A stretch of DNA of 64,000 nucleotides from Parasitella parasitica NRRL 2501. Lineage: Eukaryota > Fungi > Mucoromycota. The notes beneath the pieces are model-generated. The model was not told the DNA's origin and did not search any database. It saw only the letters and a list, made by a program, of their open reading frames with translations. The first letter of the stretch is position 1. Every line of letters starts with the position of its first letter. A program made the translations under genes and the position numbers. Shown one piece after another: positions 1 through 64,000 of this stretch. Location: the NCBI GenBank assembly GCA_025201805.1, contig MU619338.1:7894-71893 (forward strand). The letters are read 5' to 3'.

Positions 1-378
1 AATAATCGTATATTTCATACCGCATAGCATAACGTAAATAGCCAATCCTCTTCAGATTGACATAAATCATAGCTGATATAGATTTCAAACTTTGAGGCAA
101 GGAAAGCTCTATTAACCGAGAATACAACAGTACAAACGGCTTTGTTATTTTGTGAATGGCGTAAAAAAAGTGTCATATATAGCAGCAGCATTGTACATTA
201 GTATCATGATAGCAATACTAGGCAAAAGAATCATAACCATTGAAGTTAATGAACGTACACACATCAGACATGTGCGGCTCAGTTTTCAAAGCACGTCATG
301 AATACATGTTAACAGATGTTTTTTCAACGTTTTTATCTTTCAATATAAACATTATAGCACAACCGCATAGCTCGTATT

Positions 379-814
379 ATGTCTGATCCAACCTTTGAAG
401 CCTTATCAAATATACCCTCTCATATTTCATCATTTTCCGTACATGCCAAGGATGGAAACATATTACAAGTAAGAGTCTTTTTTTTTTTTGAAAAAAAAAA
501 AAAACCTAGGAAATTGCTTTGTTTATTCGTATACCAATATATATGAAAAATAGAGTACACCAAAGTTCAAAAAAGAAACAGGGTTGGCTGCATATCAGTT
601 ACTATCTGATTCCTCGCAATTGGGGAAATCCACACCCGAGATCCAGCACGATAAAATAAAGAGAATCACAGGCAAGTACCGCAACAGTTAATCGACTAGA
701 AAATCTCACATGTGTGTTGCTATAGTTACATTCCCGAAACACTATCATGCATTTACAGTGTCAAACGATACGATCTATGGCATTGAAAGAACCAACAATT
801 CATCTGTACAGTAA
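379..814 (+). CDS. LAMTOR4: Ragulator complex subunit LAMTOR4-like roadblock protein (~98 aa; exons 379-468, 554-671, 726-814)
   Basis: Manual splice gives MSDPTFEALSNIPSHISSFSVHAKDGNILQST...KIKRITVTFPKHYHAFTVSNDTIYGIERTNN. This aligns by eye with human LAMTOR4 ([22 protein letters not shown]...[27 protein letters not shown]). Intron 2 is GC-AG. Not in the ORF track. Confidence 0.75.
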
Positions 815-1081
815 TTCACGGATGTCGATCCAGAGCTTTGTGATAATGATGATAATGAAGGGTTCGCACGTGGATTGAATAACCGCATTTCACACAAAAT
901 ACATCATAAATAAATTAAAGAAGGGTTCTATTTATAAGCACTTGTTTCAATTCTTTCTTCTCCAAAATCTTTGCATATTTTCATACCCATCGAAATATCT
1001 TGATACCAGGCAAACGTGTCAAAATTAGAGCAGCTGTCAGATCGATTTTTACGTATAGGCCGACATCCGTTTAAAATGTGC

Positions 1082-2488
1082 ATGGAATCAAACAAAAACG
1101 ACGAAAAGCACACAGATTTTGATGATCCCGATGAGCATGACCCTCAAACCTGCTGCTGCTGCCATTCAGATTCGCCCATGTATGCCAAGTTATGGCCTCT
1201 CATTTTCTTCTTATCAGCGCTCACAGATTTTCCAATGCCACTGCCGAAAGGCAAGAAACCAGGGCAACACAGAGATTGGGGATTGGTGCCAGTATTAATT
1301 GTCACTGGCATGGCAGCTTTCATCTATTACGGCTATGTACACAGCATTGTTTGTAAGTTGAGCATGTAGCGGGAAGGGTTATTTTGTTTATTATTATTGT
1401 TATTATTAGTGGTTTTGTTAAAGCAATTAGATCGCCAAGCGCAAGCCATTGCCTACCTCGTCCCTTTTAATATCTTGTGTATATTTTTTTTGATCTCATA
1501 TGGCAGAATTGCATCACAAACACCAGGACACCCTAATGTAAGTCTTTGTTTGTTTTCTGCAAACATAGAATTGACAGTATAGGGCTGATTTTTTTGGCCT
1601 AAAAAAGACATTGCGTGCTCACAAACCAGCGTCCACAAAAAACCAAACCAGCAACTCTTCGGCCATCAACATCGATCTAGCACAACAGAAGCCTGACTCT
1701 ATTCTGGGCGACCCAAGATGGTGCCATGCATGCCAAATTTGGAAACCTGATCGGGCTCATCATTGCAGAGTGTGTGATGCTTGCGTATTACGGATGGATC
1801 AGTAAGTGTTAAACATGGTGGCTTTTCAATGTAATTTTTAATTTGAATTGTTGCTGTTCATGTAGCCATTGCCCTTGGTATATATATATTTATATTAATC
1901 TGTTTATTGCGGCTTCCTGTTGGCGTTTACTTACTGCCAAATTATATGCATTATTGTAGGGTGAATGGTTGCGTTGGGGCTTTCAATTATCGATACTACA
2001 TCCAGTTTCTTTGCTATGTGTCACTGTTTGCTTCATTTACATTTTCTACCTCTTTGGCAGCATTTGTTGAATTCCATGGCTTGGTGAGATGTGCTCTACT
2101 AATACAGGATGGCTCATATTAACGTGTCTAGTATAATAGTCGATATTCGATAACGTAGCATTGGCCATTGTCATCATGTAAGTCCTACTGATTCTCACCG
2201 AGACATATACTGGCTATTTTTCTTTCTGTAATTCACCGAATTATTCAGTTCTGGGGTCGTTACGCTTTTGATAGGAACGTTCACAATGTCTCACATATGG
2301 CTTGTTTTACTCAATCGAACAACCATTGAAAATTCACAATTTCAAAGCTGGAACAATGCAAAAAAATCTGGCAATGCAGATAATAGACTTATAGACGTAT
2401 TCACTGAGAATGGGAGAAATGTATTCAATCAAGGATGTTGGAACAACTGGGTCGAAGTAATGGGACGCAATGTAGTTTTGTGGTTTTG
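1082..2488 (+). CDS. DHHC palmitoyltransferase (multi-exon; 3' end lost in assembly gap)
   Basis: [37 protein letters not shown] cysteine-rich domain across exons, TTIE motif, FNQG..NW motif and TM segments. Confidence 0.9.
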
Positions 2489-2534
2489 TAGAGTATTATC
2501 GCCAAGTTCATTATGTTCAGTATGCTAACTATTG

Positions 2535-2573
<39 letters not shown>

Positions 2574-2890
2574 NNNNNNNNNNNNNNNNNNNNNNNNNNN
2601 NNNNNNNNNNNNNNNNNNNNNNNNNNNNNNNNNNNNNNNNNNNNNNNNNNNNNNNNNNNNNNNNNNNNNNNNNNNNNNNNNNNNNNNNNNNNNNNNNNNN
2701 NNNNNNNNNNNNNNNNNNNNNNNNNNNNNNNNNNNNNNNNNNNNNNNNNNNNNNNNNNNNNNNNNNNNNNNNNNNNNNNNNNNNNNNNNNNNNNNNNNNN
2801 NNNNNNNNNNNNNNNNNNNNNNNNNNNNNNNNNNNNNNNNNNNNNNNNNNNNNNNNNNNNNNNNNNNNNNNNNNNNNNNNNNNNNNNNNN
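2574..2890. other. Assembly gap (N run) flanked by poly-T
   Basis: N characters. Confidence 1.
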
Positions 2891-2925
2891 TTTTTGTCTT
2901 TTTTTTTTTCTCTATTTTCAAATCA

Positions 2926-4245
2926 ATGTCATTTCTTAAAGATAATTCAAAGGGATCATCGCCTTCGATTCCGGCCTGTGACACAATCATTGACTTGACG
3001 TACGTAACTTAATACCACATGCAAAGCATCACCATGACTAATTGATTTCACAGCGCATTAAAAGGCGATGAATTACCAGCCAAAATACTCAAATTGATTC
3101 AAGAGCTTTTCCCGGAATATGCTGAAAATCTCGACAGAATTGAACTGGAAAGAGTTAGCGGGGCTCTCACCAAGTATGTCAAGTATGCAGTGGTGGAGGG
3201 AGTTCATGAATAGTAACACTCTATAGTGCTGTTTTCTTTGTAAAAGCTGCCAAGAGACGTCGCTTATTGTTGAGAGTATACGGTAATGGCGTAGATCAGA
3301 TTATTGACCGAGGAAATGAGTTGGCGTGGCTCGCACGTCTCTCAAGCTTGAGCATTGGTCCTAGCTTACTGGGAGTTTTCGGCAATGGACGGTTTGAAGA
3401 ATACTTGCCGTCAACCACATTAACGCACCATGATATTCGTGATCCTGAGACCTCAAAAGGAATCGCAGCATGTCTGCGTGAATTGCATGATATTGTAAAC
3501 GTTTTTCCATTCTCGGCCGAAAAAAATCATCTGGAAATTTGGGCCAACATTGATAAATGGTATCGTGTTGTGATGGGGCTGTTGCCTGTATTATACAAGA
3601 AGAGCGATGGCTGGGAGAAGGTGTTGGAAGCCTTCAATTTGGAGCTTTTGCCTTTCGAGATTGAAAAGTGCAAGCAAATAACGGAAGCTGCAAAGTCACC
3701 CATAGTGTTTGCACACAACGATGTAACTTTGATCGCAATATATAGTGTTTTGATTTGTACGCTGATACGATTCTCTCTCTCTCCCCTCCCCCCTCCCCCA
3801 AAAAAACATGTAATAGACTCAATACGGCAATATCCTCAAGTTGGAAAATACAAATGAGCTGGTGGTAGTTGATTTCGAGTATGCGGGCTACAATCCTCGT
3901 GGGTTTGATATTGCCAATCATTTCTGTGAATGGACCTATGATTATCACTCTGACCAACCCGCATCCATGGACCTCAGCAAATACCCCTCGCATGACGAAC
4001 AAATTTGCTTCTTGAACGCTTATCTCGACACCAAATCCAAACACGGTAATCTAGACGTTTTAGATAAAGCAGTTACAGTTGAATGCCTACAAAAGGAAGC
4101 TGCCATATGGTTAATGACAAGCCATCTATCTTGGGGTTTGTGGGGTTTGATTCAAGCCAGTCAAAGTGAGATTGATTTCGACTACTTTCTGTTCTCTACA
4201 CAACGTTTGAATGCTTTCCGTCTGGAGTTTGCAAAGTGGAATTAA
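2926..4245 (+). CDS. Choline/ethanolamine kinase (4 exons)
   Basis: VSGALTN, LLRVYG, FGNGRFEEYL, Brenner motif FAHND-TQYGNIL and VVDFEYAGYNPRGFDIANHFCEW. Confidence 0.93.
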
Positions 4246-4384
4246 GTTGTTTTATAGCAGTAATAATGATTGTATGATATATCCAAGGCAGTTTACAGAT
4301 AATGATGTGTATTCAAAACACTTTATTTATGTATATAAAGCAGTATTTTTAAATCTGATCACATTGTCGTCTACGTTACCGAGC

Positions 4385-7300
4385 TTAATCCAATGGCTCA
4401 GATTTCACTTTAACCTCCCTTTTCACAATGGCGCGATCTATAGGCTCAGCCTTGACATTTGCTTCTTCCTTGAACTTGTTGGGAGCAGTATGCTTGGGCT
4501 TTGCTCGTTTAAGCGGTCTCTGATCTGTCAAAGTCGAAGCAGAGACAAATCCACCCCGGTATTTGGCAGAGTGCTGAGATGACGATGACGATGATGAAGG
4601 CTGTGATTGACTTTGCGGCCCTTGGGATTGGGAATAGAAGCCTTGCGATTGCGAATCAGCATACTGAGTGGAATAGCCAGATTGCTTGCCTTTGTCTTTT
4701 TTGGTCACTAATTCATCATCGTCTGGAGGAGCAGGTTTGTCAAGCGTAGCAGCCAACATTGATCTTGTATCGTTATCCCACTCTGGGGGAATAGCCTGGC
4801 GATGCTTTCTGTTCATGTTATCAAAGAAACGAGTCCTAGTTTCCACACGGTATTCACCCCAAGAGTTTCGCTCCTCTGGGCACATACAATAAAGAAAGAA
4901 TTGTGATCGGGTCATGGCGACATATAACAAGCGACCTTCTTCAGACACATCGGAAGATAGTTGGCTTGGAATCGAGCCCTCGTTGCATGTAGCTATGAAC
5001 ACACACGGCCATTCTAAACCTTTGGCAGAATGTATAGTCGATATAGTAACCTTCCCCCCCTCAGCCTCTTCCTGCTCCTTTTGATGCGCGCTCATAGAAC
5101 AATATTCTAGAAACTGTACAATGTAGTCTTTTTCTTTGACCGGGATATCATACTCTTCGCCACTACATGGCTCTCTATTATCAATACCAATTGTAACAGT
5201 CGTTCATGTAAACTTACTTACTCTTTGTTGGGAATTTCTGTATCGTTGGAAGCCCTAGGACCAGCTGAGCTTCCATCGTGTCCTCTTTTTTAATAACAGA
5301 ATAGCGTAAGTATCGCATAAAATAAACGTAAAAAGATACGAGTCTTACGTATTTTGTGGAAGGTTAAAAGAATCCTTTGGCTGTCTATGAAAACCATTGT
5401 TATCGCATGTCATGCAGACAATCAAAGTATTCTTACTGCTCTGAAATGTCTACCAAATCCACTTCTTCATCCATTGTAAAGTCAGGAATACCCTCGTCAG
5501 CTGTAAAGTGCGGCACCTCTTCACTCTCATTAGCTAGCATTTGCTCGTCTTATCAATAACTAGCAATACAGCGCATGTCGTGATTTACCTTCATTATCCT
5601 CGTCTTCGTCTTCTGCAACTACTTCAGCATCTACAACATCCAAACTGTTGTGATTTGCATTTTGGCCTTGCTGTGTTTGAGATTGGCTTATAATAGGGTC
5701 ATCATCGCCTACGTGATGCTCTTCTTTCGATAGTGATATAAGTTCGCCAAGATTATTGTATCTAGCTTCATGATCTTGGAAATATTTGTCTTTTAAATAC
5801 TCCTTGTATTCGGTTGCAGTAATAATAAACTCTAGAATCTCTGAAATTTCAATCTAGAATTATCGTAGTTTGTGAACATTTAGTTTTACGCATATGTATA
5901 TATTTCAAGCTACCTTTTGTTCGATCATGGTCTTTACATCTTCGCATATCATTGCTAGCCCTCTGATCTTTAGGCGAATAGCGTTGTTGAACGCTCCTCT
6001 GTTCCTTCCAATAGCATGTAATGTTTCCAACATGCTTTCGTTCGGATGTGTTTCATGAAGAACAGCAATCTTCTTTATTGTAACTTCGCCAATTCCTCTT
6101 TTGGGTACATTGATGATGCGGCTATAGCTTTGATAGTCAAAGTTGTTGTATGAAAAAGCGAGGTATGCTAGCATGTCTTTGATCTCAATTCTGTCGAAAA
6201 ACCTATCGCCGCAAATCTACATTTTATACAGCAAGGCAAGTAAACAGCGTTAATCGTCAATTTCAATGACGAACGTAAAAAAAAAAAAAGTATATACTTG
6301 CAATGCTAAAAGGGATCCGCAGCTTTCTAAACGTCGCTTCAAACTTTCTTGAAGTGAAATTACTACGCATCAGAACTGCAAAATCTTTAAAGGAGACAAG
6401 TCCTTTGGAATATTTGATAACTTTTTTGATCTCTTTAGCCACAAACTCTGCCTGCGTATCCTCGTTTCTCGTTGACAAGATAGAGATGGGGATGCCCACG
6501 GGATTGTTGGTGTACAAAGACTTGTCAATACGTGTGACATCTAGTTAGTCTTGCTGGATCAGGCAGTGCTCCACGGCGAATACACTTAAGAAGTTAAGCA
6601 CTCACCTTGCTTGATAACATGCAATGCAGCGTCCAAGATGGCCTTTGTACTTCTGTAGTTTTGCTCCATGTTAATTGATTGAGTATCCAGATAATCATCT
6701 TGCATCTTGTTAAAGTTCTTGGGCTCAGCTGATCTCCAGCCAAAGATCGACTGATCAGGATCTGTTTAGCATGCATAAAAGTCAGACACTAAAATCGTCT
6801 ATTCGACGGTTTACTCTACCTCCAACGATGGTTACAGTTTTATCGGTATGCTGATTCTTGGTTATAAGCTTGATTAGATCGTACTGAACAACATTCGTAT
6901 CTTGATACTAATGGAAACAATGTTATACAATGTAAGGCTATCAGATGCGAAAGTGCTTTATACCTCGTCCACAAGCACAGCTTTAATATGAGCCAATACA
7001 TCCCTCTTTCTTCTAAACAGTTCGCATGCTTTGATTAAAATGTTGTCAAAATCCTAACCAAATTGAGAAAAACTTGATTAAAAACACTATGTATATTGGC
7101 TTCCATCCGGGTACTCACAACCAAATTATTATTGTAAAGCTCTTGTTCGTATGCCTCATACAAAACTGCAATGTTTCTTTTTGCGAAATCTTCAGAATAC
7201 ATTTCCTTGTATTGTGATGCTGTGATTCCTTCGCTCTTTGCTTTGCTAATTATGTTGGAGATAACCCCTAGTAAACACATTCCACATAAATAATCACTGC

Positions 7301-7901
7301 CAATAAAAAAAAAAAAGGCATCATATCATTTACCTGGCTTTTGCCTGGTTCGAGTGAATGAATCGATATCGAGTTTTTCGTCTTTCTGGAGTTTTTTGAT
7401 AATATCTTGACTGTGTAAAAGAGTGTCTTGTTAGAGACGAAATGGCATCAGCTGGTCGTACTTGCCTCACTTCTTTATCAGCTATGGTAAAGTTTGATTT
7501 CAGATCGACTACGGCTGCATTGTGTCGCAAAATACGAGAGCAGATTGAATGAAAAGTGCCAATCACCAAATTATCAGTATTCTTGTTGCCTATCATCGAG
7601 TAAAGTCTCTTTTTCATCTCATTTGCAGCTTTGTTGGTAAAGGTAACTACAATGACTTGCTGAGGCTTTGTGTTTTCATTGAGCACAAGGTGGGCAGCTC
7701 TGCAGGTCAAAACTATTGAAGAGGCATTTAGTTTTTATTATTATAAACTGGGATAAAAAAAAAACCTCTTGTCTTGCCCGAGCCAGGACCAGCCAAGATC
7801 TGCAGAGTCTTTGCTTTTGACAATACGGATTCTCGCTGATGTTCATTCAAAGTGCTCAACGTCTCTTGGAACTGCTGTCTGTAAAGAAGATCTTGTTCCA
7901 T
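4385..7901 (-). CDS. SRS2: UvrD/Rep/Srs2-family SF1A DNA helicase (multi-exon)
   Basis: AGPGSGKT, VTFTNKAA, GTFHSIC, VDE-YQDTN, GDPDQSIFGWR, NYRST, STIHSAKGLEW and EEGRLLYVAMTR. Confidence 0.92.
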
Positions 7902-8670
7902 ATGATTCCTGATGACGAAAATATAGAGAAAAAGGAAAAAAGGAAAAAGAACGAAAAGAGCATTGGAGAGACTCAAAGGGCTGCTGAGTGTCTTTTTTGA
8001 TTTAACCGTGTCACTTGCTTCTATCTCAAATGGTGTGGTTCCATTGCTTTTTGATCTGTGCAAGCATACTGCCCCTCCCCTCTCCCCCCCCCCCCGAAGC
8101 TCATGTCTATTCTCGCTCTGGCAGCATTGCACCCTTTTCTTATCTCGACCCGAGTCTGTCGTTTCCAAATGTGTCTTGAATCTTGAATTGTTTCGAGAGC
8201 AATCCTCTTTTACCTCTAAACGCTGCTATTGCGATATTTCAGCCGCAGCAGATTGGCATAATGGAGGTCACTGGCACCTTAATGCTCTAAAGTGCCATGT
8301 CGAGACATTGCGAAAAAGCCATATGTACGAGTTGCTAGAAGCACATGATGCGCGCGCCATGTCGCGATTGCATCGAGCACAGACGACTGGAGACGATTTT
8401 ACTGGGGATTCTTCCATTCATCAGTAGCTCCAACTGCTGCCAAACATTAGAATGTTCCAAACTCTATTGCAATGTGTGTATATCCCATTGATCCTGAGCA
8501 ATTGATAATACAATCACATAACGCGCTGTACACTGCACGCATAGCAAAATCAAGCAAGGGAAGGTTGCATGGCGACCCGTTTAAACAACAAAACTGACCT
8601 ATAAATAAGCACCAGAAGGCAAAATCTTTTTTCCCAAGTCTTTTCCCCCTTTTCTGTTTTCTTATCCATA

Positions 8671-9827
8671 ATGAACATATTTCGATTCAAATCAAGCTCA
8701 TCTGCTGCCAATAGCACGAAATCTGCTACACCATCGGTAGACTATGGGCCTATTACAAGCGACCCTCTTTTAACGCCACCCACAGAATACGAGCCTATCC
8801 TGAACCCCACGCTTGACGACGAGCAGAGACAAAAGATTGCAGACTTGCTGGCCTATATGGACACCATTATTCTCTCGGAACAAGACCCCTACTATCCTAA
8901 TGAAAGAGGTTTCGTGTCTAAAGAAACTGCCCATAGATACATGAGAGCAAGAAAGTGGGATTTTGAGGTATTTAATGACAAAATGGAGAATCGTGCGCTA
9001 CAGACATTCAGCGTCTCTCTTGCAATAGGCAGCCAAGAACATGCTGGAGAATACAGTCAAATGGAGAAGGGAATTCAAACCAGATCAACTAGATGCAGAT
9101 ATGATCCGTCTCGAGGTAGGCTACCATGCTCAAAAGAAACCCCCCCCCCCTCCCCTCGCCAAAAAAAAAAAAAAGCTTCTCGCTGCTAAGCTTTGTTGTT
9201 AGGCTGAAACTGGCAAGATGTATTTTAGTGGGTTCGACAAGGCTGGGCGCCCTCTTTGGATCATGAAGCCCCGTAATGAAAATTCTAAAGACTCTGACAG
9301 GCAAGTAAAGCACATTGTATTTTGCTTGGAGAGGGGCATTCGCTTGATGCCTGAAAACGTCGAGAAGATATCGATTGTCGTTGATTTCAAGGACTCGACC
9401 TCATCCAACAATGCCAGCATTGGTACATGCAAAAAGTTTTTGGACATTTTAGGGAACCATTACCCAGAGAGACTTGGCGTTGCATTTCTAGTTAATTGTA
9501 AGTGCACGGGGCAGCGCAATGACGATTGACAAGATGACTAACAACGCGTTGGTCGATAATTTAGCACCGTGGTTCTTCCTTACTACGTTCAAAGTGATTG
9601 GACCCTTTATGGACCCTGTTACCAGAAACAAGATCAAATTTATTAATTCAGATGATAATACCAAAAGCACAAACAACGACCAAATCAACATTGACGACTA
9701 TATACCTCTGAAGCAAATGGAAGTGAGCCTTGGCGGTCAGTACAACTTTGCATTTGACATAGACACTTATTGGAGTGCTCTTTTGAGAGAGACAGGAGAC
9801 CCTTACAAAGTGATAGAGTATAAATAA
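8671..9827 (+). CDS. CRAL-TRIO/Sec14-like lipid transfer protein (Pdr16/Pdr17-like)
   Basis: RYMRARKWD, GFDKAGRP, ILGNHYPERLG, PFMDPVTRNKI and LGG motifs over 4 exons. Confidence 0.9.
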
Positions 9828-9880
9828 AGTAGCATTGTCATTCTACAGCCATCGCGAAAAAAAGACGCGGCTCTTCAACT

Positions 9881-9950
9881 AGTGGCAGTGGCAGTGGCAG
9901 TAGCAGTGGCAGTGGCAGTGGCGGTAGCAGTAGCAATGGCAGTGGCAGTA
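9881..9950 (+). repeat. Imperfect (AGTGGC)n hexanucleotide microsatellite, ~12 units
   Basis: Direct tandem repeat between the CRAL-TRIO stop codon and the Mps1 start. Confidence 0.95.
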
Positions 9951-10074
9951 GTCAGACTTTGCTTTTTGTTTTTTTGTTGGGTACAAGCTTTTATTGAAAC
10001 TCTCCTTGTGAATTATTGCCTCTCTTTATCCGATAAAAATTATACCCTTACAATACGCTCTTCCCTATAACAAT

Positions 10075-12240
10075 ATGAGTGACCAGCCCTCACAGTCTAG
10101 AGACAGCTCCAGTAACAGAGCGCCATCTGTGGAGATTCTCTCTAAATATCCAATCTTTTCAAATACGTTGGATGTGTGGAAGGCTATCAAAGAGCTGGAG
10201 GAAGACGATTTTCAAGATGACAACATTGATATCGATTTTGAGGAAGATCAGGCCTCAAGCATGAGTTTTCAAGAGGTGAGTGCAGTCATTAAAAGCAGAC
10301 AATCAAAAAGAGCCACATTAATCTCGAATGAGCAGCATCATAGCAATAGCGCCACAGTGGAAACGTCAGCGAGAGACGAGATTACCGTCGACGAGATGGA
10401 GAATCGCCAGCGATTGTCTAGTGCAAATCGGCAGGAAGAGGACGGACCCATGACACATCATGTAAATTGCCTCAGCCATACCGTCTCATAAGCACTGCCT
10501 ATACTAACATGTTTCTTACAGTCTCCAATTCGAGCTGCTCAAACGGAATACACATTGTAAGTCTTTTACATTGGGATATTCAGCAGCTATTAACAGACAG
10601 TCAAGTCCTAGAAATGTGCGTAGGAAACTAGCCGATGCAGCATCCAGTCCTTCATCCGCACCAGCATCCACAAATAGAGACTCGCCGATGACACGGCCTT
10701 CACCACCATCAGCTTTGACTACCTCCAATATAAGCATGATGGCTACGCCTACAGACCTACCTTCTTCACCCTCCACTGGAAGCATTGAAGGTAAATTAAA
10801 AAAAAAAAAAAATGGGGCCCCATAACCATCTTGGAAAACAAGACGTATTTAAACATTCATAGGACCATTTGATAATGCCAATGACGCTGGCAGTCTTGAG
10901 CGCAATGTTTCTTCGTTAGACATAGCCGTCGATAGTCCTTCAACGGTAATAATATCATGCAGCTAAAAGGCAATCATATACTCATATACGGCTGTAGAAA
11001 GAGTCGCCTTCATCGAAATCGGATAGTAAAAGAAGAGCATCCCCACCTCGACAGCAGCATACGCCTCCCATCGTCACCAGAACATCTTCAGAGTCACCAC
11101 GGCCACGGCCTGAGCAGTCGAGACCAGTGGATCATTTTGCGAAACCTGCAATCATCCCAAAGAAATCCAACGGAAACTACTCGAACCACTCGTACACAAA
11201 TTATGATCGCAAAGTACCACAGGCTCCTCGTGAACAAGAGAAAATAACTGTACGTAGGACCTAGTGTAGACGCATTCTTTATTAAACCACAATTATACGT
11301 GTATATATAGATCAACAAGCACGATTATACCATTTTAAAGGAGATTGGCAGAGGAAGCTCTGGCAAAGTATTTCAGGTTCTGGGGCACACATTTGGTCAG
11401 ATATTAGCTCTCAAATGGATCGAAGTGAAACACGAGGAAGATCGCAAAAGTATTATGAACGAAATAGAGTTGCTGAAATCGCTGGATGACCACGACACCA
11501 TTGTAAGTTTACTGGATTACAGAGCAACCCCTTCTGTCATTTTCATGGTGATGGAATTTGGCGAAATCGACCTTGCTCAATTGATACAAAGGCAGGCTCA
11601 AAAGAAATGGGACATCAACTTTATTAGGTATTACTGGAACCAGGTAAGACAACAAAGAGAGAGAGAGAGACAGAGAGAGAGCTGAGGCTGTGGTAGCGTT
11701 GCACTCTAACACATTTCTTAGATGTTGCATGCTGTGTACATTATCCACCAGAACAACATTGTTCATTCGGATCTAAAGCCTGCTAATTTTGTGGTGGTGA
11801 AAGGATGGCTCAAATTGATTGACTTTGGCATAGCAAAGAAAGTGTCTGATGATACGACGAATATCGAGCGGGTGGTTCAAGTGGGTACTATCAACTACAT
11901 GTCGCCCGAAGCATTATTAGATATCAACGAGGGGAGAGGAGAAGCAGGCAGCTTGATGAAGCTAGGTAGACCTAGCGATGTGTGGTCTCTAGGCTGTATT
12001 TTATATCAAATGGTATATGGCAAGACTCCCTTTTATCATTTATCACTAGCACAGAAAATCATCTGCATACCTAATCCTAGCTACAAGATTAATTTTCCAA
12101 CGACTGTGCCGAATGGAAAGAATTCAAGACCCATTGAAGTGCCTCCTTTGCTTCTCAAAGTATTGAAAGGCTGCTTAAATCGCAACCCCTCCGTGCGCCC
12201 ACTCCTCACTGAATTGATGTTTCACCCATTTGTAAATTAG
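10075..12240 (+). CDS. MPS1: Mps1/TTK-family protein kinase
   Basis: IGRGSSGKV, MVMEFGEIDL, FIRYYWNQML, HSDLKPANF, DFGIAK, QVGTINYMSPEAL and SDVWSLGCILYQMVYGKTPF; long Ser/Pro-rich N-terminus. Confidence 0.9.
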
Positions 12241-13177
12241 CTCTCATTGTACATTTTTTTTTCGCTCTTTTTCCCCCAGATTATACACGTATTTAAAAAA
12301 AAAACAAAAACAAAAACAAACAAACATACTTATTTACGTATATTTTGCTTGATTTAAAAAGTGTCTTTTTTTTTTTTTTGACAGTGTCCTAATGCATATA
12401 GCACAAAAGAAAAAAAAACTTACTTTCAAGATTATGTATGCTTATAACTAATATTTGGTTTTCTGCCTGACCTGTGCATAGTTCCACTATTGACATGTAT
12501 AGAATCGTTTTCTCTATTCAATGGACGAAATAAAATAAAAAAAAAAAACAAGACTTCAGTACAAAAGTTTCGTCATTGATTTCTTTCTGAGTTTTGGTCG
12601 AGAGATGGTTCAAAACGTCCATTGTATTCATTTGAGTTTCAAGACGTTGCATGCTCATACCAGGTAAATCTGGAGAATGACAACTGCTCCCTTCGACTTA
12701 CCCTCCAAGGCATTTTGATAATTTTGTTTTGCACATTTTCTTTGAATGCTTTTTTAGTTTTTTCCTTTTGATATCATTTTACAAGAAGATCAGGAGAGAG
12801 GAAAAAACATAGGAGAAGAAACTATACCAAAATCAGGAAAAGCAAGGTTATGTTTTACCCGAACACGGAACAAAAAAGGTACCCCACTACTATACGAACC
12901 AATAAATGCATATAACTGAACTGAATTATAACTTTTATCAGCTAAACCCAATTATTGAAAGCATGCAAGGAGGCTTAAAAAAACGCATGCGTTAATAAAC
13001 AAGTTTCGGATGTTGTCATACACATGGTGATCCTTCTGTTTCTGCAAGAAATTCGAAATTAAATGATTAATAAAGATAAAATATACAAATATGGCATGGA
13101 ATACAGAATAATTTTCAAAAGATGAGATGATTTATTATGAATTATAAACGGGAAATGTAATATGTCGTGAGTGTCGA

Positions 13178-14446
13178 TTAAAGTAACAAGGCGGCAATGA
13201 ATGCGGAGGCCATTACAAGATTAGGAATAACAGACATGGCCCCACTGGTAGAAGCACTGACTTTAGAAGCAGTGGTCGCGACGCCAGAAGCGCTAGCGCC
13301 AGTCGCACTAACGGCAGTAGAGCCAGAGGTGCTGGATTTGGTTCCATTCAGTACATTGGTCCATTCAAAATCTTCAAAGTAAGGATAAGAAATGTTGTAA
13401 CAGGTAGCGACATCAATAACTTGCTTGTAGGCAGAGATAATCTTGGGCAAGTTCTCAACGGCCATGGACATGGTTTCGTTATTGATTTCGTGAGTCAACA
13501 CAATGTTACCACTGGTAGCAAAAGTGCCATTAGTACCCATAGCAATAAAGTCAGCGTAGCTTTGCTCCACAGCTTCAACTGTAGTAGTGACACCAGCAGA
13601 CCAGTCGTCAGTGTCGAGGTTCCAGATAACAGCGGTTAAACCCAACTGAGAAGCAATCCAGCGAACACGATCATCAACATCACCGTAGGGAGGACGCCAG
13701 TAACGAGGGGTTAAGCCTGTGGCGAGCTTAATTGCCTTTTGAGTGTAGTAAAATTCTGCAAGGACTTCTTGGTTAGTCTTGGTGGTCATTTGAGGATGAG
13801 ACCAAGTGTGGGAAGCGATGTGATGGCCATCAAGAACACCACGCATAGCACCGTACGGCCAGTCAACGACATTAGAGCCGATGTAGAACATGGAAGCCTT
13901 CAGTTTTTTCTCTTGGAGATAATCATAGAAAGCATTGTGAGAGCAGTTGGGTCCATCATCATAGGTTAGGCCCCAAGTCTCGGGCTCAGGGCATTTGGAA
14001 ATGTCCTCATTGACGTCGCTGAGTTTAGGAGTGGTACAGGTAGTTGCAGACCACCAACAATCAGGATCTGTTGCAGAGTCGTAACCGGTGGTGTCCAAGT
14101 TGCCGCTGGCATCAAGAGTACGAACAGCAATGTTGGGAGCTTTGGTCCAGTCAATTGAGTTGTAGAGGTCAAGGAACTCGGTAGTTGCGTTCATACCATT
14201 AGTGGTTGCAACTTCCCAGATGGAGGGCCATTCAGAAGCATTGAAGGTGAATAAAGAAGTATCAGGGTTGTAGTAAACGCATTCTTGAGTAGGGTTAATG
14301 GATGTGGTCTGCTCGATAGAAGGAACGGTGATGTTCTTGGGATTAACTCGAGAAATGAACGATTGCCAGTAATTAGAAGCATCAGCTGCGGCAATGGTAG
14401 CTACTTGGGCAATGGCAGCTGAAAGAGCGAATGTCCTGATTTGCAT
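13178..14446 (-). CDS. CDA: Chitin deacetylase (CE4/NodB), secreted and probably GPI-anchored
   Basis: Single exon with signal peptide, TYDDGP, HTWSH, RPPYG, DTDDW and LTHE motifs, a Ser/Thr tail and a hydrophobic C-terminus. Very similar to the remembered Mucor rouxii CDA. Confidence 0.96.
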   Translation of the reverse strand: MQIRTFALSAAIAQVATIAAADASNYWQSFISRVNPKNITVPSIEQTTSINPTQECVYYNPDTSLFTFNASEWPSIWEVATTNGMNATTEFLDLYNSIDWTKAPNIAVRTLDASGNLDTTGYDSATDPDCWWSATTCTTPKLSDVNEDISKCPEPETWGLTYDDGPNCSHNAFYDYLQEKKLKASMFYIGSNVVDWPYGAMRGVLDGHHIASHTWSHPQMTTKTNQEVLAEFYYTQKAIKLATGLTPRYWRPPYGDVDDRVRWIASQLGLTAVIWNLDTDDWSAGVTTTVEAVEQSYADFIAMGTNGTFATSGNIVLTHEINNETMSMAVENLPKIISAYKQVIDVATCYNISYPYFEDFEWTNVLNGTKSSTSGSTAVSATGASASGVATTASKVSASTSGAMSVIPNLVMASAFIAALLL

Positions 14447-15220
14447 CTTTTCGGCTTGTAATTATAGCAACACAGGAAGGAATGAAGGCGAAAGAAATAA
14501 ATTGTACTTTTGTGGTTATTTATACCCTTTTCGTTATAGCTGCAATGGTTTTTTGGGTTACACTATCATCCTTGGCGACGCTTATTATATACGGTACATG
14601 GTCTATTCTTAGATGCGTTTTAAATATATATTTCATATCCTTTTCTTGCCACGGCTTACAGCAATGATGACATACATATAACTTTAAAAATTTTCAAGCT
14701 TATTATTTTTGAAGCTTAGAACTACTCTTGTTAATGCACTTCACCATACAAATGCATTGTTTTTGCACAGATTCTGCAGTACTGCAGTACATCAAACCCT
14801 GCAGAGCAATCGGCGCTTAAAACTAAAGTATAATACATAGAGATATTTCCCGAGCAACTCAATTGAACAATGCAAATTACACAAAATTATCAACCACAAA
14901 GCATTCGATTTGAGAAAAATAAAATAAAATAAAGTACATTGAATTCTTCTACTGATTTTCTCCGAGTAAAACTTGCTGTATCATGCTGGTGAATGAAAAA
15001 TTGTTTTTTTTTTTAGTGCACACATGTCTCATCGCAACTGAATTCCGGTTTCAATGGTTCACATTTTGTTAAACAGGCTATTATTGGGGGCATATTTAAC
15101 ACGACGCGGTGGTTACTTGCCTGTAATGGTTCGATTTTTTTTTTTTTTCTTTTTGTTTTCAACTGTCAGCATTGCTCATCTATCTCTAACAACTTCAACA
15201 TATATATTTATACACACAAT

Positions 15221-16550
15221 ATGAAAGTCTTACAAAATGTCGAAAGTTCAATTGTCTTGCCACAACAGAGACGGCCTTCTGACATCTTGGAGGAATCTTA
15301 TGTGGCACAAAGTGTCAATAATAGCAGAAGGAATTCGACCACTGATAGCATTGTAGACTACAATTCATTGTCTGCTGCCTCAGACGGCACAGATTTAGAT
15401 GTCGAGTCGCTGGTCAACTCTACCATGTGGCCGCTACCGTCTGCTATTGCTGTTACAAGTGCTAACACTGCTGCTAATTCTGGAAACATTTCAAAAGAGC
15501 CCTCTCCGCCTGCTCCTTCTGCACATCCTTTAGACTCTACGCTTATGTTGAATGACTGGAGTCCTAGCCAAATCAAGGACACAGAATGGAAAATACCGTT
15601 ACAACATCCGCAATATTCTCAAGACATGTACTTTTTAAACAATAACGACAGAAACAACCATGACGATAATGACAATTTCTCAATGAATATGATGCCTCAA
15701 ACACCACCTGTTCACAATAGCAATTACAGCCATATGATTCCAGTGAATAATTTTTCGTACAACGGCAGCTTTTCAGACATCACAAATGGAATCAACTCTG
15801 CGCCTCCCTCGATGGTGAATACAGCCTTATCTACGCCAAATAGTGGATTGGTGAAACCACCAATGTCAAATTACTTTCAAGTTCGCAATAGTTTGCCTCC
15901 CAACTCTAAAAGCGTGCCACCGTTTCACAGTGATAATCGTCGTAGGAACTCTACAACTGATACACATCACCCTCAACGCACCTTTGGTAGACGAGCTTTA
16001 TCACATCCTTCTGTAGCTTCTGTTGTCAGCCTGACAGCGCATGAGCCAATCTCCAAGATAATCGATGGCATCGAATATATTACATTCTTATATTCACATG
16101 ACCGTCTAGTAAAGGAGTACACGGTGCGCACAGACGTGGATAATGTCAATGTAGATGATATAACCATGGATTTCCGGATTCAAAATGCGGTAAGAGTTGC
16201 CTTGGTTGGCTTGATTTGCCCTTTTTTTTCTTTATTATTATTATTATTATTATTGTTATAACTGACTATTGCATACATAGATTTACCCAAGAGCGAATGT
16301 TGACAAATCCGAATATGATGGTAACCGTTGGAATTACGAAACTACATGCAATCAATTGGGCTGGAAGCTTTGCTGGCTAAACAAGGACCAGCTGTTTGGA
16401 AGGAGAGGCCTCATACAGCGTGCAGTTGATTCTTTTCGTAATCGCCATACTGAAATGCGATCCCGAAGAGTCACCCGTCAAGAAAAAGTAGCCAATGGTA
16501 CTTTACGCAAACGTCGATCAAAAAAATCGTTAGCTCATAACATGTTATAA
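15221..16550 (+). CDS. Low-complexity protein with conserved C-terminal fungal domain of unknown function (possible transcription factor)
   Basis: Two exons. ITFLYSHDRLVKEYTVRTDV...YPRAN...GNRWNYETTCN.LGW.L..LN...RRGLIQRAVDSFRN is a motif I recall from unannotated fungal proteins; basic C-terminus (RKRRSKK). Confidence 0.8.
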
Positions 16551-16845
16551 CTAAGAGAATGCTGTATATACTATTTGTATAATTGTATTTAATAAATTCT
16601 GTCGCCTGATGCTTTGTTTATCAAGATAAAGCAAAAACACATGGCGTGCTTCCTCGAAAAATTTACAAGTACAATGTCAAAACTGCACCAGAATTTGGTT
16701 GCTCTACGGTAGTTATGGAAACGTTCCTGCCAGATGCAGATGTCAACTCAGACGACGACAGCCAACGCCTGCTTCAACTCCAAAGCCACCGCCTTGATGT
16801 TTTTTTTTCTACCTAGTCTACTACTACTATTCTGTACTTGAGACT

Positions 16846-18356
16846 ATGCAAAAAATGGCCAACGGTGCAGTCAGTTTCAAGTTACAAGCGGAAAGCAGCA
16901 TTTTTCGCCGAGGAGCATTGCAATTTGTAAAAAAAGATAAGACTATCCAAACACCTGGATGTATGACTTATACGCTTCGAGGTTCTGTTCCTCATCTTAT
17001 CAAGGACAATTTAACATTGCTGCCTATCGAACTTGTGCACATTTCTTTGGAACATTTGTAAATGCAAAAGTACCGTGAAACTAATTTCGATCTAATTAAA
17101 CATATATATTTATATATGTATTTATATAGTTTGGAACAAAAGGACCCTTCTTCCTTCAAATATCCTTATGGCATCCACAAATATATCAACCTGGAGGTAA
17201 GTTTTCGATTGCGGTTACCTTTTTTTTTTCTTTTAAATTGATATGTAACGACCTGGATAGAATGAACTGGTTTACTGCGATATTCGTGATCCTGCAAAAT
17301 TGACACCCATCTCATTCAATACTGATAAATACCTCTCTGTCGAAACACATGGTGGTGTTCGTCAAGTTACACCGGAAAACTGGGCTGAAGCAATCAGAAA
17401 TTACCGCCCTGATGTTGCGGCTTCCATGGCTGACACTGTAACCGATTTAGATGTCAAAACAAAACGTATCAAAAGATCAGTAGATAGAACATTACGCTGG
17501 TTGGATGAGAATTTAAACAAGATAAAGGTAGTATTAGCTTGAGAGGCCCTGGAATTTTTACATGTACTTACCAGTGCTTATCGCAGGACTTGGAGATTCC
17601 TGTGTTTGCTCCTGTCATGGGCCATACAGACGTTGAGGAACGTGCTCGCTCTGCCACGGAAACTGCTGAAAGGGATGTGCAAGGTAGGTTTAAGCAATCC
17701 TATAAAGGAATAGAAAAGGCTTATTGAACTTGTTACGTCAAGGCTTCATTGTCAATCTCTTTGGCCTGGAAAAGGACCAGCTAAGCAAACATGTAAAGGC
17801 ATCCACTGATAATTTACCCAACGACAAGCCCAGAGTTGGTTACGGCTTTGCATCTCCTGAGGGTATTTTAGAAGGTGTTGCAAATGGAATCGATTTGTTC
17901 GACGGCACATATGCATACATAGTTACTGATAAGGGTCGTGCTATCTCATTCAAATTTGGAGAGGAACTGAAGAATGCTGCTGAATCAAAAAATCAGCCGA
18001 AAACCATCAATCTATGGGACAGCCAGCTAGCTCATGCTTTCGAGCCTATTGACACAACATGTGGATGTGAAGCTTGTTCTCGACCTCACACCAAAGCTTA
18101 TATCCACCACTTGCTCAACGCACATGAAATGTTGGGCCCCATTTTACTAATGAGCCACAACATCTACCAATTGGACAAATTTATGGCTGCTGTTCGCAAA
18201 AGTATCGAGAATCAGCAATTCGAACAGGATATGGAATCTTTTATGAACTTTTATAGTCATAAAAAGGAAGTAAATGGTAGGGACGATCATGAAGATGAGG
18301 TTGATGATCAGTCTTTAGGCGTTCATTTGAAAAAGAAGAGAACTTTGCTACTTTAA
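16846..18356 (+). CDS. QTRT2: Queuine tRNA-ribosyltransferase accessory subunit
   Basis: TGT fold: TPGCMTYTLRGSVPHL, KRSVDRTLRWL, GIDLFDG and Zn site CGCEAC...AYIHHLLNAHEMLG..LLMSHN. It lacks the catalytic DSGG motif. Confidence 0.9.
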
Positions 18357-18417
18357 GACAGTACGACATGTAAATAAACAGTTTTATAATATGCGCTTTG
18401 TCGATTTATTATTCTAA

Positions 18418-19540
18418 TTAAACAAAGTTGGAAGAAATCTTCCATCCAATATCTCTGTTGGCATAAAAAGGTACAACAGCACCTAAATCCGCATTGCTGG
18501 CAGAAATTTCATATTGTTGAGGAACAACAATGTTAGTTTCCTTGACCAAAGTAACCGTTTTGTTCTCGAATCCTGGCTTTTGAGAGAGACCGTAAAATTT
18601 CTTACCAAAATGACAAGCAAAGTTTTCGAGCTTTTCGAGACAACCGATCTCTTCAAAGATCTTGGCGAGGTATGGGAGTACAAGAGGTGTGGTGAATACA
18701 CCAGCATTGGAGCGAGCGCCTTCCTTGGCTGCAACAGGGTGAGGCGCAGAATCTGTACCCAAGAAGAAACGAGGGTGTCCTGATTTGACAACTTCTCTCA
18801 AAGCTTCACGGTCATGGGGATATTTGGCTACAGGCTTACAGAAGTGATGTGCTTGACCAGCCCAATCATCCACAATCAGCTGAAGGTGGTGAACAGTAAT
18901 AGTACAGCCAACAGTGTCGCCCAAGCTTTTGACCATATCTACAGCAGCCTTGGATGTAGCATGCTCCAACACAATCTTCAACTTGGGGAACGCTTCGTGA
19001 AGCTTTTTCAGTTCAGGCAAGAATTTTTCCTCGGCGTTCATGACGCAGATATCACTGTTGTTATCACTAGGACATTCGCCGTGCAAATTCAACACAAGGC
19101 CCTCATCCTCCATGGCCTTGAAAACAGGATAGTACACTTGGTAGTTCTCGATACCGTTCTCGCTGTTGGTGGTGACACCACGAGGGTATGATTTGACACC
19201 TGCAATACCGGCTTTGGCAGCTTTGCGCACTTCATCTGCAGTGAGGTCAGGAGACAAATAAAGTGTCATGTAAAATGTGACATTAGGAGCAAGGGCTTCC
19301 AATTCTGCTTTATATGCCAAGGCTTCCTCGGTATTTTTGATAGGAGGCTGCAAGTTGGGCTACCATTGATAGAAGTTTGTGATTTATTGCAGTACTTTCC
19401 ACATTTTTTTCACTAACCATAATGTAAGCAAGAGACACACCACCTTCTTCAACCTTAGGAGTGACCATACGCATCATATCTCCTTGACGGAGATGAAGAT
19501 GAAAGTCAGAAGCAGATGGGATAGTAATGGAAGTAGTCAT
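18418..19540 (-). CDS. URA4: Dihydroorotase (homodimeric type; 2 exons)
   Basis: DFHLHLRQG, M-PNLQPP, GVKSYPRGVTTNS, LNLHGE, LEHATS, CKPVAK and FLGTDSAPH. Confidence 0.96.
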
Positions 19541-19878
19541 GTTGTCCTTTCAGAGCGTTATCCTTGGTTTGTTTGTTGCAGTGCAAAGAGAAGGAAGATA
19601 GTCAACAAGATGGAGGAGGGGGGTTGTAATGACACCCCGCCTGCTTGATTTGATGGAATTCTATGGAGCTGCTTTGATTTAGATGACCGATAACCATTGG
19701 AGATTCGATCATTTGGGCATTATCAAGACATTACCTTGTATTATATAAATACACTGAAATATTCCTGTTCCAAGGTTTATTTTGCCTATTTATGGATCAT
19801 TTTTGCCAAGAGGAATGCAAATTGCTAATACTAAAAAAAGCGTTTATTTAGATTATTCAAGTTTCTGTAGTTTACATA

Positions 19879-21618
19879 TTATTCAGCATTCTGTACAGTT
19901 TTAGACACAAGTTCATCTAGTTTCTGTTTGTCAATGTATTCAGTCGAATTGAGTTTAACGATTGTTGTGACAATGCGCTTTTGAATTGATTCCGTTACTG
20001 ACACTGTCTCGATAAAGTGGTGCAAGAATGCCACCACTGTATTGACCGTAATGCGGCCAGGATAACCGTTCTTCTCGACAGCCAAGGATTTAATGTCTAA
20101 TCTTGGAAGTAGAACATCTAAATAAATCTCGGGCGAGGGTAGCTGGGTAATTATAAGCCCCAATATGTCATGTATTTTGTCTTCAATTGAGAGTTCAGTG
20201 TGGTTAGCGTATGCAATAAACAAGTAATGCACCAATTTCTTCATTGATCTAACTAGATCGTCTGCAGAGGCATATCCCAAAAATAACTTTAGTGAATCGA
20301 GACCTGTCTCTTGTCTAACTTTAATGAAATCGGTAATGCCTTGAAGCAGATATAGAACGCTATGATCGTAGCACATGTGCACCAAATGCCTCAGTCCTAT
20401 TTAACTTAAAACATTAATACATCGGACAAATATGTCAATTTGATTACGATTTTACCAATGTTTATTGCTTGCTGTTCATCTGCGGGGACCTCCTTGATGA
20501 TATCGGCATCAGATAAATCCTGTGCACAACTTTTTCCCACTTCAGATATACTGGAAGCACAAGTGTATTGCACACTCGGTAGGTCGTCCAATGTTCCTGA
20601 TAATATAATAGGTAAAATCTGTTCTCCATACTGATATCTATCACGAGGACTCCAACTGCACAACAAGCGACCAAGCACAAGAAATAGGGTATCTCTAACA
20701 AGCGCGGAATTGTCGTAGATCAGCGTTGGTACTATAGGCTGTCTGTCCAATTTCTCGTCATGCTCAAATAATAGGCGTAGCCCTTTAGGTGATGCAATCA
20801 GCACTGCCTCCATTGCCTAGACGGTAGTTTTTGAGTATACTGGCAAGCACCTTCACTCCGTCTGGTTTACCTTGATTCCTTTAACTCGAACTGCTGTATG
20901 TTTATGCACTAATAGAGGCATAACCAGTCTTATCATTTTTTCACAAGCATAGTCAACGGATTTGGGTTGTTCCTTAGCGTATAGTATAATTAGATCGGCA
21001 CATTGCTTTTGGATTTCTGCAAACTGATCATCACCACCTATCTTCATTACCTCCATGAACAATTCGCTCTCCATGACCGATATTTTTGAACATGCCAATC
21101 TGGCAAGTAGAGTCGCACACAGTTGCATCCATGCGTATCGGACCTCCTCTGTTGTCTCGTGTTGTAGTCGTTTTATTAGGTGTTGAAGTAAATGTTCAGT
21201 TACAGGCTTTGATATAGATCCCTTTTTGCAACGATCAACTAGACTTTTTGCATTTGTTTAGAAAAAAAAAAAGGAGCAAAAAGGCACTGACAACTCTCAC
21301 CTTTTAAGTATCTCAACTGTTTGCTCTCTGACACTCTCAATTGCACTATTGCTACAAGTAAACAAGGAGTCTTGCAGCTTGCTCAGTAGCTCATTGGCAA
21401 TGAGAGGTGCATCGTCCCTTTCCTTGCCTTGTAATGTTTCCTGTTTGACGGCTTGCATTGCTCGTCTCTTGGCAGGTCGTTCTCGGGTGCTGGTATCCTC
21501 TAAAATGGCTAAATGTGGGTTTATAGCCTATTCAGGCGTTGTTTACTACTAATCAATAGTTCCAGGTTCTGTTTTTTTTTTTTTGCCTTACTTGAATTAT
21601 TTCGTCTACTGCTTGCAT
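19879..21618 (-). CDS. HEAT-repeat protein, DNAAF5/HEATR2-like (shortened)
   Basis: Spliced segments (EEVRYAWMQL; DQFAEIQKQC; LVHKHTAVRVKGI; YDNSALVR...RDRYQYGEQILPIILSGTLDDLPSV; SPEIYLDVLLPRL) align by eye with remembered human DNAAF5 segments ([59 protein letters not shown]). Confidence 0.7.
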
Positions 21619-23142
21619 TTGTTTCTATATTAGAAGCACATACAAATAAATAAAAAAAAAGATTTTCTCCAGTAATACTAAATCTGTTTCGGAGAAGGAA
21701 CTACTGCATGTGCCATTCATTGCAACAGACAACAGAGGTGCCTCAAGTTCGGATGTGTTTTAGAATGGTGTAAAAGAACAATATTTTGGCTAAAGGCTAT
21801 ATCTCTACCGCTTAGTAGTTTGCAAAGATATTAGAGATTGCAAATTATGCCTTTAAGCGGGGGGAAAAGGTGCTGGTCATTGATCAAGAGGCCTTTATTT
21901 TAACCAAAACATGAAGCTACATAAAATCAGCTTTTGAGGCCGGATTATACCATGTCTCAGCTATTGATTTATATTGACACATACCCAAGTTACCTATTAC
22001 GATTATGCTTTGCTCCTCAATTGAAAATAGATGGTGCATTACTGAAGGCCTAATATATGCAGTGCGTAAATTCAATCCCAGCAGTATGTTGCCATTCAAT
22101 TTCAAATCATGCATCAAATCTTTGTTGCTAAATATCCCAACAAAGTATTAGCTATATCTGATATGAGCAATAGTTGTTGTTTGTCAAAAAACAAGATATG
22201 TATCGAACCATGTAGCTTACAGTACTATTGATGTACATTTTTATAGAATCAATTTTCAATAATTCAAAAACCACCTTTTTTGATAGTTTTTCACTAAAAG
22301 CGACCCTATTTTGAGCACATCTTACCCTATAAACCCTACTAATCGATTCATCACATTAATACCTACACGTCCATATCTTTTGCACAACTGTAACTCAACT
22401 ATTTCTACTAAAAATCAAAATCTTGTCGAGACCCAATTGAATCTACCATTTTTCGTCCCAGGCTTTATGCAGTCAAAATCGAACCTTCAAAACCCTATTA
22501 ACCCAATTCCCTTTTTCTCCATTATCTCACTCAAAAAATCATGAAACAAAAGCCATTCCATACCTATTGACTAGCGGAGTTGGAACTTAAATCGAAGTTT
22601 CGTTTCAATCGGCGATTAAAAATGTGACACTAATTTGCCTTACAAGAAGCCACACTTCCTAATCCGAGCAAGAATAGTTGCAATGAGAAGCGAGTTAAAA
22701 CAATGGTAACGACTGCATTCTATAGAAACAGCATTTGTATAGTAAAAGTAAATGTTTCTTGTCTCAGTTGGTTGTATCTGTTAATATGTAACTATATCAT
22801 CTAGTTACTACATCTTGCCAATGCACTTTAAGACACCAAATTTATGTCAAACTTTATTCCCCACGATGAATCAAAAAAAAGTTAATTAATTCATTATATA
22901 GAAGTATATATCCGTTCGATATTAAAATGTTAAGATGACTCTTAAGCTCACAACAAGCAGATGCCCAAATGCATATACTATACAAAAAATCAAGCACTCT
23001 TGAGTTAATTATAATTACATGGTAGACTATTTATGTAAATCGACCTTTTCGTATTCCTCGAATGATACATTAAACAGAAGACTCAAATATAAAGCATAAT
23101 TGTAACAGAGTGCAAATAAAAAAAACTGCCAATTGGTTTTGA

Positions 23143-25286
23143 TCATGACTGTTGCTTTGAGTTGTTCTTGTATTTAGATAAAGCATACATAACTTTTTCA
23201 TCTTGATATAATTCTTTTGATTCTTTAAACAGCACGATATCAACGCCCTTCGCTGCTCGTCTTGCAATAGCTAGCCTTGTGAATAATTGCATCAAGCTTT
23301 GTGAAGGAGGAGAATGCTGATGATCATATGCTGTGTGGCCTTCTATCCTTGCTGTCGATGACCGCAGGGATGCAGCAATATCCAGTGGCTGATGCCCCGT
23401 CAATGATGGCTCCAAGACTAGCTCTGCTAGTTTGGAAGCAGCCTTGTCTTTCTCGTCATCTACATCATTGTCAAGACACTCTTCATCTGTATCCTCTTCG
23501 TCATATGTGACAGTGGTCGCTGCATTATCATCATGGCGCACGATGGTTGTCGAAAGGTCAGGCGAGGATTCAGTCCTGTGATCTGCAGAAAGATTAGAGG
23601 TGAAAAATGCAGAAAATGTCAAGCTTCTTTTATTCCTCATGCGGCGACGCTTTTTGGCTTCTTTTGAAAGACGATGACGGCAATGATTTGTGGTTATATC
23701 TCTGATAAATATTTTTATAATCTGGCCTGGGAACTCGTTTGCTATTCTTGTGTAGATCTCCAGATCAATTTCACCAGAATCACCTACAAGGACAAATTTG
23801 CGATGTGGAAAATCTCGCAATATTTTGCATATGGATTCTCGTTTGGAGCGACCTGATTCTTGCACTAGTTTCGAAATAATCCCAGTGCTTGGTCGTAGAT
23901 GAAAACTGCCTGGTGGAAAATGATGGTTGTCGATGAACTGATGCAGCATGTGTACTAGCTGAAAAGGACTGTTGGAAACATAATGGTAAGATGCACCTTG
24001 ATTGTACTTTATAGTCAAGACATATATGTAAGTTCAATAGAGTCTTTAAGCTTGTGCATATATTGAGCTTACCCAATGTAAATATGCATCCGCCATACCT
24101 GGAACTGCACGAGTTGGGTTGAAAAAGGTATTAGAGAGTACAGTGCGAGCACCTGATAGTACCCGAGTATCTTTGATGGTGTCGTCAATATCACTGATTA
24201 CAGACACTCCATAGGGTTCAATTAATTGGACTATGCCGTATTTCGGAGGAAAACAAAAGCCTTTTTTAGTGCTGAGATCGCTATTGGACTGGGATCTGAT
24301 TTTTATCATGCGTTCCTCTACAACTGTGTCATTATTACTGTGAGTCCAGGCACCAACTTGTTGTTCTGAGACACGAAATTCGCCTTCGAAGATGCCAGTT
24401 CCCTTTGATTCCAGTGTAACACCATTTTCATTCATACAAGAACCAGCCCTACTTTGATCGCAGCAGCTGATCTCTTTTTCGTCATCTTCATCACTGCTGG
24501 TATTAGATCCACGATGGTCGACATTAGAAGCCGTAAATGTAGGGGGATAGGGTGTATCAAGAATGATGGGCAGGGGTTTCACAGCATCATCATGAATGAC
24601 TATACAACTGTGATCCATATATTGTTTTGTCGCATTGCAGATCTTTTGCCATTGTGGTGATGTTTTCTCTGGTGGCAATTGAAAATCTGAGAGGCCGTCG
24701 TGTGGTGTCGGTGGCAATTCGAAGATATGATTGTTGCAAAGCTGAAACCATTCTGCATTGGTGGCCGCTCCGATAGCCTCTATTTCAATTCTCTTGTTGC
24801 GTTTACCTTTCGCCATAAAGTATTTGAATCGATGTTCAAACATTTTATCAGCATTTTCATGAGTTGCAGAGCCTTTTCCAGCAACACTTCTTGTAATACC
24901 TACATGGCTCAATGGTTATAGTCGTGCCCTTAGCCTTTAGATTAGTAATGCCCTTGTTACCTTTCAAAACTCTTTGCTTTGAACCAGGCCTTTTCAAAGA
25001 TAGCGCCCATCCTTTTGTGCGGACAATCCACTTGTCAATGTCTGGAATGAAACGTATTGTTATTCTTGTATTTAACTGAATATAAGAGAGAAATCGGCTT
25101 ACTGGAAGGGTCTCTGAATGCATAGGTAGGAAATAGGATACACTCACGATCAACTGAACGATGAGCTTTTTTAGTATTTACAGATAGCGGTGATGATTGT
25201 GCAGCAGTTTTTACTGTGGTATTCGAAGCCATTGATAACGATGATTTTGCTGTTAAATGATAGTGCTTTAATGAAGGTTTATGCAT
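23143..25286 (-). CDS. App1-family phosphatidate phosphatase
   Basis: ILFPTYA N-terminal motif, GVSVISDIDDTIK (DxDxT), YHYVSNSPFQL, FPPGSFHL and LVGDSGEIDLEIY. Confidence 0.9.
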
Positions 25287-25423
25287 AGCTGTTTATTTAA
25301 AATGGCATGTCTTTTGTTGATGTATACGAGGAGAGAAAGAGGAGCAGCAATACAACATGTCTCGGTTCATATATGTAAAATGGAGATCAGTTGATGTCCC
25401 GCCGAGTTGTGTTTTTCCATTTC

Positions 25424-26530
25424 TCATTTCAATTTGTTGCTAAAAACATGCATCCGTGTTATTCCATGTTTCGTGCATTTCATCATCAAATTACTTACAG
25501 CCTTTTTTTGGTTTCTAGATCTTTGATTTTGTTTAGTAATCTCTCGCGGTCTGTGTTTGCGCAGGATAGTTTAGATTCTAATGTTTGCGCAGAGTCGTTG
25601 ATTTGTTCAAGTTTGGAGCGCTTTGATTCGGCTTCTACTTCTCTTGAATGTAGAGATTCTTGAAGTTTCTACACAACCATCCTGTTAATAGCCTGCTCAC
25701 AATCCTGCAGCTAGTTCTACCTTTATGTCAATATCCAGGGCTCTGCTTTCGTCGTCTAAATTCTGAAATTCGCTTGATGTAGTCTCGATTGAAGTTCTCA
25801 AAGCTTCATTTTCCTCTTTTATTTGATCCAATTGCTTAACCTCTGCATGTAATCTTCGTTTTACGTCGTCCACTTCCACTTCAAGTGCGGTCAATCGCCT
25901 CGAATGGTTCAAGCTATCATCTTCTAGCTGTTGGTATTCAATTCGTTGATTTGCGTTCAGTTCCTCAATGTTGATTGTATGGTTTCTTTCCAGCTCTTGA
26001 AGCTCTGTTCGCAATGCTGCTGCTTTTTGCAACGCTTCCTTTTCCTGCGATTCTTTCTCATCTTTGGTTATCTCTAATTCACGCTTGAATTTGTGCAATT
26101 CATCCACTGGAAAGAAAAAAGGGTTAATCAGTATGCGGTTGACGTACTGAACCGTTGTTATTCTCACGTCTTTGCTTGTTCATCTCAAACATATTCGTCA
26201 TATCTGCCACTTTACCCTGTTCATAAACAGCTATGGTTCAGAAATATGTCTATTATCCTGCGAATCCCGTCTTACCCTTAGATCCCATGCTGGTCTTTCT
26301 TTTAATCCTGCAGCTGTTGTTTTGAATGACTTTGCCAATGACTTTGGCTCTTCTGGTTTCTTCTTTCTCGGTAACCCTGATTTATTTCCTGCTATTTGTG
26401 CGTTCACTGCTTTCGCACGAGCCATAGACGCTTTTGTACCTACAATAGCTGGCGTTACTGGTGCTATCTTTCGTTGCTTGCCTTTGCTGGCTAAAGTAGG
26501 GGAGGTTGCAACACGTTTTCTGCTCTCCAT
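25424..26530 (-). CDS. Kinesin-14 (Kar3/KIFC1)-like tail plus coiled coil, with no motor domain
   Basis: Basic tail and RPAWDLR-GK motif across an intron, then a long coiled coil ending NTDRERLLNKIKDLETKKR and a stop (25495, or 25424 if a last intron is spliced). Splice sites are clean. Confidence 0.7.
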
Positions 26531-27417
26531 TATATGTAGAAAAATAAACTGAAAAGGACAAGTGAAATATTTTCAAGGCGAATCAAACTAAATCTATTGC
26601 AACTCAGTGAGAAAGGGCCAACAATGCTTGCAACGTTTAGTGCGCCTGATGGTAACGTAAATCTCTGTTATTCTTCTTTTCTTCGACATTTTTTATATCT
26701 GTACAATGTTATAACAAGTAAACGCAAATACCGTCTGCTTCTATAACAAAAGACAAACAACGTAACATTGAAATATGTACCTCCTACTATTTACTAGCTG
26801 ATGAATACTCACTTCAAAGTACCAGTTTGCCAATATAAACCCATCTTTCTACCCGTTCGATTTTGTATCATATATCTTCTGTTTTTTTTTAACCAAATGT
26901 TCTGTAATAGCGTATGATATTTCGTTAGCAACTTTGGGAGAGACAGTTCTTTGAGTTTACTTGTAATACTTGTAGTTTGAATATTGTATTGCTAACAGCT
27001 TCTTCTTTGATTAAATGCTTCACCAGAGCTTTCATTTTCTTGTGGCTTTATTTAATTAGAAACATGTCATCTATGTCTCGATTATATTTGATAGTCTTCA
27101 GTTGCTTGCCTTTCAATTTATCAATCCGCATATCAATTCGTTTTACTTGTTAAAAAGCTTTGTGTTGGGAAGAGCAATATTAATACGAGACATTTTAAGC
27201 TGAATAAGGGTTTCCTATGTATCTAAGATTGCTTTTATTAAACATGTTACGGTGAAAGTCCTTGTATAACGCCTGTAAATTGTTTGAAACACATCTTCGC
27301 CAACAACCAACACATATTAGCAGTTTAGAGGAGGGTACTACAGAATACAGTAAGGTCAGGTAATGTAACATAATATTTGCAAAATCTTGTCCTTGATGAT
27401 GATCGACAAAATAAATC

Positions 27418-30400
27418 TTATTTCAAATTCATTTTCTTCTTTATCGAGCTGGTACTTGTAGACGTTGAAGGTGTATTGATAACCAGGGTCGGCAGCGGCT
27501 CAATAGTCGACTCATCCGTGATTAGTCTTAATCGATGACGAGTAGTCGTCGATAAGGATATCAGATCATCTGCTTTTGCAGCTGTGGCAGTAATATCATC
27601 CGTTCTGAATTTTTCAGATCCTTCCCAGGGAAAGCTCAAAAAGTCATGCTCCAGTTGCTCTGTTTGCATCAAATCTGTCCAATAACGGTCAGCTTGATTC
27701 CACGGTAAATCTGATTCTACTTTCTTTGCATAACATAGCTGTAATCTGTGTGTATTATAATGCGATGGTAGTTGGTGAATATCACCCATAAGACTGCTTA
27801 GATTTTCATTGCCAAGCCATAGCCACATGGCATAATAAAGCTGTTGTAGCACCTCGGCACCAAGCACTGTATGACCCGAGGTAACCTTATGGTTGAAGCT
27901 ATTGTCGCCATTTTTTGTCATCGTAGCAGTAGCAGCAGTAACGCTTATCTTTTGTCCGTAATATGTTTGTACGCTAGCAATGTAGTCCCGTAATTTAGTT
28001 GTCAGCTCGTTCTTTTTGTTAAAGCATATGCTGCCTAACGTAACCTGATCGTTTATGTTTAGATAGTACAAGCTAAAGAACATTTGTAGATAGAGTGGTA
28101 GCAGAGGATGATCCACTGGCATGACGACAATGTGTTGCAACCACCGATAAATAGTCAAATACTCTAGTGGTTTCTGTTGAGATGTCAGCCTGTATATGGA
28201 TGCAAGATCAATAGACGGTTTGAGTTGCTCTTGTTCATGTGCTGTTGTGCTTGTTGATAATTGCTCGGTAATCAGGCTGCACAGCTCTTGTCGGAACGAG
28301 GCTTCATTGATGGTTTCCATGACAAGAACTTCAAATGCAAACCAGTGGCAGTTCTGCTCAACGCCCGGGCCTTTGCTCGCCTTCAACATGGACCATTCAC
28401 CAGTAAGTAATGAAGCGTAAGGACCCCCATCAGACACAACCATGTTTTTAATGAAGCGTGTCAAGCGAGGGGAACTAGCCGATTGCAGCAGTTTCGTACT
28501 CTTCATCCGTTTGTGCTCCTCAAGCAGCATCTGGTACACCATGCCATGTCGATAGAGGATGGATGCAAACTTGCACAGACTATCTACGACACTTACATAG
28601 CCACTGTGCCACATCCAGTCTGATTTCCGAAACGCGGTTTTGAGCCATGAATGCAATACTAAATCCACGTAGGAAAACCCTTTGCCATTTTCGTCCATCA
28701 AGTCGCTTACAGAGTCAATGAGATGAGCATGCCAAACATGGGAGCCAATAATGAGGTCAATGCCAGTGTTTGCGGTACCTTTGTGCATCTTTGCCGCTAC
28801 CTTGGCCAGCATTGGATCCGTCTTCAGCTCAATCAGGTGCTTGAAGAAGTCAGACAAACTTTCGTCGTTGAAAAAGTCATCGCCATGCATATAAACAAAG
28901 GAGGGTATCATCTCGCTAAATGCGTGTATCACGGCTTCAGGCTTTCCTCTTTTCAGAATGACCAACAGTTTCATCCAGCCGTCATTTGACTCGAACCGCA
29001 AAAAGTGTCGACTGGTTACAGAGAGCATAAACGATATGTAAATCAAAAGAGCACTGTGTGATGAGGACACATTGTTGTAGCTGTTGAGCACAAGCTTGAG
29101 AAAGGATATTGTGATTGAATTTTCAATATCGCTGGCTCGTGGAGATACAGGGCAATCGTACAGCTTAAGTTGGATGGCAACTGACCAGGCCCAGTTGATG
29201 ATATCGCTTGCTGTGTTTCGGTTGCTGCTATTGTTGCCACTACTGCCGCCGCCGGTTATGTTGTTGTCATAGGTCGACTTTAATAGCTGAATTTGGTCTG
29301 CTATAGGCAAATAAGTAGAAACTGCAGTGGTTACCGTGCCAACCAGCTCAATAGCGCCTTTATTTTCGCTAGTATTTGCGTTCGTATCAGGCAAAGGCTG
29401 AAACTGTTGACATGCATCAAGCAAAATAAAGGCGACTTCCTCGTGTATATCGTAATTGAGAAACGGCAACTTTCGGCTGTGCCATGGTTGAGATTTGGAA
29501 GAATGAGGGTCGACAGAAGCGCAGTGGTAGCCATAATTCAAGTGCTGAAGGATGTATTTTGCAAGTTGGACCTGTGCAGTCTGTTGCGATGTCATAGCTG
29601 TGGCCTTGGAAGCAGAAGACATCAGCTTGTGCAATAGCTTCAAATCATTTTTTAAAACAATCCAATTATCCAAGTTCAGAGAGTGGAATAGGTAGAGTGC
29701 CATACGCTCCATGGTGGCAATGTGCTCTACAGTCCATCGAAATAAAAGCGAGACAATGAAAGGATGGCTCTTGCAGATGAGTCCAAAATGGTCTCGCGCA
29801 TCCTTATAGAAAACTTCGCGCAGGTTTTTATCGACAAAGGCAACTGTAAACAAGGTGTATGATATCACAGCGACTATGCAAGCGGATAGAGTGCTCTTGG
29901 GATCGTTGACTGCGCTGATTTCGTCGACGCCTGATGGGATACAAGTAGCAATGTTGGTCAAGCAATTCAGCATGAAGAAGCCTTGGATTTGGCTATCGTT
30001 CAGTTCGTACAGGAAGCGAGTGATATTCGGTAGATGGTCGTCGAGGACCTGATTGATAGAGCAGGGCGGTGGTGTGGCATTCTTCAGCTGTAAAATGCGC
30101 GCAGTAACAAGCCATAGTGCGTCAATCGAGAGTGCCTTGAAGGGTATATTTGGCAAAAAGAACCATCCGCCATTGTCTTTTAAATCGTAAAATCCAAAAA
30201 TCAGTTGACTTAGAAACGTGTCCACTTGATCTTGACATTCCCACCCTTTTTCAGCAACTGTGTCGACTAGCAGGATGGCTATTTGAGTGATTGTCTGGGC
30301 CAGTCTTTTGACTAGGTTACTCATGTTTTTAGATCGAAGAATAGCCTGCATTAATTTATCTCTTAGAGTCTGGCTGAAATTTAGAACAGTGCCAAAAGGC

Positions 30401-31176
30401 TCTTTTTCTGGATCCACGGATTCTGTCAGTTTGCTATAGTTAAAGTCGACTGCCAGCTGATCAAAGACCCCAAGAAAGTCGTCCTCAGTCCATGTCCACT
30501 CTTTCGGCTGTATAAAAATGATATCTAGTGCGTCAAGCAATTCGTTGGCATGGCCCATGTTTTCTGCATTGAACTGTATAAGGGGGATCGCCCATGATAA
30601 AACATCGGATGTGGTAGTCAAAAGTGCAAGGATCTTTTTGTGTTCGCTAAAGCCACCGAGACGAAGATAGATGGTGACAATATGAATGATCCAGTCATGC
30701 AGTTGAGTCGTGTAGCCTTTGATTTTAACCTGTTCCTGATCCACCGCAAGCAATGTAGAGATCAGCTTCATCAGGCACTTTTTATCGTCAAATCTTTTCT
30801 GGTCATTATTGAAGAGCAGTGTGTTGCTTTGTAGTTCTGTCCGAGAAAACAGTGTCCATATGGTATTGTCGATGTAGGATTGCACTGCTGACTTGGTTGC
30901 TTTTGTCTCGGCCAGCCTCTTTGTGAGCACAGTGTCAACATCTAGTTTGAGTTTATGAATAATCTGATTTAGCTTCTCATCTATCTCCTCTTTCTTGCTA
31001 TCGCTATTGCTTTTGGAGGAGACTGTAGATGTCGATGTTGATGTTGATGTTGAAGAGAAATGGTGCGCGATAACTTGTTCAGAAGAATTTACGGTTTCAA
31101 TCTTATCATTTATCTCTTGCAATTCTTGACAAGCAATCTTGTATTTATAAACTAGAGAATTCAGTTCCTTGTCCAT
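27418..31176 (-). CDS. EPG5: EPG5-like autophagy protein (single 1252-aa ORF)
   Basis: Helical protein with TEDDFLGVFDQL, LYLFHSLNLDNW and IYRWLQHIVVMPVDHPLLPLYLQMFFSLY, matching remembered EPG5 motifs. Confidence 0.75.
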   Translation of the reverse strand: MDKELNSLVYKYKIACQELQEINDKIETVNSSEQVIAHHFSSTSTSTSTSTVSSKSNSDSKKEEIDEKLNQIIHKLKLDVDTVLTKRLAETKATKSAVQSYIDNTIWTLFSRTELQSNTLLFNNDQKRFDDKKCLMKLISTLLAVDQEQVKIKGYTTQLHDWIIHIVTIYLRLGGFSEHKKILALLTTTSDVLSWAIPLIQFNAENMGHANELLDALDIIFIQPKEWTWTEDDFLGVFDQLAVDFNYSKLTESVDPEKEPFGTVLNFSQTLRDKLMQAILRSKNMSNLVKRLAQTITQIAILLVDTVAEKGWECQDQVDTFLSQLIFGFYDLKDNGGWFFLPNIPFKALSIDALWLVTARILQLKNATPPPCSINQVLDDHLPNITRFLYELNDSQIQGFFMLNCLTNIATCIPSGVDEISAVNDPKSTLSACIVAVISYTLFTVAFVDKNLREVFYKDARDHFGLICKSHPFIVSLLFRWTVEHIATMERMALYLFHSLNLDNWIVLKNDLKLLHKLMSSASKATAMTSQQTAQVQLAKYILQHLNYGYHCASVDPHSSKSQPWHSRKLPFLNYDIHEEVAFILLDACQQFQPLPDTNANTSENKGAIELVGTVTTAVSTYLPIADQIQLLKSTYDNNITGGGSSGNNSSNRNTASDIINWAWSVAIQLKLYDCPVSPRASDIENSITISFLKLVLNSYNNVSSSHSALLIYISFMLSVTSRHFLRFESNDGWMKLLVILKRGKPEAVIHAFSEMIPSFVYMHGDDFFNDESLSDFFKHLIELKTDPMLAKVAAKMHKGTANTGIDLIIGSHVWHAHLIDSVSDLMDENGKGFSYVDLVLHSWLKTAFRKSDWMWHSGYVSVVDSLCKFASILYRHGMVYQMLLEEHKRMKSTKLLQSASSPRLTRFIKNMVVSDGGPYASLLTGEWSMLKASKGPGVEQNCHWFAFEVLVMETINEASFRQELCSLITEQLSTSTTAHEQEQLKPSIDLASIYRLTSQQKPLEYLTIYRWLQHIVVMPVDHPLLPLYLQMFFSLYYLNINDQVTLGSICFNKKNELTTKLRDYIASVQTYYGQKISVTAATATMTKNGDNSFNHKVTSGHTVLGAEVLQQLYYAMWLWLGNENLSSLMGDIHQLPSHYNTHRLQLCYAKKVESDLPWNQADRYWTDLMQTEQLEHDFLSFPWEGSEKFRTDDITATAAKADDLISLSTTTRHRLRLITDESTIEPLPTLVINTPSTSTSTSSIKKKMNLK

Positions 31177-31549
31177 CTATTTTACAAGCAGATTAGCCCT
31201 CACAAATGTCTGGTAATTCATATCTAGTTACTTTTTCGAGTGTACAGAAACAAAAAGAGAGCAAGTTGCGTCATATACTGTAAAAAGAGGGCAGGTATCT
31301 TGAACAGCGTGCTTTTAAATATCACGGTGGTGGTAGTGATTAGAGGCAGCAATTAGGGGTGATAAGCCAGTGTGTGTAATATTTGTATATGTGATAGTGT
31401 AATGGAGATGCTACAATATTCTAAATAAGGATTCTTTTGCGACCATAAACTATTTAATAAACAGGAACATTTAAATAAAGGATTTTTACACAGATCTTTT
31501 GCTTCTCTTTTCCTTTCCTACTCTATCCTTTTATTGTCTGCACTAGAAA

Positions 31550-34500
31550 ATGCCTCATCTTACGACGTATTCGTTTTGTGTTGAAAATAACGCCCATTCC
31601 GCAATACTTCGTGACCGACTGAAATCGCTACATCCGCATCTACATTCCGTCTATTTGAACCATAGTAGCCAGGCCAGCTGTATTACCATTTCAGGCACCA
31701 ACAGCGATATAGTAACTGCAAAAAGCGACCTGATCAAACTACAGGCTATTGNNNNNNNNNNNNNNNNNNNNAAAAAAAAAAAAAAAAAAAAAAAACTCTT
31801 GGGCTATGCATTACACATGAATACTCATCAAAAATAACATAGATAACGCTCTCAATTCATTCATTATACCCTGGTTTAGCCTACCGAAGCATCGCTAGAA
31901 ACAATCTACATGAACAATTAAAAGTGATTGCCATCCAGAATAACATCCAAATTGTAGTAGACTACAGCCAAATTGCTATTCGACTGATTGGGTCTATCGA
32001 TAAAATAGAGTTAGCGCGTATCGATGTACTGCTGTTTTTTGATCATCTAGTAATGTAACAGTCCATCTAAGATTGAAAATCCATGTCATATTAATAACTC
32101 AAGTAGCTGGGCTTGTCTGCGAGTAGTCTAAACATACCTCTCTACACACTGAATATTCTTGGAAGCAGAAGACATGCAAACTTCTTGGAAATCATGGAAG
32201 AAACGGGCACACACATCTACTTGCCATCTCCTTGGACCAAATCGACTACCCAGCCAACTTCCACAACAACACCTGGTGGATCCGAAAGCATCATTCATGT
32301 AACCGGTGACACCACCGAGGCAGTACAGAGAGCGACAATGTTACTAGCGAAATCGCTCCCTCAAAAGGTATCTTCTATAAAAACAAATAACCTTAAAAAA
32401 GCTCTAATGATATCAATGTGATTATTAGGTTAAAACGATGTGTAACTCCCAATCTATACTAAACCCCCGAAAAAGGGATTGGTTATTATTGTACAAAAAA
32501 GAGGAGTTGACGAAAATGATGAGAGATAATGGTAAAAACGAAAAAAAGAAAAAGAAAAGAGCAGTGTTTGAATGTAGACGACAGTGTAACAAACTAATCA
32601 TTGTACATTGGATAGGTTCATATATAGCATTTCCTCCTTTTGGCTCCGAGAATTCAACCCAAATTCAAGTATTTGCCGAAAACAGCATCAACATTGAAAG
32701 GACATTGAGAACTTTAAATTACCTGGTTCGTGTGTTAGTTTAGCGCATTCAGAAACCGAAGCTTACATCTATCCGCAATAGACTAGTCATATATTTCAAG
32801 CCGTCATCTATGTTAATACTGTACAGCCAACTGAAATGGTTGTTCGCTTAGCCCAAGATTCTGGTGCCCAAGTTATGTACCGGACAGATTTCAATCAATA
32901 TGAAATCACTGGTTCGAAAGAGCAGATACAGGGCATAGTACGAATAATCAAAAGCTTGCCTATTTCGCAAGTATGTAAATTATCTGACGAAACACTGCAA
33001 TGCACCATAATCTAATATGCGTCATTTAAATGTACAGGAACACCACAAGTCTGTAATGTTCTCTATTGAATTAGCTTTGGATCAGAGAGAGTTCATTAGC
33101 GGGAAAAAGAATGGAAAGATCAACAAGATAATGAAATCGTGCGATGCAGACATACAGTTTCAAGCATTCAACGACTATAATTTTGTCATCACCATCGAGA
33201 GCGAAGACTTTTTCAAAGCAAAAGACGGGTTGGACTCGCTACAGAACGAATTGCCCGCTGAAATATCGTTCTTTGTGCCTGAAATTTGTCATCGTCGCAT
33301 AATTGGCGTCGCAGGGAAAAACATTCAGAGCGTTATGAAACAATATGGAGTTTATGTGAAATTCTCGAGTAACGACGAACTAGCAACATTAGGTGGATAT
33401 TTTGAAAACGAACACAATGTGATCGCTAGGACACCCGAAAAGAATATTCACAGTCTGCTCAAACTAAAGGCTGCAGTCATGGAATTCATTACATTTCAAA
33501 AGGACCGAGACTATGTTTCCCGATCAGAATACGTGCCTTATTTTGCACAAAGGAATTTGTTGTATCAGAACGGAAAATACTTGCGCGACAAAGGAAGGCT
33601 GTACAACTCCAAGATTACATGGCCCGAAAGAAATGGAACAGACCATGTGCTCATCACAGGCCCCCAATCTCACATTGAAGAGATGCAACTGAGAATACAG
33701 AGCTTGCTGCCGCAGTACCTTGAAATCCAAGTGCCTGCTTCTGTTGTGCTAGAAAATATATTGAAATCAGTCGATATCGAAGAGCTGCAGCTGAAGTTGC
33801 ATTCCAAAACAAAGATATTCCTAGTTTTACCTGATAATTCGACCATGACAGCTGCTATGGCTATTGAAGAAGAAGACGAAATCGATGATCCTTTGTTTAG
33901 AGTTGAAGGCCGAAACACCAATGCAGCCTTTTACGACTATAGAGTGTTAACTTTCAAGTTGTGTTACGATGCTAACTCAAAGAGTCAGTTAGAAACAGCA
34001 AGACACATGTTTGATACATTTATGACTTGCCGGTTTGTGCCTGTGGATGACACACTTCATAACACTACTTTAAATGGATCTCCTAGCCCAGAAGATATGC
34101 GTCATATCAGTCCATCTGTGATGCATCATATTGATTACCCCGAGTCTTGTAAGTGTCAAAGCAACAATACAAATTTACCTTGTCTAATTAATCATCTCAG
34201 ATGAGCAGCAGCAACAGCAACAGCAGCAGCAACATAGTCAAGGCAACTTCTTTTCAAACAAAAAACTGCCATCGAAATTAAAACAGCAATCGCCAACTGA
34301 CTTCTTTGTGTCCAATCCTCCTGATAGTCAATCTAGCAAGTCCACATCTACTGCATATGATCGACATCAAGAAAAACCTTCTTCAAAGGAAGAATTCAAC
34401 GTCTGGTCCAATAAGCCTTCTCACTCTGTAAGCGATATGTACATAAGAATACGTGAACGTGCATATGTTAATCGTTTTAAATTATAGAATGAACCGTTAC

Positions 34501-35220
34501 GATTCTCTCTGTCTAACATACCATCCACAAAATCATCTCAATTCTACTACCCTAGGCCTGAGTTAAAACCAAACTATTCGACTAGTTCTGCTAATTTGTA
34601 TCATCAAGATTCATATAATTCATTCTACCAATATGGACGTAATAATACTACAGCACAACACCCACTGCAGCAACATCAGCAGCAACGTCAACAGCAACAA
34701 CAGCAACATCAGCAGCAGCAACAACAACAACAACAACAACAAAAACAACAACAACAACAACAACAGCAGCAGCAGCAAAGTGAATATGTTGCCTCCACTT
34801 CATTTGTGCCTGTAGGTTATTCAAGACAGAGAAGCACTTCATTAATACCATCTGGGCAGCACTATCCAAATCCAAGCGTGCTGATTAACCAACAGGCTTC
34901 GTCGTCACCCGGTACCTTTGGCTCGTATCCTTCTTTTAACTTGCCTACTCCCACATCAAGAATTGGCATTGGGTCCCTTAATACAATGAGTAGCAATGAT
35001 CTTCATCAGTACAACAACTCAAGATTTTACCCTCTCGACAGTGCGTATCGCCAAAAGTAATATGTTATCCTTTCTAACACAACTATCTATCTATACAGCA
35101 GGAAAGAGTCCTTCAAGCTCGCTTAGTACGCCTATCCCAATTGCAGTTAATAGCAGCGGCAATACTATTGATAATGTAACAATGCAATCTATGCATTCAC
35201 ATAGATTTAACTATTATTAA
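31550..35220 (+). CDS. Multi-KH-domain RNA-binding protein (Mug60/YLL032C-like) with polyQ C-terminal region
   Basis: REFISGKKNGKINKIMK, HRRIIGVAGKNIQSVMKQYGVYVKF and NVIARTPEKN; multi-exon. Exon boundaries near the gap and 3' end are approximate. Confidence 0.85.
31752..31771. other. Assembly gap (20 N) within first intron of the KH gene
   Basis: N characters. Confidence 1.
34666..34779 (+). repeat. CAA/CAG trinucleotide repeat encoding polyglutamine
   Basis: Direct inspection; in frame within the KH gene. Confidence 0.95.
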
Positions 35221-35605
35221 TATACCCCTTATATATCTTATCCTATCTGAATACCCATGTACGTTATACCATACATATATAGTGTGCTGCCTATTCTACA
35301 TGGCTTGTTATAATTATAACGCAACTTTTGTATTACATTTTATAATTTTTTTTGCCAAGTAGTCTAGTATCGTACTTTTGGTTGTCCATGGCAGAAATCC
35401 TTATTAGGAACAAGCTTGCTGTGAAAAAAGACAGTAAAGATCGTCAATGATACGGCATTGTATGGAAGGAGCGGTATGCGCCACTTTGAGAACAGTGAGC
35501 TGACATACTATATGCAGTAGGGCACAAACACATGATAAAAAAAGCAATTTCTTAAAGTATCTATTACAGTATTGCTATTTTATTGTTTTAATGTATCATT
35601 GCGCG

Positions 35606-37753
35606 CTAAACATGCGCAGCAGCTCGCCATGCTTTCTCTAATTGAAACAACTCGTTTGCATACTCAGGGCTTGGCAAAGAAGTAGATTGCCAATCTGATT
35701 CTAAAAAGCTGCTGGCACGACCATGAACCTGCGATTCCATCTTTACCAGCTCAGATATAAAACCAATATTAGGAGACATATTAGGCCTTGCCCTAATAAC
35801 ATGGCGGTATGCCTTCTTGAGCGTCCATCGTTCCGAAGTAACCAAGTAGGCCAATATAGCTGTAATAGAGCGGGATTTTCCCGCTTTGCAATGTACATAA
35901 ATTGGCTCGTGGTTCTTTTTTGCCTCCTCTAAAATGGAATAGAATGACTTGAGACTTTATTACTATGAGGCTGCAGATGACTTACCTATAAACTGTACTG
36001 CTTCCATCATGACAAGTTCAATGTTTTTCATTTCCAACGTATCACGAGCAGCGATTTTGTGATAATGGACAGTGTAGCTGCTCAAACCTTCATCTTGACA
36101 TTCTTCAGCCATGTTCAGTACGCGTTTGATTCGTCGTTCTTGTATTAACTGCTTTGCTTGTTCGGTAGTTTCAATTTCAGGGCCTACGAATAAAAAGCTT
36201 GGAATGATTTCTGAAATGTTGAAACCAAAATCTGATTCCGTAAGAGGAGAGAAATCTGCTGTCATAACCTCATCGTCTTCTGTAACACGGTTTAACAAAG
36301 CATTGTTTGAGAGGGCACAATCGTTGGCAGTAGGATTATCACTGCTGACAGCAGTAGCAGCAGGAGGAATCGAGGCGGTATCTTGTGGTTGATGTTGAGA
36401 TCTTCTTTCAGCTCTTCGCGCTAGCGCATTTGCATTATTCACACGAGCAGCTTGCGTATCTAAACTGAATAGACTTGTCCGTCTATTAAAATCAATTTTG
36501 GATTCTCCAATGGTATAACTGATAGATCGTTTCGGTATAATATTCTGCTTCGTATTAGCAGCGCCAGCACTACTAGATAAAGGCATATTTGAGGGCAGAG
36601 AAGACTGCTGCGATTGAGGAATCTCGAGCCAATTTTCATGCTGAAGAAATGATTGAAAACCGCCAACTAGATAATATAGTTTGCCTGGGTTTTTTTGATC
36701 GGTTCCAATGTGTCTTTCCAATACATTTAGTAGAGTCCAAGCTTGAGATGTCTGATCGTCTTCTGACATTTCATCATCGTATACAATCCAGACTGTCTTT
36801 TTCTTCTTCTTCTTTTGCTCTGCTTCCACAGCTTTTTGCTCCAGAACTGTCGAAAATTTCTGTGTCAAATGTTGCTTTTTTGAAAGATAGATATCTCGGC
36901 CCTCTGGGGTTGTGATGAAGTTTTGCAGGTTAAAGTTTGCAACCGACCCCCGTTGATATCTCTTGATGAGTAGAGATGGCAAATTAACATTTAACGATCC
37001 TCGGATATGGCATTTCTGATACTCCATGATATTTCGAACGTCAATTAACGTCACCAAATAGCCCTGGCCCAGCTGTTCAGCAGTAAGAAGCTCAATCAGT
37101 TCGTTTGGCTCAATTGGATCTGCTCTTCTTTCCATGGCTTTAAAATGAGACTCAGAATGCGTGCGATTGAGCTTTTGATGAGGTTTTTTTGGAGGAGCTT
37201 GCAAATGCTGGTGACTGATGGATCGATGTGGAACGAGTAAAGGAGGCTGTGCGGTTCCTAATTGAGCCAACAACGCTTTGGTATTATCCTCCAAACCAAT
37301 TAACTTATCCAACTTTGCTAACTGGACAGCAGTTAAACATAGCTCAGCAGTTGTAATATTATTAGGCTTATCGGATGGAAAATGTCCAAATGTGAACGAA
37401 TGTCTATTTACATCCTGAGCAGAGACTAGATGATGGTGCCTTTTGCGGTGTTCTGCTGAATGTCGTTTTCTTTGTCTTGCCATATAAACACTGTCTTTTT
37501 GAGGTGCAGGAAGGGAAGGAGGAGACACTGGGTATTGTGGAAAAGGAGGCTCACTCAGTTCAAGAGTTGCGATATTTGGTAATGACATTGATGGCCTAGG
37601 TTGATTTACAATGTTCACAGTTTCATCTTGTTTTTTCCACTTTTTGGATGAAGTTAGGTTAATTGGGAATCTCTTCAAAATGCTCTTTGCTAAGCTTGAT
37701 TTCTTTTTGTCGTTTGTCGAAGCTGGCTTCCCTCTGTATCTATCAAACAGCAT
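35606..37753 (-). CDS. Dual-specificity (MAP kinase) phosphatase with N-terminal rhodanese domain
   Basis: LIDVRNIMEYQKCHIRGSLNV..LLIKR rhodanese domain; catalytic VHCKAGKSRS, AYLV and SPNIGF; 2 exons. Confidence 0.92.
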
Positions 37754-38493
37754 TTTTGAAGAAAAGAATAAAAAAAAAAAAAAGAAAGGCAAAAGAGAAA
37801 CTGTGCAACTGTACGGATGGTTTACTTTTTGATGATGATAATTTCTTTGTGAGACTTGCAGAATGGCCAAAAGATTTTAAATTTAAATTTGTCTCCTTTG
37901 GTTCTGAGGAAATTTACCTTTTCGTCATGAAAGGAAAATGAGAAAGGAGGTATCGCCTTTTCTTCCTTTCCTCAATTCGATTCCCTAAACCAAACAATTA
38001 CATGCTAATACGTCTCCAATTTTATCCCATCAGAAACCACTGCTTCCTCTGCAACATGAAGGCATCCCCTGGCAAAGAAGATTGTAAAAGATTAAGCAAA
38101 ACATGTTCATTTTTTATTGATTTGATATTTCGTGTAACTTGCCCCTGTACTAAAAAAGTACAGTCAGTACGGTCGGTTCGCAAAATAACAATTGGCTGTT
38201 ACAAAAATAGTAATTGTCGGTTGGTGAAACGTATAAAATCGGTCATTGAAAACAATTTCTTGAAAAAGACAAAATTTCATTTGCCGGTTAGTGTGTGGTT
38301 TCAAAATACAGATGAGTATGGCCTTAATTTGTATGACGTCACACTATTTTTTGCATTCGCCTGATTCACGTAAGATTGTTTCTTGCTATTTCAAGGTATG
38401 TTTAACATTAACAGCTCACATCCCGTTCTTTATCAACCCATTTTATTATTCTAATATATAGAAGCCATCAAAAGTGAATTATGTTTTCAGGTT

Positions 38494-39905
38494 TCGAATA
38501 GGTGGGTTCATGTACATATCTTTATTCGCATAACTGATGTTGCACTGGTATCCACTGCAATAAAGTATAGCCTGAAGGCTTCTTTGAAGCAGCTTCAGCG
38601 CGGAAGTCAAACTAAGGGACCAGCTCCAGAACCCTGTTAGGCTGATATGTATTTGGTCAGAATTCACTTGGCTGGTCGTCCAGTCAAGGACATGTCGATT
38701 GGATACTGCACTGTGAAAGGTGCAGCCCGATGTGTGAACGCCCACGAAGCTGGTAGTCGTGGCAGCCCATAAAAATATACAGTTCTTATTCGCGCAAGGA
38801 CCCATGGCGGTTGGTATAACGCTCGAAGGTGCTATTTACATATTTTTAGATCATTGCTCTTTACTAGACCATTGGCGTACTTCAATTTAGATTTGAATAA
38901 AGGGAAGTACACCTTAAAGCAAGGTCACAAACAATCAAAATGTTCTATCAATCGCATTCTCTGGTCTCGAATAGCTGGGTTCATGTACATATCTTCAACC
39001 GCATAACTGATGTTGCACTGGGATCCACTGCAATAAAGTATAGCCTGAAGGCTTCTTTGAAGCAGCTTCAGCGCGGAAGTCAAACTAAGGGACCAGCTCC
39101 AGAACCCTGTTAGGCTGATATGTATTTGGTCAGAATTCACTTGGCTGGTCGTCCAGTCAAGGACATGTCGATTGGATACTGCACTGTGAAAGGTGCAGCC
39201 CGATGTGTGAACGCCCACGAAGCTGGTAGTCGTGGCAGCCCATGAACTCAGTCAATCTATATATTTTTATGTACATATCTTCAACCGCATAACTGATGTT
39301 GCATTGGTATCCACTGCAATAAAGTATAGCCTGAAGGCTTCTTTGGAGCAGCTTCAGCGCGGAAGTCAAATTAAGGGACCAGCTCTAGAACCCTGTTAGG
39401 CTGATGTGTATTTGGTCAGAATTCGCTTGGCTGGTCGTCCAGTCAAGGACATGTCGATTGGATACTGCACTGTGAAAGGTGCAGCCCGATGTGTGAACGC
39501 CCACGAAGCTGGTAGTCGTGGCAGCCCATAAAAATATACAGTTGAACTTTCTTTTTACAGAGTTGCAGTTGGTTGAACTGATTGCTTGGATGTGTTCTTG
39601 TGATAACACTAAATAATTGATCGGGCTGATGGCTTTTTTTTTTCATGATAGGCGTAAATGCAGGCTTTCAAGAACTACCAGAAGATACTAAACTAATACC
39701 TGCCCTTCGGGGATGCATCTTGTGTACATTGGCGCAGGATGTCGTATGATCTCCAGCTGCGAAGTGGAAACACCACACTGCTCTTAGCTGGCCTCTGTTT
39801 TTTTTTTTATCAACAATCGTATTGAGTTTTCCTGAACTTGCTGTTTGGTTGTCACTTTTACCGTATCAAGGCAGATCATCTGGAGTTAGATCAAGCAGGA
39901 ATTTT
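38494..39905 (+). ncRNA. Putative structured non-coding RNA locus (family not recognised)
   Basis: Dense hand-identified helices, G-U pairs favouring the + strand, different closing stems on different copies, UUCG and GAAA tetraloops, and a T11 run. No transcription evidence is available. Confidence 0.5.
38510..39529 (+). repeat. Three near-identical 261-bp direct repeats (38510-38770, 38983-39243, 39269-39529)
   Basis: Direct comparison: each copy runs ATGTACATATC...GGCAGCCCAT with few substitutions, separated by unrelated spacers. Confidence 0.97.
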
Positions 39906-40746
39906 GACAATGCTGGTACTGGCCTGGGTTGGTAGGATAATCAGTGTTCCCTTAGTCCCTTTTCCTTGATCGTTTACTTCTGGATTACCCTTTGCTATTA
40001 TCTCGTTAGATAGGAGTTAATACCTACAAGACACTCCTACAAGATTAGCAACAATTGAGAATAATAAACGATCATCATTATTGCTCTTTTTTAGAATAGA
40101 TTTATAACAGCAAAAAATTATGTTGTTGGTCCCTGACTCCAGGTTTAATTATTCGAAAACTCCACTTGTGGTGTTCTTGATTTGTTTATAGTTCAGTGCA
40201 CTATTCGATGTAACAACTGTAAAAACCAGATTGGGAGATAAATGCAGGGTTTGTATAAACAAAAGATTTCCCATAAATTTGGAGTAGAGTTAACAAATAA
40301 TACATACACAATGCACAAAAACGAAGTGCACCGCAAGCAAGCAAGTCTGCTCAAAGAAGAAAAATACACAACTTTGTAAAAGAAGGGTTGAACTTAATCC
40401 ATGGCACAACTATTTGATAATAGGGATAAAATGTGGAGAACATGCCTAATTAAATAAAGTTCCATAATTGTAAAGGCTTTTGCTTTCTATTAGAGGAGAT
40501 ACGCTCAAAATTGTTGCTTCAGAACTCTGTTGATTAGACTTTATTATCAAAGCGGTTTGTAAGGTGCCAAACATTAAAATGAAGGGATCTATTGTTATTT
40601 AGTATAATGTAATGAGAATGGTATTTTTTGGTGACGAATATCTTGATATTTTTGGTTTGAAGAGTAACGACATGAAAAAACATGTTAATATTATATTTGT
40701 TTTGCATAAAAGGCCGGCTTGTTCTTGTCAACGTCTTGAAACTTAT

Positions 40747-43305
40747 TTACTCTTCTTTCTGCGGAGAGCGGAAGCTAACTAGTGATCGGCTGAGTCGACG
40801 GCTAGGGGAAGCTGCATCTTGTTCTGGCAGTATACACGATAGGTCATCCAACATCTTATCCGTAGTTTTCTTCATAATTCTCTAATGAGGATATAGTTCA
40901 GTAATGAATAAAGAAGAAAAGAAAGCAAATATCACACAAACCTCTAGCGTATCCATCCTACGGACGCAAGGGATAAGAGCGTGGATATCATACAAATCGC
41001 GTGGCAAGTAGAATTGCTCCAACATAGTGAAACGGTAAAGTTTGTAAAATGAGAGGTCCATAACAAATAACTGGCATTTGAAACCTAAATCAAAGACCGC
41101 AGCAGTTAACATTATACTCCTTGGATAAGACCGTATTTCATAAATACCTTCAATCAACAGACCGTAAATAACTCTGTCTTCAGTAAAATGCATGCGATCT
41201 AATTCATCTTTCATTATATTCGCCAATTTTACGAAATCTGGATTTTGGGCATCAGTTGTTGAATTCAAACTTTGAATATGACTTGGACTTTTGACCTCGC
41301 AAACAAACGGCAAGGCTGTGTGGCCGTTGTACTGTACAAGAAGTGATAGATCGGGTATACGCCCGTACTTGCCTCTTCGCTCTTTCGAGCCCAACGATTC
41401 ATCGGTGCTTCTATTAAGCGTTCAAGTGTCAGTTAGAAAAGTGAATCCATCCTCTGTCCATCAGGCCATTGGGGAAGATCAATGCCATACAATTCTGTAG
41501 CTAGCATTGCCATTTTAGTTTTCTTGTTTTTAAAATAGTTTTTTTTTTTTTTCTCTTATCTCACTAACTTCTTTATTGTTCTTATCATTATTATTTATAT
41601 CTATAACATTATATTTTATCTCAATTGCACCCGCCTCTTCGATAGGAACTCATATCCTATAGTACGCGGCTCAATCAATAAACACAATTTAAAAAAAAAA
41701 AAAAGAAAAGTGAATCCTACCCGTGCAAACATGATTCAACGCTTACCCTTGAATAATGATGTCGGTGCCATTTGAGCACAAAAATGGACATACCAAGCTT
41801 TCAACTAGTAGACTGCAGAACAGTGGCTCCTTCAACGTATACATGTTGTGTTTCTTTAGTTTTTGTATCCTACACGATAAACGTGTTACAAGTCATGATA
41901 TATTAAAGTTACTTACGTTTACATATTAGACTTACATATCAAATGTTGTGTTTGCTCTTAATAGTTCCTTAGTATATCCTTTGTTTGCGCACTCTGCCTG
42001 GTGTTTTACTGCTTGACTCTCTCCCTCCTTCACATCGTTTGTCATAATGATCTAAAAACAAGTTAGTCAACACCAACAGCTTGGTATATAGAGAACTAGC
42101 GATTGTTACCTCTGAAATGATTGAAATGTCTTTGTATTCGCTTGGCTTGTCTTTGTCTTTATACTTGTCTTTGATGTCACGGTGGTAAATGCTCCAGTTC
42201 TCTTCAGATATCTTATAAGCTCTTCTATTTTTGTCGTCAACCCACATAATCGCGTTCAAAGCACTACAAGTAGTAAATAATGGCTATTAGTCAACTGTGT
42301 TGTTACTGTTGTGGCGGGCACAAATATTTACAGCTCTTCTATGTGTGTTGGGCTCTTGATAGTATTAGATATTTTGTCAATGCAAAGATTGCGGTAGGCA
42401 TGGAAGCTTTTCGAAATATTCTCTTCGTTAACACACCACTAGTCAAAAGAAAAAGATTAGCCATGTCAAATGCTAATATTTCAGCTGCATGAGATTTACA
42501 TTGTTTGTTGCATTGTCAATTATTACTTTAGGTTCACCACCTTCCAAATAGTCCAAGTACTTTATATTTAGAGCCTGCAAAGTAACTTTGTGAGAATGAC
42601 AAATATACATTGCACTCCAGAAGATAGCATACTTACAGGTGGTGGTGCACCTTCTTCTTCTAAACTGCTATCCGTATCGGTGGTGCTATCTACGATTTTT
42701 CTTTTTTTGCCACCTTCTCGTGTTCAAATAGTTAATGCTCAGTAATATTTGTTTTCAAAATACAACTATACTTACTGTTGCTGCTCTCACTAAAGGTGCT
42801 GGTGCTGGCGCTAGGACTAGCAACATTTTTGATATTATTTTTCTGTTGGGTAATGTCTCCATTGTACGTGAAATTATTCGTAGAGCCTTTTATTGTATTT
42901 GTTATTCGCTATTTGAACAGTTTAGTACGCGCTTGTTGCAAGTGCAGGAGGGGAAAGACTTACTTCTGAGGAGGAAATGGACCCTGCTGGCCTGCTTTGT
43001 TGTTGGTTATCTTTCAGTTCTTTACTTTTACTGTCATATACTGGAATCTGTGACTAATGGAACCTGTAAGTATGAGCTTATTTGATTTTTGAGTTTTTTT
43101 GTGAGTAACATACATCGAATTTCTTCAAAAAAGATTTCATTATTTTTGATGCTTTGCCATTTAATAAATCACTCTGGACCAATTCGTTTAATTCGGATTT
43201 TAGCGTGGACTGAGCAGTGAGATTATTATCGCACTTCTCTTTATAACGAGAGTACAGTTGACTGAGATTCCACTTCTTGACTTTTGTCTTAACTAGGTAG
43301 TCCAT
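40747..43305 (-). CDS. Mucorales multicopy-family protein with C-terminal PD-(D/E)XK restriction-endonuclease-like domain (multi-exon)
   Basis: GRIPDLSL...FVCEVKSP...DFVKLANIMKDELD...YGLLIEG-FKCQLFVMDL...FYLPRD and a terminal FRSP. Middle exon structure is not fully resolved. Confidence 0.65.
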
Positions 43306-43707
43306 GTTTTTTTTTGGTCAAGTCGAAAAAAAAAAAAAAAAAAAAGAAAAAAAGCACATCGAATCCATGCAAATTTATACTAGTTTGTCTGTGTGTGTGT
43401 GTGTATAAAAATAGCCCTGTTCAGCAGTTGTAAACTGGTTTTAGCCAGATGATTTTGATCAACGGATATGTAATGCATATCGTTAAACATAGTAGTGCAG
43501 TAATAAATGCATTTTCTGCTTTTGATCCTTTGTCGCATATCACAATTTATTGCCATACTGCAAATAGCTGGCGACATTTATACGTGTAAATACTATTAAT
43601 CCCAACACATGAACTAATCTATTATACAAATTCCCAGCTGCAGTTTATTCTGACTATAAATACTATTTTTCAAGCAAAAAAGATGTATAAAAAGATATAT
43701 GATACAT

Positions 43708-44493
43708 TTATCGAAACACATCCGTGTTACGAAAACTTGAGTTATCCCGAAGAGCATCATTATGCGTTTTATACTCCATTGTTGTCTCTGATGGTAGGCT
43801 TAGATGCTTCTTGATGGTATCTCTACATTTTACAAAATCAATTAAATGCACCTTTCCTAGTGACGCACACTTTCTGATAAATTTACCTGATTTTGAGATT
43901 GATTTTTCCGTTTGACGATGTCTTATTCCATACTGAAATGATATCTTCTGATCCTCTAATCGACAAAACAGCACCACAAATTTCATCTTTTACATCAAAT
44001 TGATCTCCAATGATGGCCAACACTAACAGCTCCCAATATCTGCTTGCTAATCCCTTTTTCAATCTGACGATCCATTTTCCACCATCGATGTTTACAGTGT
44101 CCTATCATTACGTTTCAATATATCGGATCCTGACCACAGTCCTCGTCACAATCTCACCTCCCAAACTGGTCTAACACCTTCTTTGAATAGATGGTAATCG
44201 CTAATGTTGGGCAGTTCGCTAGGGCGGCGAAGATGACTATACACAGCCCAAAATTCTTCGATCTATTACCGACATATCCACTGTTACCATTTGAAACAAA
44301 CAAAAACGTCTCATGTATATACAATTACCGTATTGAAAGTTGCAATCTTCTTCATTGCTCCTTCGTAGTCTGTGATTTTCTCGCCTCGAGAACGGTGCAT
44401 AAACCAAAATACCCACCCGTAATGGAGCGCGTGCGATTTATCTTGATTCAGTCGGGTTTGACCTGCTACCTCTAAAGTTGCTGTATTATTCAT
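43708..44493 (-). CDS. EIF4E2: Class II eIF4E (4EHP/eIF4E2/nCBP-like)
   Basis: HALHYGWVFWF, TDYE (Tyr at the W56-equivalent), EEFWAVYSHL, DYHLFKEGVRPVWE-D, GGKWIVRLKKGLASRYWE and MEYKTHND; 4 exons. Confidence 0.88.
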
Positions 44494-44686
44494 GTTGGCT
44501 ACGTTCTTTCCTTTCAGAACAGAACCGGTATAAAGATGGACTTATAGTTTTATTATGTAAAAGGAAAGATACAAAGGCTATATGTTGGTAGAAAGAAAGA
44601 GAATTTTTTTTTTTTCATTGCGGCACATTTTGACAAGTCGAAGGTCACAAAATAATCTCTACATTTGAGGCTTTAGTTGATAGTAA

Positions 44687-45223
44687 TCATGGTTGCATCG
44701 ACTTTAGCTTAATTAGCCTTTGCTCCATTTTGATAATGTTCTTTTCAAGGTGATTGATTTGCAAATTCAGGTCGTCGTAAGCAATCAAAAGCTCTTTTTC
44801 CATGTCACAAAGTCTGGCATCATTTCCCTGCTGCTCGATATCACATTTACCATCGCTGTATGCATGGCGTAAACTTTCATAAACAACATTAATAGTGGCC
44901 AGACAATCGCACGAAAATTCTAGCTCGGTTAGCAAGTTATCATACGTTGCTTTTGTGCTATCTTTGATTCCAGCGACCAATTCATGCTTTTTCCAGCAGT
45001 TACTTGCGGGAGTACCGGTAAAGCGAGATTTTTTTCTTGTGCTTGGTGCATGCTGATATTGAAGTTTCCCATTAAGAATGGCTATTACTTTGCTACTACC
45101 TTGCTGTCGCTCTTTCACCTTTGGCTGTCGTCTATTTTTATTGACAGAATATTTAGTAAAACTATGTTGCTGAAAGTGAGTAGGCATGAAGATGTTGCAA
45201 AAAGAGTGAAAGGAGCGAGGCAA
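44687..45223 (-). CDS. Hypothetical protein with C-terminal coiled coil
   Basis: 178-aa ORF with protein-like composition (MEKELLIAYDDLNLQINHLEKNI); no recognised domain; start uncertain. Confidence 0.5.
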   Translation of the reverse strand: MPRSFHSFCNIFMPTHFQQHSFTKYSVNKNRRQPKVKERQQGSSKVIAILNGKLQYQHAPSTRKKSRFTGTPASNCWKKHELVAGIKDSTKATYDNLLTELEFSCDCLATINVVYESLRHAYSDGKCDIEQQGNDARLCDMEKELLIAYDDLNLQINHLEKNIIKMEQRLIKLKSMQP

Positions 45224-45500
45224 ATGATTGTTGTTTACTATAGCTTTATGCTTATTTTTTTGTGCAACTTGCTTAATTAGTCGAATACTTAACGTTTTAT
45301 GTTGGTATCACAAGTAGCCAGCAGTGTACAAGTGTATGCCCAAGGAAAAAAAAACAAATAAACTTTCTTCAAAGTAGCAAATATCGTTGATGCATGTCTT
45401 GGTGATGGGGCATTGTATGCATATACATGCCAAAAAATCTTATAAAATGTTACCAACAGGTATTTGCATTTATGAATGCTGCCATGCTGCCATGCTGCCA

Positions 45501-45800
45501 TTAGACCAACGAAGCTGGTTGTAAGTGAATAAACATGTCAACTTGAGATATATAAAATCGACGTTGTTCTGCCCAAGCGTTCTCAATCGGTCTGGAAGAG
45601 TACAATGTGAAACTTCTAGAAAAATAATTGACTTCGACCGCATTCGTAAGAATGTTTATTGTCATGAAACCTGCTAATGGATGGTTGTTTGCCTGGAGCT
45701 GTTTACAAGAGACTTGCCTATGCCGCCGTAGTGGTGAATGTTGCTCTATTAACTGAAGGGGCCTGAGAGTGAAAGCATAATCTATAAAAACTGACAATAT
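45501..45800 (-). mobile_element. Degenerate Tc1/mariner transposase fragment
   Basis: SRPIENAWAEQRR resembles the Tc1 NPIENxW motif; the surrounding sequence is decayed. Confidence 0.45.
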
Positions 45801-47099
45801 TTGGTTTTAGTCGCGAACCTTGACATGAATGATTTGCTTTCGTATCATGATGGTACATATAAGTTAAGAAGAACTGGTCTCTCGTTGGCTGATCCAACTA
45901 TCATTTAATATCGGAAAACCCGCTTACACTTCACTAATCTAATGATGGCCTCAATTGCTTGCAAAAAGCAAGTACATTGTAAAACAATGCGACATCAACC
46001 GTTCTTTAAACAGTGAATAGTTCAAGGAGGTTGATACTATTCGTTTGAAATTTGAGTGAGTTGTACTAATCCAGGTTTAACCTTTTATTTGTTTTATTAT
46101 AACGCATATTCTTCTGGACCAATTCGTCAAATGTATCCTTTCTAACTATTAACAGGGCAGGAATTAGGATTATTGGTACAGTAACAGTTTTAGATGTGAA
46201 TAGTCTCTGATACCTAATCTAGTTATTCTCATCATAGCATCAAGCAAGGTCCGCCAGGTATGATTATGTATTGTTGTGAAATCAATGCACGTTATTGACA
46301 ATACAAATCTCATACCGAGTAATCTGGCATTCCTTGCTTCATCTAGCAATGGCGAATGTTTTCTATCAAATCTATAAATTAAAAGCTGTATCAATCCAGC
46401 TTTGATAAGTTGATCACTGCAATGCATTTGTATTTCTAGTGTTGGATTATGCTACATATTTTTATTTTCTTTTTCATCACGTTCTTTTACACCCATAGGT
46501 CGGATAGCACTTCCATCTGATACTCGAGGTTGCTCTCCAAGCACAACTGTACAAATTAAATATGTTTAGTATCAAAAATCGGATTAGTTGGGTGAAAAAA
46601 AAAAAACTTTACCGCGTTTGTACAAAATCCAAGAAGTAACAACAACAAAAGGTGCTGAGACAATGATTGTTGTCAACCTAAGCATACAATTCAATTGCTG
46701 TGCTTTTCGTTTATTACATTATGCTATTACCTTCTACCTGCAGGTGATAGTTTGATGGCCATTTTGTTGTAACAGAATGTGAAAACAGAAGAGTCAAACT
46801 GACTGATTATATCCCTGCATTTGGGACAGTAAAACTAAATCCTGACTTGCCGGCGCCCTTCATTCTTGACTCAAACCGAACATCCAATGCTTACGCGCCC
46901 AAAACCCCTTGACTAGCATGTATGTACCGGTACAGTAATCTTGGATATTGAGATGAGTAGCACAAGCGTATTGATATAATCGATAATAGTTCAATTGTGA
47001 TGCCAGCGCACATCGGTTTACACTCTCCACCCTGATGAAATCTATATCATTGGCGGTTCGTTCATACCTTTTTCTTTCTTTGGTGAGTATGTTTTCAAC

Positions 47100-47570
47100 A
47101 TTAAATGCAGTGCATCGCATCAAAAGCATAGTAACAAATGAATATGCTCGTACTCAGATTAGCTTGGCTGATAAAGTAGATGAAAGTGAGGCTTCAAGCT
47201 CTTCCATAACTTTATTACAAAGTAAGTGATTGCTAAGATTAGCTCTTTCAATCATTCAAAGAGAATATAATCATTTTCCTTTGCCTCTTAAATTCAAGCT
47301 CGGTACAGATTTAAGCGCAAACTTTTCACTTAATGATGCAAACGTTATCAATATCAATGTGAAATCTTTGTTTGGTGAATATAATTTCTTGACCCAGAAG
47401 AAAACTAGCGTATTTAAAGCACATCATTCTATTTATTCTGCACAAACAGAATGGTCTGACGGAAGCAAATCAGACGTACTTTATGTACCAAAAACTGAAG
47501 TGACCAATGCACTTGGGTATTTGATCGTTACAATGCCTTGCCCGTTGTGCTTTTTATTGTAGTGGAAGGA
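47100..47570 (+). pseudogene. Fragment of Mucorales multicopy family (TEWSDGSKSDVLYVP type)
   Basis: Motif recalled from expanded Mucorales hypothetical or nuclease-like families; interrupted by stops. Confidence 0.4.
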
Positions 47571-48430
47571 TTTCGAACAATGATTGACATTATCTAACGC
47601 ATTTATTGCCGAATGATGGTTTAAATTGGAGTCTTGACAAGTGTCGCAACATAGCAAAGGCAGGATAAAAAAGAGTGAATGGCAACCCCAGGGATGAAGG
47701 TTGGTTTTAAAAAGAGAAATACAACATCGATAAATGTTTATGCTGCAACTAATGTTGGTACACAGTCAGTACAAAGCAGTTTTGGCAATTCCAAGTTCTA
47801 CTCCAATTTAGTTTTTTCAAGAAAGATAAATTATGTTATAGTATTGTTAAAGAGAGAACAGATTGAATGTTTAATTTGCCCCTTGATTTGCCTTTTAGCC
47901 CTATAGCATGTTATTGATGATATAACAGTATACTGCAGTAATTTCTCATTGATTTTACCAGCAACAGAAGATAGAATCCGACATTGATAAAAGATAATTT
48001 ATTATGCAAGAAGTTTAGAACTAACAAAAAAAAAGTAGTAAATTTACTTGACAAAAGATAAAGGTATTCGTAAAAATGTACGAAATTGACAGGCTTAATT
48101 GGATGATTCGAGACGAAGGCTGGTTTAAGCCCTAAATCATTTCTTGTGTGGTATAAAGAGACAGGTTTTTCGAATTGGACGACAATATAATCTTTACTAG
48201 GTATCATAGTTTGATGTACTGTATTCTGTCCAGTAGATTTTGCGAATATCTGTCATGAGCGGTCGCTTCTTTCCTTCCATTGAAAACATGACAGGTAATT
48301 CCAGCAGCAACCTTCAAAGCATCATTTTATCAGAGAGTTTTTTAAGGCGCGATCATTGAACATATAATCTTGCAGCGACCATGCCTCGCGTTTGTGGGGG
48401 GTTTTTTTTTTCATACATTACAACAGAATT

Positions 48431-49928
48431 ATGGAGCATCAGTTACAACCACATCCTATGGCTGCTAAGGTGATTGATTTCACTGATTGGTCTTGTAACA
48501 CCACTGAAAATCTCGAGATAAGCCTAGGTAATCAGCCCAGAAGAAAGCGTGTTTGCTCAATGTTTTCTAACAATGATATGTTGCGTTAGTTCAACCACGA
48601 AAAGGCGACAGCAACTCCAATGAGCCAACAACATCGCTCATCTTTCATCCAGAATTTTCATATCCTATTTTCGGTGATCATGAGACAGCGTTTGGGTATA
48701 AAGATCTAACATTAAAGGTTTGTCGACCTGATTCATTCCAAGTACACTTGAAGCTGATCGTTTATGTTAGTTAAAGTACGCCTCTGGATCTTTACGACCT
48801 TTTATTTCAATGGATTATTCATCAAAATACCAGGCAGCGAGCTCTTCATCTATATCAGAAGACTCTCAAGCCGACGATTTAATAAAGATATTAGAAGACT
48901 ACCTTCCTCGGGGCTACTTGACTAATCAAAACGAATTTACCGATGTAATTCGGAGCGATTATACTACATTTAAGCCTCTTGGAGAAAAAATCCATGAATA
49001 CACTCGAGAAAATGACGATGGATCACTGGAGCAATTTGAAATTTTCAAGGTAAAGCATATTGAGGGATCAATAGCAACCGGTTAGCAATACTTATGTTTA
49101 TGTAGAATTCGTTTTCGAATACCAAATTTAGAGAATATCATTCACGTATGCAATTGTTTGTTTTGTTGTTTATTGAAGGATCTAGTTATATTGAGGATGA
49201 TGATGAAAAGTGGGAGATTTACACAAGGTATTTAAGATACACAACGATCCAACAACAAAAGAAGAAAAAAAGCCAGCCTACTAATTTATCCCAGTTTCAA
49301 GCATGAAAGGATAAACGACACAGAGGATGCTTATCATTTTATCGGATACAGCACAACATATCCATTTTATTGCTGGCCAGAAAACATCCGTATGCGAATT
49401 AGCCAGTTTCTAGTCCTCCCACCATACAAAAAACAGGGTCATGGAAGCAAATTATATCAAACAATCTACGAATTATTTCTGTCAAGAAACGAAATTTGCG
49501 AAATTACAGTAGAGGATCCCAACGAGGAGTTTTCAGACATGAGAGATAAAAACGATATTCGATACATGCTGGAGCATGGGGCCTTCAAAGGATTAAAAGC
49601 GCCCGTTTCTCAAGACAAAATCCAAGAATTATGCAACAAATACAAATTGACCAATCGACAAACACAGCGCTGTATAGAGATGTATTTATTGTCAAATGTG
49701 GATAAACTGAACGCCAAAGAATACAAAGCATATCGATTGCAAGTAAAGCAAAGACTGTATTCATTTAATTTTGCAAGTATTCTTAAATTTACTGGGTAAT
49801 CTACATTTTACTAATTTTTAGAATAGGATGTATTGAGAGAAATGGAAGAATCTGAAAGAAAAGAGAAACTTGAACAAACTTATCTTGGTGTAGAAGAAGA
49901 TTATCACAGACTTCTGGAGATTATTTAA
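48431..49928 (+). CDS. HAT1: Histone acetyltransferase type B catalytic subunit
   Basis: FHPEFSYPIFGDHETAFGYKDL, LFIEGSSYI, RISQFLVLPPYKKQGHGSKLY, ITVEDPNEEFSDMRD and YRLQVKQRL; last intron is GC-AG. Confidence 0.95.
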
Positions 49929-50123
49929 TGGACCATACCAATAGTATTATTAATAATAAAAAGAAAGGACATTTTCAAGAGATCTTGGGTTATTATACTA
50001 GAATTTCCTTGCTTATTTGATGGCGAAATTCAAAGATATATAGAGGAACCCTACAATCTTTTTTGCTGATTCAATGCAAAAACATGGCGGTTGAAATAAT
50101 AATACAAGCAGATTTTATTCATT

Positions 50124-53100
50124 TTATGTTTGAAGTGATTTCAACAATTGGGAAATGAACTTTTCTCGCTTCTCTTTAGCCACAACAGGATTGCGTTCCT
50201 TGAAATCAATAGGCGGTCGAAGCAAAACGGTGAACATTTCAACTAGGATAGAGCGATTAACACATTTGAAAATAACAAACTTTTCAACAGACTATCTTAC
50301 TGATGCGGGCTTCTCTTTGTTTCTTTACTGAACCGGGCGCTTTGTCAATAGCTTGTCTCAAAAACATGCCAATGTACAGCAAAACATTTCTGTGGAAGGG
50401 AGGAAGAGATTCCTTGAGCTTTTATAATTTCGTTAGTGGATGGATGTACACAACACATCAGATATATAATAGCCTTACACTATTCAATGCTTCAATAGAT
50501 TCAGAGGCCTCCAATGCGCGCTCGTACATATTGGTTGTGATGACAGGCTCAGGCAAGCACTCCAAAAATGCGACCAATACGTCAATCATCGAATTGGCGC
50601 TAATAGCCTCCTTTGCAAGTTGATCATTTTCCAAGCTTAATTCTGAAAGAGTACTCCTGACATCAAATAACTCATCATTCTCGTCTGCCTCTTTTGTAGT
50701 TCCAGGGTCAACATCACCTTCTGTCGTAGGTTCACCTCCGAGTAAAACGTTCGTATCAAACTGTTCTTCGTTATCCAAGCACTTTCGGATATAGGTGGAT
50801 ACAATGAGATCGCCATGCTCCAGAAACAAAGATCCCTGAGCAAACACAAAATGTGTTAGATCAATGTGTCAATACTGTTTTTATACTGCTTACAATCCTA
50901 AACATATTGGTATTCCACAAAAAGTTCATCATCTTCCATAGTTCCTTTGGCAAGTCGATTTGATTCAATGCAGGAGAAGGTGGCTGCTGAGAGGTGTTGG
51001 GTTCGGCAGGTTTGGCTCTTTGCAAATTCTTTGCAGCAGCTTCGCTGATAGGAACAGCCATCTCTGATAGCTGCTCCAAAGGTACACCAAAGCGGGTAGG
51101 TATATAATCTCCAGAAATGGAGATGAAGAAATCCTTGCTGTTTTCAAGACGAAGAATCAGTATATCCTCCATGGTTTCTTGTCCCCGATTCAATGGAGTT
51201 GAGATGGTGGGATCCACCGTAACTTCGAATCGAATCATAACCTTCTCACCAGGTGCCACAACGCCCGATAAGGGTGTAACTTGGAGCCATGGAGGTAAAA
51301 TGGTTCCAATGGTATCTTTGGGCAAAAACTTGAAGACGGTCAAAACAGTACCTGTATTTGTCAAGATAATATTTTGCTCCTTGTACTCCATGAATTGAAC
51401 TTTGCCGAAATCGACGTACGAGGAGGATATCTCTCCACAAGGCTGATCATCTTGGCTGTCTTTGAGTTGTTGGACCAGTTTCTCTTTTGTTTGTTTCTGA
51501 AGTTGGCTATTGATCTGGCGGATATTCAGTTCCAAAAGGGCTCTTACAGGCTTATGGTCGCTCATCATCATCTCCATGCAGTCTTTATAGCTCTTTAACT
51601 GTAAGCTTTGCTTGGTAGCACTTTCCCTGCCCTTTTTCCACAAGATACGGTCTGTCCAAGAAGGGGCTCGTCGCTTTTCACTGGTATCGTACTGATCAGT
51701 GCCTGGATCATACTTGTAAGTAGGTGCAAAAGTGATGTGACCCTCTTCAAACATTTGAAAGGTCCTGCCTGCACTGCGCTCAATGGACAATTGGTCAAAG
51801 TCGAGCAAAACATCCAGTCTGTCCTGTCGAAGCCAATTTTTGATAGCTGCCTCGTTCAAATTGACTCGATAGTTCAGATCGCCACACCAGACCAAGAAGC
51901 TAAACAATTCATTAGTCAAAGTGTTTCAACACTCCCAAACATACATCCTTACTCGTTGTGGAAAATCGACGCTTCAGTTTTCCAATCTCTCGTGCCATTC
52001 TTTGCCTCCAAAAACGAAACGCCTTCGTCGCCACCATCGTTCCAAGAATAATACACATATTCAGTCAGACGGTCTGGCTTCTGAGGAAACACTAATCGTT
52101 TTGATATTTCTGCAAAATCTTGGTTTCTTTTCTCAGTTTTTTCGGTAAAAGCAGCTAAATGGCTAGTGACAAAGCAGAGATAGCTATCGTGGAATCGCAG
52201 ACGAACAGAGATACCGCCTTTATTGCCCTAAGATAGCATTAGGTTTGGATGAATTTATTGGAACATTGCTGAACTTGCCATCATGTTCATCAACCCCACA
52301 CCTGCGTAAGTGCTCGAAACCTGAGAGATAAACGGTCGGTGATCATTCTTTGCAATGACAATCATGAGCATGGTGACCAGCTGCTTGGATTCCACTTTAT
52401 AGTAGTCTCTTCCGCCATCTTTTAGTGAGTCGATGATTGCTTTCACCCATGCGTTTTCTTTGGCAGGATCATATCGGATATAAGCTTCAGTATTTGTTTC
52501 CATTTCCTGAAGGCTGTTGGCAAGGGCTCTATTAGACATGCAGGTATAGTAAGACAAATAGCTTACCCGATAACGTAGAAGTCAGGGTCAAAAGGAGTGC
52601 CATCATCGGACACCAATGTTTCTTGAAGCCATTTTTTCAAGGAAGACGTTGGCAAGCTGCCATGCACATTCCATGTTCCTACAAAAACACTTGCGAGCAA
52701 AAAAGGTCAGCACATGTAAACAACAACAAAAAAAAAGCGCAGCCCGCCGTTCGTTTTACTTTGCTTTATGCCAATTGACAAACTCGTCCTCTTTATTCAT
52801 CAGTTGTGCATTGATCCAGTGATGCTTTGCTGCTTCGAATGTAATTCTGCATTCTTTGGGTGCATTCACAGTTCTCGTGCGCTTCAGATTGATCTTTGCG
52901 ATTGTGTCTGCTCGTTGAAGCGGCAGAACGTAGCGAAGAGAGCTTGCTCCCAAATCGTCGATGGTTGGTAAAGAATTGGCTCTGGAAGGCAGCGTCTTGT
53001 TTGCTTTCTGATCTATAGGGGATGCGAATGTGTCACAAACAACAGAGGACATTTGGCAAATTTAGTCCTTACCACTGTATTTAGAATAAGTCTTGGTCCA

Positions 53101-53819
53101 CTCGTGAGAATCATCTTCGGCAGAATCAACTTTTGCACTGGATTTGAGCTGCTTGATCTGACCCAACATGTCAGACATGATGGGTTTCTCTAAAAACATA
53201 ACGCTGGCGGAGTCTTTTTTCGCTGAAAATGTAACAAGCAGATCTATGTTTTTCCATGCATTTTGCATTAACAATAGAGTGGGTTGAATTAAATAGAACA
53301 AACCTGATTTACTGCTGTCTGGTAGGTTAGATTGAGCTGTATTGAGTTTACCGCAATTAGAGTTTGTTTTCTGCATTTCCAATTACGCTAGTTACCAATG
53401 TCAATTTTCAAGTCTGAATATATAGGGATGATTGCTAACACCAGTGGTGGCATTGAAGGCATTTGGGATTCTTGAAACAAGATCAAACTACAGATAAAGA
53501 TTAGTTTTTGCCATTGTGCCGTTCATGTTTATGCGAAAGTTTACCAAGACTCGTCATTTGAATGGCATACGATAGCCAGCAGACCTAGCACATTTCCATT
53601 TGATTTACCATCTACTATTTTAACCTGAGAGCTGTATCAAAAACAAAAAAAAAAAAAGTCAAGGACATTGATTAAAAAGCAAAAGACACGAAAATATTCA
53701 TGCTGCCATGAGAGGCAGCACATATCAAAGAGTAAAAAAGAAAAGGATATAATCAACAGTTTGTCTGGAGCATTCAAGAGACCATCGACTAGGCTACTTT
53801 TTTTTTTCGCACTCGACAT
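50124..53819 (-). CDS. OCRL: OCRL/INPP5B-type inositol polyphosphate 5-phosphatase (5-phosphatase + ASH + RhoGAP-like)
   Basis: GTWNV, GLMNMM-GNKGG, WCGDLNYRV, PTYKYD, RAPSWTDRILW and SDHKPV; ASH domain (VDFGKVQF...DILILRLENSKDFFI); RhoGAP-like PKELWKM...FLECLPEPVI. Confidence 0.92.
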
Positions 53820-54350
53820 TTCCACCTGTTTAACAAGCAAAAAAAAAATGAGAAAGAGGAGAAAGAGGGGAAAGAAGGAAAAGAGGGGAAAGATGTGCCA
53901 AGATTTAGTTTCGCCTTTAAACTGAACACTTTTTCCGGTATATTTTGTCGCTGATTTTGAGTAGGGTGTCGTTGTGTGCAAAAAAATGTCGCTGGTTAAA
54001 AAATAAAATGTCGTGTTGATAAAGGAACATGATGTGCAAAATTGCGATGCCCTAATTATTGATCAAGCAGCCATTGTGCAGGAGCACTATAATAGGTATA
54101 TTTAAATGAACAATTATTTGGATTTTTTATTATCTTATTTTCAAATGCAATGATAATTCTTTATCGACACTAACGACATGCACTTCAGATACGTAAAACT
54201 GAACAATCACCTAACGGGCCACACTATTTGAATTTCATAAGTGATAAATTATTTCAGAAATATCAGTTAGATATTAGAGATCTAAATAAACCCAAATTTT
54301 AGACATGTCTATAAAACTGCATAGGTATCTAAACTAAAAAAAAATAGTTA

Positions 54351-54400
54351 AACCACAAAACCACAAAACCATCAAAGTATCAAAGTACCAAAGTATCAAA
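54351..54400 (+). repeat. Short imperfect 8-mer tandem repeats (AACCACAA / ATCAAAGT)
   Basis: Direct inspection. Confidence 0.7.
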
Positions 54401-54667
54401 CTGCATATACTAATAAGACATTAATTTTTACGTATCCGTCAAATTATGCATTTACACAATGAAAAATCATAGCAGAATCAGCAAATGATAATCTCTATTT
54501 TTATAACTTCGCATTATCATTTTATGTTACATCTGTTGAGTTAAGTCAGCATATCCAATATCAAAAGGAAACAATATAGTTATAACGGACGGGTTGGTGT
54601 ACAAAAATGTGTTTGGTATAGCAAGTTATTCCCTATTTAGAATTTGATACTCTGCAATACAGTGCCG

Positions 54668-54692
54668 GGAACCTGGAACCTGGAACCTGGAA
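54668..54692 (+). repeat. (GGAACCT)x3.5 tandem repeat
   Basis: Direct inspection. Confidence 0.8.
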
Positions 54693-57229
54693 TCTACCAA
54701 AAGCTTAACTTTTGTTAGTAAAATTACTCTCAACCTCAATCCTAACCTCTATTTTGCTTTCTAATTTACATTTTTAGCATCAGAATTACGGAAAAAAAGA
54801 AGGGACTTTTGAACTGACATTAAGCAACAACGTTAATAGGGCTTCTCTGTCACTAGCAATTAGTAACTTATGAATTATTCACAAATACCAAGGGCTTATC
54901 ATAGCGAAAACATTGGATTCATTAATTATTCTCTTCTGCTTCCAACTCAATGAAGCACACCTGTTTTATTATTTTACTATTAAGAAAGGTATACTTGTGG
55001 CATAAAAAATACTTGCTTTATAGAGCTGTGTCATGTATTAGAATCGATATTGACGTGATATCATCTCCAGATAGATATTTTTACAGCTTAAAAGCAAGAA
55101 CTTTAGCTTCGTGTGCCATTTTTTGATTAATTTTGATAATCAAAAGTGCCCTAAAAACGCCAGAAATAGTATCCATTGGGAAAGAACTATATTATATATG
55201 ATTTTGGTGCAATTTGAGCATGATTTTTTTTTCGATGTAAAATCACGGATTTTTTCGATTTTTTCCTTGTATCTACCCATCCAAAATCATCGATTGTGCT
55301 TTATCCTCAAAAATGCGACTTTTTACTATAGCATATATTAGAGGAAAATGATCGTAAAAGACCATTCCTTGATCTGAAAGACTGAAAATGCGCTTTGATT
55401 AAGCAAAATATTGAATTTTCCCTCATGATCTGTTTTTGAGGTTTTCTCAGCAGAATTCCTTCCATAAGCATACGGGAATCATGAAAAGATACCATCGTGT
55501 AGAGCTTCCAAAAATACAGCTATTATCATAGACTGACAGTCGTGGTATGCATAGTATCAGGGGATGATATCTTGCCTCAAAGGAGTAATTTTGTTTTCGA
55601 AATGTCCAAATGGAGTTTTTGAAAGAATTTTTCTTTTCTGATTTTGGACGCGTTCAATCTCCGCTATTAATGAAAAATGGTATTATTTTGAAGAAAGCAT
55701 TAGCTTTGAGAAGCCATAGCTTACCCAATTTAAGATAAAAGCAATTGCAATTAAATTTATTAAAATGGAGTAATTTTTGGCTTTCTAATGGTAGCCCTTG
55801 CATGTCAGTACCTGGCCTGACGATCCCACGCTCCGATTTTAAAAAATACTTTTCCGAAAAAACGTCAGAAAAGTCGTTACCTTCATCTGGTGTCAACTTA
55901 AAAAGTACGAAAACTTGCTCTAAGCTATGCAAATATGTAATCAAAAGGTGTCTTATAGTCTAATGCATTACTTCGAATTATTTGTTTGTATTCGAAATCT
56001 CTAAACATTTTTTTCTTAGAGTTTTTTTCTTTTTTTCTGACAATAACACACTAAAGTTTGCGTAGGTCAAAACAAAAAACAGGCGCCTGAAATCTACGCT
56101 GGCTTTACAAAGACACACACTTTTGAACCATTCCAGTGTTATGGAAAAAAAAATACAGGCTGGACTAGCTGTTCTACTGTGGAACTGGATATAGAGAACC
56201 TAGCTTGGTACTTGTCTGACAAGACTTTCTAGACCAGAAGACGCCAGATCAACTGAAGGTATAAGAAAATGCCAGAGAAAAGGAAACAATCTGACACCAG
56301 GATAAAACACCCATTCATAAAAGATTATTTGTTTAGTAATGTATGAAATCCCAAGGACATATATGTGTTTATCTTCAACCTTGCTCTCCGTTCCTGAATT
56401 CAATTAAAAGTTTTTGATCCAAAGTCAACAGACACACTTACACCCAAAATCACAGATGTTTGTCAATAGACAACCACAGACTTTTTGAAAGACTACCTTG
56501 ATCTTTAAAAACTTCAAGGTATGATTTAGATAGCTTATTTCACAACACATTCTCTTTGCGTTTTCACTATGGATGAAACAAAGCAATTACTCTTTTTACT
56601 AAATATGGAAATCCCCACTCTAAATCTTTTTAGGGAGACATTTCACTTCTCCCAAAAATTTCCTAGCTTTTATAAGAAATAAAAGGTTTCTTTTCAGAAA
56701 CCCTGATATATTATCACGATCACCATGACCTTTATCATTCACTTGAACTTTTTTTAGAAACTGCAAAATGACAGTGTATGAAAAGTGCTCTAATTTGTAG
56801 TGGTTACAAAGCAAACTGAGTTTGAACCAATCCGTAATGCTAGGTAGGCTTCCATAGTAAAATCAACTACGGATTCATTCTAAAAGGTTCTGATTGGTAT
56901 CAACATTAGAAAGTAGTGTGCCGTAGCAAACGATTAGAATCAGTATAACTATGATAGAATTATTTATTCAATAAAAAACGACTCTTCATAATATAAATCA
57001 TCTGATCCCCACACTTCGAATATTACTTTTCAAGAATTAAATGAAGCATCCCATGAAGTACATAGGGACAACACAAAACGGTTTTTCCAAGTGTTATATA
57101 TTTTTATGGGCTCCCGTTTTTTGCGCCAAGTTAGTGCACCAAGAGATTATTTTGACTTGGTTTTCTTCAACAAACTCATCAAAAACTGGTGCATTAGTTT
57201 TTGATATAAATATACTCATTAGCATTGTG

Positions 57230-58570
57230 ATAACGTCATAATAACATTCAACCATTTCTGCCTTTTGGCTCTGTTTTGTATGCTGTTTCACTTCTTGTAT
57301 CGTAAGAGCTTTTTTCTACCGCCTTTGTACTAGAGGCCGATTGGATGGAATATGGATTATAGATTTTTGTATCAATTCCAGCTTTTTGTATGACTTGAGC
57401 TAACCAGTTTGCCACCGTAGCTGTCTTTGCCGATGAAGATTCTTTATCATGATCCAAATACGTCAAAAACATATGTATGATTCGATGGTAAAGCAGACCA
57501 AAGATGAGAGGTACGAGTAACATACTTGGTAAGTATTGTTGTTGGACATGACGTACTATCTTGAAGTCTTGACTGTGTGGTTTTGAGTTGACTTTCTATG
57601 GCTTCCTGAAAATGGGTGATGACTGACACTGCTTTGTTTTCTTGTGTAGTAAATATAACATTTCTATACTGAAGTGTCCCAATATCAGACCAAGGGCGAC
57701 CCATTGTAGCTATACATAAGCGCCTATAGTTTTCAGTTGAAGTTCCTGAAGTGAGATGTTATCATTATCAGGCCTAGTTTGTTTGAGGTATTGGCATAAT
57801 ATGTCTGTGTCCCAAGTGATTAATTGTGAGATTTTTGAAATCCTGATATATGTTTTCCGTTTTTCTTAAAAAAATTCGAGAATAATATCTTGGGAAACGA
57901 GTGCTGGTTTATTAGGATGAACATATCTATATATTGATGTTCTAGCCGAACTTAAACCATTAAGATGGGAAGTGGATAAATGCCTATGGTGAAGTAAAAA
58001 TAAGAAACCTTTTCAGGGTAGTAGTCTTCTGGTTCTACTGGTGGGTTTTGTAATTTGCACCATGCTGTCTATTTTCGCCATCATTGTTACAGTTTCTATG
58101 CGTGTACTTTCTTCATTCACTTTTCTAAAAAGTCAATTTGATCATCTTTCATTCTGTTTAACTTCCTTTTGTTCCGGATAATCGCCAAGCGATTATGTTC
58201 CACTGCTACAGTTTGAGCTGTACTGGTCGCGATATCTTCTTCATTCTCAATAATGTTGGATACGAATGTAGAGTTGTCCACTGTGGTGTCACTAACACCG
58301 CTTCTGTCAGTTTTTATTTCTTGACCTTTTGTGTTACCTGAAGTCTGAATTTTCATGGAAGGAATGGGTACATGCCCGTCTTTCTCCATGGTTGGCTGAA
58401 GGCGTCGATCGCTGCTGCTGCTGGGTCTGGCCTGAGACCCCAAAATTGTTCTACTTGATTCGTTCTTGACGCAAAGGCGTCGGTTGTCAACGGACACCAC
58501 CTTTGCTGTAGCATTCTGAATTTCTTTGCTGGTATTTGCTCCTGCACAAGCACGAGAAGATAGCATTTTA
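57230..58570 (-). mobile_element. Degenerate DIRS1-like tyrosine-recombinase retrotransposon fragment
   Basis: DAFASRTNQVEQFWGLRPDPAAAAIDAFSQPW (post-RNase H MT-like region); recombinase remnants MGRPWSDIGTLQ, TVANWL..VIQKAGIDT and YSIQSASSTKAV; frameshifts and stops. Confidence 0.8.
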
Positions 58571-58970
58571 AATAAAGTTTTTTATAATATTACATCCTAA
58601 ACTGTAGACTCGAAACAATATGAGATACTACTTTTTGTTACTAAGCTTTGTTTTATTTTGGGTCGACCTAGAATCCACATCGATCTTCTGTTCCTTTTTC
58701 AAAAACATTCTATTTTCTCGTCGAGCGACAAATAATTATCTTGGCAAGCGACACTTTAGTTCTAAATCAATGACATTTTTCATTTTTCATTTTTCAACCA
58801 GGAAACAGTGTAAAATCGAACGAACCTCGGTCAATCGTTTAACCGTATCCACCATGGTGAGCCTCTTTGATGAAGCTTGAGGTGACTATTTTGCAGTGAA
58901 AACCGCCATGTTAGTGCAAGAGATTTTTTCTGTTGCAACGCGTTTTAGGTCAACTAGTACATTTATCATC

Positions 58971-60366
58971 ATGTCTATCGCACTCCGAGAAGAAAACTTT
59001 GTTGTTATCAATGTGGGATCCACCATCACAACCGCCGGCATCAACATGCACGACACGAATAAACCTCCTAGCGTGGTAAGCTGATGAAATAGGCTGGTTA
59101 CATGGCACAATTAACCCACGTTTTAGATTGTCAACATGGCTGATTTCAACTATCCTATTAAAAATAACGTCATTGTCAACTGGAAAGACCTTGAAGAGTG
59201 CTGGCACCATATCCTGTTTAAAGAGCTCAACATTAAAAAATCACGTAACGAGAGCCCAGTGCTGATTGCCGTCCCTGTTCAATGGACAAAGCTTGAGCAA
59301 GAGCGCATCACCCAGATTTTCTTTGAAAACTTCAATGTGCCTGGTGTATACATCGCACCTCAGCCTTTACTGACATTATTCGGCTGCGGATCTGTCTCTG
59401 GAATGGTGGTCGACATTGGAAGCGAAAATACAGGTATAGTCATTATCTTACAAAGCACACAACACCCATTGCCAACCAGTCTGTAGATGTCAACATCATT
59501 GTCGACAGCAATGTACAACCTCAATCCGATTTCTCTATCCCCATCGGAGGAAACCACTTTGACACATATTTTCTGAAACTGCTGCAAAAAGACAACAAGC
59601 TTGTCGAGCAATTCGCAAACACAGGCTTGGAGCTAGACGTCGAGTTTGCCAAATTTGTACGAGAGTCACCCGGCATTTGCAACGTATCTGTTGGCCACGA
59701 ACTGGAAGACAACATGCTCGCAGCCGAATTATCAAACGCCATGGAAGAGCTGCCTACAGAATCAACTGAAGACTTGATAGATGAAGAAACCCCAAAGAAA
59801 GTCGAGGAAGAGGATGTGGGCGATGTACCCGAAAATGTTGAAATAGAGTACAAGGAGCACAAATTCACCATTGGCCCCTACAGACACGATTGCATGGATG
59901 CATTGTTTAACCCTGAATTGTTGAACATAGACACTCCATCACTTCCAGAGGTAATGCGATTATCAGCCATGAATTGTGAGCCACCAGAGATCAGACCTAA
60001 GCTTTGGGAAAACATTACTGTCGCGGGCGGTTGTTGCTTGACCGCGGGAATCACAAAACGCATCAAAACCGAAGCGCAGCTCTTTTTACCTCATTCAGAT
60101 AACACTGGCGACACACAGCCTCGCCAATTAAGCTTTCTTAGAATACCAGACTATTTCACTGTGCTCAAGGACAAACAGTACCAGCCATATTCCACTTGGC
60201 TAGGAGCAGAGATTGTTGCAAAGGTAAGCAAATCAAGCATGTATGCATCTGTATACCCGTCCGACTAACACGGCATTAGCTTGTATTTATCGATGCAAAG
60301 AACTACATCAGCAAAGTGGATTACAATGAATCTGGGCCTTCAGTAGTACATACAAAAACATATTAA
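58971..60366 (+). CDS. ARP9: Nuclear actin-related protein, Arp9-like (SWI/SNF, RSC)
   Basis: Actin fold (VVINVGS, ERITQIFFENFNVPG, VVDIG) with Arp9-type C-terminus RIPDYF...WLGAEIVAK-LVF...ISKVDYNESGP. Confidence 0.8.
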
Positions 60367-60777
60367 TTGACTTACTACTACTATATATCGCTATGGAAGA
60401 TAAAATAAAAATAAAAAAACACACATCTTTTTAATCAAACGTCTGGTAGAATCGTTGGGTTATATACGCAAGTATTACAACAAAATATGTGTCCATTTCG
60501 AATCTAATCGGTGCGTACGGGTATCTTCTAATACAGATAGCTTGCAATGCCATTGGGCTCTCCGTAAATAGTTGCATCTGATATATATCTGCAATCATAT
60601 ACAGCTCATTTGAGTAAATGATTGGCAACAATTTTCAAAACTGAAATTGAATTACGTGCTTATCTGTGCTGTGCACATTGTTCTGGTGGATTATAATGGA
60701 AGGATATCAGAGCCGCTGCCGCGTCCTCCTTTTTTTTTTCAACACTACCTGATAATTACTATACGCCAAGAAATAAT

Positions 60778-61618
<841 letters not shown>

Positions 61619-61989
61619 AATAATACAAGTGAATTATATGCGGAAAAGAACCTTTTTCCAAAGACACTTTGACAATCATAGCAAAGGTTTGTGGACCACG
61701 TCAAAAAAAAAAAAAATCAAAGATAAAAAGAGAATGAAAAAATAAAAAGAGGTTGATGTTTGCCCGATATGTAACACCACAAAGAGGCATTTTATATAAA
61801 GTGTTTGAAATGAAAACTTGCGGGGAAAATGTGGATACAGTAACGAAAGACTAGCTCGTTTAGTGGTTATTTCGTAGAAAAAAATAGTTGGTTATAAAGT
61901 TTGATGTGTCAATAATTGGCGCAATGTCGGTCAAGATTGCGCATGTGAGCTGACGGAATACAAGGTCTCTCGATTACATCAATGATGAG

Positions 61990-62400
61990 TAACAAAAAGA
62001 GGAGCATCCATTATCAATTTCGTCAAATCTTGCAGGGTTTTTGGGACCAAGACTTCACCAAGTTTGTGAAATGTGTATACCCCATTTGCTGGCAACAACA
62101 AGATATAGAAATGCATTACTCGGCCAGTCGCTTAAAATTTAAGTACAGCTTCCATCTTGTGAGTATCCAATGCATCTTTACAGAATGTTGCCGCTCGCAG
62201 AAAGATCTATGCATAAAAGAAAAAGGTTGCTGCCGACTTGACCTCTCCGTTGGTCGCCAAACAATCGTCTTTTCTAGCTTCCAAAATAATTTCGTTTGTC
62301 CATCGTAAAAACATGCCGTGATCGGGATCATCAAAAAGACCACATAGAAATGGATCAGTATACCAAGATATAAGTTCAAATTCGTTGGTGTCATCATGTA
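61990..62400 (-). pseudogene. Decayed fragment of Mucorales PD-(D/E)XK multicopy family
   Basis: DPFLCGLFDDPDHGMFLRWTNE...GEVKSA..*..LRAATFCKDALD..*ATGR..FYILLLPANG, with in-frame stops. Confidence 0.6.
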
Positions 62401-62404
62401 GTAT

Positions 62405-62720
62405 CATAAGGAACCAGTGCTGAGTTGTCCAATATGGAGTAGCCAATATCAATTTCTTGATTTCCTTGCCTTCACTTGATATAACACTTGTGGAATTAGT
62501 TTCCATGACGGCAAGCAACAAGTTCCTTTCTTTGGCCAAACCTGAGCGAATGCAACTATGGCTTCTGCAAATGGGCCTGGAAGCAGACCCCAGTACCTCT
62601 TCAGTTGTTTGTTGTGTCGATTCGCAAATGCATCTCCTTCAACGTCCTATTTGGAATCTTTGATTCGTATAATGGTGAAAGTTTTTTCCCACATGGCTGA
62701 TTCGCTTCCCTTTCTTGAAG
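62405..62720 (-). mobile_element. Second DIRS-like fragment (MT-like region)
   Basis: DAFANRHNKQLKRYWGLLPGPFAEAIVAFAQVWPKK and ILATPYWTTQHWF. Confidence 0.7.
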
Positions 62721-64000
62721 GTACACTGATGCTGTGCCGCTTGATTTTACTGTGTATTTGATCGTCATAAGCAATTTCCACGATGTGCGTCTTGGGAAAA
62801 TATAGTTTTTTATTAATATTATTGCATTTACCACATTGGAGGCCGGAATGGAGGAAATTGAGATTGCCTTGGGCACAGTAGGTTTTTATATCATGACTCA
62901 TGCAGCTATTCACCTGAAAAAAGTAAAGCGGCTTATAAACCAAGTAACTTCTCCACCCTTTTTTCATCAAAACGCAAGTACAATGGCATTAGAATTATTA
63001 GTATTTGTTATCTTACAGAAAAACTCGAACCTATTGATCGCAACTCCATCATCCAATGCTTGCTTTTGCCACTCTGTGCAGCCATTGCTTCCACCACTTG
63101 CAAAGAAACAGAAAAATTTCAGCTGGCATTAATCAGCTATTAATCAGCTTTTTAATAAGATGCAGACGGAGAAACACCTCATCAACTCGTCTTCTGACTG
63201 ATTTCGATAAATTACCAAGTACCCTCGCACTCAAGGCCATGTTCTCTCAGAAAAATTCATCAACATTTTATTAACCTGTTCGATTAATATCTACGAATGG
63301 GGCTTTTTTTTTATTTTCTATTTTGGCAGGCTCAAAAGCGCTACCAAGAGCATCACTCGGGATGTTCAAAAACGCAGAAACGCCATCTGGCACAAATTAG
63401 TGATCGGATTGACTTTTATGAAAGATGATATAAATTTGTTCTGTAAGATGTTATTTCTCGATTGATGCATGACCCGTGATGCTGAACCTTTTTTTTTTGT
63501 TTTTTTCCTACACTAACTAGTTCTTTTAATGGTAAGGGTTGGGGGAAAAAAGAAACATGAGGAAATGGGTGAAACGAAAGTGTGTGATTATTGCGGAGAA
63601 TTTTTGGTTACTGATCTGAGCGTTTCCTACAAAATACATTTCCTGGTAACCATGGAAACAGCTAGTTCAAAAAGCTAGTAAATTGTTATTTTATGCATAC
63701 CAACAACTCCTACACATTCAAACATGCGTATTATAAAGGTAGCTATTTAGTTTTTAAGTTACAGGGCATTTTTTTTTTCTTCAGGTTCCTTCTTAGAGCG
63801 TGAGTACTTTAACATTTAACTTTAAATCCGAAATCGTTCATATAGTAACTGATTTAAGGGGCATGCTACATATAAATAATTTACAATAAGGGTCTCCAAT
63901 GATTCATTTTGACGGGAAGCTTATTAGAATCACTTTATAGGGCAATTCCGGATTTCAATAGAAAACAAAACTTGTACGTATATATATTATATATATATAA

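What the first reader, a model, noticed from the sequence alone, without database searches (positions are those of the whole stretch)
38510..39545. Triplicated 261-nt core that folds as a complex RNA, with different closing stems on different copies: candidate novel ncRNA, ribozyme or RNA-based element
SEEN: three near-identical cores (A 38510-38770, B 38983-39243, C 39269-39529). Copy B is closed by CTGGGTTCATG (38975-85) / CATGAACTCAG (39241-51), 11 bp with one G-U. Copy C is closed by an unrelated stem, TATATTTTTATG (39260-71) / CATAAAAATATA (39527-38), extendable to ~18 bp (TCAA.CT / AG.TTGA). The flank sequence thus changed completely while pairing was kept. Internal helices (copy B): TACATATC 38986-93 / GATATGTA 39117-24; CCGC/GCGG; TTGCA.TGG/CCA.TGCAA; CTGAAG-GCTTC/GAAGC-CTTCAG; CTAAGGG/CCC..TTAG; TTCAC 39136-40 / GTGAA 39207-11; GTCC/GGAC; ATTGG..CTGCAC/GTGCAG.CCGAT; CCACGA/TCGTGG. 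Of six C-specific substitutions, four turn Watson-Crick pairs into G-U on the + strand and two fall at unpaired sites; the B-specific change lies in a loop. INFERENCE: selection on a + strand RNA structure, though the substitution evidence is modest because there are few sites. I could not match it to snRNAs, SRP, RNase P/MRP, 5S, group I/II cores, TPP riboswitch or hammerhead consensus.
Basis: partly seen in the sequence, partly recalled or inferred. Interest (0 to 1): 0.9.

Follow-up and report, generated by a model that had tools for sequence, protein, structure and literature searches.

The report
Conserved two-module folded RNA in moulds
The repeated 261-base units are real and belong to a previously undescribed folded non-coding RNA, kept as a clamped tandem pair in at least four lineages of mucoralean moulds. 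It travels with a small, patchily distributed gene, so it is a good candidate for a new functional RNA.

Summary

- **In this genome.** The window comes from Parasitella parasitica. The 261-nt core occurs only here, three times, and matches no Rfam family or protein.
- **Relatives.** Homologues of a neighbouring small gene led me to the same RNA in Pilaira anomala, Mucor hiemalis and a metagenome contig. Where the contig is complete it is always a tandem pair with the same 285-286-nt period as copies B and C.
- **Covariation.** In 8 sequences, 16 of 67 base pairs keep pairing through changes on both sides, against 5.6 in shuffles and 1-3 in slid controls. 97% of cells are paired.
- **Strand.** 56 G-U cells make the + strand the RNA strand (97.6% canonical, against 88.5% on the minus strand).
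- **Helices.** Both unit-specific closing helices and a loop-loop contact covary between genera.
- **Not coding.** No reading frame is conserved.
- **Expression.** RNA-type contigs cover 38340-40372 without splicing.
- **Copy A.** It is a Parasitella-specific extra copy without a clamp.

The RNA-plus-gene block sits in a different chromosomal context in each lineage. Function is unknown. My best guess is a partner or regulator RNA of the neighbouring gene. The scan has noted look-alike architectures, but not this family, elsewhere in this genome.

The parts
38340..40372 (+). Transcribed region holding the three cores. The strand is inferred, not read directly.
   Evidence: In run X7 depth is about 0 at 37788-38339. 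Contigs are then continuous at depth 136-288 (771 on the collapsed core) up to 40372, with no joints inside. X7 behaves as RNA because it shows spliced joints in neighbouring genes. The + strand follows from the G-U asymmetry.
38510..38770 (+). Copy A. This is an extra, Parasitella-specific copy carrying B's 5' flank (26 nt, 85% identical) and C's 3' flank (14 nt, identical). It has no closing helix.
   Evidence: Pilaira and M. hiemalis have only two units.
38951..38968 (+). 5' arm of a tentative outer helix that would enclose the whole dimer. It pairs with 39560-39577.
   Evidence: RNAalifold on the three-species dimer alignment A5 gives 12 pairs, 2 of them with changes on both sides. With only 3 sequences this is tentative.
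38975..38985 (+). 5' arm of clamp 1. It pairs with 39241-39251.
   Evidence: 11 bp with one G-U. In Pilaira and M. hiemalis a U-A pair becomes C-G, a G-U becomes G-C, and one mismatch appears.
38983..39243 (+). Unit 1 (copy B) of the conserved dimer.
   Evidence: Orthologous to Pilaira L027 4527-4787 (-) and M. hiemalis L028 12163-12423 (-).
39092..39097 (+). Loop of domain 1 that pairs with the loop at 39222-39227 (kissing contact). The same contact is present in A and C.
   Evidence: A G-C pair in Parasitella is A-U in Pilaira, M. hiemalis and the metagenome copy. M. hiemalis also has one U-G.
39222..39227 (+). Loop of the last hairpin of domain 2, partner of 39092-39097.
39244..39268 (+). 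25-nt spacer that supplies the 3' arm of clamp 1 and the 5' arm of clamp 2.
   Evidence: The spacer length gives a period of 286 nt in Parasitella, 286 in Pilaira and 285 in M. hiemalis.
39269..39529 (+). Unit 2 (copy C) of the conserved dimer.
   Evidence: Orthologous to L027 4252-4501 (-) and L028 11878-12138 (-).
39250..39271 (+). 5' arm of clamp 2. It pairs with 39527-39548.
   Evidence: 12 perfect A-U pairs plus an extension (I5). Three of the pairs are G-C on both sides in M. hiemalis and Pilaira.
39527..39548 (+). 3' arm of clamp 2.
39560..39577 (+). 3' arm of the tentative outer helix.
39702..40017 (.). Interspersed ~316-nt element inserted downstream of the RNA. It is not part of the RNA.
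   Evidence: It has 7 copies in the genome at 69-80% identity. It is absent at the orthologous site of the 85%-identical relative L023/L024.
40512..42564 (-). Neighbouring small gene (ORF 40885-41394 plus upstream exons), convergent with the RNA.
   Evidence: It has a minus-strand intron at 40882-40941. Homologues are P0088-P0096. It is collinear with M. hiemalis. Its profile resembles the rotavirus VP3 2'-5' phosphodiesterase domain, E 2.2e-5.
41035..41102 (+). GT..AG intron of a + strand transcript running antisense through the gene's conserved exon.
   Evidence: Seen as a joint in RNA run X7. It removes the conserved segment FKCQLFVMDLS of the minus-strand frame.

Best explanation
The 261-nt core is one module of a previously undescribed, evolutionarily conserved, structured non-coding RNA read from the + strand.

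**Architecture.** The ancestral form is a tandem dimer: unit 1 (copy B), a 25-nt spacer, then unit 2 (copy C).
- Each unit folds into two multi-helix domains joined by a conserved single-stranded linker.
- The two domains are tied together by a loop-loop contact.
- Each unit is closed by its own flanking helix.
- The whole pair may be enclosed by a further outer helix.

**Copy history.** Units within a genome are homogenised by gene conversion. Copy A is a recent Parasitella-only extra copy without a clamp.

**Expression and linkage.** The RNA is transcribed as part of an unspliced transcript of about 2 kb. It is inherited, and apparently relocates, together with a small fast-evolving gene, towards which it is usually transcribed convergently.

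**Shown:** sequence and structure conservation, the strand, transcription, absence of coding potential, and linkage to the gene.

**Inferred:** that the RNA acts with or on the neighbouring gene, as a cis-antisense regulator or as an RNA partner or antidote. I put this at about 0.45. The clamps most plausibly insulate each module so that it folds independently within the longer transcript.

The confidence given (0.85) is for the conserved structured RNA itself, not for the functional link.
For: **Homologues.** The RNA is found in Pilaira anomala (L027), Mucor hiemalis (L028), a metagenome contig (L030) and a ~85%-identical relative (L023/L024, where the contig ends inside the core).

**Dimer conservation.** The period is 286/286/285 nt and the flanks are conserved.

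**Covariation.**
- A6 (7 sequences): 83 pairs, 14 compensatory, 97.6% of cells paired, score 0.235 against 0.158 in shuffles (0 of 500).
- A8 (8 sequences): 16 of 67 pairs compensatory against 5.6 +/- 1.7 in shuffles (0 of 500). Slid controls give 1-3.
- Structure-guided domain 1 alignment: 13 of 49 pairs compensatory.

**Strand.** 56 G-U cells give 97.6% canonical pairs on the + strand and 88.5% on the minus strand.

**Clamps and loop contact.** Both covary between genera.

**Constraint.** The core is 74-84% identical between genera. The adjacent gene's exons are only 65-67% identical, and the rest of the intergenic DNA does not align.

**Not coding.** Every frame has at least 2 stops in the other species.

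**Transcription.**

**No known family.** No Rfam family matches. No protein homologue was found apart from one weak hit that I judge to be chance.

**Linkage.** The gene lies within 0.7-5.3 kb of the RNA in all five loci where the core was found. It is convergent in Parasitella, M. hiemalis and L030. The surrounding genes differ in every lineage.
Against: - There are only four independent lineages, and within-genome copies are not independent. No R-scape-type phylogeny-aware test could be run.
- Consensus structures were derived from the same sequences that were then counted.
- The strand of the transcript was not read directly, because only unstranded contigs were available.
- RNA depth on the A-B spacer (288) equals the per-copy core depth (~257). 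There is therefore no sign of a processed, stable 261-nt species in that library.
- Folding energy alone is only about 2 sd better than shuffles.
- The link to the gene is not universal. Paralogues or homologues in L020, L021, L022, L029 and L032 have no such RNA nearby. In Pilaira the RNA lies about 3.9 kb beyond the last block that aligns with the window's gene region (5.2 kb upstream of the annotated gene) and points away, which excludes antisense overlap there.
- The gene's fold and activity are unresolved.
Confidence: 0.85

Rival explanations
1. The repeat is a young, neutral tandem triplication inside a lineage-specific, incidentally transcribed intergenic insert. On this view the clamps are by-products of one inverted-junction rearrangement and the core has no function.
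For: - Only three copies exist, all at one locus.
- The locus is absent from the syntenic site in another Parasitella assembly and in two Mucor species.
- The B-C spacer equals the reverse complement of the 3' flank plus the 5' flank.
- Copy A has no clamp.
- Fold z-scores are near -2 on both strands.
- All transitions are strand-biased even at unpaired sites.
Against: - The dimer, its spacer length and its flanks are conserved in three further lineages, with compensatory changes in the internal helices, both clamps and a loop-loop contact.
- The core is better conserved than the adjacent coding exons.
Confidence: 0.04
2. The RNA is an autonomous structured ncRNA gene whose function has nothing to do with the neighbouring gene. 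On this view the linkage is only shared descent of a small chromosomal block.
For: - Structure conservation is independent of the gene.
- In Pilaira the RNA lies about 3.9 kb beyond the last block that aligns with the window's gene region (5.2 kb upstream of the annotated gene) and is divergent.
- Several homologues and paralogues of the gene lack the RNA.
- An earlier follow-up on a look-alike family in this genome (s1-724688) reached the same conclusion for its neighbouring nuclease-like gene (not tested here).
Against: - The RNA and gene stay within 0.7-5.3 kb in all five loci where the RNA was found, although the surrounding genes differ in every lineage.
- The convergent orientation is kept in three lineages.
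- A + strand spliced transcript crosses the gene's conserved exon.
Confidence: 0.35
3. Each unit is a self-processing RNA (ribozyme). Units would be cut out of the multimeric transcript at the clamp boundaries, as in satellite or retrozyme-type RNAs.
For: - The arrangement is head-to-tail units with a conserved period, and each unit is closed by a helix that brings its ends together.
- There is a conserved loop-loop contact, and conserved single-stranded segments.
Against: - No hit to any self-cleaving ribozyme or intron family in Rfam at E up to 1.
- The spacer and flanks are covered in RNA contigs at the same depth as each core.
- There is one chromosomal locus per genome, with no sign of an episomal or multicopy form.
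Confidence: 0.07
4. The core is a protein-coding exon or domain repeat. The minus-strand frame is open through copies A and B, and it is 87 codons long, the size of an fn3-like domain.
For: - The frame is open in A and B (108-aa and 97-aa ORFs).
- The length is a multiple of three.
- There is one weak HMMER hit (E 7.7e-5) to a bacterial protein with repeated Ig/fn3-like modules.
Against: - Copy C has a stop codon in that frame.
- The 25-nt spacer breaks the frame.
- Every frame has 2-9 stops in Pilaira, M. hiemalis and the metagenome copy.
- There is no Pfam match and no k-mer homologue.
- The single hit sums three repeats at 23-29% identity.
Confidence: 0.01

Closest known systems
Large orphan structured ncRNAs found by comparative genomics (bacterial OLE, GOLLD, ROOL and HEARO classes). 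From my own knowledge.
   Same: It is a multi-helix RNA of several hundred nucleotides, recognised only by conservation and covariation. Its biochemical function is unknown at discovery. It is sometimes tied to a mobile-element gene, as HEARO proved to be the RNA partner of IscB.
   Different: It is eukaryotic (Mucorales). It is built as a tandem pair of near-identical modules, each with its own clamp. No sequence or model similarity to any Rfam family was found.
Bacterial type I toxin-antitoxin pairs with convergent, 3'-overlapping antisense RNAs (txpA/RatA, bsrG/SR4). From my own knowledge.
   Same: A structured RNA gene is transcribed convergently towards a small, patchily distributed gene. 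A + strand transcript crosses the gene's conserved exon in antisense.
   Different: Continuity between the folded RNA and the antisense transcript is not shown. In Pilaira the RNA is divergent and about 3.9 kb beyond the last block that aligns with the window's gene region (5.2 kb upstream of the annotated gene). Toxicity of the gene is unknown. The RNA is far larger and its own fold is conserved.
Type III toxin-antitoxin RNA arrays (ToxI of ToxIN). From my own knowledge.
   Same: Tandem repeats of a folded RNA unit lie next to a small gene that may act on RNA.
   Different: ToxI units are 36 nt, lie upstream on the same strand, and are cut by the toxin. Here the units are 261 nt, usually convergent, and no processing is visible.
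Long non-coding RNAs built of repeated modules (NORAD, Xist A-repeats). From my own knowledge.
   Same: It is an unspliced transcript of about 2 kb carrying repeated structured units that could act as a multivalent platform.
   Different: Those modules are short or poorly structured and are not clamped individually. This RNA shows dense covariation and a tertiary contact.
Other tandem 'clamped' structured units noted by this scan in the same genome (s1-724688, 239-nt units; s1-715779, 293-nt element; s1-781485, ~180-195-nt modules)
   Same: The architecture is the same as described there: near-identical tandem units, each closed by a different flanking helix, near small nuclease-like genes. 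I saw one such array myself at L022 2975-3695.
   Different: There is no sequence or covariance-model similarity to the core studied here. Those notes are unchecked by me.

Membership tests
Any Rfam 15 family (snRNAs, SRP, RNase P/MRP, snoRNAs, group I/II introns, self-cleaving ribozymes, riboswitches) | A covariance-model match at or near the family's gathering score | tested here: not met
   There is no hit on the cores at E up to 1 in window 36000-42000. There is none on the Pilaira, M. hiemalis or metagenome homologues at E up to 0.5.
Interspersed mobile element (MITE, SINE or solo LTR) | Many dispersed copies, with terminal inverted repeats or target-site duplications | tested here: not met
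   Only the three tandem copies exist in 33 Mb. The flanks are inverted rather than direct repeats and differ between units. The 5.4-kb insert has no terminal inverted repeats.
Protein-coding exon | A reading frame conserved between species | tested here: not met
   Every frame has at least 2 stops in the other three lineages.
Conserved structured ncRNA (generic definition) | Base pairs maintained through compensatory changes more often than in controls | tested here: met
   16 of 67 pairs are compensatory, against 5.6 +/- 1.7 in shuffles and 1-3 in slid controls, with 97.4% of cells paired.
Conserved structured ncRNA (generic definition) | Expression from the strand that carries the structure | tested here: inconclusive
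   The locus is covered by RNA-type contigs, but contigs carry no strand. The + strand is inferred from the G-U asymmetry.
Type I toxin-antitoxin-like antisense pair | The RNA overlaps the partner mRNA in antisense | tested here: inconclusive
   The orientation is convergent in 3 of 4 lineages. A + strand GT..AG intron lies inside the gene's exon. Depth drops to 28 between 40372 and 40512, and Pilaira is divergent.
Type I toxin-antitoxin-like antisense pair | The partner gene encodes a toxic product | not testable with these tools
   The gene has no Pfam family. The structural model has low confidence and gives no fold match.
Type III toxin-antitoxin RNA array | Short repeats upstream of an endoribonuclease toxin gene, on the same strand, and processed by that toxin | tested here: not met
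   The units are 261 nt and lie on the opposite strand to the gene. The spacer is covered as deeply as the units.
omega-RNA of TnpB/Fanzor/IscB-type nucleases | The RNA overlaps or abuts the 3' end of a RuvC-type nuclease gene on the same strand, at a transposon end | tested here: not met
   The neighbour is a protein of about 170-240 aa without RuvC or any Pfam domain. The RNA is on the opposite strand, 0.7-5.3 kb away.
2H phosphoesterase (for the neighbouring protein) | Two conserved H-x-T/S-x motifs | tested here: not met
   The profile matches the rotavirus VP3 phosphodiesterase domain (5af2_A, E 2.2e-5). The catalytic His positions align one residue off, and the T/S is replaced.
PD-(D/E)xK nuclease (for the neighbouring protein) | A restriction-endonuclease-like fold with D...(D/E)xK in the core strands | tested here: inconclusive
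   The motif GRIPD...CEVK is conserved. Only 1 of 10 members touches VRR_NUC, at E 0.02. The model (pLDDT 65) finds no fold match.

The most novel reading that the evidence does not exclude
The clamped two-module RNA and the neighbouring small gene form a eukaryotic RNA-protein selfish module. The block relocates between chromosomal sites, perhaps even between Mucorales species by way of Parasitella's fusion parasitism. The folded RNA would be the gene's antidote, controller or cofactor. This kind of pairing is so far known from bacterial toxin-antitoxin and transposon-nuclease systems, not from fungi.
Probability: 0.3. Interest if true: 0.9.

Novelty: categorically new. Interest (0 to 1): 0.75.

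Why it matters
Very few large structured non-coding RNAs of unknown function are known from fungi, and I know of none with this architecture. Here there is a folded RNA of about 630 nt with dense covariation, a tertiary loop-loop contact, and an unusual design of two near-identical modules, each with its own clamp. It is conserved across genera of early-diverging moulds and is better conserved than the protein gene it travels with.

This gives RNA biologists a defined object for structure probing and genetics. If the link to the neighbouring gene is functional, it would extend the bacterial theme of an RNA partner for a mobile gene to eukaryotes.

The result also shows that similar 'clamped tandem unit' loci noted elsewhere in this genome deserve the same comparative test.

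Tried and rejected
**Searches for relatives that found nothing**
- Direct searches for relatives of the core. The open minus-strand frame was used as a protein handle against metagenome, viral and prokaryotic contigs.
- Exact 20-22-mers against metagenome and viral contigs.
- k-mer protein search.
- Syntenic loci of the phosphatase gene in another Parasitella assembly, M. velutinosus and M. plumbeus do not hold the RNA.
- No K-like RNA lies near the gene's paralogues or more distant homologues: L020, L021, L022, L029, L031, L032.
- No local target complementary to the conserved linker exists in the window.
- Literature searches found nothing on such an RNA.

**Weak or uninformative results**
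- An exhaustive HMMER search gave one weak repeat-summed hit, which I judge to be chance.
- Fold search of the neighbour protein gave a low-confidence model and no match.

**Hypotheses tested and dropped**
- The core as an intron: the cores are retained at full depth in RNA contigs.
- The 5.4-kb insert as an element bounded by terminal inverted repeats: no such repeats.
- The adjacent 316-nt element as a partner RNA of the neighbour gene: its six other copies have no homologue of that gene within 1.5 kb, and it is an insertion absent from L023.

**Technical notes**
- Two nhmmer runs failed silently on a format option and were redone.
- Read laying was given 5,500 letters.
Full report
**1. The observation**

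The window holds three copies of a 261-nt core at 38510-38770 (A), 38983-39243 (B) and 39269-39529 (C).
- They differ at ten positions: 14, 16 and 17 in A; 40 in B; and 36, 78, 103, 118, 138 and 157 in C. None of the differences falls in the last 104 nt.
- A and B share 26 nt of 5' flank at 85% identity. A and C share 14 nt of 3' flank. Beyond that the flanks are unrelated.
- B is closed by an 11-bp helix and C by a 12-bp helix that extends to 22 nt at 82% complementarity. A has no closing helix above background.
- The 33-Mb assembly has no further copy, by BLAST or by three covariance models.
- DNA contigs of independent runs stop exactly one k-mer away from the copy-specific variants, so the three copies are real.

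**2. First-pass tests, which looked unpromising**

- No Rfam family matches.
- Folding energies are only about two standard deviations better than shuffles. The whole core gives -1.96 on the + strand and -1.82 on the minus strand. The two halves on the + strand give -2.53 and -1.85, and the neighbouring spacers give +1.2 and +0.8.
- A minus-strand frame is open through A and B but is stopped in C. It has no Pfam family and no homologue, apart from one weak repeat-summed hit that I regard as chance.
- All eight transitions among the copies are C>T or A>G on the + strand. No predicted pair is broken (p about 0.005 against random substitutions). The same bias holds at unpaired sites, so structural selection and a strand-biased mutation process cannot be separated with these data.
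- The 25-nt B-C spacer is the reverse complement of the 3' flank (about 19 nt) joined to the 5' flank (8 nt). Within this genome, the two different clamps could therefore come from a single rearrangement.

**3. Context**

- The organism is Parasitella parasitica. The neighbouring phosphatase is 100% identical to a protein of that species.
- The cores lie in a 5.4-kb stretch (38152-43545) between a dual-specificity phosphatase gene and eIF4E. This stretch has no counterpart at the syntenic site of a second Parasitella assembly (84% identical in the gene), of Mucor velutinosus or of M. plumbeus.
- The stretch also holds two interspersed repeats, at 39702-40017 (7 copies) and 41423-41705 (at least 20 copies), and a small minus-strand gene.
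- Run X7 behaves as RNA: it has spliced joints in the neighbours and depth near 0 at 37788-38339. It covers 38340-40372 continuously and without joints. Depth is 136-154 on the flanks, 288 on the A-B spacer and 771 on the collapsed core, about 257 per copy.
- The locus is therefore transcribed as a long unspliced RNA. That library shows no enrichment of a unit-length species.

**4. The turning point**

Earlier notes of this scan describe other tandem 'clamped' units near small nuclease-like genes in this genome. That led me to use the neighbouring gene (ORF 40885-41394, minus strand) as a handle.

Its few homologues led to loci that do contain the core.

| Lineage | Locus | Units found | Position relative to the gene |
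|---|---|---|---|
| Pilaira anomala | L027 | two: 4527-4787 and 4252-4501 | about 3.9 kb beyond the last block that aligns with the window's gene region (5.2 kb upstream of the annotated gene), pointing away |
| Mucor hiemalis | L028 | two: 12163-12423 and 11878-12138 | about 1.4 kb from the gene, convergent |
| Metagenome contig | L030 | one: 3135-3399, cut by the contig end | 1.8 kb from the gene, convergent |
| ~85%-identical relative | L023/L024 | contigs end inside the core | not determined |

- The period is 286 nt in Parasitella (B to C), 286 in Pilaira and 285 in M. hiemalis. The leader, the spacer and about 70 nt of tail align across the three genera.
- The B-C dimer is therefore ancestral, and copy A is a Parasitella-specific addition.
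- Within-genome units are 94-98.5% identical, while orthologous units are 71-89% identical. The units are thus homogenised within each genome.

**5. Structure**

- On seven units with flanks, RNAalifold gives 83 pairs, 14 of them with changes on both sides. 97.6% of cells are paired, and the covariation score is 0.235 against 0.158 in shuffles (0 of 500). Slid controls give 29-41% pairing and 0-2 compensatory pairs.
- Adding the metagenome copy gives 16 compensatory pairs out of 67, against 5.6 +/- 1.7 in shuffles (0 of 500).
- A structure-guided alignment of domain 1 gives 13 of 49, including 6 of 13 in the variable hairpin.
- The same helices read on the minus strand are only 88.5% canonical, because 56 cells are G-U on the + strand. 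One G-U is invariant in all sequences. This points to an RNA on the + strand and argues against a DNA-level palindrome.
- Clamp 2 is twelve A-U pairs in Parasitella. In M. hiemalis and Pilaira three of its pairs are G-C on both sides.
- Clamp 1 shows one U-A to C-G exchange, one G-U to G-C change and one new mismatch.
- The loop at core positions 110-115 pairs with the loop at 240-245. The G-C pair of Parasitella is A-U in all three other lineages. This confirms a separate first-reader note.
- The three-species dimer alignment also predicts an outer helix (38951-38968 with 39560-39577) with two compensatory pairs. With only three sequences this is tentative.
- No reading frame survives in the other species, and Rfam finds nothing on the homologues.

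**6. The neighbour and the block**

- The RNA is 74-84% identical between genera. The neighbouring gene's exons are 65-67% identical and its protein about 52%.
- RNA and gene are collinear and convergent in Parasitella, M. hiemalis and L030. In Pilaira the RNA is on the other side and divergent.
- The surrounding genes differ in every lineage:
  - phosphatase and eIF4E in Parasitella;
  - a G-patch gene in L023;
  - Rpc82 and coatomer E in M. hiemalis;
  - a desaturase-like gene and Ssu72 in Pilaira.
- The block has therefore relocated, or been transferred, repeatedly.
- The protein family has no Pfam domain. It carries a conserved GRIPD...CEVK motif. Its profile matches the rotavirus VP3 2'-5' phosphodiesterase domain at E 2.2e-5, but without aligned H-x-T/S motifs. 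A 10-sequence AlphaFold model (pLDDT 65) finds no fold match.
- In the RNA contigs a GT..AG intron on the + strand (41035-41102) removes a conserved coding segment of the minus-strand gene. An antisense transcript therefore crosses the gene. Whether it is the continuation of the folded RNA's transcript is not shown.
- Homologues or paralogues of the gene in L020, L021, L022, L029 and L032 have no such RNA nearby.

**7. Reading**

- Shown: a conserved, structured, non-coding, transcribed RNA of a family absent from Rfam. It is built as a clamped tandem dimer, sits on the + strand, and is linked to a patchy small gene.
- Inferred: the clamps insulate the two modules within a longer transcript. 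The RNA works with or on the neighbouring gene, either through cis-antisense control where the two are convergent or as a trans-acting partner. I put about 0.45 on a functional link, 0.35 on an unrelated autonomous RNA, and below 0.1 on self-processing.
- The neutral-duplication and coding readings are excluded by sections 4 and 5.

**8. Limits**

- Only four lineages were available.
- Structures were derived from the sequences that were then counted.
- One alignment was fitted to a model.
- There is no stranded read evidence.
- No whole-genome search of other fungi was possible with the tools at hand.

Noticed in passing
window 39702-40017: An interspersed element of about 316 nt. It has 7 copies in the genome at 69-80% identity, an internal T-run and a CCUUCGGGG hairpin. 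Paralogous copies are expressed, and no Rfam family matches. It is absent at the orthologous site of relative L023/L024, so it is a mobile insertion.
   Followed up: partly
window 41423-41705: An element of about 283 nt with at least 20 copies at up to 99% identity (DNA depth about 25x). It is inserted just upstream of the neighbouring gene's ORF start and is absent in L023/L024. It may split that gene's N-terminal coding region.
   Followed up: partly
window 40512-42564 (-), ORF 40885-41394: A small, patchily distributed gene family (Parasitella, Pilaira, M. hiemalis, a few metagenome and Logan contigs). Its profile resembles the C-terminal 2'-5' phosphodiesterase domain of rotavirus VP3 (E 2.2e-5), but the catalytic His-x-Thr/Ser motifs are not aligned.
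   Followed up: partly
window 41035-41102: A GT..AG intron on the + strand inside the conserved exon of the minus-strand gene. The same RNA contig also carries a minus-strand intron (40882-40941). Both strands are therefore transcribed here.
   Followed up: partly
L011 compared with window 35604-38152: Two assemblies labelled Parasitella parasitica are only 84% identical at the nucleotide level in a conserved phosphatase gene. They are probably different species-level lineages.
   Followed up: no
L022 2975-3695 (G000 contig C16): Three tandem copies of an unrelated unit of about 194-212 nt lie 3.6 kb upstream of a distant paralogue (30% identity) of the neighbouring gene. This may be one of the other 'clamped unit' families noted by the scan.
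   Followed up: no
window 40033-40145 (-): A weak U4 snRNA-like match of 21 bits, against a gathering score of 46 (E 0.12). It is probably chance.
   Followed up: no
window 38335-38342: A palindromic TGACGTCA (CRE-like) site sits right at the left edge of the transcribed region that holds the cores.
   Followed up: no
run X10 over window 36500-41999: This run shows about 312 C>T and 313 G>A differences and nothing else, so it is bisulfite-converted DNA. This explains why it shares no k-mers with the window.
   Followed up: no
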